NCBI GenBank assembly: GCA_045541455.1
Contig: JAZQJA010000042.1
Coordinates: forward strand, 26,786 to 90,785
Source of the DNA: Eubacteriales bacterium
Lineage (GTDB): Bacteria; Bacillota; Clostridia; Oscillospirales; QAKW01
Direction of reading: 5' to 3'
Length of the DNA: 64,000 nt
Part shown: positions 1 through 64,000 of the stretch, in pieces
Position numbering within the stretch: position 1 is the first letter of the stretch
Layout of the letters: each line of letters starts with the position of its first letter
The notes under the pieces: generated by a model
The model's input: only the letters and a program-made list of their open reading frames with translations
What the model was told of the DNA's origin: nothing
Database searches by the model: none
Position numbers and translations under genes: made by a program

Positions 1-542
1 TTTTAAACGACCGTCCCCAAATAATATTTTGTGGTAGGTCAAATGTGGGCAAAAGTTCTATGATAAACTGCTTGCTTCGTAGAAAATCACTTGCTCGTAC
101 CTCTGCAAAACCCGGAAAAACTGCGACTATTAACTATTATGATATTGATGGCAAACTTTATTTTGTTGACCTTCCTGGCTATGGTTATGCAAAGGTTTCT
201 TATGAGGAAAAACGAAAATGGTCGATATTTATGGAAGATTATTTTCGGTTCGACAGTGATAAACGCCTTGCAATATCGGTTATCGACTTGCGCCATGGTG
301 CAAGTGATTTAGATATTGAGATGGGCAGTTTTCTCTATGAATCAGGAATACCTTTTATTGTCGTTGCAACCAAAGCGGACAAGCTTTCCAAAACGGCGAT
401 AGAAAAAAACCTTGCACAACTCAAAGAAATATATAATTTTGAAAATGCAGTTATCATTCCGTTCTCGTCAGAGAAAAAAACAGGCAGGGAAGAGGTACTT
501 TCCGTCATCGAAAGCGTTTTAGGAGATGATGAAAATGCTTAA
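1..542 (+). CDS. engB: Ribosome-biogenesis GTPase EngB/YsxC, 5' end cut by the window edge
   Basis: The frame is open from nt 3. It carries the P-loop GRSNVGKSS, DLPGYG (G3) and TKADK (G4). Confidence 0.85.
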   Translation, partial: LNDRPQIIFCGRSNVGKSSMINCLLRRKSLARTSAKPGKTATINYYDIDGKLYFVDLPGYGYAKVSYEEKRKWSIFMEDYFRFDSDKRLAISVIDLRHGASDLDIEMGSFLYESGIPFIVVATKADKLSKTAIEKNLAQLKEIYNFENAVIIPFSSEKKTGREEVLSVIESVLGDDENA

Positions 543-1194
543 TATTTTGCAAGGTTATCTTGGGGATATTATATATATTGTGCCTATCTCGCTGTTTTCT
601 TTAACAATTCACGAACTTTCACACGGTTTTGTGGCATACAAACTCGGTGACCCCACTGCAAAAGACGCAGGCAGACTTACTTTAAATCCGTTAAAGCATC
701 TTGACCTGATTGGTGTCATTATGATGGTTGTTTTGCGTTTTGGCTGGGCAAAACCCGTGCCTGTAAATCCTCTTTACTTTAAAAACCCCAAAAAAGGTAT
801 GATGCTTACAGCCCTTGCAGGCCCTGTTTCTAACCTTTTAACAGCGTTTGTAAGTTCGTTTTTGTTGGTGCTTTTTACTTTGTTACCTGTTTATCCTTCG
901 TGGTTGTATACAGCACTTTTGCTGACGACCTATTTAAATATCGGTCTTGCAGTATTTAATCTCATTCCTGTCTATCCGCTTGACGGTTCACGAATACTCG
1001 GTTATTTTATGCCAAACTCATTTAACGACTTCTTTGTGCGTTATGGCAATTATATTTATATAGCGTTTTTTCTTTTGGTTGTACTTACCGATTATGTCGG
1101 CAACGCTGTATTCTTTGTGCAAAGCGGTATTAGCAATTTATTTATAACACTCTGGCAATATGTGGTATATTTTATTGTCAGTGTTCTTCTTTAG
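526..1194 (+). CDS. Site-2 protease family (M50) membrane metalloprotease
   Basis: HELSHG (HExxH) lies in a hydrophobic segment. A second motif, NLIPVYPLDG, is present, and the protein is polytopic and hydrophobic. Confidence 0.8.
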   Translation: MMKMLNILQGYLGDIIYIVPISLFSLTIHELSHGFVAYKLGDPTAKDAGRLTLNPLKHLDLIGVIMMVVLRFGWAKPVPVNPLYFKNPKKGMMLTALAGPVSNLLTAFVSSFLLVLFTLLPVYPSWLYTALLLTTYLNIGLAVFNLIPVYPLDGSRILGYFMPNSFNDFFVRYGNYIYIAFFLLVVLTDYVGNAVFFVQSGISNLFITLWQYVVYFIVSVLL

Positions 1195-1202
1195 GAGGAA
1201 TT

Positions 1203-1931
1203 ATGGAACGCCCCACTTTTAAACTTGAGGTGTTTGACGGCCCGCTCGATTTATTGTTGTTTCTCATATCCAAAAATAAAGTGTCTATTTATGATATTCC
1301 TATAGCGCTTATTTTAGAGCAGTATATGGAGTATATTGAAGACCTTAAAAAGATGGACCTTGAGGTTTCAAGCGAATTTATCGAAATGGCTGCAAACCTG
1401 ATGTATATTAAATCCAAAATGTTGCTGCCCAAACCGCCCGAGGACGAGGAAGACCCGCGCGAGTTGCTTGCACGCTCACTTTTGGAATATAAGCGCTATA
1501 AAGAAATTTTAGAGCCTTTGCGTGAACTTAATAAAAAAGCTGGCATTACTTACACTCGAACAATGCAAATCATTGAATTTGATAAAAAACATACTCGCGT
1601 GTATGAACCTGTAAAACTTGAAGAAGCTTATAAATCGGTTATACAACGACTGGAGGTTGCAAAAACATCACCGCTTGGCAATTTCAAAGGAATTGTAGGC
1701 AGACAGATAGCATCAGTGCGTACAAAAATAATAACCGTTTTGCGAATGCTTACTCGCGGTAAGCATGTAAAGTTTATATCGCTTTTCAAACCTGCTAAAA
1801 CCCGCTCTGACATTGTCGCTACATTTCTCGCGGTTTTAGAACTTTCTAAAAACGAGCGGGTATGGATAAACGACTTGGAAAACGAAATATATATCGATGT
1901 TAAAGAAAGGACGAAAGAGAATGGAATTTAA
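1203..1931 (+). CDS. scpA: Segregation and condensation protein A (kleisin)
   Basis: The N-terminal FDGPLDLLLFLISKNKV motif is present, and scpB follows immediately. Confidence 0.85.
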   Translation: MERPTFKLEVFDGPLDLLLFLISKNKVSIYDIPIALILEQYMEYIEDLKKMDLEVSSEFIEMAANLMYIKSKMLLPKPPEDEEDPRELLARSLLEYKRYKEILEPLRELNKKAGITYTRTMQIIEFDKKHTRVYEPVKLEEAYKSVIQRLEVAKTSPLGNFKGIVGRQIASVRTKIITVLRMLTRGKHVKFISLFKPAKTRSDIVATFLAVLELSKNERVWINDLENEIYIDVKERTKENGI

Positions 1932-2481
1932 TTTTATGACCGGTGCTATCGAGTCTATACTCTTTGCAAGCGGCGAGCCCATTGAGGCGGCAAAACTTGC
2001 CCAGACTCTTGAGACCGACATTAAAACACTCGACTCGGTTATAGATGAACTTATTGATTATTATGAGCAAGAGAGTCGCGGTATTACAATACTTAAACTA
2101 AACGATACTTACCAAATGTCGACACGCGGCTTTTATGGTGAAATAACCAAGCGTGCACTTGACCATCGCCGTAACACGCCGCTTTCAAATGCAGCTTTGG
2201 AAATACTTGCGATTGTTGCTTATAACCAACCCGTAACTAAGGGATATATCGAACAAATTCGAGGAGTTGATTGCTTTTACGGCATAAATTCACTTATCGA
2301 AAAAGGTCTGCTTGAAGAACGCGGCAGACTTGAAGCCCCGGGTCGTCCGCGCCTTTACGGTACAACACCCGACTTTTTGCGTTGCTTTGGTATTGATTCT
2401 CTCGATAAATTACCAACGCTTCCACCCATCGATGCCCCGCTGGTTACAGCAGATGACCCACAGCAAGTAATGGAAATATAG
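1921..2481 (+). CDS. scpB: Segregation and condensation protein B
   Basis: The ESILFASGEP motif is present and the gene overlaps the scpA stop. I prefer the ATG at 1921 over the longer ORF start at 1897 because it follows an AAGGA Shine-Dalgarno sequence. Confidence 0.85.
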   Translation: MEFNFMTGAIESILFASGEPIEAAKLAQTLETDIKTLDSVIDELIDYYEQESRGITILKLNDTYQMSTRGFYGEITKRALDHRRNTPLSNAALEILAIVAYNQPVTKGYIEQIRGVDCFYGINSLIEKGLLEERGRLEAPGRPRLYGTTPDFLRCFGIDSLDKLPTLPPIDAPLVTADDPQQVMEI

Positions 2482-2493
2482 GAGGATAAACAA

Positions 2494-2886
2494 ATGGCAG
2501 ACCGTGTTGAAAATGTACTAAATAACACAATTGAGGGTTTAAAAAAGACTATTGATGTTGATAGTGTTATCGGTGCACCTATAAAAATTAACGAAAGCAC
2601 AACCGTAATTCCCGTGTCAAAAGTTGCAATGGGCTTTGTGTCGGGCGGTTCAAGTTTCGGTAAGGATGTTCAGAACATTAAATCTGATAATTTCGGCGGT
2701 GGTGCAGGCGGTGGAATTAAAATTTCTCCGGTAGCATTCCTTGTGATTACTGACGGAAATGTACGCCTTATAAGTGTATCTGATAAACCTGATACTACAG
2801 ATAAACTTCTTTCAAAGATACCCGAGCTTATCGATCAGGTCAGCGGACTTGTTGCACAAAATAAAAAAGACGATAAAGCAGAATAA
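2494..2886 (+). CDS. ytfJ: GerW/YtfJ family sporulation protein
   Basis: The protein is ~130 aa with the VIGAPI...VIPVSKV pattern and a glycine-rich FGGGAGGG segment typical of YtfJ. Confidence 0.75.
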   Translation: MADRVENVLNNTIEGLKKTIDVDSVIGAPIKINESTTVIPVSKVAMGFVSGGSSFGKDVQNIKSDNFGGGAGGGIKISPVAFLVITDGNVRLISVSDKPDTTDKLLSKIPELIDQVSGLVAQNKKDDKAE

Positions 2887-2925
2887 TATTTGACGCCTAT
2901 CAATAAATATTGGTAGGTGACAAAT

Positions 2926-4050
2926 ATGCGATACATACTATCTTTAATACTATCGGCTGTTTTATTAGTAACTGTGCCTTTTGCCTCAAGTGCATACAGC
3001 GCTCGTTCAATGGTACTTATAGAACAAAGCACAAAATCTGTTATTACCCAAACTAATATGCATTCCCGCTTGCCAATGGCGTCTACTACTAAAATAATGA
3101 CAGCATTGGTTGTGTTGGAAACGGCATCTCTAGATACTGTTATTTCTGTTCCTGCCGCCGCAACGGGTGTTGAGGGCTCGTCAATGTATTTGCTGACGGG
3201 CGAAAAATTAACGGTAAGTGATTTGCTTTACGGTCTTATGCTGACATCGGGTAACGATGCTGCAACGGCACTGGCCATATCTCTTTGCGGTGATATACCT
3301 AAATTTGTTGCGTTGATGAACGAAAAGGCAAAATCTTTAGGACTTGAAAATACACATTTTGCAAACCCATCGGGTTTACCTGATGATGAGCATTATACAA
3401 CAGCCTATGAACTTGCAATTTTAACTGCAATTGCATTACAAAATGAAACTTTCGCAAAAATAGTATCCACTAAAACAGCCAAAGTCCCGTATAATAACAA
3501 TCCTGGTGGCAGAACACTTGTTAATCATAACAAATTGCTGTCACTTTATGACGGGGCTATAGGTGTAAAAACGGGCTTTACTAAAAAAGCAGGCAGATGC
3601 CTTGTTGGCGCCGCCATCCGTGACGGTGTCACTCTTGTATGTGTCACCTTAAATGACGGTGATGACTGGAACGATCATATAACTGCGTTTGATTACGGCT
3701 TTTCGGTTGCAAAACAAACTATACTTTGTCAAGAAAACCAATTAGAAATCAAACTTAAAACACCCGACGGTAAAGAAATCAATGCATATAACCGTGATAC
3801 TTTAAAAACCGTAACGGTGGGTGAAAGTCGTGTAGATATGGTAGTAAAAGCCCCGCAGTTTTTGTACCCACCGTTGTCAGCGGGCGATACGGTTGGCAAA
3901 ATAGAGTATTTAAAAGATGGCGAGGTTATTGCTTCAACACCGCTTTATATAACTCAAAACATTGACCCGCCTCCATTTAAAAAAGAACTTTTAATCACAA
4001 AAATTATTAATACTATAAAAGGATTTATAAAATCATTATGGCAGAATTAG
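2926..4050 (+). CDS. D-alanyl-D-alanine carboxypeptidase (S11, PBP5-type), secreted
   Basis: A signal peptide is present, along with the active-site triad of motifs STTK (SxxK), SGN and KTG. The ATG at 2926 follows a GGTAGGTG Shine-Dalgarno sequence. Confidence 0.85.
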   Translation: MRYILSLILSAVLLVTVPFASSAYSARSMVLIEQSTKSVITQTNMHSRLPMASTTKIMTALVVLETASLDTVISVPAAATGVEGSSMYLLTGEKLTVSDLLYGLMLTSGNDAATALAISLCGDIPKFVALMNEKAKSLGLENTHFANPSGLPDDEHYTTAYELAILTAIALQNETFAKIVSTKTAKVPYNNNPGGRTLVNHNKLLSLYDGAIGVKTGFTKKAGRCLVGAAIRDGVTLVCVTLNDGDDWNDHITAFDYGFSVAKQTILCQENQLEIKLKTPDGKEINAYNRDTLKTVTVGESRVDMVVKAPQFLYPPLSAGDTVGKIEYLKDGEVIASTPLYITQNIDPPPFKKELLITKIINTIKGFIKSLWQN

Positions 4051-4763
4051 TACGACTTCAAAAATACCTTGCCGATTGTGGCATTTGCTCGCGCCGTGCG
4101 GCAGAAACGCTTATCGAACAGGGCAGGGTGAAAATCGGTGCAAAAACCGCAGTGCTTGGTGATAAGGTTATGACCGATGCAACAAGTATAAAGGTTGACG
4201 GTGAACAGGTTTACCCGCGAAAAAAAGAATATAAATATATAATGCTGTATAAACCGCGCGGTTATGTTGCTACCGCCAAAGACGAACTTGGCAGAAAATG
4301 CGTTACCGATATTGTGAAAAAAGAGCGTGCCAGACTCTATCCTGTCGGCAGGCTGGACAGGGACAGCGAGGGTCTTCTTATAATGACTGACGACGGTGCG
4401 CTTGCCAATAAACTTATGCATCCGCGTAATCATATCCCTAAAACATATCGTACAATTGTGCGCGGTAATGTCGATGCGAATGTTTTGCACACTCTTACAA
4501 ACGGTGTTTATCTTGAAGAACTTGATTATACTACAAAACCTGCCGATGTTGATGTGCATGAAGTAAGAGAAGACAAAACAATACTTCTTATCACTATCTA
4601 TGAAGGAAAAAATCGACAAATCCGTAGAATGTGTGAGGCAGTTGGACTTGAGATAATTAGGCTTAAACGCGAGAAAATAGGTAAACTGTCAATAGGAACA
4701 CTTAATGCAGGCCAGTATAGAAAACTTACCGAAAAGGAAGTAACATATCTAAAAAATTTGTGA
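4038..4763 (+). CDS. rluB: rRNA pseudouridine synthase, RluB/RsuA family, with N-terminal S4 domain
   Basis: An S4-like LQKYLADCGICSRR segment is present, together with the catalytic GRLDRDSEGLL motif. Confidence 0.85.
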   Translation: MAELVRLQKYLADCGICSRRAAETLIEQGRVKIGAKTAVLGDKVMTDATSIKVDGEQVYPRKKEYKYIMLYKPRGYVATAKDELGRKCVTDIVKKERARLYPVGRLDRDSEGLLIMTDDGALANKLMHPRNHIPKTYRTIVRGNVDANVLHTLTNGVYLEELDYTTKPADVDVHEVREDKTILLITIYEGKNRQIRRMCEAVGLEIIRLKREKIGKLSIGTLNAGQYRKLTEKEVTYLKNL

Positions 4764-4773
4764 GGATAAGACA

Positions 4774-5382
4774 TTGAAAAAGGTAATTACACTGTTTTTA
4801 ATCTGTTTAATACTTGTTCAGACAGCAAGTTGTGACATAATTACAAATGAAAAAAACAGTATAGGAAAATCGGGTAATACTGTTGTAACTGTATATAACG
4901 CACTTAAAGAAAATTTTGTGCTGCGCAAAAAAGAAGGGTATAGTCTTTACGGCGTTCGTATGATAGTAAACAGCGAAAACGTTGGTATGTATACGTACGT
5001 TTATACCGATAAAAAACCTGACAGCCTTAAATATACCGATATTCTTGTTGTAGAAGTGAATAACCGTACAGGAAGAATAGAAAAATTTTCTGCACCGGAT
5101 TATGAAACTTATGAAACTATGCCGTATGATATGATAAAAACCGCAATGCCGATTGATCCGTCGCTTTACGCTATCGATTCTGATACCGCTGTTAAAAATG
5201 CAGCGAAAGCCCATTTCGGCAATAATTTCAACTTTAACTATATAGAACTTTTTTCTTATTACTACCAGGGTAAGCCGGTTTATATTATAAATCATATTTC
5301 ACTTGTAAATGATTGTATCTACCGTAGTGTAGTAGATGTAATGACAGGTGACGTTATTGATAAATCGGTGGAGGAACTTTAA
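4774..5382 (+). CDS. Hypothetical lipoprotein
   Basis: TTG start after a GAGGA Shine-Dalgarno sequence. There is a signal peptide with a lipobox-like LVQTASC. No motif is recognisable. Confidence 0.5.
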   Translation: MKKVITLFLICLILVQTASCDIITNEKNSIGKSGNTVVTVYNALKENFVLRKKEGYSLYGVRMIVNSENVGMYTYVYTDKKPDSLKYTDILVVEVNNRTGRIEKFSAPDYETYETMPYDMIKTAMPIDPSLYAIDSDTAVKNAAKAHFGNNFNFNYIELFSYYYQGKPVYIINHISLVNDCIYRSVVDVMTGDVIDKSVEEL

Positions 5383-5384
5383 TT

Positions 5385-5831
5385 ATGAAAAAAATCATTT
5401 CATTAACGCTTGCTTTAGTTCTTTTAATGTTTTGCGGATGTGCATATAAATCAACGCCGGCAATCAAAATTAAACACGACAGCGTTGAAAAAATTGAGTT
5501 TAAACGCACTGAGTTTTCAACTGACGACCCATTGGCACGCAATTATGTTAAAAAAACTGTTATAAACGAAAATGATATAACATCAATTATAAAATGGATT
5601 GAAAAACTGGAACTTATAAAGCACGAAGCTATTGAAATTCCTGTTGAAGAGGTAAAATACGTTATTACTCTTTGCGGAGTTAAAGACCACACTCTAATTT
5701 TTTATGATAAATATGTGGTTTACGACAATACGGCATTTACTTTTGAAAAAGCCTCTCAACAACAACAGGTGTCTGAAAAATACAATTTGCTAAATTATGA
5801 GGAACAAACTACGGAGCTTGACCTTATATGA
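5385..5831 (+). CDS. Hypothetical lipoprotein
   Basis: Signal peptide with lipobox LLMFCGC. The gene is tightly packed between its neighbours. Confidence 0.5.
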   Translation: MKKIISLTLALVLLMFCGCAYKSTPAIKIKHDSVEKIEFKRTEFSTDDPLARNYVKKTVINENDITSIIKWIEKLELIKHEAIEIPVEEVKYVITLCGVKDHTLIFYDKYVVYDNTAFTFEKASQQQQVSEKYNLLNYEEQTTELDLI

Positions 5832-8593
5832 AAAAATTGTTTTGTCTGATACTTTCAATAACTACTATGTTTTCATTGCTGTGTAATTATAAAATTAATA
5901 CAAGCGCCGCGAGTAACCTTCGCGGCGTTTGGGTGTGTACGGTAAAAAACCTTGACTTTCCGTCAAAAACCGGCCTTTCACAAACCCAACTCAAGTCAGA
6001 ACTTGATGCCATTGTTAATACTTGTGTTGAAAAAAAGCTAAACGCAATATTTTTTCAGGTCCGTCCCAATGCTGATGCACTTTATAAATCTAATATATTT
6101 CCTTGGAGTACAACTTTGTCAGGCATACAGGGTGTAGCACCCGACAATAATTTTGACCCGCTTGAATACATAATTGAAAAAAGTCACGCAAACGGCATTC
6201 AACTTCATGCGTGGATAAACCCGTACCGTATCGGTACCGGCGGTGAAACCGCAGTCAAATCAACGCTTTGCGATACACATCCTGCGGTGTTACACCCCGA
6301 ATATACCGTTACTTGTTCTGACGGAGGGGTTTATTTTAACCCAGCCTTGCAAGAGGTGAGAGATCTCATTACAGACGGCGTTAAAGAAATTGTCCAAAAC
6401 TATAATGTTGACGGTATCCATTTTGATGACTATTTCTATCCCTACGGTGTAACTGATTTCCCCGATTTACAAGACTATGCGTCTTACGGCAAAGATTTTG
6501 CCACTGTGGAAGATTTTCGCAGAAACAATGTGAATTTACTTGTAAAAACTGTTTATAATGTCGTAAAGCAAATAAAAAAGGATGTTGAATTTGGCATAAG
6601 CCCCTTTGGAATTTGGGATAATGCATCGCAAAACCCATACGGTTCAGAAACATCGGGAATGTCGTCCTATTCTCAAATTTACGCCGACTCGCGTGCGTGG
6701 GTTCAAAACGGTTGGATTGATTATATCTGTCCGCAGGTGTACTGGTCATTTGAAAATACTAAAGCCCCGTTTGAAACAGTAGTTAAATGGTGGGATAGTC
6801 TTTGCAGCAGTGCCAATATAAAACTTTATATCGGCCACGCTAATTATAAGGTTGGCACAGACGAGGAAGGCTGGAATGACCCTGACCAAATTTCCCGCCA
6901 GCTGCAACTTACAGATACTCTGTCTTCTGTTTGCGGCAATGTGTTTTTTCGTTACGGAACACTTGATAATAAAGTGAAAATACAAACGGTTGAAACACCG
7001 TCTGTTGTTTCTGAGTCGGTCAATATCGTGTCGCCATCAAGTAATGTTACAACATACGATTCAACTTATTCAATTATGGGCAGCGCAAACCCTAACCATA
7101 CCATCACTGTTAACGGCATGGAAATACCGCTTACAGAACACGGTTATTTCAGTTACTATGCAACGCTTGATTTTGGCAAAAATGTTTTCATTTTTAAAAA
7201 CGGTGATTCATCTAAAACTGTTACAATAACCCGTACAAAAAAAGAAACTGCAGATAATATACATAACACATTTTTTGAAAAGGATAGCGCGTATCCGTTT
7301 GATAATGCGTCGTTCTCGGGTGGGGAAACAATTACATTGTCTGTTCGTGCAAAACAAGACATTAATGTATATGCAAGATTTCTAAAAACTGATTATGCGC
7401 TTACCCAAACAAATGTTAAAGACGGTATGGCCGATTATCAGTGTACCGTTACACTACCACACGCATTTGTTAATGATATTAATTGCGGTTCACTTGTATT
7501 TTTTACAACTGACCAAAGCGGAAAAGAATATACCTATGATGCAGGTACTGTTACAGCGTTGTGCAGACCGATAGAACTTTATACACAATCTGAATGTTAT
7601 ATTTATAATGACTATACAGACGGTTCAATGATGGATAACTACCAACTGCCTCAAGGCACAAAAGTGTCTGCAACAGCATTGGTGGGTGAGCGGTACCGTC
7701 TTGTCAGTAGTAAATGGGTTGATAAGGAAAACCTTGACAATGTGCCACCTGAAAGTGTAGATATTGAATTAGATAAAGAAAAATATACCCAAGTTACACT
7801 TACATTCAATTCAACGCCAACCTTTGTAAGCCGCGTGACAGAAAACGGAGTTCTTGTGCTTGAAACTTATGGCGCAGGTAAACCCAAAATATCTATGGGT
7901 GAACTCATAGACGTTTCACTTATTAAAAACGGATGTGATTACACGTTGATATTTACTAAAGATACGTCTGTTACCGGTTTTTATGTATCGTCAAAAGATA
8001 ATGTTGTCACAGTATATATTTTAAAAACACCGTCGGGAATAGAAGGCAAAACCATTGTAATAGATGCAGGCCACGGTGGTGACGATAAAGGCGCTCTTGG
8101 TCCTGCAGGTGTTGATGGGGTGTGCGAAAACGACTTAAACCTTGCGGTTTCGCAGTTGCTTGCGGCGCGCCTTTCTAAAAAAGGTGTTAATGTCATAATG
8201 ACGCGTAATGACGACTTGACTTTACCGCTTGCTGATCGTGCACCGCTATCACGAAGCCATACACCTGATCTGTTTATTTCTATACATCATAATTCATACC
8301 CTACATCAAGCGATTTTAGTAAAGCCAGCGGAACGCTTATACTCTATTCACGAAATACAGCACTACCGCTCGGAAATGTTATAGATAAATATCTTAACAT
8401 AAATCTGGGTATTGATAGTAAAGGCGTAAATTCACAAAGCCTTAATGTGTGCCGCGACTATCGTTATCCGTGCATTTTAATTGAGTGTGGGTATGTGTGT
8501 AACCCGTCAGAATATGAAAAATTGCTCACTGATGACTATAAAAACACCTTGTGTGACAATATAGTAACGGCACTTTGTCAATATTTTAATTAA
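5828..8593 (+). CDS. Secreted multidomain cell-wall enzyme with an N-terminal glycosyl-hydrolase-like 10 (YngK/DUF187-like) domain and a C-terminal N-acetylmuramoyl-L-alanine amidase (Amidase_3)
   Basis: A signal peptide is present. The N-terminal ~350 aa resemble the YngK-type TIM barrel (RGVWV..., IHFDDYFYP). The C-terminal segment IVIDAGHGGDDKGA...ENDLNL...FISIHHNS is the Amidase_3 zinc-site pattern. Confidence 0.7.
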   Translation: MKKLFCLILSITTMFSLLCNYKINTSAASNLRGVWVCTVKNLDFPSKTGLSQTQLKSELDAIVNTCVEKKLNAIFFQVRPNADALYKSNIFPWSTTLSGIQGVAPDNNFDPLEYIIEKSHANGIQLHAWINPYRIGTGGETAVKSTLCDTHPAVLHPEYTVTCSDGGVYFNPALQEVRDLITDGVKEIVQNYNVDGIHFDDYFYPYGVTDFPDLQDYASYGKDFATVEDFRRNNVNLLVKTVYNVVKQIKKDVEFGISPFGIWDNASQNPYGSETSGMSSYSQIYADSRAWVQNGWIDYICPQVYWSFENTKAPFETVVKWWDSLCSSANIKLYIGHANYKVGTDEEGWNDPDQISRQLQLTDTLSSVCGNVFFRYGTLDNKVKIQTVETPSVVSESVNIVSPSSNVTTYDSTYSIMGSANPNHTITVNGMEIPLTEHGYFSYYATLDFGKNVFIFKNGDSSKTVTITRTKKETADNIHNTFFEKDSAYPFDNASFSGGETITLSVRAKQDINVYARFLKTDYALTQTNVKDGMADYQCTVTLPHAFVNDINCGSLVFFTTDQSGKEYTYDAGTVTALCRPIELYTQSECYIYNDYTDGSMMDNYQLPQGTKVSATALVGERYRLVSSKWVDKENLDNVPPESVDIELDKEKYTQVTLTFNSTPTFVSRVTENGVLVLETYGAGKPKISMGELIDVSLIKNGCDYTLIFTKDTSVTGFYVSSKDNVVTVYILKTPSGIEGKTIVIDAGHGGDDKGALGPAGVDGVCENDLNLAVSQLLAARLSKKGVNVIMTRNDDLTLPLADRAPLSRSHTPDLFISIHHNSYPTSSDFSKASGTLILYSRNTALPLGNVIDKYLNINLGIDSKGVNSQSLNVCRDYRYPCILIECGYVCNPSEYEKLLTDDYKNTLCDNIVTALCQYFN

Positions 8594-8598
8594 AAATA

Positions 8599-8627
8599 TT
8601 GAATTTGCAAAAAATGTTATATATAAT
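8599..8627 (+). promoter_or_regulatory. Sigma-A type promoter of ackA
   Basis: TTGAAT (8599-8604), a 17-nt spacer, then TATAAT (8622-8627), about 30 nt upstream of the ackA Shine-Dalgarno sequence. Confidence 0.6.
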
Positions 8628-8659
8628 ATAGAATTGTAAATAAAATACGGAGGCGCAAA

Positions 8660-9874
8660 ATGAAAGTATTAGTAATTAATGCCGGAAGTTCATCGCTTAA
8701 GTTCCAACTTATTGATATGGACGGCGAAAAACTTATTGCCAAAGGCAACTGTGAATGCATCGGTGAAGACGAAGGCGTTTTCAGTTATAAGGTTGGCGAA
8801 CAGGAACGTACTGTTTTCAAAAAGAAAACAGTAATAAAAGACCATAAAGAAGCATTTAAAATGATTATGCATGAACTTGTTGATGGAGAAGAAAGCGTTA
8901 TTTCTTCTCTTGATGAGATAAATGCAGTCGGACATAGGGTTGTTCAGGGCGGTGACCTTTATGCACAGTCAACGCTTATCACCGAAAAGGTTATTAAAGA
9001 CATTGACGATCTTGCAGTGCTCGCTCCATTACATAATAAAGCACATGTTGTAGGTATACGTGCTTGCGTTGAAGTTTTGGGCGAAAATGTGCCGCAGGTT
9101 GCAGTGTTTGATACATCTTTCCACCAGACAATGCCGGCAAAAGCATATATGTTTGCAATTCCGCATGAGTATTATGACAAATACCATGTTCGCCGCTATG
9201 GTGCTCACGGCACATCTCATAGATATGTAAGTGCTGAGTGTGCTCGACTGATGGGTAAAGACATTTCTGAACTCAAAATTATAACCTGCCATATTGGTAA
9301 TGGCGCCTCAATTACCGCTGTTAAAAACGGTAAGGTTGTAGACACATCAATGGGTCTTACCCCCGTTGACGGTTTTCTTATGGGTACACGCAGCGGCTCT
9401 ATTGACCCGTCGGTTTTAACCTTTATCGCAGAAAAAGAAAATTTAAGTGCACACGATATTGATGTTATGTGTAATAAAAAATCCGGACTTTTAGGTATTT
9501 CCGGTCTTTCAAATGACAGCCGTACAGTTAATGAGGCTGCAGAGCATGGTGATCCTAACAGTGTTCTTGCAATAGAAATGCAACATTACCAGATAATTAA
9601 ATTTATCGGTTCTTATGCGGCAGCTATGAACGGTGTTGATGCAATTGTATTTACAGCAGGTATCGGCGAAAATGACCCGTTGTTACGCCGTAAAGTTTTA
9701 GAAGGCCTTACATATCTCGGTGTTGAACAGGATTACGATGCTAACAGCGTTGCTCACTGTAAAGAAAATACTAAGGTTACAACAGATAATTCAAAAGTTG
9801 CGGCATTTATTATCCCTACAAATGAAGAACTTGTAATCGCGCGTGATACCGTTGAAATCGTAAATAACTTATAA
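8660..9874 (+). CDS. ackA: Acetate kinase
   Basis: The N-terminus reads MKVLVINAGSSSLKFQL. Length and overall pattern are typical of AckA. Confidence 0.95.
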   Translation: MKVLVINAGSSSLKFQLIDMDGEKLIAKGNCECIGEDEGVFSYKVGEQERTVFKKKTVIKDHKEAFKMIMHELVDGEESVISSLDEINAVGHRVVQGGDLYAQSTLITEKVIKDIDDLAVLAPLHNKAHVVGIRACVEVLGENVPQVAVFDTSFHQTMPAKAYMFAIPHEYYDKYHVRRYGAHGTSHRYVSAECARLMGKDISELKIITCHIGNGASITAVKNGKVVDTSMGLTPVDGFLMGTRSGSIDPSVLTFIAEKENLSAHDIDVMCNKKSGLLGISGLSNDSRTVNEAAEHGDPNSVLAIEMQHYQIIKFIGSYAAAMNGVDAIVFTAGIGENDPLLRRKVLEGLTYLGVEQDYDANSVAHCKENTKVTTDNSKVAAFIIPTNEELVIARDTVEIVNNL

Positions 9875-9878
9875 AAAT

Positions 9879-10128
9879 ACAGCCTCACTGTTAGTGTGAT
9901 ACTCCAAGCGGAGTATCACGCTGACAATAGTCAGCATATCACTTAACAGACAAAAAGAAAGAGAAGACTCGTTACTCAAACGAACCTTCTCTTTTCTGTT
10001 GTTCTGTGGGTTTGGGCTACTGCCCAACTACGTTTGTACGTACAAATAATGCTGGTTCTTAACTAGAATTGAAAGTACGTTCAAATTTTCCGTTAAGGAC
10101 ATTGCCTTTTAAGTGAGGCTGTTTTTTT
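9879..10128. ncRNA. Candidate structured RNA or element of unknown class between convergent genes
   Basis: An 11-bp perfect closing stem (9879-9889 with 10112-10122) is flanked by an A-tract and a T7 tract. It encloses at least 6 local hairpins or palindromes. The interior has no ORF longer than 5 codons. Confidence 0.4.
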
Positions 10129-12379
10129 ATACTTTTACAAGTTTTGCGAAGTTTGCCATAACCTTTTTAATACCAACATTGTCAAAATTAATTTCCAGCA
10201 AAACATCGCCGCCCATCGCTTTTTTAGATAGCAAAACACCTTCGCCAAAGGTTTTGTGTAGCACCCTGTCGCCGACGTCAAAATCAAGTTTTACAGCAGT
10301 GGGTGTAGTTGGCTTAAGTATGCCTGTTGTACTAACGGTAGGTGTCACCTTACGTGTTGTGACTTTTGACGAAAAGCTGTATCCGCTATAACCGCTAAAT
10401 GAATGTGCTGTTTCGTTGGTCTTGTCTTTGTTGTAAAGGTATTTTATAAGGCTTGTCGGTATTTCCTTTAAAAATCTCGATGGCTTGTTGTATTTTGTAT
10501 TGCCAAATATTGTTCTGCGCTGGGTGTGTGTGATGTAAAGGCGTTTTCTTGCGCGTGTTATACCAACATACATCAGCCTGCGTTCTTCTTCCAACTCGGC
10601 ATCGGATTCCATGCTGCGCTGACTTGGAAATAATCCCTCTTCGGTGCCAACTATAAATACATTATTAAACTCGAGCCCTTTTGCACTGTGCAAGGTCATT
10701 AAGATAACTCTGTCGTCACTGTCATCAAGATTGTCAATGTCAGTCATTAACGCAATTTCTTCTAAAAATGCAGCAAGCGTGGCATCCTCACTTTGCGTTT
10801 CAAAAACAACAGCTGTTGAAACAAGTTCCGCAATGTTGTTTATACGGTCTTTTGCCTCCTCTGTGTTTTCTGCCTCTAGCATAGAAATATAGCCCGAACG
10901 CACCGCAATTTCGCGTATTAACTCAGATAATGGCACGCTGTCTTTTAAAACACGCATTGAGTCTATAAACTCTGTAAAGTCTTTAAGCTTTGCAGCACTT
11001 CTCGTGATTTCGGGAAAACTAAATGCGTTTGCCGCAACATCAAACATTGAAAGAGAATTTTGCTGTGCCAGTGTATTTAGCGTATCAACTGTCGCTTGTC
11101 CGATTTTTCGCTTGGGCTCGTTAATTATTCTTACAAGCCTTAGGTCGTCTGCTGTGTTGTGAACAAGATAGAGATAAGAAAGAATATCTTTAATCTCTTT
11201 TCGCTCGTAAAATCGCATACCGCCGATAATTTTATAAGGCACACCGCTTTTGACAAGCATTTGTTCTATTGCGTTTGATTGCGCGTTTGTACGGTATAAA
11301 ACTGCAAAATCACCGTAGTGCATATCCTCGGTGGCAACGTCGTCAAGTATGGTGTCTGCAATAAAAAGACTTTCGCGGTATTCGTCATCAAGCATATTTT
11401 CATAAATTAGTTCGCCGTCACCTTGGGCAGTCCAAAGGGTTTTGCCTTTGCGCTCCGTATTGTTTGAAATAACATTGTTTGCAGCGTTTAAAATATTTCC
11501 TGTAGAACGGTAGTTCTGCTCAAGCCGTATAACCGTCGCATTTTTAAAACTTTTTTCAAAAGATAAAATATTTTCAATTGTTGCACCGCGGAATTTGTAA
11601 ATACTCTGGTCATCGTCACCAACAACGCATAAGTTTTGGTGTCCGCTTTGTAACTGATAAATAAGCCTGTACTGAAGCGGATTTGTGTCTTGATATTCGT
11701 CGACCATTATATATTTAAATCTGCTTGCATAATAATCGAGAATATCTGGGTGCATATCAAACAGGATTACTGTTTTTAAAATAATATCGTCAAAATCAAG
11801 AGCGTTTGATTGCTTTAGTTTTTTTTCATAAGCTTCGTATAGTTTGCAAATGTCGTTGTTGTATGTATCATTGCCGAAATTCTCAGTGTAATGGGCAGGA
11901 GATATTTCATTGTCTTTACATTGCGAGATGCGGCTTAGCACTGCACGGGGCGGTAATATCTGCGGGTCAATTCCAAACTCTTTTTGGCATGCTTTTATAA
12001 CGCGAAGCGAGTCGTCGGTATCAAAAATCGAAAAGTCGTTTGAATAACCTATTGCTTCAATGTTACGGCGAAGTATTCTTGCACAAAAACTGTGAAAAGT
12101 AGATGCCGATATGCCCTCGCCGTCTTTACCAAGCAGATTGTCAATTCGTGTTGTTAGTTCTTTTGCTGCTTTGTTTGTAAAGGTTATGGCGAGTATATTC
12201 CACGGCTTGCAAAGACCTTTTGCCAGTATATTTGCAATTCTGCTTATAAGCACAGTAGTTTTACCGCTACCTGCACCTGCAAGTATAAGTAAATGCCCTT
12301 CGGTATGCTCAATTGCACGCCGTTGCATATCGTTCATTTTTAAAAGTTGTGCATTAATTTTTTCGGTAGTGGTTTCCAT
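10127..12379 (-). CDS. pcrA: ATP-dependent DNA helicase PcrA/UvrD (SF1)
   Basis: Walker A AGAGSGKT, the motifs VDEYQDTN and a QNYRS-like segment, and a 750-aa length. Confidence 0.9.
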   Translation of the reverse strand: METTTEKINAQLLKMNDMQRRAIEHTEGHLLILAGAGSGKTTVLISRIANILAKGLCKPWNILAITFTNKAAKELTTRIDNLLGKDGEGISASTFHSFCARILRRNIEAIGYSNDFSIFDTDDSLRVIKACQKEFGIDPQILPPRAVLSRISQCKDNEISPAHYTENFGNDTYNNDICKLYEAYEKKLKQSNALDFDDIILKTVILFDMHPDILDYYASRFKYIMVDEYQDTNPLQYRLIYQLQSGHQNLCVVGDDDQSIYKFRGATIENILSFEKSFKNATVIRLEQNYRSTGNILNAANNVISNNTERKGKTLWTAQGDGELIYENMLDDEYRESLFIADTILDDVATEDMHYGDFAVLYRTNAQSNAIEQMLVKSGVPYKIIGGMRFYERKEIKDILSYLYLVHNTADDLRLVRIINEPKRKIGQATVDTLNTLAQQNSLSMFDVAANAFSFPEITRSAAKLKDFTEFIDSMRVLKDSVPLSELIREIAVRSGYISMLEAENTEEAKDRINNIAELVSTAVVFETQSEDATLAAFLEEIALMTDIDNLDDSDDRVILMTLHSAKGLEFNNVFIVGTEEGLFPSQRSMESDAELEEERRLMYVGITRARKRLYITHTQRRTIFGNTKYNKPSRFLKEIPTSLIKYLYNKDKTNETAHSFSGYSGYSFSSKVTTRKVTPTVSTTGILKPTTPTAVKLDFDVGDRVLHKTFGEGVLLSKKAMGGDVLLEINFDNVGIKKVMANFAKLVKV

Positions 12380-12520
12380 TGTAGTCCTCCGTTTTTAGTC
12401 ACCTCAATATTTTAACATAAAAAGACTTTGTTGTGAATATGTTAAATTATTTTTCTTTCCTTTACAAATTTATTTATTTATGCTATTATATATGTTGATT
12501 AATATATAAGGAGAATCATT

Positions 12521-12808
12521 ATGCCTGCTAAAAATAATAAATCAGCATATTTCACATATAAGGGTTTGCCCCTTGTGCGCTGTAAAAACTATCTTTATTA
12601 CGGTGACCCTTCAAAAAGTCATATAATCTTTTTGTCAGTTTTAGCAACAGGAGAAAACGATATTCCTACTAAAGTATCGGTTGATCTTTTGCTTACGGAC
12701 GAGTCGTTGCCTCCGCAGCAGCGTCTGTTAAAACGTGGTGAGAAAAAAAGCCTTTATGACGCGCTTGATATTGGTCTTGTATGGTTACAACGCGCGTTAA
12801 AAGATTAA
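12521..12808 (+). CDS. Small hypothetical protein
   Basis: 95-aa ORF with a good Shine-Dalgarno sequence (AAGGAG). No motif is recognisable. Confidence 0.45.
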   Translation: MPAKNNKSAYFTYKGLPLVRCKNYLYYGDPSKSHIIFLSVLATGENDIPTKVSVDLLLTDESLPPQQRLLKRGEKKSLYDALDIGLVWLQRALKD

Positions 12809-12835
12809 GTAAAATAATTTTAAGGAGATTTTATT

Positions 12836-13603
12836 ATGTATTCGTTTCCTGGTTATGGATATTATGAAGATTTTAATTACGGTAATTTGCCGTCAGTTTC
12901 TTCAGACTCGGTTATTGGTATTGCATTTTTAGTGCTTGCGTTGGTTTTGTTGTTTGCACTTGCAATTTGTGCTGTTATATATGTTTTTTCTGCAATCGGC
13001 ACATATAAAATTGCAAAAAATCGTAATATGAACGCACCGTATCTTGCGTTTATTCCTGTTGCAAATGTTTATCTGCTTGGCTTAATTGCAGACGATATCG
13101 AAAGAACTATGGGCAAAAAGACTTCTTATGCTAAAAAACTATTGGTTTTAAGCATTATAACATTTGCAATATCTATATTTATGATGCCAATTTCTTTTAT
13201 AAGCGGTTTTGCAACCGGAATGGGTTCAACAGCTCTTGCAACAGCAATGCTTATTCCCGAAGTTTTACTTGCAGTTGCTTCATTTGTTATTGCAATTGTG
13301 CTTGCAGTATACGAGTATATTGTAATTTACAAAATTTTCAAAGAATATTCACCTGAAAATGCAACGTTGTTCTTGGTTCTCTCAGTGCTCTTTTCTATTC
13401 ATCCGTTTATTCTTTTTGCTATTAGAAACAAAAAAAGCGGTTACGAAAAATGGCTTGAAGAACAACAAAAAATGCGTGCTGCTCAATCATTTACTCAAAC
13501 TCAGCCAACTATAGAAACAGAGGGTTCAGAACAAACAGAAAATCCAACCGAAACCGATTTAGAACAGCCGGACGAACAACCTGTAGAACAAACTATTGAA
13601 TAA
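12836..13603 (+). CDS. Hypothetical polytopic membrane protein with an acidic Q/E/T-rich C-terminal tail
   Basis: Shine-Dalgarno sequence AAGGAG. There are 4-5 hydrophobic segments and a low-complexity tail (EQTENPTETDLEQPDEQPVEQ). Confidence 0.5.
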   Translation: MYSFPGYGYYEDFNYGNLPSVSSDSVIGIAFLVLALVLLFALAICAVIYVFSAIGTYKIAKNRNMNAPYLAFIPVANVYLLGLIADDIERTMGKKTSYAKKLLVLSIITFAISIFMMPISFISGFATGMGSTALATAMLIPEVLLAVASFVIAIVLAVYEYIVIYKIFKEYSPENATLFLVLSVLFSIHPFILFAIRNKKSGYEKWLEEQQKMRAAQSFTQTQPTIETEGSEQTENPTETDLEQPDEQPVEQTIE

Positions 13604-13641
13604 AAATAATCCCCAAACCAAAAGGTTTGGGGATTATTTTT
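13602..13641. terminator. Bidirectional intrinsic terminator
   Basis: A 14-bp perfect stem, ATAATCCCCAAACC / GGTTTGGGGATTAT, with an AAAA loop. It is flanked by an A-run and a T-run between convergent genes. Confidence 0.85.
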
Positions 13642-13648
13642 ATGTCAT

Positions 13649-14164
13649 TTATTTATCTGCTTCCAGTATGCCGTAATCACCATCAAAACGTTTATAAACT
13701 ATACATACTTTGCCTTTCTCGTTTTGATACATAAAAAAGGTGTGCCCAAGCATATTCATTTCAAGTATAGCATCTTCATCGCTCATCGGTGTAAGGGCAA
13801 CCTTTTTAGTGCGTGCTATAATATAATCTTCTTGATCTGTAAAATCATCTTCAAAAGGTAGCGGTGTTCCTTGATACAACCGCCGTTCAAGACGCGTTTT
13901 ATTTTTTCTTATTTGTCGGATAAGTAAATCTATTATTTCATCAACGCAAGCGGTCACACTTTTTCCCGAGCGCTGTGCGCGAAAATACATGCCTTTATCG
14001 GATACGGTAATTTCCACATCCATATTTTCCCGTGTCTTTGATACTGTCACGGTGGCTATAGCGTTGTCACTGAAAAATTTAGTAAGTCTTATCAGTTTTT
14101 TCTCAATAAGATTTTGGTCTTTTTCAGTTAAATTAACTTTTCTTAAGTTAAATGTCGTTTTCAT
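13649..14164 (-). CDS. hpf: Ribosome hibernation promoting factor, long form (HPF/RaiA family)
   Basis: The S30AE-type N-terminal domain and the C-terminal dimerisation domain (...MLGHTFFMYQNEKGKVCIVYKR) are both present. The ATG at 14164 is preceded by GGAGGC. Confidence 0.85.
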   Translation of the reverse strand: MKTTFNLRKVNLTEKDQNLIEKKLIRLTKFFSDNAIATVTVSKTRENMDVEITVSDKGMYFRAQRSGKSVTACVDEIIDLLIRQIRKNKTRLERRLYQGTPLPFEDDFTDQEDYIIARTKKVALTPMSDEDAILEMNMLGHTFFMYQNEKGKVCIVYKRFDGDYGILEADK

Positions 14165-14283
14165 AATTTTAGCCTCCGATTTGTGTATTTGATAAAGTCC
14201 TTGCTTTATCAAATACATTGTATCACATAAATGACAAAAAATAAATACTTTTTATAAAAAAATTATGAAAAATGTATAAAATA

Positions 14284-14316
14284 AACAAAAAATAAAACCG
14301 ACTGAATCAGTCGGTT
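14284..14316 (-). terminator. Intrinsic terminator overlapping the divIC stop codon
   Basis: On the minus strand the sequence reads AACCGACTG-ATT-CAGTCGGTT followed by TTATTTTTTG. The TGA stop lies in the stem-loop. Confidence 0.75.
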
Positions 14317-14591
14317 ATACTTTCATAAACTTTTTCATCTGAGTTAACAAAACCCAATTTTCTTGCATTCTCTTCAATATAGTCAAGGTCAACCTCTGCA
14401 TCAAGAATGCTTTGTAATCGTTCGCCTTCTGCTGTTTGTGACATCACTTTTGCGTCGAGCATTGCCAGTTCTTCTTTTTTTGCGTTTATATCTATTTTTA
14501 AGCCTATTAATATATACAGAAGGTATATTGCGAGTATGACGAATGCTATTTTTATTATTCCGCTTGTGCGTTTGCTGCTTGCTCTTGCCAA
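14307..14591 (-). CDS. divIC: Septum formation initiator family protein (FtsB/DivIC)
   Basis: TTG start 9 nt after GGAGG. It has a single N-terminal TM helix followed by a coiled coil, and sits in the conserved position after yabP-yabQ. Confidence 0.7.
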   Translation of the reverse strand: MARASSKRTSGIIKIAFVILAIYLLYILIGLKIDINAKKEELAMLDAKVMSQTAEGERLQSILDAEVDLDYIEENARKLGFVNSDEKVYESITD

Positions 14592-15120
14592 CTCGTTTAC
14601 CTCCTTTGAATTTTTTGAATAATGACTTAATATATATAATAACTTGTTTTTTTAAAAAAATAAAGGGCTTTTTCAAAAAAATACAGATTTTTTTAAAAAG
14701 TTTACAAATTATCTTTAAAATCCACTTAAAAGGCATTGAAATTAGGCGCAAAATAGCTTTGATAAAAGAGATTATGATGCGTGAAAAGGAAAGGATCCAG
14801 TTACCAAGTGTATAGTGGCATATTATAAACCCACATATAATACCAATTGCCAGGTATAACCGTAGTGTACCGTTGTTAAATTGAATAAAGTAGATCAACG
14901 TTACTATAAGCGAAATTATACTAAATGAAATATCTTCAATCGCGGTTAACAGTGTTCCGTGTTTAATTGCAACGCGTATTATTCTGAAAATATCATAAAT
15001 CAGAGAAATTACAGCGCCTGTAATTACTGCGTATAAAAATATTTCGGCTTGTTTTGAAAAATATACTTCCACGGCATCACTTAAACATATTTTTAAGAAT
15101 AGATCCGGTTTTTTTATCAT
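14401..15120 (-). CDS. yabQ: Spore cortex biosynthesis protein YabQ; C-terminal extent uncertain
   Basis: The hydrophobic N-terminal ~130 aa are YabQ-like and the gene follows yabP. The ORF stays open through an AT-rich stretch and runs 191 nt into divIC in another frame. Confidence 0.6.
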   Translation of the reverse strand: MIKKPDLFLKICLSDAVEVYFSKQAEIFLYAVITGAVISLIYDIFRIIRVAIKHGTLLTAIEDISFSIISLIVTLIYFIQFNNGTLRLYLAIGIICGFIICHYTLGNWILSFSRIIISFIKAILRLISMPFKWILKIICKLFKKICIFLKKPFIFLKKQVIIYIKSLFKKFKGGKRVGKSKQQTHKRNNKNSIRHTRNIPSVYINRLKNRYKRKKRRTGNARRKSDVTNSRRRTITKHS

Positions 15121-15364
15121 TTAAATTAGTGTATACAAGTGAAGCTATTTCACCCTCTACACTCACATCTCCGCTGTCAACATTTAACTTGTTTATATGT
15201 AAATCCAGCCCCTTAATTATAAGAACCCCAAGTTCTGTCAGTGCAATAATGCCTTGTTCATTAAAACTGTCAATATCCAAAACACCGGTAAGCGATAGCT
15301 TTTTTCTGTTTTCCATTATAATATTATGCGGCATTTTAGGCTTTTGAATTTTTTCCTGTTGCAT
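15077..15364 (-). CDS. yabP: Sporulation protein YabP
   Basis: A 95-aa protein with the ...HNIIMENRKKLSLTGV...D..F.E pattern typical of YabP. Confidence 0.8.
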   Translation of the reverse strand: MQQEKIQKPKMPHNIIMENRKKLSLTGVLDIDSFNEQGIIALTELGVLIIKGLDLHINKLNVDSGDVSVEGEIASLVYTNLNDKKTGSILKNMFK

Positions 15365-15415
15365 AAAATAATACCTCCTTTTTTAAAAATATATTAAAAA
15401 GGAGGTATTATTATT

Positions 15416-18001
15416 CTAATTGTCTTTTAAAATACTTTTAATTGTAAGCGAGTTGTTTTCCACATCAAGTGTAACAGTTGAATGTTCTTCAATATTTGAC
15501 GAAATAATTTCACGTCCTACTAAGGTTTCAACATTTTTTTGTATAAAACGTCTTAGCGGTCTTGCACCGTAAATTGCATCGTAACCTTCATTTGCAATAA
15601 ACTCTTTTGCATTTTTTGTCAGTACACATTTAATATCTTTATCACAAAGCCTTGAATTTAATGTGTCGAGTAAAAGGTCTGTTATTTTTGAAATATCGTC
15701 GCGAGTGAGGGGACTGAAATAAATTATTTCATCAAGCCTGTTTAAAAATTCCGGTCGAAACGACTGTTTTAAAAGTAGGTCAAGTTCTGCTTTAGTGTCA
15801 CTTGAAATTTCGCCCTTTTCATCAATTCCTGAAAGTAATTGCTGTGAGCCAAGGTTTGAAGTTAATATAATTATAGCGTTTTTAAAACTTACAACCCGTC
15901 CTTGCGAATCGGTTATGTGTCCGTCATCAAGCACTTGCAACAGTGTGTTGAATACATCGGGATGTGCCTTTTCCACCTCGTCAAACAAAATAACAGAATA
16001 TGGATTGCGTCGTACAGCCTCTGTTAATTGCCCGCCCTCTTCAAAACCGACATAACCTGGAGGTGCACCAATAAGGCGTGATACCGAAAACTTTTCCATA
16101 TACTCTGACATATCAAGACGAATTATATTCTTTTCATCATCAAAAAGTGCGCTTGCAAGTGCTTTGGCAAGTTCTGTTTTACCAACTCCGGTAGGTCCCA
16201 AGAACATAAACGAACCAATTGGACGCCGTATATCCTGAATACCCGCTCTTGAACGTATAATCGCATCACAAACGCGCTCAACTGCGTCGTTTTGACCGAT
16301 AACACGCTTGTGTAAAATTTCGGGTAGATTTAAAAGTTTTTCACGCTCGCTTTGCACAAGTCTTGATACAGGAATTCCTGTCCATCTTTCAACAATTTTT
16401 GCGATTTCCTCATCAGTCACCTTATCTCGCAGTAAGCCTACTTTGATGTCTTGTGTGCTTTTTTCTAATTTTGTAAGTTCTTTGTTGAGTTTTGGGAGTT
16501 CTCCGTATTTAAGTTTTGCTGCAGTTTCAAGGTCGTGGCGTTGCTTGGCACTTTCAATTTGCGCGCTCACATCGTTTATTTCTTTGCGTATTTGTGAAAG
16601 TTTTGAAATAGATTGCTTTTCGTTATCCCACGCAGCTTTCAACTGTGAAAATTCATCGTTAAGTTGTGACAATTCCTGCGATATATCTTGTAGTCTTGTT
16701 TTTGCCTCAGAGTCATTTTTTATGGCTTCTCGCTCAATTTCAAGTTGCATGATTTTACGTTGAATATCGTCAAGTTCGGTTGGCATTGAGTCTATTTCGC
16801 AGCGTATTAAAGCACATGCCTCATCTACAAGGTCAATTGCCTTGTCGGGTAAAAATCTATCATTTATATATCTGTCTGATAGTGTCGCTGCACAAATCAG
16901 TGCAGCGTCTTGAATTTTCACACCGTGAAATACTTCGTACCTCTCTTTAAGCCCTCTAAGTATGGCAATAGTGTCTTCTACTGTCGGTTCGTTTACAAGT
17001 ACCGGTTGAAACCTGCGTTCAAGCGCTGGATCTTTTTCTATATACTGGCGGTACTCATCAAGAGTTGTTGCACCAATGCAGTGTAATTCGCCCCTTGCAA
17101 GCATAGGCTTTAATATGTTACCTGCATCCATGGCTCCATCGGTTTTTCCTGCACCTACAATAGTGTGTAATTCGTCGATAAACAGTATTATTTTACCGTC
17201 ACTTTTCTTTACTTCTTTAAGCACGGCTTTAAGTCTGTCTTCAAATTCACCTCTGTATTTTGCTCCGGCAATCAAAGCACCCATATCAAGCGAAAAAATT
17301 GTTTTGTCCTTTAAACCTGATGGTACATCCTGCTTTACAATTCTTTGTGCAAGACCCTCTGCTATCGCAGTTTTTCCAACACCAGGTTCTCCAATAAGCA
17401 CAGGATTATTTTTTGTTTTTCTCGATAGAATTCTTATTACATTTCGAATTTCGGCATCTCTGCCAATAACAGGGTCTAAAACATTTTCCCTTGCTCGCTT
17501 TACAAGATCAGTACCGTATTTTTGCAAAGCATCATAAGTATCCTCCGGGTTGTTACTTGTAACGCGGGTGTTGCCGCGCACCTCGACAAGCGCTTTTAAC
17601 ATAGCATCTTTTGTAATATTGTGCTTTTTAAATATCTCTTTAACTTCATCAGTAGGGGAGGATATAATAGCTAAAAATATATGCTCAACCGATGTGTAAT
17701 CATCTTTCATATTACTTGCTGTTTTTTGTGCTACAGTAATCGTTGATGAAAAATCATCACTGGCATAAATTTGTCCTCCGCTGACCTTGGGGAGTTTTGC
17801 AATTGAATTTTCGGTATCAGTAATTACCCCTTTAATGTCAACACCCATTTTTACAAGTAGCTGTGGTATTAGTCCTTTGTCTGCTAAAAGCGCTAAAAAC
17901 AAATGTAATTGTGTTACTTGTTGGTTGCCGTTTTCTCTCGCAATTTCTTGCGCATTTTGTATAGCTTCTATTGATTTATCTGTAAATTTGCTTATATCCA
18001 T
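15416..18001 (-). CDS. clpB: ATP-dependent chaperone/disaggregase ClpB
   Basis: Two AAA+ modules (GEPGVGKT and GPTGVGKT) are separated by a long coiled-coil middle domain. I prefer the ATG at 18001 (MDISKF...), which follows AAAGGAG. Confidence 0.95.
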   Translation of the reverse strand: MDISKFTDKSIEAIQNAQEIARENGNQQVTQLHLFLALLADKGLIPQLLVKMGVDIKGVITDTENSIAKLPKVSGGQIYASDDFSSTITVAQKTASNMKDDYTSVEHIFLAIISSPTDEVKEIFKKHNITKDAMLKALVEVRGNTRVTSNNPEDTYDALQKYGTDLVKRARENVLDPVIGRDAEIRNVIRILSRKTKNNPVLIGEPGVGKTAIAEGLAQRIVKQDVPSGLKDKTIFSLDMGALIAGAKYRGEFEDRLKAVLKEVKKSDGKIILFIDELHTIVGAGKTDGAMDAGNILKPMLARGELHCIGATTLDEYRQYIEKDPALERRFQPVLVNEPTVEDTIAILRGLKERYEVFHGVKIQDAALICAATLSDRYINDRFLPDKAIDLVDEACALIRCEIDSMPTELDDIQRKIMQLEIEREAIKNDSEAKTRLQDISQELSQLNDEFSQLKAAWDNEKQSISKLSQIRKEINDVSAQIESAKQRHDLETAAKLKYGELPKLNKELTKLEKSTQDIKVGLLRDKVTDEEIAKIVERWTGIPVSRLVQSEREKLLNLPEILHKRVIGQNDAVERVCDAIIRSRAGIQDIRRPIGSFMFLGPTGVGKTELAKALASALFDDEKNIIRLDMSEYMEKFSVSRLIGAPPGYVGFEEGGQLTEAVRRNPYSVILFDEVEKAHPDVFNTLLQVLDDGHITDSQGRVVSFKNAIIILTSNLGSQQLLSGIDEKGEISSDTKAELDLLLKQSFRPEFLNRLDEIIYFSPLTRDDISKITDLLLDTLNSRLCDKDIKCVLTKNAKEFIANEGYDAIYGARPLRRFIQKNVETLVGREIISSNIEEHSTVTLDVENNSLTIKSILKDN

Positions 18002-18087
18002 TTTCACAGCTCCTTTCATATTGTTGCAATTAGTGTACCCTATATTTGTTAATAAAATATGAACAAAGTGTGTCTAAAAAATTAAAA

Positions 18088-18114
18088 TTAGCACTCTCTT
18101 GCCGAGAGTGCTAA
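18088..18114 (-). promoter_or_regulatory. CIRCE element (HrcA operator)
   Basis: TTAGCACTC-N9-GAGTGCTAA is an exact match to the CIRCE consensus. It sits 87 nt upstream of the clpB start. Confidence 0.85.
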
Positions 18115-18132
18115 TTACTAAAATTTTATAAA

Positions 18133-18675
18133 TTAATAATTGTTTGCTTTAATTTCAAAGTATGCTTTGGGATGCTCACAAACAGGGCAAAGTTCGGGGG
18201 CTTTTTTTCCAACAACAATGTGACCGCAATTTGAACATTGCCAAATCATATCACCGTCTCTTGAGAAAACAATGCCGTCTTTAATATTGGCAACCAGTTT
18301 TCTGTAACGCTCTTCATGTTCTTTTTCAATGTTTGCAACTTGTTCAAAAAGGAAAGCGATATGATCAAAACCTTCTTCTTTTGCTTCTTTTGCAAAGGTT
18401 GCGTACATATCTTTCCACTCATAGTTTTCACCGGCAGCTGCATCTAAAAGGTTGGTGTAGGTGTCTGCAATGCTTCCGCCATGGAGTAATTTAAACCATA
18501 TTTTAGCATGTTCCTTTTCGTTTGCCGCAGTTTCTTCAAAAATTTTAGCAATCTGAACATAACCGTCTTTTTTAGCTTTGCTTGCATAATAAGTGTATTT
18601 GTTGCGAGCTTGTGATTCACCTGCAAACGCAGCAAAAAGATTAGCTTCTGTTCTTGTACCTTTTAAATCTTTCAT
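18133..18675 (-). CDS. rbr: Rubrerythrin
   Basis: A ferritin-like diiron domain with ExxH motifs is followed by a C-terminal rubredoxin-like CSNCG...CPVC. Confidence 0.9.
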
Positions 18676-18744
18676 AGCGATTATACCTCCAATACTTTTA
18701 TTGTATTTATAATATCAAATTTAATACAAAAGTCAACTAAAAAA

Positions 18745-19422
18745 TTATTCTTCTGCACGTTCTTTAAGCTTTTTTAACACTTTTTTTTCAAGCCGTGAAA
18801 CAGCTACTTGTGAAAGACCAAGTTCCTTAGAAATTTCTGATTGTGTCCTGTCTGCGAAAAAGCGTAATACTATCAATCTTCGTTCATTGGTATCAAGGGT
18901 GTCAAGTAACTGCGTAATCATAATGCGGTTAAGTGATTTGTTTTCTTCCGAACTTGTCTTTGCTATCACCCCGCCTTCCTCTACACTTGCATCAAGTGAA
19001 CAGGTACCTTGTGTTGCGTCAAGAGCATAAATTATTTCTTCAGCAGGGATGTTACATTTTGCAGCAAGTTCTGAAATTTTAGGTTCTCTGCCAAGTTCTA
19101 AAGTAAGCGCTCGCCGTGCTTTTTCTATTCGAAATTTTTGTTCTTTTACACTTCTGGGTACTTTTATTTCTCCGTTGTCACGAAGGTAGGTTTTTATTTC
19201 ACCTACAATTTTTGCGACTGCGTATGTGGAAAATTTAATATTTTTACTTTTATCAAAACCGCGTGCTGCTTTTACAAGGCCTATTGCACCGATTTGAAAT
19301 AAATCCTCATAATCTACGCCAAACCCTGTATATCGCTTGACGGCCATGTTTATAAGGCCAATATTTTCAGTTACAAGTTTGTCCTCATCAATTGTTTTGC
19401 TGTAGTTTTTAGTTTCTAACAC
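18745..19422 (-). CDS. sigF: Sporulation sigma factor SigF
   Basis: This is a sigma-70 family protein (regions 2-4) and the third gene after spoIIAA and spoIIAB. Confidence 0.85.
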   Translation of the reverse strand: MLETKNYSKTIDEDKLVTENIGLINMAVKRYTGFGVDYEDLFQIGAIGLVKAARGFDKSKNIKFSTYAVAKIVGEIKTYLRDNGEIKVPRSVKEQKFRIEKARRALTLELGREPKISELAAKCNIPAEEIIYALDATQGTCSLDASVEEGGVIAKTSSEENKSLNRIMITQLLDTLDTNERRLIVLRFFADRTQSEISKELGLSQVAVSRLEKKVLKKLKERAEE

Positions 19423-19847
19423 TTTGTATCAAGTACCTTTGTCATTGTCACCTTTGTCCCTTTACCAACTTGAGAACGTACAGTGATTTTGTCCATAAAC
19501 GATTCCATAATTGTAAAACCCATACCACTTCGTTCATTTTCGTTGCCGGTTGTAAAAAGCGGCTGGCGTGCTTTATCAATGTTTTCTATACCGCAGCCTT
19601 TGTCACGAACAGAAATTATAATTTTTTGTCCGACCAATTTAGCGGTTATGTAAATTACTCCTATATGGTCACGATATGCGTGCACTATGGCGTTAGTAAC
19701 AGCCTCACTTACTGCTGTTTTTATTTCGTTAATTTGTTCAAGGGTAGGGTCAAGTTGGGTTGCAAGCGCCGCAACTGCCACGCGTGAAAATCCTTCGTTA
19801 CTTGAACGTGATAAAAATTCAATTTTAATGCAATTATCAGTCTTCAT
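19416..19847 (-). CDS. spoIIAB: Anti-sigma F factor (serine kinase) SpoIIAB
   Basis: GHKL ATPase motifs are present (E..TNAI.HAY, DKGCGI, GMGF). The gene overlaps both neighbours. Confidence 0.85.
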   Translation of the reverse strand: MKTDNCIKIEFLSRSSNEGFSRVAVAALATQLDPTLEQINEIKTAVSEAVTNAIVHAYRDHIGVIYITAKLVGQKIIISVRDKGCGIENIDKARQPLFTTGNENERSGMGFTIMESFMDKITVRSQVGKGTKVTMTKVLDTKC

Positions 19848-20160
19848 TGTTTTCCTCCAAAAAATCTACAAGCTTGTCCGCACCTGCCATTTTTAATATC
19901 TTTTCAGGGTAACCGCTTGCATTTACTACAAAAATTTTAATATTATATTTGTCGCATAATTTTTTTCTACCAACTACTACTGCAAGTCCCGAACTGTCCA
20001 TAAACGAAACAAAACTGAAATCAAGCAGTACCGTCTTTGGTTTAAGCATCGATATTTTCAAATCCGTCTGTTCACATAAACCCTTGGCGGTGTGATGGTC
20101 AATTTCACCGCAGTAAAGCACTCTTAAGCACTCGTTTTCCCGTTTAAACTGTATATCCAT
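19837..20160 (-). CDS. spoIIAA: Anti-sigma F factor antagonist SpoIIAA (STAS)
   Basis: A STAS domain carrying the phosphorylatable DSSGL motif. Confidence 0.8.
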   Translation of the reverse strand: MDIQFKRENECLRVLYCGEIDHHTAKGLCEQTDLKISMLKPKTVLLDFSFVSFMDSSGLAVVVGRKKLCDKYNIKIFVVNASGYPEKILKMAGADKLVDFLEENNED

Positions 20161-20170
20161 TTTAAAACCT

Positions 20171-20222
20171 CAAAATAAAAAAGACTTTCCGTCATAATAA
20201 CAGAAAGTCTTTTGTTTTTTTG
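20171..20222 (-). terminator. Intrinsic terminator after folC
   Basis: An 11-bp stem, AAAAGACTTTC / GAAAGTCTTTT, with T-rich flanks on both strands. Confidence 0.7.
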
Positions 20223-20226
20223 TCGA

Positions 20227-21477
20227 TTAAAGTTGGGCGTTGAGTTCTTTTACTACCTTGTCAATTACATAAAACGAACCGCATATAAGTATTGTTCCGC
20301 TTTGGTCAAACAGCGCCTCTTTAACTGCATCTTTTGCATCATCAAATCCGTAACAGTCGGTGCAAAACATCTGTGCTATGTTTTTCATATCGTACGCAGA
20401 TAATGCCCGAGGGCTGTCAGGAGTCACACAAATCATACGCGTTGCAATACTTGCAAGTTCGCGTATTGCAAACTGATAAGCCTTGTCTTTTAACATACCA
20501 AACACGATGGTTAGGTTTTTGGCTTTCTTATCATTTTTAATAGCCTTTAACAGCGCCTCAATGCCGCTTTTGTTATGACCTGCATCAATAATAATTCTCG
20601 GCTTTTGCGAAATAATTTCATATCTTCCGTGTGCCACTGCCCTTGCAATACCGCTTTGAATGTGCTCTGTTTCAATGTTTAAAATTTCAAGTGCCGTTAT
20701 AGCTGTAAGCGAATTGTAAATCTGGTGCGTACCAAGTAGGGCAGGGGTGTAACGAACACCCTTATAATCAAAACTGAGTTTGTTATTTACAGTGCTTTTT
20801 ACTTTGAGTTTTGATAGGTCGGGTAAATAAAATTTCGAATTTGTTTGCGTGCAAACCTTTTCAAATACCGCATTTACTGAGTCGGAATTTAGCGGGTATG
20901 CAACACACGGCATACCATCTTTTATAATTCCGGCCTTTTCTTTTGCGATTTTTTCTTCGGTATCACCCAAAATTTGTATATGATCAAGAGAGATTGAGGT
21001 AATTACCGATACAAGCGGATTTTTAATGATATTAGTTGCATCAAGCCTTCCGCCCATTCCAACTTCTAGTACAACGTAATCACAGTTTTGCTGCTTGAAA
21101 TATACAAAAGCAATAGCAGTTACAATTTCAAACTCAGTCGGGTGGTCGTCCATTTTAGCACATTCGTTGGCAACAACCTCAGTGATTTTTGCAAGTTCGT
21201 CTTTTTCAATCATTTTACCGTTGATTTCAATGCGCTCTCGAAAATCAAAAATGTAGGGTGACGTGTATTTGCCAACCTTGTATCCGGCATCTTCAAGCGC
21301 ACAAGAAATCATAGTAACGGTTGAACCTTTTCCGTTTGTGCCTGCAACATGTATAAATTTAAGGCTGTCTTGAGGGTTTGAGAGGCGTTCGCACAATTCT
21401 CTTATACGTTCAAGCCCCGGTTTTGACCCAAAATTTAATGTTTTGTGTATAAACTCTAAAGCTTTGTTATAATCCAT
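20227..21477 (-). CDS. folC: Bifunctional folylpolyglutamate synthase / dihydrofolate synthase
   Basis: Mur-ligase family P-loop VAGTNGKGST. At 416 aa it sits immediately downstream of valS, as in many Firmicutes. Confidence 0.85.
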   Translation of the reverse strand: MDYNKALEFIHKTLNFGSKPGLERIRELCERLSNPQDSLKFIHVAGTNGKGSTVTMISCALEDAGYKVGKYTSPYIFDFRERIEINGKMIEKDELAKITEVVANECAKMDDHPTEFEIVTAIAFVYFKQQNCDYVVLEVGMGGRLDATNIIKNPLVSVITSISLDHIQILGDTEEKIAKEKAGIIKDGMPCVAYPLNSDSVNAVFEKVCTQTNSKFYLPDLSKLKVKSTVNNKLSFDYKGVRYTPALLGTHQIYNSLTAITALEILNIETEHIQSGIARAVAHGRYEIISQKPRIIIDAGHNKSGIEALLKAIKNDKKAKNLTIVFGMLKDKAYQFAIRELASIATRMICVTPDSPRALSAYDMKNIAQMFCTDCYGFDDAKDAVKEALFDQSGTILICGSFYVIDKVVKELNAQL

Positions 21478-21481
21478 AATA

Positions 21482-24103
21482 TTATAGTTTCTCTATCGAT
21501 TCGGTTATTGTTTTTACAAGTGTTTCATACTTGACAAGTTTTGCCTTTTCAGCCTCTATAAGAGTAGCGGGAGCTTTTGCAACAAAACCTTCGTTGGCAA
21601 GTTTTTTAGTAACTCTGTCAAGTTCATCTTGCGCCTTTTTCAGTTCTTTTTCAAGTCTTGCACGTTCTTCATCAAGGTTTACAAGTTCTTCAAACGGAAT
21701 GTAAAGGTCAGCGGCGGCTGTAATTATTTTAACAGCACCTTTGACGTCATATTTACCGAGTATAACCTCAGATGCACCTGCAAGTTTAATGTAAAACTTA
21801 TCACAACCCTCAAAAGTCAAACCATCTCTTGCATCAATGTAAAGTTTGGCTTTCTTTGACATCGGCACATTCATTTCAGCGCGTCTTGCACGGATGGCGG
21901 CAATGGTTTCCATAATTGCTTCGGTTTTAGCACATTCTTTTGTAAAGTCAATATCCTTGTCAAATTCGGGGTATTTTGCAATCATTACCGATTCGTCTTC
22001 GACAGGCATAGACTGCCATATTTCCTCTGTAATAAAGGGCATAAACGGGTGTAATAATTTAAGTATTCCAGAAAATACGGTAACAAGAACAGCACTAGCG
22101 TTTTGTGCGGTTTCACCGCCGTCATAAAGGCGAGGCTTAACAAGTTCAATATACCAATCACAAAAACTGTCATAAATAAAGTCGTACAGTTTTTGAAGTG
22201 CCATACCTATTTCAAACTTATCAAGGTTTTCTGTCACATCTTTACATAAGAGATTATATCTGTGAATAATCCACTTGTCTTCGTCTTCAAGTTTTGACAT
22301 ATTTACAATATAATCTTTTGGATTTTCACTCTGTGCATACATAAGAATAAAACGAGCGGCGTTCCATACTTTGTTTGCAAAGTTTCTTGATGCTTCAACG
22401 CGTTCATAGTGAAAACGCATATCATTTCCGGGCGCATTACCCGTTGCAAGTGTAAATCTTAACGCGTCGGCACCGTATTTTTCAATAACTTCCAGCGGGT
22501 CAATGCCGTTACCGAGAGATTTCGACATCTTTCTGCCTTGTGAATCACGGACAAGACCGTGAATAAGCACGTGTTTAAACGGAGCTTTACCGGTGTGCTC
22601 CAGCCCTGAAAACATCATTCTTGCAACCCAGAAGAAAATAATATCGTAACCTGTTACGAGAACGCTTGTGGGATAAAAATAATCAAGTTCTTCTGTTTTA
22701 TCCGGCCAACCCAAAGTTGAAAACGGCCATAACGCAGATGAAAACCAAGTGTCAAGCACGTCTTCTTCCTGTCGCATGGGTTTGTTACACTTGGGACAAA
22801 CGGTAACATCGGTTTTTGAAATCACCATCTCGCCACATTCGTCACAGTAATAAGCAGGAATTCTGTGTCCCCACCAGAGTTGACGAGAAATGCACCAGTC
22901 ACGCACATTTTCCATCCAGTTAAGATATGTCTTTTTAAATCTGTCGGGTACAAATTCTGTGTCTCTGTTTTTCACAGCGGCAATGGCATCTTTTGCAAGC
23001 GGTTCCATTTTAACAAACCATTGTTTTGAAGCAATTGGCTCAACTGTTGTCGAGCAGCGGTAACATTTACCTACATTGTGTAAGTGTGGTACAATTTTCA
23101 CAAGATAGCCGCCGTCTTCGAGATCTTTTACAATCTGTTTACGAGCTTCGTATCTGTCAAGTCCCTCATACTTTCCGCCGTTTTTATTTACCTTCGCATT
23201 GTCGTCAAGAACCAGTATTTCTTCAAGATTGTGTCGTTTGCCCACCTCAAAGTCGTTCGGGTCGTGACATGGTGTGATTTTTACACAACCGGTACCAAAT
23301 TCCATATCAACATAATCATCTGCGACAACAGGAATTTCTCTGTTGACAAGCGGTAAAATAAGTGTTTTGCCTACAAGATGTGTATATCTTTCATCGTTTG
23401 GGTTAACAGCAACAGCTGAGTCGCCAAGTAATGTTTCAGGCCTTGTTGTTGCGATTTCTACAAACTCGTCGCTGTCTTTTACAGGGTAGCGGATATGCCA
23501 GAAAAAGCCTTCATCTTCACTGTACTCAACCTCAGCATCGGACAATGCTGTGACACATTTGGGGCACCAGTTGATAATGCGGTTTCCTCTGTATATAAGG
23601 CCTTTGTTGTATAAGTTTACAAAAACCTCTTTAACAGCTTTAGAGCAACCCTCGTCCATTGTAAAGCGTTCTCTGTCCCAATCACAAGAAGAACCGAGTA
23701 CTTTAAGCTGGTTTACTATACGATCACCGTAATGCTTTTTCCAGTCCCATACGCGCTCTAAAAATTTTTCTCTGCCAAGGTCGTAGCGTGTAAGGCCTTC
23801 TTCTTCGCGCAACACTTGCTCAACTTTAATTTGCGTTGCAATACCGGCGTGGTCGGTGCCGGGAATCCATAGAGCATTGTATCCCTGCATTCTCTTGTAA
23901 CGGATAAGTATATCCTGCAGCGTTTCGTCAAGTGCATGTCCCATGTGTAACTGGCCTGTTACATTGGGTGGGGGAATAACAATTGTAAACGGTTTTCTTT
24001 TGCTGTCCGGTTCTGCATGAAAATATTTTCTGTCAAGCCACATCTGGTAAATATCTTTTTCAAAGGCTTGCGGTGTGTAAACCTTTTCAAGTTCTTTTGC
24101 CAT
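21482..24103 (-). CDS. valS: Valine--tRNA ligase
   Basis: Class I HIGH (HMGH) and KMSKS motifs are present, with a C-terminal coiled coil. The protein is 873 aa. Confidence 0.97.
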
Positions 24104-24124
24104 CTTTAATTCTCCTTATATAAA

Positions 24125-24366
24125 TAAAAAAACTCGTCTCATTTTAAATGAGACGAGTATAATATACCCGCGGTACCACTCAAATTGCAGCTTAAATAAA
24201 ACTGCCACTTAAATACACATAACGCCGTGCTGCGAAAGGTTCTACTCATTTTTTAAAAACTTTCTTCCTTTAGACTCTAAAGCTACAACAAAAGCTAATG
24301 CTTACGGCTTGCACCAACCGCCGCATCTCTTAGCGCATAACACTTTTGCCCTCTTTGTCAACATCT
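24125..24366 (-). promoter_or_regulatory. T-box riboswitch leader of valS (probable specifier GUU)
   Basis: On the minus strand I see a Stem I with AGAGA (K-turn) and a GGTTGGTGCAA distal loop. The T-box sequence GAGTGGTACCGCGGG (24167-24185) is present. The terminator ACTCGTCTCAT...ATGAGACGAGT plus T7 lies at 24125-24158. GTT at 24287-24289 lies next to the Stem I base. Confidence 0.85.
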
Positions 24367-24372
24367 TAAATA

Positions 24373-24401
24373 ATTATATACTACACGGCATTTTTTGTCA
24401 A
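24373..24401 (-). promoter_or_regulatory. Consensus sigma-A promoter driving the valS T-box leader
   Basis: On the minus strand: TTGACA (24396-24401), a 17-nt spacer, then TATAAT (24373-24378). Confidence 0.8.
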
Positions 24402-24409
24402 TCAAATTG

Positions 24410-25123
24410 TTAGTCTAATTTCCAACCGTCCAGCCCGTTACGTTGCATTGCACCAAATACACTTTGACGAATGTTGGGGTATTTTTCTGTTAGAACTGAA
24501 ATGAGTTTTTTAATTTCTTCTCTTTTTGTTTCACCGTCAATAGGACAGGGGCTTTTCATAATTGGTATTCCAAGACGTCGCACAGCTCCTTTTACATCAG
24601 CTTCACGCATATAAATCATTGGCCTAATAACCGTTACATCTTTTCTTGATAAATATGTTACCGGCTGAAAACAACCAAGCCTGCTTTCATAAATAAGGTT
24701 CATAAAAAAAGTTTCAACAGCATCGTCTAAATGATGCCCTAACGCAATTTTTTTACAATTCATTTCTTTAGCGGCATCGTGTATGACACCGCGGCGCATT
24801 TTTGCACATAATGCACAAGGATTGCTCTCTTTTCTGTAATCAAATATGATTTTTCCTATTTCGGTTTTTTTAATACAAAACTCAACATCCAAACTGCAAC
24901 ACATTTCTTTTAGTTTGTCAGTGTTAATATTTCCAAGCCCTGTGTCAACAAATACTGCACATACTGAAAAATTTTTGGGGTGAAAATGTGAAAGCCCTGC
25001 AAGAGCATATAGCATAAGTGCCGAGTCCTTGCCACCCGACAGCGCAACTGCAATCTTTTCACCGTGTTCTATCATATTATAATCGTCAATTGCTCGCCTT
25101 AGTTTGCTCATTACCTGCTGCAT
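24410..25123 (-). CDS. PP-loop ATPase, tRNA 2-thiocytidine (TtcA)-like family
   Basis: SGGKDS PP-loop, and the cysteine motifs CALCAKMRRG and SPCP. The ATG at 25123 follows GAGGTGAG. Confidence 0.75.
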   Translation of the reverse strand: MQQVMSKLRRAIDDYNMIEHGEKIAVALSGGKDSALMLYALAGLSHFHPKNFSVCAVFVDTGLGNINTDKLKEMCCSLDVEFCIKKTEIGKIIFDYRKESNPCALCAKMRRGVIHDAAKEMNCKKIALGHHLDDAVETFFMNLIYESRLGCFQPVTYLSRKDVTVIRPMIYMREADVKGAVRRLGIPIMKSPCPIDGETKREEIKKLISVLTEKYPNIRQSVFGAMQRNGLDGWKLD

Positions 25124-25273
25124 TTTCTCACCTCTTTTCATATTTTAAATAAGTAAAGTAATGTTGTCAATAAATTTTTTGTAATTCGAAAGTGAGCAAT
25201 TCAAAGAAAAACAGAGATAAAACGAGATAAAACGAGAAATGCAAACACAAATTAAAAAAATAAAAAAAGTGTA

Positions 25274-25302
25274 TTGACAAAATAAATAGCGTGTATTATA
25301 AT
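25274..25302 (+). promoter_or_regulatory. Consensus sigma-A promoter of rplM-rpsI
   Basis: TTGACA (25274-25279), a 17-nt spacer, then TATAAT (25297-25302). Confidence 0.8.
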
Positions 25303-25335
25303 GACACAGTCAGAAAAAAACGGAGGAAAGAAATC

Positions 25336-25764
25336 ATGTCTACATTTATGAAAAATCCTCAGGACGTGGATAGAAAATGGTATGTTGTCGACGCAGCTGA
25401 TAAGCCCCTTGGCAAAGTGTCAACACAAATCGCTACTATCCTTATGGGTAAACACCGTCCTGATTATACCCCGCATGTTGACTGCGGTGATTGCGTTATC
25501 GTTTTAAACGCATCAAAGGTAGTTTTAACAGGTAAAAAAGCTACAGATAAGTTTTATAGACGCCATACCGGTTGGATTGGCGGTCTTAAAGAAGTTTCAT
25601 ACGGTGAACTTCTTGAGAAAAACCCCACAAAGCTTGTTGAGATTTCGGTTAAGGGAATGCTTCCCAAAAACAAAATCGCTTCAAACGCTATGACAAGACT
25701 TAGAGTTTATGCTGATGCTGAGCACGCTCATCAGGCACAGAACCCTGAAGTTTTTGTAAAGTAA
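25336..25764 (+). CDS. rplM: 50S ribosomal protein L13
   Basis: The RKWYVVDA...LGKVST..A..L.GKH pattern is present. The ATG at 25336 follows GGAGGAAAG. Confidence 0.95.
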
Positions 25765-25777
25765 GGAGGTTTTACTA

Positions 25778-26176
25778 ATGTATAATAATGATGCATATTT
25801 CTACGGTACAGGTAGAAGAAAGTCTTCAGTTGCAAGAGTAAGACTTCTTCCCGGTACAGGTTCAATCACAATCAATGGCAGAGATATTGACGATTACTTT
25901 GGTCTTGAAACACTTAAACTCATCGTTCGTCAGCCGCTTGAACTTACAGAAACACTCGGCAAGTTCGACATTATTGTAAATGTAAACGGTGGCGGTGTTA
26001 CCGGTCAGGCTGGTGCTATTCGCCATGGTATTACAAGAGCACTTATCGAGTCAGATGAAACACTCAAACCCATGCTTAAAAAGGCTGGCTTTGTAACTCG
26101 TGATCCGAGAATGAAAGAACGTAAGAAATACGGTCTTAAAGCTGCTCGTCGTGCACCCCAGTTCTCAAAGAGATAA
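25778..26176 (+). CDS. rpsI: 30S ribosomal protein S9
   Basis: [13 protein letters not shown] is present and the C-terminus reads ...RRAPQFSKR. Confidence 0.95.
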
Positions 26177-26187
26177 TTTTATTATCA

Positions 26188-26223
26188 AAACGCACTCACT
26201 TATGTGGGTGCGTTTGTTTTTTT
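26188..26223 (+). terminator. Intrinsic terminator of rplM-rpsI
   Basis: A 12-bp stem, AAACGCACTCAC / GTGGGTGCGTTT (one G-U pair), followed by a T-run. Confidence 0.8.
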
Positions 26224-26309
26224 GACAGAAAGCGAATTTAGTGTATTTGCTATTTTAATTAGTATGTGATATTATGAAATACAAGAAAAAAACTGGAGAT
26301 GAGGAAACA

Positions 26310-27815
26310 ATGATACATTTTAAAAAAATAATTGCTTTTTTTCTTGTTGCTATAATTGTTTTAACTGTTTGTTCTTGTAATAAAACAGTGGATGAAGAGG
26401 ATGGTGCTGCATATACAGAAGAAATTGAAATTATAAATCCTCAATCACCCAACTCAACTGTTGTACCGGATAATGTTCAAAAACCTACAGAAGATAATAC
26501 AAATGTTTTAAACGGTGACACGACAGTTTCTAATCAGTCCAATGCTACAGACAACCAACCCGGTAAGAATGAACAACAAACGGTGGGAGACGAGCCACCT
26601 CAGTCAACACTCACATCGCCTGATTCAACTGTAAACGATAATAATACAGAACCAGAAATAGAACCGGATACAAATGATGAACCGGAAATTGATTTATACG
26701 AGGCTGAAATGGAATTTTTAACATATCAATCAAATACTTTTGTGCCGACGGGCAATCATTCGGCATTGTTTTCTAAAAATGTAGTTACTAAAACTTTTCG
26801 CGGAGTGTTTCCTGTACAACAGTACGGTAAACTTGACTATTGCTTTTATTTTTCAAATAATGTAGACAGTACTTGGTCAGATGGTAGTGAAACTTATCGT
26901 GATATGCCCACTGAACAATATAAAATATTATCTGCTGCGATTATGACAACTACAAATGAGCAAATGAGTAATGTAAAAAAACGTACGCAAATTACTTTTG
27001 ATGGTCAAAAAAGCCGCACTGTAGAGGCGGGCGAAATGTTTTGGTGCGACCCGGTTTCTTTTACAGTCGCTGAGGGTGAATATCTTGTTTTTGAGTGGAA
27101 AGTTCAATATACAATGATTCCTTGCACTAAAATTAAAGGTACATCAATTTCATTTGAATCTTCAACCGGTACTTCTTTTGTCCCGGCAACCGAGGGTGTT
27201 CCAATGCCTAATATGATTGGTGCCAATCGCAATAAAGAGTTAAATATGGCATTTATCGGTGATTCCATTACCGCTGGCGAGGGTGCAGGCGCATTTAACG
27301 GTTATGTTGCACAGATTTCTAAAAAAATGGGTGACACGGCAAGTATTTGGAATCTTGGCTTAGGATATGCGCGCGCAAATGATGTGGTTAATAGTCCTGC
27401 ATGGTTGAAAAAGGCGAAAACTGCGTCTACAGTTGCAATCTGCTTTGGTGTAAATGATATAAACAGCGGTGCATATCAGGTTGGAACACGTACCGTCAAA
27501 GAAATTGTAGATGATATTGCGTATATTGCAAAACAAGTTTCAGATGCCGGTGCTAAAGTTGTAATATTTTCTACTCCTCCATACACGTATAAAGATCAAG
27601 AACGTGTTCAAAAATGGCGCGATGTTGTAAAAGGTCTTGAAAAGCTTGCAAAAGAAAATCGGTATTCTTATTTTGATTTTGCCTCCTGCCTTGGCTCTCC
27701 CGATGATGCGTCAAAACCAGCCTATGGCGGTCATCCAAATGGTGACGGCTGTACAGTTGCTGCTAACGCATTTATGAACGCTTATCAAAACGGAACTTTA
27801 TCTTTGAAAAAATAA
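26310..27815 (+). CDS. Lipoprotein with low-complexity linker, unknown middle domain and C-terminal SGNH/GDSL hydrolase domain
   Basis: Lipobox LTVCSC, a T/N/E/P-rich linker, GDSITAGEG (block I) and a later G..D block. The ATG at 26310 follows GGAGATGAGG. Confidence 0.6.
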   Translation: MIHFKKIIAFFLVAIIVLTVCSCNKTVDEEDGAAYTEEIEIINPQSPNSTVVPDNVQKPTEDNTNVLNGDTTVSNQSNATDNQPGKNEQQTVGDEPPQSTLTSPDSTVNDNNTEPEIEPDTNDEPEIDLYEAEMEFLTYQSNTFVPTGNHSALFSKNVVTKTFRGVFPVQQYGKLDYCFYFSNNVDSTWSDGSETYRDMPTEQYKILSAAIMTTTNEQMSNVKKRTQITFDGQKSRTVEAGEMFWCDPVSFTVAEGEYLVFEWKVQYTMIPCTKIKGTSISFESSTGTSFVPATEGVPMPNMIGANRNKELNMAFIGDSITAGEGAGAFNGYVAQISKKMGDTASIWNLGLGYARANDVVNSPAWLKKAKTASTVAICFGVNDINSGAYQVGTRTVKEIVDDIAYIAKQVSDAGAKVVIFSTPPYTYKDQERVQKWRDVVKGLEKLAKENRYSYFDFASCLGSPDDASKPAYGGHPNGDGCTVAANAFMNAYQNGTLSLKK

Positions 27816-27858
27816 ATAATGATTTATTTTGTGCATAATATTATCAAATATAGTTTAA

Positions 27859-27896
27859 AATCTTAATTTTGCAAGATTACTTGCAAAATTAAGATT
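27859..27896. other. 17-bp perfect inverted repeat (hairpin, possible terminator or operator)
   Basis: AATCTTAATTTTGCAAG-ATTA-CTTGCAAAATTAAGATT. No adjacent T-run follows it. Confidence 0.5.
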
Positions 27897-27943
27897 AAAG
27901 GGATAAAAAATTGCTTATTTTTTTACAAAAATGAAATTTTCAT

Positions 27944-27972
27944 TTGACAAACTTTCATTTTTGTAGTATTAT
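27944..27972 (+). promoter_or_regulatory. Sigma-A promoter of hppA
   Basis: TTGACA (27944-27949), a 17-nt spacer, then TATTAT (27967-27972). Confidence 0.7.
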
Positions 27973-28011
27973 CTTTACATTGTAAAAAAATTTTAGAAAA
28001 GAAGGTTAGTT

Positions 28012-30105
28012 ATGGACAAGTATTTATCAGTTTTTACTTTTATTGCTTCGGCGTTTGCTCTTCTTTTTGCTTTGGTCACTGCAAAACGTGTACTTAAGTT
28101 TTCAGAGGGTACCGAAAAAATGAAAAAAATCTCGCAGTCAATTCGCAGCGGTGCGAATGCTTATCTAAAAAGACAGTACACAATTGTAGGCGTATTTTTT
28201 GCTGTAATGTTTGTAATACTTTGTGTAATGGCTTCATTTGGAATGCTCACTTGGTTTGTTCCGTTTGCTTTTGTTACAGGTGGCTTCTTCTCGGCTCTTT
28301 CAGGTTTTGTTGGTATGAAAATTGCAACATTTTCTAATGCAAGAACGGCAAATGCTTGCCGTGAAGGGCTTAACAAAGGTTTGCGTGTTGCTTTCTCAGC
28401 AGGCTCAGTAATGGGCTTTACCGTTGTAGGTCTTGGTCTTTTAGATATTTCAATATGGTTTACACTTTTAAAATTTGTATTTAAACTTGCCCCTGCTGAT
28501 ATTACAGGTGCTATGCTAACATTCGGCATGGGTGCTTCTTCAATGGCATTATTTGCCCGTGTCGGCGGCGGGATTTTCACAAAGGCGGCAGATGTTGGTG
28601 CTGACCTTGTTGGTAAAGTTGAAGCAGGAATTCCTGAAGATGACCCACGTAATCCTGCAGTTATTGCAGATAATGTAGGTGACAATGTAGGTGACGTTGC
28701 CGGTATGGGCGCTGACCTTTATGAGTCGTATGTAGGTTCTGTTATCTCTTGTAGTGCACTTGGTGTTGCAGCTTTCGGTACTATAAATGCGATGGCACTG
28801 CCTATGTTTATGGTAGCAATTGGTATTATCTGCTCAATTATCGGTACTTTCCTTGTTAAAACAAAGGAAGGCGCAAGCCAGAAAAATCTTCTTCACGCGC
28901 TTAGCCGTGGTACAAACTTCTCGGCTATTGTAATTGCTGTTTTGGCATTACCGCTTGTTAATATGGTACTTGGTGACGGTATTGCAGATTTTTCAAATGT
29001 AGGCTTTTATGTTGCAATTATTTCCGGACTCGTTGCGGGTGTTCTTATAGGTCAGTCTACTGAATACTTCACATCAGATTCTTATAGACCTACCAAAAAA
29101 CTTGCATCTACAAGTGAAACCGGTTCGGCAACAATTATTATTGGCGGTTTATCACTCGGTATGCTTTCTACAGTATTACCTATAATCATAATTTCCGTTT
29201 GTGTTCTTGTAGCATATTTTGTGTCGGGTGGTGCTGCAAATTCAAGCTATGGCCTTTACGGTATCGCGCTTGCAGCTGTAGGTATGCTTTCAACACTTGG
29301 TATCACCCTTGCTACCGACGCTTACGGTCCTGTTGCTGATAATGCAGGCGGTATCGCAGAAATGGCAGGTCTTGAACCCGAAGTTCGTGAGAGAACAGAT
29401 GCTCTTGATTCACTTGGTAATACTACTGCTGCAACAGGTAAAGGCTTTGCAATCGGTTCTGCTGCATTGACAGCTCTTGCTCTTATGGCATCTTATATTG
29501 ATAAAGTAAAAGAAATCAAACCTGATTTTTCGTTTGATTTAAGTGTTATGAATCCGTCAGTTCTTATCGGTCTTTTCATTGGTGCTTGTCTGCCGTTCGT
29601 TTTTGCAGCAATTACAATGGAATCGGTAGGAAAGGCTGCTCAGTCGGTTGTTAAAGAGGTTCGTCGTCAGTTTAAGGAAATTGCAGGTCTTATGGAAGGC
29701 AAGGCTGAGGCTGACTATGCAAAATGTGTTGATCTTTGTACAAAGGCAAGCCTTAAAGAAATGGTACTTCCAACAGTTGTTGCAATTGCTTGCCCTATCG
29801 TTGTTGGTGTAATATTAGGTGTTAACGGTGTTGTTGGTATGCTTGCAGGTGCTACAGCTTCAGGCTTCTTGCTTGCTATATTTATGTCGAATTCCGGTGG
29901 TGCTTGGGACAACGCGAAAAAGTATATTGAAAGCGGTGTTCACGGTGGCAAAGGCAGCGAACAGCATAAAGCAGCTGTTGTTGGAGATACAGTAGGAGAT
30001 CCTTTTAAAGATACATCCGGTCCTGCAATTAACATTCTTATAAAACTTCTTTCAATGGTTTCAATTGTTTTTGCAGCACTTGTAATAAATTTCAGCATTC
30101 TCTAA
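28012..30105 (+). CDS. hppA: Membrane-bound ion-translocating pyrophosphatase
   Basis: A 697-aa polytopic protein with the signatures GGIFTKAADVGADLVGKVE and DNVGDNVGD. Confidence 0.95.
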   Translation: MDKYLSVFTFIASAFALLFALVTAKRVLKFSEGTEKMKKISQSIRSGANAYLKRQYTIVGVFFAVMFVILCVMASFGMLTWFVPFAFVTGGFFSALSGFVGMKIATFSNARTANACREGLNKGLRVAFSAGSVMGFTVVGLGLLDISIWFTLLKFVFKLAPADITGAMLTFGMGASSMALFARVGGGIFTKAADVGADLVGKVEAGIPEDDPRNPAVIADNVGDNVGDVAGMGADLYESYVGSVISCSALGVAAFGTINAMALPMFMVAIGIICSIIGTFLVKTKEGASQKNLLHALSRGTNFSAIVIAVLALPLVNMVLGDGIADFSNVGFYVAIISGLVAGVLIGQSTEYFTSDSYRPTKKLASTSETGSATIIIGGLSLGMLSTVLPIIIISVCVLVAYFVSGGAANSSYGLYGIALAAVGMLSTLGITLATDAYGPVADNAGGIAEMAGLEPEVRERTDALDSLGNTTAATGKGFAIGSAALTALALMASYIDKVKEIKPDFSFDLSVMNPSVLIGLFIGACLPFVFAAITMESVGKAAQSVVKEVRRQFKEIAGLMEGKAEADYAKCVDLCTKASLKEMVLPTVVAIACPIVVGVILGVNGVVGMLAGATASGFLLAIFMSNSGGAWDNAKKYIESGVHGGKGSEQHKAAVVGDTVGDPFKDTSGPAINILIKLLSMVSIVFAALVINFSIL

Positions 30106-30111
30106 ATACTA

Positions 30112-30140
30112 AAAGCAGACACATTGTGTCTGCTTTTTTT
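30112..30140 (+). terminator. Intrinsic terminator of hppA
   Basis: An 11-bp stem, AAAGCAGACAC / GTGTCTGCTTT, followed by a T-run. Confidence 0.85.
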
Positions 30141-30155
30141 ATAAGGAGGAATTTT

Positions 30156-31286
30156 ATGCTTGATGCCGCTAAACAAATTGATATTAACAAACTCAGAAAT
30201 ACACTTCACAATATGCCCGAAACAGGTTTTAATTTACCTAAAACAAAAGCATTTGTAAAAGACACACTCGAATCGTTTGGGTTGCAACCGTCAAACTGCG
30301 GTGAGGGTATTGTGGCAACTGTGGGGCAGGGAGAAAAAACAATTTTACTCCGTGCAGATATGGACGCTTTGCCTTTTCAAAATGAAAATATACACGCGTG
30401 CGGACACGATATGCATACTGCAATGCTTCTTGCTGCTGCAAAACTTTTAAAACAACAAGAAAACGAACTTGCAGGTAAGGTAAAATTTGCATTTCAACCT
30501 GCAGAAGAAACACTTGAGGGCGCCAAAAATATGATTGATAACGGTTTGCTTGAAGATGTTGATGCAGCAGTAATGATTCATGTTATTTCAGCACTTCCTT
30601 TTAAAACGGGAACAGTTATTTTGCCTGCCCCTGATGTGTGTGCTCCGTCTGCCGATTTCTTTACGATTACAATTAACGGAAAGTCTGCACATGGCTCAAC
30701 CCCTTGGAATGGTATCGATTCATTGTCTGTTGCAGCACATACAATATTGGCATTGCAAACTATGATTTCTACTGAATCCCCCTCTTATGCAAATGCAGTT
30801 TTGACTTTTGGCAGCGTAAACGGCGGTCACGCTTCAAACATAATATGTGATAAGGTAACATTATGTGGAACTTTACGCTGTTATGATAACGTTGTTCGTG
30901 ACGCTCTCAAAAAACGTATAAATCAAATTTCCGAATTTGTTGCATTGGCTTTTCGCGCTGTGGCAACTGTGAAATTTGATAGCGGTTGTCCGGCCTTTGC
31001 AAATAACGATTCACTTTGTGATATTGTTGAGTGCGCAGCGTCTTCAATTTTTTATAAAAATTTAATGGTTAAAGCCTCGTCTTTACCAAAGGGTTCGGGT
31101 TCAGAAGATTTTGCTTATGTAAGTTGTAAAGTGCCCTCTGTAATGGTGGTTATGGCGGCAGGTGATTGTAATAATGGTTATATTTATCCTCAACATCATC
31201 CTCGAGTACGCTTTGATTCGGATGCCTTGCCTTATGGTGCGGCACTGTATGCGCAAATTGCAAAACAGTGGCTTGAATTAAAATAG
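30156..31286 (+). CDS. M20 family amidohydrolase (peptidase M20D / aminoacylase-like)
   Basis: The CGHD.H metal-binding pattern (HACGHDMHTA) and QPAEE are present. The ATG at 30156 follows AGGAGG. Confidence 0.8.
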   Translation: MLDAAKQIDINKLRNTLHNMPETGFNLPKTKAFVKDTLESFGLQPSNCGEGIVATVGQGEKTILLRADMDALPFQNENIHACGHDMHTAMLLAAAKLLKQQENELAGKVKFAFQPAEETLEGAKNMIDNGLLEDVDAAVMIHVISALPFKTGTVILPAPDVCAPSADFFTITINGKSAHGSTPWNGIDSLSVAAHTILALQTMISTESPSYANAVLTFGSVNGGHASNIICDKVTLCGTLRCYDNVVRDALKKRINQISEFVALAFRAVATVKFDSGCPAFANNDSLCDIVECAASSIFYKNLMVKASSLPKGSGSEDFAYVSCKVPSVMVVMAAGDCNNGYIYPQHHPRVRFDSDALPYGAALYAQIAKQWLELK

Positions 31287-31323
31287 GGCTGTAAAAGCTA
31301 ACGCTTTTACAGCCCTATTTTTT
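31283..31323. terminator. Bidirectional intrinsic terminator (M20 gene / serA)
   Basis: A 16-bp perfect stem, ATAGGGCTGTAAAAGC / GCTTTTACAGCCCTAT, with T-runs on both strands. Confidence 0.85.
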
Positions 31324-31345
31324 AGTTCTATAGTTATATTAAAAC

Positions 31346-32500
31346 TTATTTAATAATACGAACACGGATTATGCCGTCTATATCGGAAATAACTTTAGCT
31401 GTTTCATCTGTGATAACATCGTCACAGTCAATTAATGTATAAGCAAAATCACCTTTTGATTTATTAATCATATTTGCCATATTAACACCCTGTGAAGAAA
31501 TTACAGTAGAAATTTTTGAAAGGATGTTAGGAACATTATGGTGGATTATGCAAATACGCATAGCGCCGGCTCTGGCCTGTTCAACAGCAGGGAAATTAAC
31601 AGAGTTGACAATGTTGCCGTTTTCAAGGTAATCAATAAGTTCGTGAGCTGCCATAACAGCACAGTTGTCTTCGCTTTCTTCGGTTGAAGCGCCAAGATGG
31701 GGGATAGAAATGCAGTTTTTCATTTTAATTGTTTTTGCATTTGGGAAATCTGTTATGTATTTTGCAACTTTACCGCTCTCAAGTGCAGCATTAATATCTT
31801 CGTCGTTAACAAGGTCAGCTCTTGACATATTGATAATAACAACGCCGTCTTTCATTTTAGAAATGCTTTCAGCATTTACAAAATGTTTTGTTTCTTCTGT
31901 AAGCGGAGCGTGAATACAAATAATGTCACTCTTATCGTATATCTCGTCAAGTGCTGCAGCTTTGCTGATTTTACTTGAAAGATTCCATGCCGATTTTAAA
32001 GAAATGTATGGGTCGTATCCAAAAACTTTCATGCCGAGAGAATGAGCTGCATTGGCAACGTTAACACCAATAGCACCAAGACCTACAACACCAAGATTCT
32101 TTTTCGCAATTTCGTGACCTGCAAAGTTGCTTTTGCCTTTTTCAACCTGCTTTGCAACATCATCGCCTTCAAGTGTTTTTGCCCATTCAATACCGCCTAT
32201 AATATCACGAGAAGCAAGAAACAACGCAGCAATAGCGAGTTCTTTAACGGCATTTGCATTAGCACCGGGAGTGTTAAATACAACAATACCTTGTTCTGCG
32301 CACTTGTCAACGGGGATGTTGTTAACGCCGGCACCAGCTCTTGCAATAGCAAGCAGACTTTTGGGCATTTCCATTTCGTGCATAGATGCACTTCTTACCA
32401 TAATGGCGTCAGGAGCGTCACACGAATCTGTTACGGTATAGCCTTCGGTAAATTCATTTGTGCCGACAGGTGAAATTTTGTTAAGAGTTAAAATGTTCAT
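31346..32500 (-). CDS. serA: D-3-phosphoglycerate dehydrogenase with C-terminal ACT domain
   Basis: A 2-hydroxyacid dehydrogenase fold (GVVGLGAIG NAD site, catalytic R/E/H pattern) with an ACT-like C-terminus. Confidence 0.85.
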   Translation of the reverse strand: MNILTLNKISPVGTNEFTEGYTVTDSCDAPDAIMVRSASMHEMEMPKSLLAIARAGAGVNNIPVDKCAEQGIVVFNTPGANANAVKELAIAALFLASRDIIGGIEWAKTLEGDDVAKQVEKGKSNFAGHEIAKKNLGVVGLGAIGVNVANAAHSLGMKVFGYDPYISLKSAWNLSSKISKAAALDEIYDKSDIICIHAPLTEETKHFVNAESISKMKDGVVIINMSRADLVNDEDINAALESGKVAKYITDFPNAKTIKMKNCISIPHLGASTEESEDNCAVMAAHELIDYLENGNIVNSVNFPAVEQARAGAMRICIIHHNVPNILSKISTVISSQGVNMANMINKSKGDFAYTLIDCDDVITDETAKVISDIDGIIRVRIIK

Positions 32501-32681
32501 TATTCTGCCTCTTTCTTTTTTAAAATATTATATATTATTATATTTCATCTGTTTTTATATTTCAATATGTATATTTACTAAAAACTATTTAAATCAGATT
32601 GCATAATTGTTTAATTTGTGTTATTATTAATTAGTAAAGTTTTTATGCTTTTTTATACTTTAGATAAACGGAGATAATAAA

Positions 32682-33038
32682 ATGAAAGTATCAGCGGTAA
32701 AAGAAATTCTTGACGCACAGGTTTTGTGCTGTGATTCTCTGCTTGAAACAGAGGTCCATTCGGCATGCGGGTCGGATATGATGAGTGATGTGCTGGCATT
32801 TGTAAAAGACCAAAGTATTTTGCTTACAGGCCTTGTAAATCCTCAAACCGTTCGCACTGCTATGATGATGGATATGAAGGCTATTGTTTTTGTGCGCGGT
32901 AAAAAACCTGATGAATCCGTTATTACTCTTGCAGAAGAGAATGGTATTGTAATTCTTGCAACCGATTATAGAATGTATACTGCTTGCGGACTGCTGTATA
33001 AAGCAGGATTGTATACAGATGGGAGCGATAAGGTGTGA
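32682..33038 (+). CDS. DRTGG domain protein
   Basis: At ~118 aa it matches the pattern I recall for small DRTGG proteins (..SDMMSDVLA......LLTGL.N.Q.VRTA...D...IVF..GK.P......A...GI.IL.T...), and a paralog lies at 34745. Confidence 0.6.
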   Translation: MKVSAVKEILDAQVLCCDSLLETEVHSACGSDMMSDVLAFVKDQSILLTGLVNPQTVRTAMMMDMKAIVFVRGKKPDESVITLAEENGIVILATDYRMYTACGLLYKAGLYTDGSDKV

Positions 33039-33454
33039 GTAGACTTAATATGCGTTTCGATATAGACGGTGATGATTTCACAACAGCAGGTGAGGCATCT
33101 ACAGCCGTTAAAATGAAACTTAAAAAACTCGGCGTTGCGCCCGATATTGTGAGAAAAGTTGCAATTGCTATGTACGAGGCGGAAATTAATACCGTTATTC
33201 ACGGCGGCGGCGGTGTGGCAGAAGTAACTATTGAAACTGATAAAATCATATTAAAACTTATTGACCACGGCAAAGGTATTCCCGATGTTAACCTTGCCAT
33301 GCAAGAAGGGTTTTCCACAGCGCCTGACAATGTTCGTAATTTGGGTTTTGGTGCAGGTATGGGTTTGCCAAATATCAAAAAATACTCAGATGAAATGTAT
33401 ATTGATACAGAGGTAGGAAAAGGCACTACCATTACTATAATTATAAATTTGTAA
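33035..33454 (+). CDS. GHKL ATPase, anti-sigma-factor-type Ser/Thr kinase-like protein
   Basis: N-box (E..N.V.HG), DHGKGI (G1) and GFGAGMGL (G2) are present. At 139 aa it is the size of SpoIIAB/RsbW. Confidence 0.7.
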   Translation: MSRLNMRFDIDGDDFTTAGEASTAVKMKLKKLGVAPDIVRKVAIAMYEAEINTVIHGGGGVAEVTIETDKIILKLIDHGKGIPDVNLAMQEGFSTAPDNVRNLGFGAGMGLPNIKKYSDEMYIDTEVGKGTTITIIINL

Positions 33455-33457
33455 AGG

Positions 33458-34726
33458 GTGATTGTTTTGCAGGCTTTTCATTCAGTAACACTTGACAGTG
33501 AAAAATGCAAAGGCTGTATAAACTGTGTTAAACGCTGTCCGACAGAGGCTATACGTGTTAAAAACGGCAAGGCTTTTATATTAACGGACAGATGTATAGA
33601 TTGCGGTGAGTGTATACGTGTATGTCAAAATCGCGCAAAAAAGGCGGTGTATGACAGGCTTTCTGTAATACATAATTATGAATACCGTGTGGCATTACCG
33701 GCACCATCTTTATATCCACAGTTTAACAACTTAGATAATATAGAATATATTTTAGACGGACTTAAAAAAATCGGGTTTGATGAAGTTTTCGAAGTTGCAG
33801 CGGCAGCAGAACTTGTAAGTGAAGCTACCCGCGAGCTTATGAAAGATGAAACTCTTGTTAGGCCCGTTATTTCCAATGCGTGTCCTGCAATAGTTAAACT
33901 TGTAAAAGTGCGTTTTCCGAAACTTATTCCCAATTTGCACAATGTTTTGCCACCTGTTGAGGTAGCAGCAAAACTTGCACGCGCACGTGCAGAAAAAGAA
34001 ACAGGTCTTCCGCCCGAAAAAATCGGAGTTTTCTTTATTTCACCGTGCCCTGCGAAAGTTACAGCACTTTACCATCCAAATGCAAACGAAAAGGTGGTTG
34101 ACGGTGTTTTGTCAATCAGTGAGGTGTATAAAGCTCTATTGCCGGTTATGAAAGAAATTGATGCGCCGCAATCAGATCAGTCTTCAGGGCTTACCGGAAT
34201 GTCATGGTCCTATACCGGCGGTGAGGCGACGGCACTGCTATTACCTAAATATCTGGCTGCTGACGGCATAGAAAATGCAATTAAAGTTCTTGACGAAATT
34301 GAAAACGGAAAACTTTCTGATATAGATTTTGTTGAACTTGATGCTTGCTTTGCCGGTTGTGTTGGCGGTTGTCTTAATGTTGAGAATCCATATATCGCAC
34401 GCACCAAAGTGCGTCAGCTTCGTAAGTATAGACCTGTTGCAGCAACTCGTTTATCTGACTTTGAAGGTCTTTTGGTAAATGACCTTATAAGTTCCGATCA
34501 AATTGAATACAATCCGGTATTTGAACTTGCAAGCGACCCTAAGACAGCGATGGAAATAATGTTAAAAATAAGCGAAATAGAGGAAAAACTTCCGGGTATA
34601 GATTGTGCCGCGTGCGGCTCTCCGAGTTGTGAGTGTTTTGCGCAGGATGTTGCTACCGGTAATGCAAAAATTTCCGACTGCGTGTTTGTTATGAAAAACG
34701 AAATACGTGAGATACTCTCTGATTAA
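33458..34726 (+). CDS. [FeFe]-hydrogenase-like putative sensory protein (2x[4Fe-4S] ferredoxin domain, H-cluster-like domain, C-terminal Cys-rich domain)
   Basis: Ferredoxin motifs CKGCINCVKRCP and CIDCGECIRVC are present. The degenerate H-cluster motifs read SNACPAIVK (L1), ISPCPAKV (L2) and ELDACFAGCVGGC (L3). The C-terminus carries CAACGSPSCECF...C. Confidence 0.75.
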   Translation: MIVLQAFHSVTLDSEKCKGCINCVKRCPTEAIRVKNGKAFILTDRCIDCGECIRVCQNRAKKAVYDRLSVIHNYEYRVALPAPSLYPQFNNLDNIEYILDGLKKIGFDEVFEVAAAAELVSEATRELMKDETLVRPVISNACPAIVKLVKVRFPKLIPNLHNVLPPVEVAAKLARARAEKETGLPPEKIGVFFISPCPAKVTALYHPNANEKVVDGVLSISEVYKALLPVMKEIDAPQSDQSSGLTGMSWSYTGGEATALLLPKYLAADGIENAIKVLDEIENGKLSDIDFVELDACFAGCVGGCLNVENPYIARTKVRQLRKYRPVAATRLSDFEGLLVNDLISSDQIEYNPVFELASDPKTAMEIMLKISEIEEKLPGIDCAACGSPSCECFAQDVATGNAKISDCVFVMKNEIREILSD

Positions 34727-34744
34727 TGAATAAAGGAGTAAAAA

Positions 34745-35080
34745 ATGACAGTTAAAGAAATGGCTTTAAAGGCAAATCTTTCTTTTTTAAATGGAGAGGA
34801 GTTTGCAGGGCGTGAAGTGTCAGGCGCTTATGCGTGTGATTTATTGTCTTGGGTTATAGGTAGGGCACAGGAAAATTCTGCCCTTATTACAGTAATGACA
34901 AACGTAAATGTTGTTGCTGTTGCGGCAATGGCAGACCTGTCTTGCGTAATATTAACAGAAGGTGTCAAGCCTGATTCTATGGCTCTTTCAAAGGCTCAGC
35001 AAAACGATATAATTCTGCTTTCAAGCAGTGACACAACTTATGAAGTGTCTGCAAAACTTTCGAAAGTATTTGGCGTATGA
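34745..35080 (+). CDS. DRTGG domain protein (second copy)
   Basis: At 111 aa it is a paralog in pattern of the 32682 gene (CDLLSWV...ITVMTN.NVVAVA...L.CVILTEG.KP). Confidence 0.6.
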   Translation: MTVKEMALKANLSFLNGEEFAGREVSGAYACDLLSWVIGRAQENSALITVMTNVNVVAVAAMADLSCVILTEGVKPDSMALSKAQQNDIILLSSSDTTYEVSAKLSKVFGV

Positions 35081-35802
35081 AATACTATTATGATTTGCAC
35101 ATCCATTCGGCCTTGTCCCCTTGTGGTGATGATGATATGACACCGAATAATATAGTCAATATGTCAATGCTAAACGGCCTTGATATTATTGCTGTGTCCG
35201 ACCATAACACTTGTGCTAATCTTAAAGCTGTTAAGTCGTGTGCAGATAATGCGGGCATTGTTTTTTTGTTTGGTATGGAACTTGAAACTGCTGAGGAAAT
35301 TCATGTTCTTTGTTTATTTGATAATATCGAATCGGCATTGCGATTTGAAAATGAAATGGTACGTACTGCTTTGCCGCCTGTGAAAAACAATGAAAAAATT
35401 TTCGGCAAACAAATTATTTTTGATGAACAGGATAATCAAATCGGCACTGATGACCGTTATCTTATAAATGCAACATCAATTACTGTCGATTCAATTGATG
35501 ATATAATTAAAAAATATGACGGCGTCGCAATTCCGGCACATATTGACAAACAGACAAAAAGCATTCTTTCGGTTCTCGGTATGGTAGATGAAAGTATGGG
35601 CTTTTCGTCTTTTGAATTGTCCAAAAATGTATCGGATGACTTTACTGATACTCAAGTATCTTTGAAAAATCAAAAATACACCTATATCCATAACAGTGAT
35701 GCTCATTATTTGTATGATATTGCCGAACGCGGTGCTAAAAATTATTTTGAATTTGCAAATAAACCTACTGCAAAAGAGGTAATAGAAATTTTAAAAGGAT
35801 AG
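35077..35802 (+). CDS. PHP-domain phosphoesterase
   Basis: DLHIHS...SPCG at the N-terminus, SDHN, and later H/D metal ligands (PAHID, NSDAH). Confidence 0.75.
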   Translation: MKYYYDLHIHSALSPCGDDDMTPNNIVNMSMLNGLDIIAVSDHNTCANLKAVKSCADNAGIVFLFGMELETAEEIHVLCLFDNIESALRFENEMVRTALPPVKNNEKIFGKQIIFDEQDNQIGTDDRYLINATSITVDSIDDIIKKYDGVAIPAHIDKQTKSILSVLGMVDESMGFSSFELSKNVSDDFTDTQVSLKNQKYTYIHNSDAHYLYDIAERGAKNYFEFANKPTAKEVIEILKG

Positions 35803-35827
35803 TATTGTAATACCATCCTTTTTTTGT
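35793..35827 (+). terminator. Intrinsic terminator closing the five-gene regulatory cluster
   Basis: The stem AAAAGGATAGTA / TACCATCCTTTT has one mismatch and is followed by a T-run. It overlaps the stop codon. Confidence 0.7.
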
Positions 35828-35946
35828 TTCTAAAAAAATAAAAAAATTTAAAGAAAAATGTAGAAATCCTTATTAATATATGTTATCATATAAATTGTAT
35901 AAAACTGTGTATTTTAATATATGCATAATTCTTAAGGAGGAAGAAA

Positions 35947-36441
35947 ATGAGTAAAACATGCGCAGTTCCTTTTAAAGGAACAAAAGAGCAAGAAGCTGAA
36001 CTTTTAAAGCTTATCGACACCTATAAGGGCACTGATGGTCCTTTGATGCCGGTACTTCAGGGTGCTCAGGATATCTATGGTTACCTTCCTATAGAGGTAC
36101 AAAAGATAATCTCTAAAGGCCTTGGCATTTCGCTCGAGCATATTTATGGCGTTGTTACTTTTTACGCACAGTTCTCTCTTGCCCCCAAGGGTGAGTACCA
36201 GATTGCTGTGTGCCTCGGTACAGCTTGCTATGTAAAGGGCTCGGGTGAGATAATTGACAAAATCAAGGAAATAATCGGTATTGATGTTGGCGAATGTACC
36301 GCAGACGGCAAGTTCTCACTTGATGCTACAAGATGTATCGGTGCTTGCGGTCTTGCTCCTGTATTAACAATTAATGACGAAGTTTACGGTCGTCTTACTG
36401 TTAAGGACATTCCCGATATTCTCGCAAAGTATATGAACTAA
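35947..36441 (+). CDS. hydC: NuoE-like [2Fe-2S] subunit of NAD(P)-linked [FeFe]-hydrogenase
   Basis: A thioredoxin-like [2Fe-2S] pattern, C..GTACY...C(32)C..AC, at 164 aa. Confidence 0.9.
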   Translation: MSKTCAVPFKGTKEQEAELLKLIDTYKGTDGPLMPVLQGAQDIYGYLPIEVQKIISKGLGISLEHIYGVVTFYAQFSLAPKGEYQIAVCLGTACYVKGSGEIIDKIKEIIGIDVGECTADGKFSLDATRCIGACGLAPVLTINDEVYGRLTVKDIPDILAKYMN

Positions 36442-36448
36442 AGTCGGT

Positions 36449-37000
36449 ATGAAAGAGTTATCTCTTAACATACTTGATATTGCGCATAATTCCGTAAAAG
36501 CAAAGGCTACATTTGTTGAGATAACGGTGACGGAAAGTTTTAGTTTAGACCTTGTAACAATTGAAATCAAGGATAACGGCTGCGGAATGTCAGAAGAATT
36601 TTTGAAGAATGTAACTGACCCGTTTGTCACCACTCGCACCACCAGAAAGGTCGGTCTTGGTATACCGCTTTTACAACAAGCTGCACTTGATACTGAAGGT
36701 ACTTTTGACATTAGCTCGCAACTTGGTGTCGGTACAACAGTTACGGCGAGTTTTAAACTCACGCATCTCGATCGTGCGCCGATTGGTGATATGTCTTCTA
36801 CAATTGTGTCGCTTATTAATGCAAACCCCGATATACGTTATTTGTATACGCATAAAACGGATAAGGGCGAATTTGTTTTTGATACGGATGTGATTAAAGC
36901 TGAACTTGACGGAATTTCGATTACAGAGCCGGAAATTCTTTCTTGGCTTGGTGATTATCTTATAGAAAACCTACAAAGTATAGAGGGAGGAAATATATAA
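36449..37000 (+). CDS. GHKL (histidine-kinase-like) ATPase domain protein inside the hydrogenase operon
   Basis: N-box NILDIAHNS, G1 DNGCGM and G2 GLGIP are present. There is no DHp or His-phosphotransfer region. Confidence 0.65.
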   Translation: MKELSLNILDIAHNSVKAKATFVEITVTESFSLDLVTIEIKDNGCGMSEEFLKNVTDPFVTTRTTRKVGLGIPLLQQAALDTEGTFDISSQLGVGTTVTASFKLTHLDRAPIGDMSSTIVSLINANPDIRYLYTHKTDKGEFVFDTDVIKAELDGISITEPEILSWLGDYLIENLQSIEGGNI

Positions 37001-37377
37001 TGAAAAGTCTCGAAGAACTCAGAGCAATTAAAGCAAAAATGCAAAACAATGTTGGTCTTCGCGGTGTCGAAGATGACGAAAGCGTTGTAAGAGTTGTTGT
37101 TGGTATGGCAACCTGCGGTATTGCAGCAGGTGCTCGTCCTGTACTCAACAAATTTATTGAAGAAGTACAAAGCAGAGGTCTTAAAAATGTTATTGTTACA
37201 CAGACCGGTTGCATCGGCGTTTGCAGACTTGAGCCTATCGTTGAGGTTGTTGCTCCTAACGGTACAAAAACAACTTATGTCAAAATGACAGAAGATAAGG
37301 TTGCAAAAATTGTTCACGACCACATTGTAAACAATAAGGTTGTAGAAGAGTATACAATTGCTAACGCAGATAAATAA
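37000..37377 (+). CDS. Thioredoxin-like [2Fe-2S] ferredoxin subunit (HndB-like)
   Basis: A 125-aa protein with the cysteine pattern ATCGIAAG...TGCIGVC. Confidence 0.75.
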   Translation: MKSLEELRAIKAKMQNNVGLRGVEDDESVVRVVVGMATCGIAAGARPVLNKFIEEVQSRGLKNVIVTQTGCIGVCRLEPIVEVVAPNGTKTTYVKMTEDKVAKIVHDHIVNNKVVEEYTIANADK

Positions 37378-37423
37378 AGTATAAACAGCCGCTAAAACAG
37401 TGCGGCAGATTGGAGAAAAGACA

Positions 37424-39214
37424 ATGATAAGAAATCATATTCTTGTTTGCGGCGGTACAGGTTGTACTTCATCAGGCTCACAGAAAGTCATTGAAGCACT
37501 TAATGCCGAACTCGCTAAAAACAATCTTCAGGACGAAGTTAAAGTTGTTATGACAGGCTGCTTCGGTCTTTGTGCACTCGGTCCTATTATGATAGTTTAT
37601 CCCGAAGGTGCATTCTACAGCCGTGTAGAAACTGATATGATCCCTGAAATCGTTTCAGAACATATTATTAAAGGCCGTGTTGTTAAAAAATATCTTTATA
37701 CCGATACCGATAAAGAATCAGGTAAAGAAAGCGAATCTCTTAACGACACAGCATTCTATAAAAAACAAAAGAGGGTTGCTCTTCGTAACTGTGGTGTTAT
37801 TAACCCGGAGGATATTAACGAGTACATAGCTTATGATGGCTATGAAGCACTTGGTAAGGTCCTTACAGAAATGACACCTGCCGAGGTTATTCAACTTATT
37901 AAAGATTCAGGTCTTCGCGGACGCGGCGGTGCCGGCTTCCCAACCGGTCTTAAATGGGATTTTGCTTCAAGAAATAAATCAAAAATCAAGTATGTCTGCT
38001 GTAATGCTGACGAGGGTGACCCCGGTGCATTTATGGACCGTTCAGTATTGGAAGGTGACCCCCATACAATTATCGAAGCAATGGCAATCGCAGCTTATGC
38101 TGTAGGTGCTTGCAAAGGTTTCGTTTATATCAGGGCGGAATATCCTATCGCTGTAAACAGACTTAAAATAGCTATCAAACAAGCTAAAGAATATGGACTT
38201 TTGGGCGATAACATCTTTGGTACAGATTTCTGCTTTGACATGGAAATCCGTCTTGGTGCCGGTGCATTTGTTTGTGGTGAGGAAACAGCTCTTATGACTT
38301 CAATTGAGGGTAACCGTGGTGAGCCACGTCCTCGTCCGCCTTTCCCGTCAGATAAAGGTATATTCAGCATTCCTACAATGAACAATAACGTTGAGACTTA
38401 TGCAAACATTCCTCAGATTATCTTAAACGGTGCTGATTGGTTTGCTTCAATGGGCACAGAAAAATCAAAGGGTACAAAGGTATTTGCTCTCGGCGGTAAA
38501 ATAACCAATACCGGTCTTGTTGAGATTCCTATGGGAACTACTCTTCGTGAAATCATTGAAGATATCGGCGGTGGTATTCCCAATGGTAAAAAGTTTAAGG
38601 CAGCTCAAACCGGCGGTCCTTCAGGCGGTTGTATTCCTGCTTCTCTCATTGACACTCCTATCGATTACGACTCACTTGCCGCAATCGGTTCAATGATGGG
38701 TTCAGGCGGTCTTATCGTAATGGACGAAGATAACTGTATGGTTGATATAGCCAAGTTCTTCCTTGAGTTTACTGTTGATGAATCTTGCGGTAAATGTACT
38801 CCTTGCCGTGTTGGTACAAAGCGTTTGCTTGAATACCTCGAGAAAATCACAAGCGGTAATGCTACTATGCAAGACCTTGATGACCTTGAAGAACTTTGCT
38901 ACTATATCAAAGATAACGCACTTTGTGGTCTTGGTCAGACAGCTCCTAACCCCATTCTTTCTACACTTAAGTATTTCAGAGAAGAATATGTAGCACATAT
39001 TGTTGACAAAAAATGTCCTGCAGGCGTATGTAAAGACTTACTCCAGTTTAGAATTACAGATGCTTGTAAAGGTTGTACTCTCTGTGCAAGAAAATGTCCC
39101 GTCGGCGCAATCACCGGTAATGTTAAAGAAATTCACACTATTGATACTACAAAATGTATCAAGTGCGGCGTTTGTATTTCCGGCTGTAAGTTCGGCGCAA
39201 TAGTAAAAGAGTAA
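37424..39214 (+). CDS. hydB: NuoF-like flavoprotein subunit (FMN/NAD(P) binding, Fe-S) of [FeFe]-hydrogenase
   Basis: GLRGRGGAGFPTG (FMN site), SCGKCTPCR ([4Fe-4S]) and two C-terminal ferredoxin motifs are present. The ATG at 37424 follows GGAGAA. Confidence 0.9.
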   Translation: MIRNHILVCGGTGCTSSGSQKVIEALNAELAKNNLQDEVKVVMTGCFGLCALGPIMIVYPEGAFYSRVETDMIPEIVSEHIIKGRVVKKYLYTDTDKESGKESESLNDTAFYKKQKRVALRNCGVINPEDINEYIAYDGYEALGKVLTEMTPAEVIQLIKDSGLRGRGGAGFPTGLKWDFASRNKSKIKYVCCNADEGDPGAFMDRSVLEGDPHTIIEAMAIAAYAVGACKGFVYIRAEYPIAVNRLKIAIKQAKEYGLLGDNIFGTDFCFDMEIRLGAGAFVCGEETALMTSIEGNRGEPRPRPPFPSDKGIFSIPTMNNNVETYANIPQIILNGADWFASMGTEKSKGTKVFALGGKITNTGLVEIPMGTTLREIIEDIGGGIPNGKKFKAAQTGGPSGGCIPASLIDTPIDYDSLAAIGSMMGSGGLIVMDEDNCMVDIAKFFLEFTVDESCGKCTPCRVGTKRLLEYLEKITSGNATMQDLDDLEELCYYIKDNALCGLGQTAPNPILSTLKYFREEYVAHIVDKKCPAGVCKDLLQFRITDACKGCTLCARKCPVGAITGNVKEIHTIDTTKCIKCGVCISGCKFGAIVKE

Positions 39215-39228
39215 GGAGGTAATTTAGA

Positions 39229-40980
39229 ATGAATATGGTAAATCTTAAAATTAATAATGTAGACGTTACCGTTCCCGCAGGCTCAACAATTTTACAGGCT
39301 GCAAGAGCTGCTAACATAGATATTCCTACTCTTTGCTATATGAAAGAGATTAACGAGATTGGCGCATGCCGTATCTGTGTTGTTGAGGTAAAGGGTGCCC
39401 GCTCACTCGTTGCATCTTGTGTGTATCCGGTAAACGAGGGTATGGAAGTTTTCACTTCTACTCCCAAGGTTCTCAAAGCAAGAAAAATGACTCTCGAACT
39501 CATTCTTTCAAATCACAACCGTAAATGTCTCTCTTGTGTAAGAAGTGGTAATTGTGAACTTCAGAAACTTTGTCAGGAATACGGTGTTGAAAATGACGGT
39601 AAGTATGATGGTGCAGTAACTGAGAGTGAACTTGATAATTCGTCAGTAACAATGTTCCGTGACAATTCAAAGTGTATTCTTTGCCGTCGTTGCGTAGCAG
39701 CGTGTGAGAAAAATCAGTCAGTTTCTGTTATCGGTGCAAACGAAAGAGGTTTCGCAACACATATCGGTTCTGCGTTTGAGGCACTTCTCGATGAAACTTC
39801 TTGTGTATCTTGCGGTCAGTGTATTGTAAATTGTCCTGTTGGTGCTCTTGCTGAAAAGGATGATACCGATAAAGTTTGGGAAGCTCTTATGGATGATAGT
39901 AAACACGTTATCGTTCAAACAGCTCCTGCTGTTCGTGCTGCTATTGCAGAGGAATTTGATAATCCGATTGGTACTGATGGTGAGGGTAAAATGGTTGCAT
40001 CGTTAAGACGTCTTGGTTTTGACGGCGTTTACGATACAGACATCGCTGCTGACCTGACAATTCTTGAAGAGGCAAACGAGTTTATTGATCGTGTTAAAAA
40101 CGGCGGCAAACTCCCGCTTATTACTTCATGCTCACCAGGTTGGATTAAGTTCTGTGAGTATAACTATCACGACCTTCTTGACAACCTTTCAACATGTAAG
40201 TCACCGCAGCAGATGTTCGGTGCACTTGCAAAAACATGGTATGCTAAAAAGCAGGGTATTGATCCTAAAGACATTTTTGTCGTATCAGTTATGCCTTGTA
40301 CTGCTAAGAAATTTGAAATAACTCGCGAAAACCAAAATGCAGCAGGTGTTCCCGATGTTGATGTTGTTATCACAACCCGTGAACTTGCTAGAATGATTAA
40401 ACGCGCAGGTATTAACTTTAATGCACTTCCCGAAGAGAAATTTGACCTTCCGCTTGGTTCTTCAACCGGTGCAGGTGTTATCTTCGGTGCAACCGGCGGT
40501 GTTATGGAAGCAGCTCTCCGTACAGCTGTTGAAACACTTACAGGTGAACAACTTGGCAGTCTTGAATTCACCGAAGTTCGCGGAACAGAAGGCATAAAAG
40601 AAGCAACTTATAATGTTGCAGGTATGGATGTTAAAGTTGCGGTTGCATCCGGCCTTGCTAATGCAAAGGCTCTTATGGACAAAGTTCGCTCGGGTGAAGC
40701 AGACTATCATTTCATCGAAATTATGGCATGCCCAGGCGGCTGTGTAAACGGCGGTGGTCAACCCATTCAGCCTGCAACTGTTCACAACTTTGATGATATA
40801 AGAGCTAAGCGTGCATCAGTTCTTTATAACATAGATAAGAATATGCCGCTTCGCAAATCTCACGACAATCCTGTTCTTAAAGAGGCTTATGCCGATTACT
40901 TTGAAAAGCCAGGCAGCCATAAGGCTCATAAGGCTTTCCATACAACTTATGTTGCAAGAGATCCTTTCGGTAAACTTTAA
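39229..40980 (+). CDS. hydA: [FeFe]-hydrogenase catalytic subunit (multimeric, HydABC/Hnd type)
   Basis: An N-terminal 2Fe-2S plus His-ligated and 2x[4Fe-4S] F-cluster region is present. H-cluster motifs are VMPCTAKKFE (L2) and EIMACPGGCVNGGGQP (L3). L1 reads TSCSPGW. Confidence 0.92.
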   Translation: MNMVNLKINNVDVTVPAGSTILQAARAANIDIPTLCYMKEINEIGACRICVVEVKGARSLVASCVYPVNEGMEVFTSTPKVLKARKMTLELILSNHNRKCLSCVRSGNCELQKLCQEYGVENDGKYDGAVTESELDNSSVTMFRDNSKCILCRRCVAACEKNQSVSVIGANERGFATHIGSAFEALLDETSCVSCGQCIVNCPVGALAEKDDTDKVWEALMDDSKHVIVQTAPAVRAAIAEEFDNPIGTDGEGKMVASLRRLGFDGVYDTDIAADLTILEEANEFIDRVKNGGKLPLITSCSPGWIKFCEYNYHDLLDNLSTCKSPQQMFGALAKTWYAKKQGIDPKDIFVVSVMPCTAKKFEITRENQNAAGVPDVDVVITTRELARMIKRAGINFNALPEEKFDLPLGSSTGAGVIFGATGGVMEAALRTAVETLTGEQLGSLEFTEVRGTEGIKEATYNVAGMDVKVAVASGLANAKALMDKVRSGEADYHFIEIMACPGGCVNGGGQPIQPATVHNFDDIRAKRASVLYNIDKNMPLRKSHDNPVLKEAYADYFEKPGSHKAHKAFHTTYVARDPFGKL

Positions 40981-40993
40981 TTTTTAAAAATAA

Positions 40994-41024
40994 AAATCCC
41001 GTAACTTTCGTTACGGGATTTTTT
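40994..41024 (+). terminator. Intrinsic terminator of the hydrogenase operon
   Basis: A 12-bp stem, AAATCCCGTAAC / GTTACGGGATTT, followed by a T-run. Confidence 0.85.
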
Positions 41025-41058
41025 AATGAAAAAAGAGATGGGTTTAAACCCATCTCTT
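41025..41058 (-). terminator. Intrinsic terminator of ireB
   Basis: The stem is AAGAGATGGGTTT / AAACCCATCTCTT. A T-run follows it on the minus strand. Confidence 0.75.
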
Positions 41059-41063
41059 CAAAT

Positions 41064-41315
41064 TTAGTTATCAAGATAAAACTTAACAATAATGTGTAAG
41101 AGTTCATCTCTGTCAAGTTTGCGAATAAGAGCGCGTGCATTGTTGTGGTTTGTAATGTAGGTAGGATCTTCCGACAAAATGTAACCAACAATCTGGTTTA
41201 AAGGGTTATAACCTTTTTCTTTAAGCGCGTCATAAACGGTAGTAAGTATCTCTTTCATTTGCAGTTCATTCTCTTTTTTGAGACTGTACTGTATTGTGTT
41301 ATGATTTTTATCCAT
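41064..41315 (-). CDS. ireB: IreB family regulatory phosphoprotein (UPF0297)
   Basis: An 83-aa protein with the EKGYNP.NQIVGY..S.DP.YI... pattern. Confidence 0.75.
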
Positions 41316-41398
41316 TATGACATCCGCCTTTCAAATATACTATATATATTTTAAAACATTTAACTAAATTTATCAATAGTAACTTTGTAAAAAAACTA

Positions 41399-43786
41399 CT
41401 AACTTCTGATAACAGCGTCAATTTCAGCCAAAGCTTTGATAATCTTTTTCATCTTTGCATCTATATCGCTGTCGCTGAGCGTTCTGTCATTTGCTCTAAA
41501 CACAAGTGCAAAAGCAAGGCTTACAAATCCGCTTGGAATTTGTGAACCGCTGTAAACATCAAATAATTTAACGCTTTCAAGTATGCCTTTTGCTCGCTGT
41601 TCAATAATTTCTGTTATTTGAGCAACACTTACACTCTTTGGACAAAGCAACGCAAGGTCGCGTGTTGTAGCAGGAAACTTAGGTAGGGGAGTGAATGTTT
41701 TTTCAGTATTAGAATTTTCAAACATTCTTTCGAAATCAAGCACAGCAATATAGGTTTTTGTATCAAGTCCAAACTCTTTTGTAACTGCAGGGTGTATTTC
41801 ACCTATAATACCTATTACGGTATCGTCCTTAACTATTTCAGCAGTACGGCCGGGATGGTATGTTGGGTTTTCGCTTTGCGGTATATATTTACAACCATAA
41901 ATGCCTGCTGCCTCAAGTGTCTGCTCTACTATACCTTTTAATGCAAAGAAATCATATTTTTCACCGTATGCACCAATGCAAAATTCAACCTTTTCTTCAG
42001 GAAGAGTATCTGCATCACCTTGCTTAATATAAACAGTTGCAGGCTCATAAAGACAAGCATTCTCATTTCTGTTGTTGTAATTGAGTGCAAGTGTGTCAAG
42101 CATTGAAGCTACCGATGTAGTTCTCATTATGCTTGTATCTTCACCAAGTGGATTGGAAATTACAACACTGTCACGGCGAATGTCATTTGCTTCGTAGTGC
42201 AACTTGTCGTATATTTTGGGACTTACAAACGAGTATGTGCATATTTCGTATGCGCCCTGTGCTATAAGAGTATCATTAATTATTTTAGAAAGCGCCTGCT
42301 TGGGAGTCAACATACCTTGTGTTGTTTCCATATTAACAAGGGTTGTAGGAATCTCATTGTATCCGTATAAACGTACAATTTCTTCTGCAAGGTCAGCTTT
42401 TTCTTCAACGTCATCTCTGAAACTGGGCACTGTTACATTGAAATCGCTGTCCACACCAAATTCAAGCGACTTTAATGAATTTACCATAAACTCACTTGAA
42501 ATTTCAGTGCCAAGAAACTTGTTAACCCAATCCGGATCCAACTTAATTACACGTTTTTCTCGTGTATCGTTGTTTATGTCAATAACACCGCTTACAATTT
42601 CGCCTGCGCCAAGCATCTCTATAAGTTCGCAGGCTCTGTCAAGGGCTTCCATTGTCATAACAGGGTCAAGACCTTTTTCAAATCTTGACGATGCATCGGT
42701 TCTCATGCCAAGTTTTTTAGTTGTGTGTCTAACGCTTGCCCCGTTAAAGTTCGCAGACTCAAAAACAACAGTTTTTGTGCTTTCAGTAATTTCGCTGTTG
42801 GCACCGCCCATAACACCTGCAATACCTACGCTCTTGTACGCATCGGCAATTACAAGCATATCACTGTCCAGTTTTCTGTCTTGGTCGTCAAGAGTTTTAA
42901 AGTTTTCGTTGTTTTTAGCATTTCTTACAACGATAGCACTGCCGTCGAGACATTTGTAATCAAATGCATGCATAGGCTGACCGTATTCAAGCATAACATA
43001 GTTTGTAATATCAACAATGTTATTAATAGGACGGACACCGCTTACATGTAGTCTTTCGCGAAGCCATGCAGGTGACGGCTCAACTTTTATATTTCTTACA
43101 ACTCTGGCTGTATATCTTTTGCAGAGTGTGCTGTTTTCTACAGTGACAGACAGGTACTTGTCAATGTTTTCATCACTCACCTCGTTAAACTTTGGTGTGC
43201 GCTTTTTAAAGGGTAAGCCGTATGTTGCAGCAGTTTCTCTTGCAAGACCAATTACCGATAAACAGTCAGGTCTGTTTGGTGTAATTTCGAATTCATAAAC
43301 ATCGTCGTCATAACCTATTGCGTCAACAATGTTCTGCCCTAGTTCACAAGGGAAGTTAATTATAAAAATACCATCTTCAATTGCATCGGGAAAGTTATGA
43401 GCAGTAAGTCCCAATTCTCCGAGTGAACAAAGCATACCTTCGGATACTTCGCCACGAAGTTTGCCCTTTTTAATCTGCGTTCCGTCAGGCAGAATTGCAC
43501 CATCAACACAAACCGGAACAATTGCTCCTTCAAATACATTGTTGGCACCTGTAACAATTTGCAAGTCGTTTTCTTTTCCCACATTGACTTGACATATTAC
43601 AAGTTTTTCGGCATTTGGATGCTTGTCAATTTTGGTAATTTTGCCAACTACCACATTGTGTATTCTGTTTTTAAGATTGTCGTATGTTTCAACCTTCGAA
43701 CCCGACATAGTCATACGCTCTGCGTACTCTCTAGGTTCGGCTTTTATATCAACATAATCGTTTAACCATTTAGTAGATAAATTCAT
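41399..43786 (-). CDS. pheT: Phenylalanine--tRNA ligase beta subunit
   Basis: A 795-aa protein with an N-terminal tRNA-binding (EMAP-like) domain plus B3/4, B5 and FDX-ACB domains. It lies directly after pheS. Confidence 0.95.
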   Translation of the reverse strand: MNLSTKWLNDYVDIKAEPREYAERMTMSGSKVETYDNLKNRIHNVVVGKITKIDKHPNAEKLVICQVNVGKENDLQIVTGANNVFEGAIVPVCVDGAILPDGTQIKKGKLRGEVSEGMLCSLGELGLTAHNFPDAIEDGIFIINFPCELGQNIVDAIGYDDDVYEFEITPNRPDCLSVIGLARETAATYGLPFKKRTPKFNEVSDENIDKYLSVTVENSTLCKRYTARVVRNIKVEPSPAWLRERLHVSGVRPINNIVDITNYVMLEYGQPMHAFDYKCLDGSAIVVRNAKNNENFKTLDDQDRKLDSDMLVIADAYKSVGIAGVMGGANSEITESTKTVVFESANFNGASVRHTTKKLGMRTDASSRFEKGLDPVMTMEALDRACELIEMLGAGEIVSGVIDINNDTREKRVIKLDPDWVNKFLGTEISSEFMVNSLKSLEFGVDSDFNVTVPSFRDDVEEKADLAEEIVRLYGYNEIPTTLVNMETTQGMLTPKQALSKIINDTLIAQGAYEICTYSFVSPKIYDKLHYEANDIRRDSVVISNPLGEDTSIMRTTSVASMLDTLALNYNNRNENACLYEPATVYIKQGDADTLPEEKVEFCIGAYGEKYDFFALKGIVEQTLEAAGIYGCKYIPQSENPTYHPGRTAEIVKDDTVIGIIGEIHPAVTKEFGLDTKTYIAVLDFERMFENSNTEKTFTPLPKFPATTRDLALLCPKSVSVAQITEIIEQRAKGILESVKLFDVYSGSQIPSGFVSLAFALVFRANDRTLSDSDIDAKMKKIIKALAEIDAVIRS

Positions 43787-43798
43787 TGTGCCGCCTCC

Positions 43799-44818
43799 TT
43801 AAAACTGTGAGAGAAAACGTTTGTCGTTTTCAAAGAATAACCGCAAATCATTAATGTTGTATCTTCTCATAACAATTCGTTCAAGACCGAGACCAAAAGC
43901 AAAACCGCTGTATTCATCGGGGTCAATTCCACAGTTTCGTAATACTTTTGGGTGTACCATGCCTGCACCTAAAATTTCAATCCAACCTTCGCCTTTGCAC
44001 AGTCTGCAACCTTTACCACCGCAAGAGAAGCAGCAAATATCCATTTCAGCAGATGGCTCAGTAAACGAAAAGTGGTGGGGACGGAAACGAGTAACGGTAT
44101 TCTCACCATAAAGCCTTTTGGCAAAAAGATCAAGCGTTCCTTTAAGGTCGCTCATTCTTATATTTTTGTCAATAACAAGTCCTTCAATTTGATGAAATAA
44201 CGGTGAATGTGTTGCGTCAACTTCATCAGAACGGTAAACGCGCCCTGGTGCGATAATTTTTATCGGCAGTTTACCTTGCTCCATAACATGTGCCTGAACA
44301 GGTGATGTTTGTGTGCGAAGCAAAATGTTTTCTGTAATATAAAAAGTATCTTGTGTGTCGCGCGCAGGGTGGTCTTTTGGCATATTTAAAAGCTCAAAGT
44401 TGTACTTATCGTATTCAACTTCCGGACCTGCAGCAATTTGAAAGCCCATTCCTATAAAAATATCTTTAATCTCATCAAGAACTTTTGTAAGCGGATGCTT
44501 TTTGCCAAGCTCATAAATTTTACCCGGCATTGTAACATCAATTGTTTCTTCTTTTAATTTTTTCTCGCTTTCAGCAGCTTCAAGCATAGCTTTTTTGCTG
44601 TCAATAGCGTCTGTAATATCTGCACGCACTTCGTTGGCAAGCGCACCTACAATAGGTCTTTCTTCGGCTGATAAAGCACCCATACCACGAAGTACGGCGG
44701 TAAGTTCGCCTTTTTTACCTAAAAATCGAATTCTGATTTCTTCTATTTCTGTAAGTGCATTGCAACTTTCAATACACTCTTTAGCAGAAACTCTAATTTC
44801 TTCAAGTTTTTGTTTCAC
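43799..44818 (-). CDS. pheS: Phenylalanine--tRNA ligase alpha subunit
   Basis: Class II motifs are present (...[29 protein letters not shown]). The GTG start at 44818 lies 8 nt after AAGGAGG. Confidence 0.95.
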
Positions 44819-44841
44819 GTCATTTCCTCCTTGTGAAATAT

Positions 44842-45064
44842 AAAAAAACTCCGCCCCAGTCAAGGGACGGAGTAAAATTTACCCGTGTTACCACCCAAGT
44901 TCCTAAAATTAGGCACTCATTATCCGTTTAACGCACGGTTACGGCGTGTATCCACGCAGCTCCAATGTGAATATGACATATACGTCTAGCCTTATCCGCC
45001 TTACAGCCTATGGACGAAATTCTCTTTAAGGATACATATATGCTTTTGGCATTTTCAACGCATT
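44842..45064 (-). promoter_or_regulatory. T-box riboswitch leader of pheST (specifier UUC)
   Basis: On the minus strand the T-box sequence reads AACTTGGGTGGTAACACGGGT (44881-44900). The terminator ACTCCGTCCC...GGGGCGGAGT plus T7 lies at 44842-44873. TTC followed by A sits at 44969-44971. Confidence 0.85.
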
Positions 45065-45070
45065 TAGTAT

Positions 45071-45099
45071 ATAATATCATAACAATTTGTTAAATGCAA
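45071..45099 (-). promoter_or_regulatory. Sigma-A promoter of the pheST leader
   Basis: On the minus strand: TTGCAT (45094-45099), a 17-nt spacer, then TATTAT (45071-45076). Confidence 0.7.
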
Positions 45100-45149
45100 G
45101 ACTTTTTCTTGAAAAAGGGAACGGTGTGTGTTATTATTAAATTTATAGA

Positions 45150-45686
45150 TTGGAGATGTATAAAATGGATAACTATATCGAGGTCGTTGTACCTAAAAAA
45201 CCTAATTTTAAAGACAGAATAATAAGTTTTGGCGCAACAGTTTTGCCAATGCTTATAGGCAGTTATCTTGTGATTATGCTCTATTTTGCAAAAGTTTCGG
45301 CACTTTTGCCGCTCGCAATAATTGCGTGTGCTGTGCTGTATTATTTGGCTTATAAAATTTATTGCCGATTTAATGTTGAATGGGAATATATTCTTGTCGG
45401 TGATGAACTTAGATTTTCCAAAATAATAAATAAAAGCAAACGCCGTGATATACTTACAATAAATCTTTCAAAAATAGAAACTGTAGCAAAGGCAAATGAT
45501 ACTTCTTTTTCACACCCCCTTAAGAATGTTACAAGAAAGTTTTTCTTTATTTCTCAAACAAATAATGACTACTTGTTTTTAATCGGCTTTGATAAAAAAG
45601 GTAATAAAGTTGCTGTGTTTTTTGAGCCTGATGAAAAAATGCTTGAAAACTTTAAAACAACCCTTCGCGGTAAACTTTTTGTATGA
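45150..45686 (+). CDS. Hypothetical membrane protein
   Basis: Two central hydrophobic helices and no recognisable catalytic motif. The start could instead be the ATG at 45165. Confidence 0.5.
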   Translation: MEMYKMDNYIEVVVPKKPNFKDRIISFGATVLPMLIGSYLVIMLYFAKVSALLPLAIIACAVLYYLAYKIYCRFNVEWEYILVGDELRFSKIINKSKRRDILTINLSKIETVAKANDTSFSHPLKNVTRKFFFISQTNNDYLFLIGFDKKGNKVAVFFEPDEKMLENFKTTLRGKLFV

Positions 45687-46528
45687 TAAAATTAAACGGT
45701 TTTGAATTTAAAACGCTGTTGCCAAAACGCGCTTGTGATTCTCATAAAGGCACGTTTGGTACAGCGGCTATTGTTGCTGGCAGTCTTTGCTATCAGGGTG
45801 CTGCTGCGCTTGCAACGCGTGCCGCACTTTTAAGCGGCGCGGGTATTGTATGCGCTTTTATTCCTGACTGCATTTATGATGCTTTTGCAGCAAAAACATT
45901 CGGCGCTGTTATACAGCCGCTTGACAGTAAAAACGGAATTATTTGCGACAACAGCCTTACACAAAAAATTTTATCCCGGCGTGTAAATGCAGTACTGTGC
46001 GGTAGTGGTATAGGCATAGGTGCAGGTGCTAAAAATGCAGTAGAACAGGTTTCAAAACTTGATTTGCCTGTCGTCTTTGATGCTGATGCACTTTTAGTTA
46101 TTGCTGAGGATAAAACACTCTTAAATCGTAATTTTCCAACTATTTTAACACCACATTTGGGTGAGTTTTCAAAACTTATAAATGAAACTGTTGATAATAT
46201 AAAAAGAGATAGATATAATCTTGCTTTAAGTTTTTTAAAAAAGTATAACTGCACACTTGTGCTTAAAGATTATGAGACTGTTATTGCAACGCCTGATGAA
46301 AGTTACTCACTTTGCAACCCTACCTCAGCTCTTTCCAAGGGTGGAAGCGGTGATGTTCTTGCAGGCATTATTTGTTCACTTGTTGCACAAGGTATGACAG
46401 CAAAAAATGCGTCGGTATGTGCAGTAACTATTCATAATCGTTGCGGACACCTTGCCGCTCAAATTTATGGCGAGCGCGCTGTACTTGCCGAAGATATTGC
46501 TGAACAATTAAGAAAGCCGGTGTTTTAA
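45683..46528 (+). CDS. nnrD: ADP-dependent NAD(P)H-hydrate dehydratase (carbohydrate-kinase-like domain)
   Basis: The HKG..G......GS....GAA.L pattern and the C-terminal GGSGDVLAG motif are present. Confidence 0.8.
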   Translation: MIKLNGFEFKTLLPKRACDSHKGTFGTAAIVAGSLCYQGAAALATRAALLSGAGIVCAFIPDCIYDAFAAKTFGAVIQPLDSKNGIICDNSLTQKILSRRVNAVLCGSGIGIGAGAKNAVEQVSKLDLPVVFDADALLVIAEDKTLLNRNFPTILTPHLGEFSKLINETVDNIKRDRYNLALSFLKKYNCTLVLKDYETVIATPDESYSLCNPTSALSKGGSGDVLAGIICSLVAQGMTAKNASVCAVTIHNRCGHLAAQIYGERAVLAEDIAEQLRKPVF

Positions 46529-47691
46529 TGGACTTTTTAAGGCGCTGTTGGGCTGAAATTTCGCTTGACAAGCTTGTTTCAAATTTGAATAATATAAAAT
46601 CACTTATTGGTACTTCGGATATTTGCGCTGTTGTAAAAGCAAATGCTTATGGTCATGGCGATAAGGCTATTGTGTTGCAACTGCAAAAAGAAGGGGTTAA
46701 ACGTTTTGCTGTCGCCACAATGTGTGAAGCTGTTCACCTTCGCAAACTCGGTGTGACGGGAGATATTTTATTGCTTGGCGGTTGTCTTGACGACACCTTT
46801 GAAAGTGCTTTGCAGAACGATATAACTCTTACTGTGTTTGATTTTGATTTTGCAAAACGTATTGCTAATTATGCCCGAAAGACAAATAAAACGGTTAAAA
46901 TACATATAAAACTTAATACCGGTATGAACCGTGTTGGGTTTGATTGTATTACTCAATCCGACCGTATAAATACAGCAAAGTTAATCTATGATATATCTAA
47001 ACTTGAATGTGTTGAGGTTGAAGGAATATTTACTCATTTTGCGGTGAGCGATGAACAAGATAGTGATGGGTATACAGATTTTCAAATTAATTGTATAAAT
47101 GAACTTGTTTCACTTTTAAAACAGAAGGGAATTACAGTTAAATATATACATTGTGCAAATAGCGGTGCTATAATTAATAAACCTTGTGCTTATTATAATT
47201 TTGTTCGCGCCGGTATTGCTCTTTATGGGCTGTATGAAGGATATGGCAAGCCAAATAACTTTACACCTATTTTGTCGCTTAAAAGCGTAATTAGTCAGAT
47301 TCGTAATATTGAAATTGGCACATCTGTAAGTTATGGCAGGTCGTTTGTTGCTAAAAAGCCAATGCGTTTGGCTACTGTAAATATAGGTTATGGCGACGGT
47401 TATCCCCGCAGTCTGTCATCGAAAGGTAGAATGCTTGTAAACGGAAAAAGTTGTAAAATTGTCGGTAAGGTATGTATGGACCAAACGATAATTGATATTA
47501 CAGGTGTAGATTGTGCTGTTGGAGATACCGTTACAGTAATAGGTACAGACTCAAGAGAGTGCATAACAGCTTTAGAAATTGCAAATCTCGATAATACAAT
47601 TAATTATGAAACCGTATGTAATATTTCAATGCGTGTGCCGCGTGTGTACTATAAAGATGGTAAAATAGCCGAAATTACTCAGTATATTTAG
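46528..47691 (+). CDS. alr: Alanine racemase
   Basis: The PLP-lysine motif AVVKANAYGHG is present, with YGD/GYP-type C-terminal domain motifs. Confidence 0.92.
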   Translation: MDFLRRCWAEISLDKLVSNLNNIKSLIGTSDICAVVKANAYGHGDKAIVLQLQKEGVKRFAVATMCEAVHLRKLGVTGDILLLGGCLDDTFESALQNDITLTVFDFDFAKRIANYARKTNKTVKIHIKLNTGMNRVGFDCITQSDRINTAKLIYDISKLECVEVEGIFTHFAVSDEQDSDGYTDFQINCINELVSLLKQKGITVKYIHCANSGAIINKPCAYYNFVRAGIALYGLYEGYGKPNNFTPILSLKSVISQIRNIEIGTSVSYGRSFVAKKPMRLATVNIGYGDGYPRSLSSKGRMLVNGKSCKIVGKVCMDQTIIDITGVDCAVGDTVTVIGTDSRECITALEIANLDNTINYETVCNISMRVPRVYYKDGKIAEITQYI

Positions 47692-47809
47692 TTTTGTGAC
47701 CGTAAAAATATTTTTAATATAGAATGATAGTGATTAAACTTTGAAGTAAATGTTAATACTATCATTGTAAAACATGTTTTAAATATTTTTGCGGAGAGTG
47801 AAAACCTTA

Positions 47810-55051: not shown

Positions 55052-56017
55052 ATGATTACACTTTCAAAAATTGCAAAATTGGCAAATGTTTCTGTTTCTA
55101 CTGCTTCAAAGGCCTTTTCAGGCAGTTTGGAAGTAAATGAAGAAACAAGAAATATGATATTTGATATTGCCAAGAAACATCAATGTTTCAAAAAATTTTA
55201 TAATGTGAAATATCCTAAATTGGTAATTGCAATTATAGCACCAGAATTTAAAAGTGCGTATTATACTCGATACCTGTCGTATATTCAAGAGAATCTGGAA
55301 AAGAAAAACTGTGAACTATGTGTTTCAACAACTAATTTTTCATCGCTTAAGGAAAAAGAACTGTTGGAATACTATTATAAGCATTCGGATGTTGATGGTA
55401 TTATTGTCATACAATCACATCTGGATACTGTAAATGAATATGAAATCCCGGTTGTATTTCTAAATTCCATAAGTAGACAAGTATATGATGTTTCGGTTTT
55501 GCACGACTTTACCCCCGCACTTTGTGAGGTGGTTAATTACTTGGCTGATAAAAAAGTTGATTCTATCGGGTTTATCGGCGAGAATTTAACAAGAGAAAAA
55601 CAGAAGATTTTTAAACGCCTTTTAGAAGAAAGAGGTATAAGCTTAAAAGAAAACTATGTAAGCATATCTGATACTCGATTTGAAGAAGGCGGCTATGACG
55701 CAATGGAAAAATTGTTTTCAAAAGGACAATTGCCCAGAGCTGTTGTTTGTGCTTATGACTATATGGCGATTGGCGCAATCAGGTGTATACTTGATCACGG
55801 GTTGTCTGTTCCAAATGATATAGCGGTTATGGGCAGTGATGATATTCTTGAAGCAAAATTCTTAAATCCTCCGCTTGCTTCCATTTCAACACCTATAGAG
55901 GAAATGTGTAAGATAGCTACCGATTCTATTATCAAGAAAATAAACAATAATAATTTCAAATTAAATCAATCTGTTACATCTCAATTCAAATTGAGAAAAT
56001 CTTTTGAAATACTTTAA
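55052..56017 (+). CDS. LacI family transcriptional regulator
   Basis: The N-terminal HTH reads ITLSKIAKLANVSVSTASKAF and is followed by a periplasmic-binding-protein-like sugar-binding fold. Confidence 0.85.
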   Translation: MITLSKIAKLANVSVSTASKAFSGSLEVNEETRNMIFDIAKKHQCFKKFYNVKYPKLVIAIIAPEFKSAYYTRYLSYIQENLEKKNCELCVSTTNFSSLKEKELLEYYYKHSDVDGIIVIQSHLDTVNEYEIPVVFLNSISRQVYDVSVLHDFTPALCEVVNYLADKKVDSIGFIGENLTREKQKIFKRLLEERGISLKENYVSISDTRFEEGGYDAMEKLFSKGQLPRAVVCAYDYMAIGAIRCILDHGLSVPNDIAVMGSDDILEAKFLNPPLASISTPIEEMCKIATDSIIKKINNNNFKLNQSVTSQFKLRKSFEIL

Positions 56018-56073
56018 AACAGTTAAATACCTATAAATAATAAAAGGACTCATTTTGCGAGCCCTTTTATTAT

Positions 56074-57843
56074 TTATTCTATAACGTCATTTTCTCGAAA
56101 TTGTAGTGAGTACAAATTTTTATATGTGCCGTTTGCTTTTATCAGTTCTGTATGTGTGCCGCGCTCTTTGACACAACCGTCAATTATTACAGCAATTTCA
56201 TCTGCATTTCTAATGGTAGAAAGTCGGTGTGCTACTACTAAAGTTGTTCTGCCTTTGCAAAGTTCATCAAGCGCTTGCTGAATAAGAACCTCTGTTGTGT
56301 TGTCCAGTGCACTTGTGGCTTCATCTAAAATAAGAATAGAAGGATCCTTTAAAAATACACGAGCGATACTAATGCGCTGTTTTTGTCCACCCGAGAGTTT
56401 AACACCTCTTTCTCCTATTTCTGTATCGTAACCATTTTCTAGAGATATTATATAATCGTGAATGTTTGCGCGCTTAGCAGCTGTAATCATTTCGTCTTCG
56501 GTTGCTTTGGGATTTCCATACATAATATTATCCCGTACAGTGCCTGCAAATAAAAATACATCTTGTTGAACGATACCTATATTTTTGCGAACAGAATCCA
56601 GTGTTAGTTTTCTTATATCAACACCGTCAATATAAATACTTCCACAGCCGTCTTTTAGTTTATAAAAATTAGGCAATAAATGACAGAGCGTGGTTTTGCC
56701 GCCTCCAGATGGACCGACAAGTGCCAGTTTACATCCCTTATTAATTTTAAGATTTATATTGTGAAGAATGTTATTTTCATCGTAGGCATAAGTTACATTT
56801 TTAAACTCAATATAACCTTTTGCATTGATAAGCGGTATGGCATCTTTTGCATCGGTTTCCGGTGGTTCTTCCATTATTTCAACAAAACGTTTAAATCCGC
56901 TTACACCATTTTGGAATTGTTCCATAAAACCTATTAGTGTATTAACAGGGTTTATAAACAGATTGACAGAAACGATAAAAGTCGAATAATCGCCAAACGA
57001 AATTCTGCCCGAATATAAAAACAGTCCGCCTGCTATTAAAATGAACACGTTAAAAATATCGGTAATAAAGGAAGTAGATGCATGAAATTTAGCCATAGCA
57101 TCGTATGCTCTGCGTGAAGAGTCTACAAATTCTATATCTCCGATCCTAAACTTTTCAACCTCTTGCTTTGAATTGGTATACGCTTTGGTAACTCTGATAC
57201 CAGTGATGCTACTTTCAACAGAGGCATTTATAGTTGCGTTGCTTTTTCTACGATCATCAAAAGCGAGCTTCATAGCTTTTCTATATCGCATAGTAACGAG
57301 AATAAGAATAGGTACACAAGTAAAAACTATGAGAGTTAAAATCCAATCTATAGTAAACAAATAAATAAAAGAGAGAACTATCATTACCGAACTTATCAAG
57401 AGATTTTCAGGTCCGTGATGGGCAAGTTCGCATACTTCAAACAAGTCGCTTGTAATTCTTGTCATAATTCGTCCGGTTTCGTTATTGTCATAAAACTTAA
57501 ACGGAAGTTTTTGTAAATGAGCAAATAAGTCCTGACGCATTTGAGATTGCATACGTACGCCTATAATATGTCCGTAATATTGAACAAAATAGCGAAGTAA
57601 CATACGAATGAGATATAAAACCAAAACGATAATACCTGAAACAACGATTGCACTATACATCTCAAATTTAATATATTCGTTTAGCATTTTGTTGGTAACT
57701 ATAGGGTAAACCATCCCTATAACTGAAATCATTAATGATGCAAGCATATCTAATGCCAGCATTTTTTTATGAGGTTTATAGTAACTAATAAAACGTTTTA
57801 ACATTAAATTATTATTCTCCGCCAAATATTGAATATTAATCAT
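56074..57843 (-). CDS. ABC exporter, fused permease/ATPase (MsbA/type I exporter fold)
   Basis: Six N-terminal TM helices are followed by Walker A GPSGGGKTT, signature LSGGQKQR and Walker B ILILDEATS. Confidence 0.9.
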   Translation of the reverse strand: MINIQYLAENNNLMLKRFISYYKPHKKMLALDMLASLMISVIGMVYPIVTNKMLNEYIKFEMYSAIVVSGIIVLVLYLIRMLLRYFVQYYGHIIGVRMQSQMRQDLFAHLQKLPFKFYDNNETGRIMTRITSDLFEVCELAHHGPENLLISSVMIVLSFIYLFTIDWILTLIVFTCVPILILVTMRYRKAMKLAFDDRRKSNATINASVESSITGIRVTKAYTNSKQEVEKFRIGDIEFVDSSRRAYDAMAKFHASTSFITDIFNVFILIAGGLFLYSGRISFGDYSTFIVSVNLFINPVNTLIGFMEQFQNGVSGFKRFVEIMEEPPETDAKDAIPLINAKGYIEFKNVTYAYDENNILHNINLKINKGCKLALVGPSGGGKTTLCHLLPNFYKLKDGCGSIYIDGVDIRKLTLDSVRKNIGIVQQDVFLFAGTVRDNIMYGNPKATEDEMITAAKRANIHDYIISLENGYDTEIGERGVKLSGGQKQRISIARVFLKDPSILILDEATSALDNTTEVLIQQALDELCKGRTTLVVAHRLSTIRNADEIAVIIDGCVKERGTHTELIKANGTYKNLYSLQFRENDVIE

Positions 57844-57967
57844 ATTATAAACGTAAAATTAACTTTCGTCAACTTTTTGGCTTATTATAAATTAAGATTA
57901 AAATTTCAGACGTCGGTAGTTTTTTTATGCTCTTTTTCAGTTATTCTAATAAAGGAGGTATTTTAAA

Positions 57968-59362
57968 ATGAAAGATAATAATATTAACGAATCAATGTTA
58001 ACATCCCTTCCTGATTATAAATCTCAACTTATTGAAATTATAAAAAGTAATTTATCTCCAAACCGTATGCGTGAAAAAATTCTTGAATATCACAAAAATG
58101 ATATTGCTGCAACGCTTGAAAATTTGAATAGGGAAGATCGAGAAAAGCTTTACCGTTTGTTTGATACACAAACATTAGCGGATATACTTGAATATGCCGA
58201 CTCAATCACTGATTATATTTTAGAACTGAGTATTTTAAAACGCGTTGAAATTTTTTCGCGTTTGGAGGTAAATACAGCAGTTGAGTGTTTGCACCTTATG
58301 TCCAAATCCGAGCGGGCAACACTTATTGAACTTATTCCTGATGACACAAAACGAGAAATAATTCTTTTGAGTTCGTTTGACGATAACGAAATCGGTAGTA
58401 AAATGAGCACTAATTATATTTGTATTTCAAATGATAACAGTGTTCGTGATGCTATGAAACAGCTTGTTTCTCAAGCAGCTCAAAATGATAATATTTCAAC
58501 TGTTTTTATTGCCGAGCCTGATGCGACTTTTGTAGGAGCCGTTGATTTAAAAGATCTTATTATTGCCAGAGAAACAGTAAAACTTGCTGATATAATAATG
58601 TCTTCTTACCCTTATGTGTATGCAAATGAACCTATAGATGAGTGTATAGAACGCATTAAAGGTTATTCAGAAGATTTAATTCCCGTATTGGATTCGGATA
58701 ATAAATTGCGCGGTGTTTTAACATCTCAAGATATTGCCGAACTAGCACTCGATATTTTCGGCGATGATTACGCCAAATTTGCAGGACTTACCGCTGAGGA
58801 AGACCTTAACGAACCTCTTAAAAAAAGTATTTCAAAACGTTTGCCTTGGCTTGTGATTTTACTCGCTTTAGGGCTTGTAGTAAGTGGAGTGGTAGGCGCG
58901 TTTGAAAACGTTATTTCAAGCCTTAGTATAATAGTAAGCTTTCAATCGCTCATTTTAGGTATGGCAGGTAATGCAGGTACCCAGTCCCTTGCTGTTACTA
59001 TCCGTGTGTTAATGGATGAACAGGTAGATTGTAAGAAGAAAATGTATCTGGTTTTAAAAGAGGCTCGTGTCGGTTTTACAAATGGTGTATTGCTTGGAAC
59101 TCTTTCATTTTTTATAATTGGCGTATATCTTGCATTTGTAAAATCAAATCCTATCACGCTGTCTTTTTCTGTATCACTTTGCACATGCATAGCTCTCATT
59201 ATTTCAATGCTTCTTTCAAGTATATCAGGAACTACAATACCTCTCATATTCAAAAAATTCGGAATTGACCCTGCTGTAGCATCCGGACCGCTTATTACAA
59301 CAACTAATGACCTTGTAGCCGTTGTTTCATATTACGGTCTTGTATGGGTACTTTTACTGTGA
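57968..59362 (+). CDS. mgtE: Magnesium transporter MgtE
   Basis: The N-domain, a CBS pair and a 5-TM C-terminal domain with the ...PLITTTNDLVAV... pattern are present. Confidence 0.9.
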   Translation: MKDNNINESMLTSLPDYKSQLIEIIKSNLSPNRMREKILEYHKNDIAATLENLNREDREKLYRLFDTQTLADILEYADSITDYILELSILKRVEIFSRLEVNTAVECLHLMSKSERATLIELIPDDTKREIILLSSFDDNEIGSKMSTNYICISNDNSVRDAMKQLVSQAAQNDNISTVFIAEPDATFVGAVDLKDLIIARETVKLADIIMSSYPYVYANEPIDECIERIKGYSEDLIPVLDSDNKLRGVLTSQDIAELALDIFGDDYAKFAGLTAEEDLNEPLKKSISKRLPWLVILLALGLVVSGVVGAFENVISSLSIIVSFQSLILGMAGNAGTQSLAVTIRVLMDEQVDCKKKMYLVLKEARVGFTNGVLLGTLSFFIIGVYLAFVKSNPITLSFSVSLCTCIALIISMLLSSISGTTIPLIFKKFGIDPAVASGPLITTTNDLVAVVSYYGLVWVLLL

Positions 59363-59435
59363 AATCTTTTCTTTACATTCTCTTGATTCAATATTATAAT
59401 ATTTATTGCAATATATTAGTTAAGAGGTAGAATTA

Positions 59436-60716
59436 TTGAAAGCAGCTTTTTACACACTCGGTTGCAAAGTGAACCAATATGATACACAAATGATGTCAGA
59501 GAAACTTGAACTGTCAGGCTTTGAAATAGTCAGTTTTGAAGATTTAGCAGATGTTTATGTCATTAATACTTGCACAGTTACTCAAATATCTGATAAAAAA
59601 AGCCGTAATATAATTTCGCGAGCTCGCCGCCGTAATCCAAATTCAGTCATAGTTGTTTGCGGTTGTTTTTCGCAAGTTTCTCCTGATGAGGTAAAGGATA
59701 TTGAAGGGGTTGATATTGTTATCGGCACATCAAACCGCGCAGATATTCTTTACTATATAAACAGTTTTTTGAAATCAGGTAATCAAATTGTAGATGTCAG
59801 CAGGCATGATAATATTACGAACGAAAATATAACTACATTTTCAGAAAAAACTCGTGCAATTTTAAAAATTGAAGATGGTTGCCGTAATTTTTGCAGTTAT
59901 TGTCTAATTCCTTTTGCTCGCGGAAAAATAGTATCCAAGCCTCTCGATATGGTGGTGAACGAGGCTGTAGCAGTTGCAAAAAACGGTTATAAAGAAGTTG
60001 TGCTTACAGGTATTCATTTATCATCTTATGGTAAGGATCTTAACGGTGTCGACTTGGCTGACGCAATAAACAAAGTGTCACAGATAGATGAAATTAAGCG
60101 TATACGTTTAGGTTCTTTGGAGCCAATGATAATCACTTCGGGTTTTGTTGAAAAAGTTAGATCCAACCCAAAATTATGCCATTCATTTCATCTTTCCTTG
60201 CAAAGCGGTTGCGATAAAACACTTGGTGATATGAACCGCAAGTATACATCAATGCAGTATAAACAAGCAGTAGACCAACTAAGACTTGCTTTTGACGATG
60301 CTGCAATTACAACAGATGTCATTGTTGGCTTTCCTGGTGAAAGCGATGAAGACTTTAATGAAAGCTTAAATTTTGTAAAAAATATAGGGTTTGCTAAAGT
60401 TCATATTTTCCCTTATTCAAAACGCCGCGGTACAAAAGCCGCTACAATGCCTAATCAACTCACAAAAGAGGTAAAACGCAAGCGTGAAACTCTTTTAAGT
60501 GCGGTCGAAAACCAAACTCGTACAGAATTTATGCAAAAAATGGTAGGTAATGACTACGAAATACTTGTTGAACGTTGCGAGAACAATGAATGTGTAGGCT
60601 TTACAAAAAATTATATTCAAACTAAGTTTGTGGGAGAAAATTCTTTCTGCAACACCTTGATGACAGTAACTGTAACCTCAACCGACGGAATATCTCTGTT
60701 TGGAAAAATTAAATAA
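59436..60716 (+). CDS. mtaB: Radical-SAM tRNA methylthiotransferase, MtaB-like
   Basis: TTG start. The N-terminal TLGCKVNQYD (UPF0004 cluster) and the radical-SAM motif CRNFCSYC are present. Confidence 0.85.
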   Translation: MKAAFYTLGCKVNQYDTQMMSEKLELSGFEIVSFEDLADVYVINTCTVTQISDKKSRNIISRARRRNPNSVIVVCGCFSQVSPDEVKDIEGVDIVIGTSNRADILYYINSFLKSGNQIVDVSRHDNITNENITTFSEKTRAILKIEDGCRNFCSYCLIPFARGKIVSKPLDMVVNEAVAVAKNGYKEVVLTGIHLSSYGKDLNGVDLADAINKVSQIDEIKRIRLGSLEPMIITSGFVEKVRSNPKLCHSFHLSLQSGCDKTLGDMNRKYTSMQYKQAVDQLRLAFDDAAITTDVIVGFPGESDEDFNESLNFVKNIGFAKVHIFPYSKRRGTKAATMPNQLTKEVKRKRETLLSAVENQTRTEFMQKMVGNDYEILVERCENNECVGFTKNYIQTKFVGENSFCNTLMTVTVTSTDGISLFGKIK

Positions 60717-60794
60717 TTGTAATAATTTGTTGACAATTATATCGTATAATGGTAAAATATGGATAATAACAAATATTACAGAGGAACGGTTGAA

Positions 60795-61007
60795 ATGAAT
60801 AATGCAAAAAGACTTCGCAAACTGTATAAACTTACACAAAATGAGATAGCCGATGTTATAGATTATGCAAAGCCGTTGTATGCGGCATTTGAGCTTGAAA
60901 AACTGCCTATGCCTAAAGATAAACTTGAGCAGTTGTCAAAATACTACAATGTATCATTTGAATATATAATTGATAATGACTACAGTAAATGTCAAGAAAG
61001 CCGATAA
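60795..61007 (+). CDS. Small HTH (XRE-like) protein
   Basis: A ~70-aa protein. LRKLYKLTQNEIADVI resembles a Cro/C1-type HTH, but the similarity is weak. Confidence 0.5.
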   Translation: MNNAKRLRKLYKLTQNEIADVIDYAKPLYAAFELEKLPMPKDKLEQLSKYYNVSFEYIIDNDYSKCQESR

Positions 61008-61033
61008 GTAATATCTTGTCGGCTTTCTTGACT
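60992..61033 (+). terminator. Hairpin, probable terminator
   Basis: A 14-bp perfect stem, GTCAAGAAAGCCGA / TCGGCTTTCTTGAC, overlaps the stop codon. A T-rich tail follows. Confidence 0.55.
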
Positions 61034-61081
61034 TATTATTATATAAGTTATATAATAATAAAAAAATTAGGAGAATAAATT

Positions 61082-62491
61082 ATGAGAAACGCCCATCCAA
61101 AATATTTGTGCTATCCTTCGGTTATTTGTGTTGGAAAACAGACAAAAGTTACAATTGTACCACGAGATAACAGCCGTATTTTCCGTGACGGTAAAAAATA
61201 TCAGTTAGGTTTGCTGGGATTGTTTGAGGATATGACAGATCATCATGCTCCTATAGATTATGATACACCTGTTACTGTTGAAAATGGTTGTTTAACCTTT
61301 ACTATTACTGCAACTGCTGAGCAGGAATATTTTGTTTATTTTGCAGAGAGTGGTGCAAAACCAACAAGAATTTCAATTTATGCTGTAGAGGAAGATTTAT
61401 ACAATTTAAGGCCTTTAAAGGGCGATTTCCACACTCATACGTATTACTCTGACGGCAGCGACGGTATAGCAATGACACCTGCAGATTATCGTGAAGAGGG
61501 CTTTGACTTTTTTGCGCTTACCGACCATAACAGAATGTATACCTCTGTTTTAGCAAATGATTTATATGATGGTGTGCCTTTAGGAATACATATTATGCAG
61601 GGTGAAGAAGTTCATACACCCGGCTCAATTTTACATATTGTTCATGCAGGCGGTAAAACAAGTGTTTGTAAAAAATATATACATAATCTGGAACAGTATG
61701 AGCAGCAGGTTGATGAAATCGAAAAAACTTTAACCTCTGTAAATGAAAAATACCGACGTCGTGCTGCTATGGCTGTTTGGGCATGTAATGAAATTCACAA
61801 AGCGGGCGGTATAGCAATTTTTGCGCATCCGTTTTGGTGCCCCAAAATCTATAATGTTTCAAGAGAGTTTTCAGATATTTTATTCAATCTTAAAATTTTT
61901 GATGCATTTGAAATTATGGGTGGTATAGAATCAAAACATAATAATTTGCAGTTAGCTCTCTGGCAAGAACAAGCTTTTAAAGGAAATGTAGTATCTGTTG
62001 TTGGCAGCAGTGATTCTCATAATCACGATTTTGATAAAAACTGTTTTGGCAGAAACTTTACTATAGTTTTTGCAAAATCCAACACTACAGAAGATATATT
62101 AAATGCAGTCTCCTCAGGATATAGTGTTGCAGCTGAACTTCCGCTTGAATCAAATACTGATATACGTTTTTATGGCTCACAATTACGCCTTATCTCTTTC
62201 GCTCGTTTTCTGTATGAAAACTATTTTAATCAGACATGGCGCCTTTGTGTAGGCGAGGGGATACTTATGCGTCGTTATGCAGAGGGTGAACCTGTGGGCG
62301 AACTGCTTTCCTCCTTTAAAGATACCGTTAATAATTTCTATTTACAGTTTTACGGTAAATTACCTGCACCTTTAATAATAGATAGATGTAAAGACTTTTT
62401 AGATACATGCCTTGAGTATCAGCAAAAAGAAGGTCCGCTTACAAAGGGTGGAAGCATTTTTGTTTATGGCGGTAACGAAAGAAGAGAATAG
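61082..62491 (+). CDS. PHP-domain metallohydrolase (CehA/McbA-like) with an N-terminal beta-rich domain
   Basis: GDFHTHTYYSDGSDG, LTDHN and later His ligands (FAHPFW, SSDSHN) are present. Confidence 0.65.
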   Translation: MRNAHPKYLCYPSVICVGKQTKVTIVPRDNSRIFRDGKKYQLGLLGLFEDMTDHHAPIDYDTPVTVENGCLTFTITATAEQEYFVYFAESGAKPTRISIYAVEEDLYNLRPLKGDFHTHTYYSDGSDGIAMTPADYREEGFDFFALTDHNRMYTSVLANDLYDGVPLGIHIMQGEEVHTPGSILHIVHAGGKTSVCKKYIHNLEQYEQQVDEIEKTLTSVNEKYRRRAAMAVWACNEIHKAGGIAIFAHPFWCPKIYNVSREFSDILFNLKIFDAFEIMGGIESKHNNLQLALWQEQAFKGNVVSVVGSSDSHNHDFDKNCFGRNFTIVFAKSNTTEDILNAVSSGYSVAAELPLESNTDIRFYGSQLRLISFARFLYENYFNQTWRLCVGEGILMRRYAEGEPVGELLSSFKDTVNNFYLQFYGKLPAPLIIDRCKDFLDTCLEYQQKEGPLTKGGSIFVYGGNERRE

Positions 62492-62497
62492 TAAATA

Positions 62498-62531
62498 AAA
62501 AATAAAGTCCTCGTTTGAGGACTTTATTTTT
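62498..62531. terminator. Bidirectional intrinsic terminator
   Basis: AAATAAAGTCCTC-GTTT-GAGGACTTTATTT lies between convergent genes. Confidence 0.8.
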
Positions 62532-62545
62532 ATTTATGGATATTA

Positions 62546-63784
62546 TTAGTATACTCTAATAGGACCTACATCTCTGATTTTTAATAAGTAACAGCAACCG
62601 TCGCCGAATACAGATTCCATTTTCTTTACGTATGTATCAACCATATCATTGGGAACATAGGCTTGCATTGTGCCACCAAAACCGCCGCCGTGCACACGAG
62701 ATGCACCTTTGCCGTCAAGCAATTGTTCTGAAAGACAAACAGCAAGCGACATTCCTTGGCTTGTTGGTTTTTTATCGGAATATATATTCTGTAAATATCT
62801 GAAAGATGACATTCCCGAACGATTCACTATACTCAAAAACTTGTTAAAGTCGTTATCTTTTAATGCATTTGCAAGTTTAATAACATTTTCATTTTCGTTA
62901 AAATAGTGGAAAGCACGGATTAAAGCACGCTCTGGAAGTTTTGCTTTAAGGTTGGGCAGTGCATCAAAAAAGTCATTGTAATCCACTTCACGCAATACTT
63001 GTTTACCAAAATAACCTGCAACTGCTTGCATTTCAGATTTTATAGCAACATAATCGTCTGTTAAATCGGCATGGTCGCAACGTGTGTCGGTTATAACCAT
63101 ACTGTATCCGGTTGCAGTAAAATCAAATGGAAGCTTTTGTACTATCGGGTCTGTTGGATTTTCAAAATCAATTGAAATAATACCGCCGTAAGCACAAGAT
63201 AACTGGTCAAGAAGTCCGGATGCTTTTCCGAAATATACATTTTCGGCATATTGAGAAGCAATAGCCATAGTTTTAGCATCAATTTTTTCGTCATTGTATA
63301 AACTGTTTAAAATAAATGCCATTATAATTTCAAACGCTGCAGATGATGAAAGGCCTGAGCCTTTAAGTACATCATTTGTAGTAAAAGCATCAAAACCGCC
63401 GATGTTGTAGCCCATATCGGTGTATTTTTTGCAAACACCTTTGACAAGAGAAGTTGAATTTCCTTCTTCGCTGTCAACCTTTTCAAGTTTAGTAATATCA
63501 ATGTTAATATCGCCAAAGCCTTTTGCCTTAATGCATATTTTACCGTCGTCACGTTTTGCAACAAATGCAAGCGTGTCAAGGTTAATAGAAGCACCCACGG
63601 CTTTGCCTAAGTTATGGTCTGTATGGTTGCCACATATTTCGCTTCTACCCGGAGCACTAAAAACAAATTGTGCTTCATAACCAAAAGCTTGTTTAAAATC
63701 TATTGCTGTGCGCTTATATCTTTCAAGTTGATAGTCTAACAGATGTTTGGGATAGAACGAAAGTTTTTCTTTGCAAAATTCCAT
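62546..63784 (-). CDS. galK: GHMP kinase of the galactokinase family
   Basis: SAPGRSEICGNHTDHNLG (galactokinase-signature-like) and the GHMP ATP motif GSGLSSSAA are present. The ATG at 63784 follows AGGAG. Confidence 0.75.
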   Translation of the reverse strand: MEFCKEKLSFYPKHLLDYQLERYKRTAIDFKQAFGYEAQFVFSAPGRSEICGNHTDHNLGKAVGASINLDTLAFVAKRDDGKICIKAKGFGDINIDITKLEKVDSEEGNSTSLVKGVCKKYTDMGYNIGGFDAFTTNDVLKGSGLSSSAAFEIIMAFILNSLYNDEKIDAKTMAIASQYAENVYFGKASGLLDQLSCAYGGIISIDFENPTDPIVQKLPFDFTATGYSMVITDTRCDHADLTDDYVAIKSEMQAVAGYFGKQVLREVDYNDFFDALPNLKAKLPERALIRAFHYFNENENVIKLANALKDNDFNKFLSIVNRSGMSSFRYLQNIYSDKKPTSQGMSLAVCLSEQLLDGKGASRVHGGGFGGTMQAYVPNDMVDTYVKKMESVFGDGCCYLLKIRDVGPIRVY

Positions 63785-63930
63785 GATGTATCTCCTGACT
63801 TTTATTTTATCTATTTTATTATATATTATAATAATACTAATTTCAATAATTTTGAAATTTTTTAGTATTTTTTTAAAAAAACTCTTTACAACTTTACGAT
63901 TTAATGATATACTAGTCAAGCATTTCGCAA

Positions 63931-64000
63931 TGGGATATAGCCAAGTTGGTAAGGCAATGGATTCTGACTCCATCACTGCGTAGGTTCGAGTCCTACTATC
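63931..64000 (+). tRNA. tRNA-Gln (anticodon CUG), 3' end cut by the window edge
   Basis: The acceptor 5' strand is TGGGATA. The anticodon stem-loop is ATGGA-TTCTGAC-TCCAT. The T-arm is GTAGG-TTCGAGT-CCTAC. The window ends within the 3' acceptor strand. Confidence 0.85.

Follow-up and report, generated by a model that had tools for sequence, protein, structure and literature searches.

What fills the gap between the convergent ackA and pcrA genes: a structured RNA or a piece of mobile DNA? In the window, i.e. the whole stretch of 64,000 nucleotides that was analyzed, the ackA ORF runs from 8660 to 9874 (+) and the pcrA ORF, which encodes a UvrD/PcrA helicase, from 10127 to 12379 (-). The two genes converge on a gap of 252 nt, in agreement with the first-pass annotation, which had considered a 3'UTR-derived sRNA, a new RNA class or a small non-autonomous element within a terminator loop. 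We consider it likely (probability around 0.7) that positions 9890-10111 represent the relic of a non-coding, non-autonomous mobile repeat, located at the apex of a pre-existing bidirectional ackA/pcrA terminator. The mobility and the terminator setting of the family to which it belongs are well supported.

The borders of the gap resemble those of a terminator. The 11-bp closing stem that had been proposed is indeed formed by perfect complements, ACAGCCTCACT (9879-9889) and AGTGAGGCTGT (10112-10122), and the A-tract and T7 said to border it were recovered: the stem is preceded by AAAAT and followed by T7 (10123-10129). The A-rich tract at 9870-9878 and its T-tract partner extend the outer palindrome to 19 of 20 positions, and the ackA coding sequence ends at most 5 nt from the stem. 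Together, the outer stem and the A/T tracts enclose a loop of 222 nt, while intrinsic terminators consist of a GC-rich stem with a short loop. Ordinary terminators in the same genome are palindromes composed of an A-run, a stem, a short loop and a T-run (e.g. 48152-48203 and 49154-49191). A third exact ACAGCCTCACT is present at 19699-19709, within an ORF of 143 aa with a HATPase_c domain (19416-19847, -) that adjoins a sigma-factor gene. It was considered as a related site and dismissed as a chance match inside a coding gene.

The interior of the gap is highly structured. The hairpins described earlier at 9896-9919, 9920-9935 and 9949-10003, as well as TTGGGC-TACT-GCCCAA (10012-10027) and the palindrome at 10033-10046, are all present. 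The reported dense self-complementarity is reflected in a minimum free energy (MFE) of -104.2 kcal/mol on the + strand, compared to -54.5 +/- 4.3 for shuffled sequences (z = -11.7), and a z of -11.0 on the - strand. The structure of the ackA/pcrA gap is thus real and well beyond chance. Other elements of the first description did not survive. A stem CTGTTAGTG/CACTTAACAG, thought to enclose the first two hairpins, lacks conservation in relatives and does not appear in the MFE fold. The TTGAA-N6-TTCAA sequence (10069-10084) does exist, but the segment that contains it (10055-10087) is free to vary within the family and the hairpin is not conserved. The statement that no ORF exceeds 5 codons overlooked an ORF of 52 codons with a TTG start (9869-10027, -); this ORF was discarded as non-coding because the family alignments are full of frame-breaking indels of 1-2 nt. 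On the - strand, a terminator scan picked out the purine/pyrimidine hairpin at 9949-10003 as terminator-like; for the + strand, similar behavior is suggested by the T-rich 3' flank of the hairpin. With a hairpin that is terminator-like both ways, a transcript from either side may stop inside the element.

Table 1. Features of the ackA/pcrA element, of the full-length family copies and of the EF-G-like terminators
Feature	Sequence or composition	Positions	Strand	Remark
Window: A-rich tract	TATAAAAAT	9870..9878		Contains the ackA stop codon (9872-9874); counterpart of the T-tract at the other end
Window: outer terminator stem, 5' arm	ACAGCCTCACT	9879..9889		Host-derived
Window: left junction and element left end	GTTAGT	9890..9895	+	Family consensus TTAGC or TATGC
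Window: cap hairpin H1	GTGATACTCC-AAGC-GGAGTATCAC	9896..9919		Left-end palindrome common to the family
Window: last surviving module	Hairpin GCTGAC-AATA-GTCAGC (9920-9935), then heptamer ATATCAC (9936-9942)	9920..9942
Window: purine/pyrimidine hairpin	A-rich 5' flank, T-rich 3' flank	9949..10003		Terminator-like in both directions; helix 9 of the covariation analysis
Window: conserved 3' domain	GGGTTTGGGC-TACT-GCCCAA hairpin, TTTGTACGTACAAA hairpin, ATGCTGG	10009..10054		Helices 10 and 11
Window: family-variable segment	Contains the TTGAA-N6-TTCAA hairpin	10055..10087
Window: element right end	TTCCGTTAAGGACATTGCCTTTTA	10088..10111	+	Family consensus CTCCGTTAAGGACATCACACTT; degenerate inverted copy of the left end
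Window: outer terminator stem, 3' arm	AGTGAGGCTGT	10112..10122
Window: T7 tract	T7	10123..10129		Overlaps the pcrA stop codon (10127-10129, -)
Reference full-length copy	L102	3016-3462
Full copy, 5' part	A-run; 5' arm of a variable GC-rich stem; left junction TTAGC or TATGC; cap hairpin H1
Full copy, forward array	Three or four hairpins, GTGATAT after each			Corresponds to the Rfam Gut-1 motif
Full copy, reverse array	Three to five hairpins, ATATCAC after each
Full copy, after the reverse array	Purine/pyrimidine hairpin with A-rich and T-rich flanks; GGGTTTGGGC-TACT-GCCCAA; TTTGTAC..GTACAAATGC hairpin
Full copy, 3' part	Variable stretch; CTCCGTTAAGGACATCACACTT; 3' arm of the stem; T-run			CTCCGTTAAGGACATCACACTT is a degenerate inverted copy of the left end
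Element ends with flanking TA	TA-TGCGTGATACTCC ... GGAGTATCACGCA-TA
L030 EF-G terminator, occupied	CACCCGCTG-TT-TA[element]TA-AA-CAGCGGGTG-T7
L146 EF-G orthologue (92%), empty plain hairpin	CACCCGTCGCCCGG-AT-CCGGGCGACGGGTG			Stem base as in L030
L147 EF-G orthologue (92%), empty plain hairpin	CACCCGCCGTCCC-TTCT-CGGGGCGGCGGGCG			Stem base as in L030
L148 EF-G orthologue (89%), same terminator spot	Different Gut-1-type array	4575-4760		55 bits

The interior proved to be a member of a dispersed repeat family, with dozens of copies elsewhere. One genome per species was scanned for the H1 pattern (GTGATACTCC-N4-GGAGTATCAC) and at least 118 stretches matched. All but 2 of the 118 fetched loci (both chance matches) belong to metagenome-assembled genomes (MAGs) labelled Clostridia, Oscillospiraceae, Acutalibacteraceae or Ruminococcus, mostly from the ruminant gut; among the matches listed, the at least 116 loci with the pattern are spread over around 95 Oscillospirales assemblies. 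Several MAGs contain at least 2-4 matches. Many copies are found at contig ends, which implies that the repeats break assemblies. The body of the window copy (9914-10111), of which a single one is visible in the 64 kb, could be aligned by BLAST to around 35 of these loci at 75-87% identity, and the homology covers the cap hairpin, the last module, the purine hairpin, the 3' domain and the right end. One of them, L102, has 87% identity over 201 nt (E ~1e-62), a homology that favors the option of a small element within a terminator loop. We collected 31 full-length copies, which measure 365-440 nt. The window element had no match in the phage or plasmid collections, and the full L102 element had none in the plasmid collection. 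In the phage collection the latter gave one partial match, with 81% identity over the forward array: positions 5074-5168 of GenBank MT835815.1, a 17-kb contig from human faeces that is recorded as 'Bacteriophage sp.' and carries no annotation. The H1 pattern itself matched once in viral contigs, by chance, in a coding region of high GC content.

The family varies around the common plan that is given in Table 1. The cap hairpin H1 is a perfect 12-bp inverted pair in itself, and the terminal inverted repeats are short and imperfect; the left end TAWGYGTGAT agrees with the reverse complement of the right end at around 8 of 10 positions. The purine/pyrimidine hairpin is kept in all family copies. 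Other subfamilies with H1 use GTGAAATC/GATTTCAT or GCGATAT heptamers, some members consist of H1 and the purine hairpin only, and 10 of the 119 occurrences consist of H1 by itself, on top of a longer perfect hairpin or terminator stem. Compared to L102 the window copy lacks around 170 nt between 9919 and 9920 (query positions 77-248), with the junction at a repeated TATCACG. The same short layout is found in L039, in another species and at another locus. At 3148-3176 of L070, the cap hairpin has a loop that reads GCTT instead of AAGC and is thereby inverted with respect to the remainder of the element; such an inversion is the expected outcome of recombination between the two arms of a palindrome in DNA. 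A variant that consists of only the cap and the forward and reverse arrays occurs in L032 (560-850, reverse complement) and L042 (3140-3440). It ends in a predicted near-consensus promoter (TTGCTT-17-TATAAT, with TG in L032), which partly coincides with the 3' arm of the stem around the element and points towards the downstream gene; on the basis of this prediction, some copies may supply promoters. A putative internal promoter of the long copies (TTGCTT-17-TAGAAT) was rejected, as its spacing is not conserved and it was absent from the promoter scan; the region is missing in the window copy.

The members of this homologous family are dispersed over unrelated loci. The flanking genes differ between loci, and clustering of 690 flanking ORFs yielded only common families (e.g. 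AraC and ABC transporters). Every full copy is located between the arms of a different stem and runs into matched A and T tracts. The outer stem formed by a copy's own flanks had a median score of 32, compared to 13 for cross-paired flanks, and 23 of the 29 outer stems exceeded the 95th percentile of the cross-paired controls. The flanks are host DNA and lie outside the element. Gene 3' ends abut the element: most downstream genes (19 of 26) are convergent, and most upstream genes (16 of 24) are co-directional.

Furthermore, near-identical copies are found at different sites. L114 and L080, which represent different species and sites, share 98.6% identity over 368 nt, and L080 and L030 share 97.6% over 370 nt; in both pairs the rest of the 6.5-8-kb loci is dissimilar. 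Between L114 and L030 the identity is 93.9% over 409 nt, which includes the A/T tracts and part of the stem. The unit common to the first two pairs runs from TATG.GTGATAC to CACACTTA, and the similarity stops exactly at the element. Judged from these alignments, the element has moved recently.

A view of an insertion is provided by the EF-G-like gene located 5' of the L030 copy, for which close orthologues with different terminator contents were found (Table 1). The terminator is occupied in L030 and empty in L146 and L147, thus the orthologous site is polymorphic for presence and absence of the element. These empty terminators, together with the fact that the closing stem differs in every copy, corroborate the option of an element in a terminator loop. 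The array that occupies the same spot in L148 has a cap hairpin, GGCGCACTTCC-TTGT-GAAGTGCGCC, that matches the human-gut Gut-1 seed sequences and not H1. The contig of the closest EF-G orthologue (96%; L145, 4568-4627) stops 60 nt after the gene, and this end may be an assembly break at a repeat copy.

Within the youngest subfamily (L114, L080, L030, L058 and L060) the unit has TA on both sides, and the reconstructed targets are perfect palindromes centred on TA. By analogy, these flanks would fit a TA duplication like that of IS630/Tc1-mariner elements, although a duplication within a palindromic target is indistinguishable from an inverted repeat; it is clean in the youngest subfamily only and blurred or absent in older copies. 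Neither a transposase, nor an ORF-carrying autonomous copy, nor a recurrent neighbour gene was found in the around 116 loci, and pairs of a cap hairpin and a right end located 0.6-5 kb apart enclose ordinary genes.

For the ackA/pcrA terminator itself, the original hairpin may have read ACAGCCTCACT-GTTA-AGTGAGGCTGT, which is one possible reconstruction. A scan of metagenomes for empty sites of the form ACAGCCTCACT-N(0-30)-AGTGAGGCTGT yielded 18 hairpins, none with the flanks of the window. One metagenome contig (L140, 176-201) carries exactly the reconstructed sequence in an unrelated genome; given this unrelated context, the match was judged a coincidence. In the closest ackA relatives (82-87% protein identity) ackA is followed by a GH20 gene, and the element is absent. 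The same element was recovered, at 97% identity, in two metagenome contigs of the same species (L001 and L002).

The comparison with L001 indicates that the window copy is under relaxed constraint. Within the three flanking genes 22 of 6234 positions differ (0.35%; the genes are 99.6-99.7% identical), and within the element 7 of 252 (2.8%; 97.2% identical), around 8-fold faster. Four of these seven differences (9985, 10088 and 10103-10104) are window-specific departures from conserved family positions, of which 10103-10104 lie in the right end; the right end (10088-10111) has three derived substitutions. One of the differences retains pairing as U.G and one falls in a loop. On this sequence evidence the window copy looks like a decaying relic, unlike a constrained RNA gene. 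Neither strand-specific structural conservation nor purifying selection, the marks of a functional ncRNA, was found at the locus. The options of a new RNA class or a 3'UTR-derived sRNA are not supported at this locus, as the element is missing from the ackA region of the closest relatives, diverges faster than its neighbours, has lost consensus bases and belongs to a family with a structure that is not strand-specific.

The absence of a known family, as stated in the first-pass annotation, holds for the window copy: a search of Rfam with positions 9800-10200 on both strands gave no relevant match at the gathering threshold or at E <= 10. It does not hold for the family, as the longer members contain the Gut-1 motif (Rfam RF01706), which among known families is nearest to the element. 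Gut-1 was reported by Weinberg et al. 2010 as a 77-nt sRNA candidate, found only in human-gut metagenomes and with no organism, function or mobility ascribed to it, and was rated as certainly an RNA (PMC2864571). In the literature searched we found no later mention of Gut-1, nor an organism, genomic context or function for it. The gathering score of the model is 50 bits. The forward array of L102 scored 43 bits, and the arrays of L119, L088, L043, L032, L014 and L148 scored 50.3-59.9 bits, at or above the gathering score; the reverse array is recognized by the model as well, on the other strand. For the window region, relaxing the cut-off to E <= 10 still gave no match to Gut-1 on the two strands. 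The forward array has been lost there, and the three tandem hairpins with GUGAAAU or GUGAUAU linkers that define Gut-1 membership are lacking. The match of the long family members to Gut-1 extends over three hairpins separated by GUGAUAU or GUGAAAU. In addition, the published Gut-1 seed sequences lie in a like setting, with a cap hairpin, heptamer arrays in both directions and an enclosing stem, directly behind a stop codon. What was described as a 77-nt orphan candidate is here one module of a dispersed Oscillospirales element of 365-440 nt. In this way an orphan Rfam family since 2010 is now placed in Oscillospirales genomes, as a module of a mobile, terminator-embedded repeat, and this alters how the motif should be annotated and studied.

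The main competing view is that of a functional structured RNA, of which the arrays and the 3' domain would be transcribed, as part of the ackA or pcrA 3'UTR or from an own promoter, and would serve for example as a protein sponge or a 3'-end stabilizer, the mobility being a means of spreading only. The Gut-1 scores of the long copies and the rating of Gut-1 as an RNA speak for this view, and so does the covariation within the family. The alignment was tested against 500 shuffles and slid controls: 98.3% of the cells within the hairpins were paired (around 40% in the slid controls), 15 pairs varied on both sides and none of the 500 shuffles reached the observed covariation score. The covariation is concentrated in the module hairpins, like the one at 9920-9935, in which A-U to C-G changes are observed in the family. 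The helices left in the window are mostly invariant, including helices 10 and 11 of the 3' domain, which do show G.U variants; within this domain G.U variants outnumber A.C variants on the + strand of the window, which also speaks for this view. The fixed G.U pairs, in contrast, point to the + strand in the forward array and to the - strand in the reverse array, thus no single strand is favored. The family totals are 219 G.U and 238 A.C cells, and the UUCG- and GNRA-type loops are likewise split between the strands; a strand assignment on these grounds was abandoned, considering that the arrays contradict each other. The orientation of the element relative to the gene that reads into it is mixed, the window copy is devoid of the Gut-1 array and diverges around 8-fold faster than the flanking genes, and the ackA coding sequence within 5 nt of the stem leaves no room for a dedicated promoter. 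Altogether, a functional RNA appears unlikely.

Even less probable is a host repeat of the REP/BIME kind, in which units of a hairpin and a heptamer would be recognized as ssDNA by a domesticated HUH/Y1 (RAYT-like) enzyme and would, at gene 3' ends, modulate termination and mRNA decay. In its favor are palindromic units with a short conserved 7-nt foot, in alternating orientation, extragenic at gene 3' ends and between convergent genes, with compensatory changes that keep the hairpins on both strands and a cap loop that is inverted in one copy (L070). Unlike in REP copies, all hairpin sequences within one element differ, whole units of 368 nt move as one piece, the apparent copy number per MAG is low (a lower bound), and there is no RAYT or IS200-like gene near the copies in the around 116 loci. 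That the gap is a spacer with fortuitous structure, or what remains of genes located between ackA and pcrA in relatives (GH20, methyltransferase), can practically be dismissed. Relatives do have extra genes at this position, but the gap has no similarity to the GH20/methyltransferase loci, its fold has a z of around -11 to -12 on both strands, and the dozens of homologous copies elsewhere refute this reading.

Among known systems, the mobile repeat that we favor can be compared to the RUP and Correia elements, which are bacterial MITEs of the IS630/Tc1-mariner type. Like these, it is short, non-coding and dispersed, has near-identical copies at unrelated sites, imperfect terminal inverted repeats and (in the youngest subfamily) TA on both sides, is intergenic and is able to supply terminator-like hairpins. 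It differs from them in that a cognate transposase was not found in the around 116 loci, the TA duplication cannot be demonstrated in older copies, the apex of a palindromic terminator is the insertion point in nearly all full copies examined, and its interior is made up of arrayed, covarying hairpins accompanied by a recurring heptamer. Targeting of a palindrome loop by a mobile element has a precedent in IS1397, which, like ISKpn1, inserts into the loops of REP sequences. In that case the target is one repeated sequence, whereas here it is any terminator stem.

For the ackA/pcrA locus these data are consistent with the following scenario. An element would have been directed to the tip of the palindromic terminator, possibly with a TA duplication as in IS630/Tc1-mariner elements and with a transposase supplied in trans. 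The copy has lost all modules but one, via a deletion between TATCACG repeats. The compact fold and the internal, bidirectional terminator-like hairpin might keep the termination of ackA and pcrA going, and the insertion would be tolerated because both genes can still terminate. Most likely, the ackA/pcrA element is neutral baggage in a terminator. More tentatively, and with doubt prevailing, one may propose that the Gut-1 motif is the recognition platform of an undescribed mobile class that homes structurally to the terminator apex, whatever the sequence of the stem, that is harmless because it brings its own bidirectional terminator, and whose arrays are bound as ssDNA or RNA by an enzyme encoded elsewhere in Oscillospirales. 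For an element to insert at the apex of terminator hairpins that have no sequence in common would be an unusual choice of target, and hints at a safe-haven strategy for selfish DNA in compact genomes. Intergenic 'RNAs' of gut MAGs that are highly structured may, likewise, be repeats.

Some other features of the window are worth recording. The palindrome at 48152-48203 is a perfect one of 24 bp with a 4-nt loop (AATAAAAAGTGGGTTTTAAAAAAC / GTTTTTTAAAACCCACTTTTTATT), an ordinary empty bidirectional terminator of the same type that the element appears to occupy. A T-box leader at 24146-24370 (-), with 105 bits in Rfam, was the sole cis-regulatory RNA detected in the window. Finally, a tRNA-Leu (GAG) at 49070-49154 is followed by a tandem duplication of around 202 nt (49137-49307 and 49340-49509). 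The duplicated unit repeats the 3' end of the tRNA, an A6-stem-T6 terminator and a second palindrome, and could be an attachment-site scar or a local duplication.
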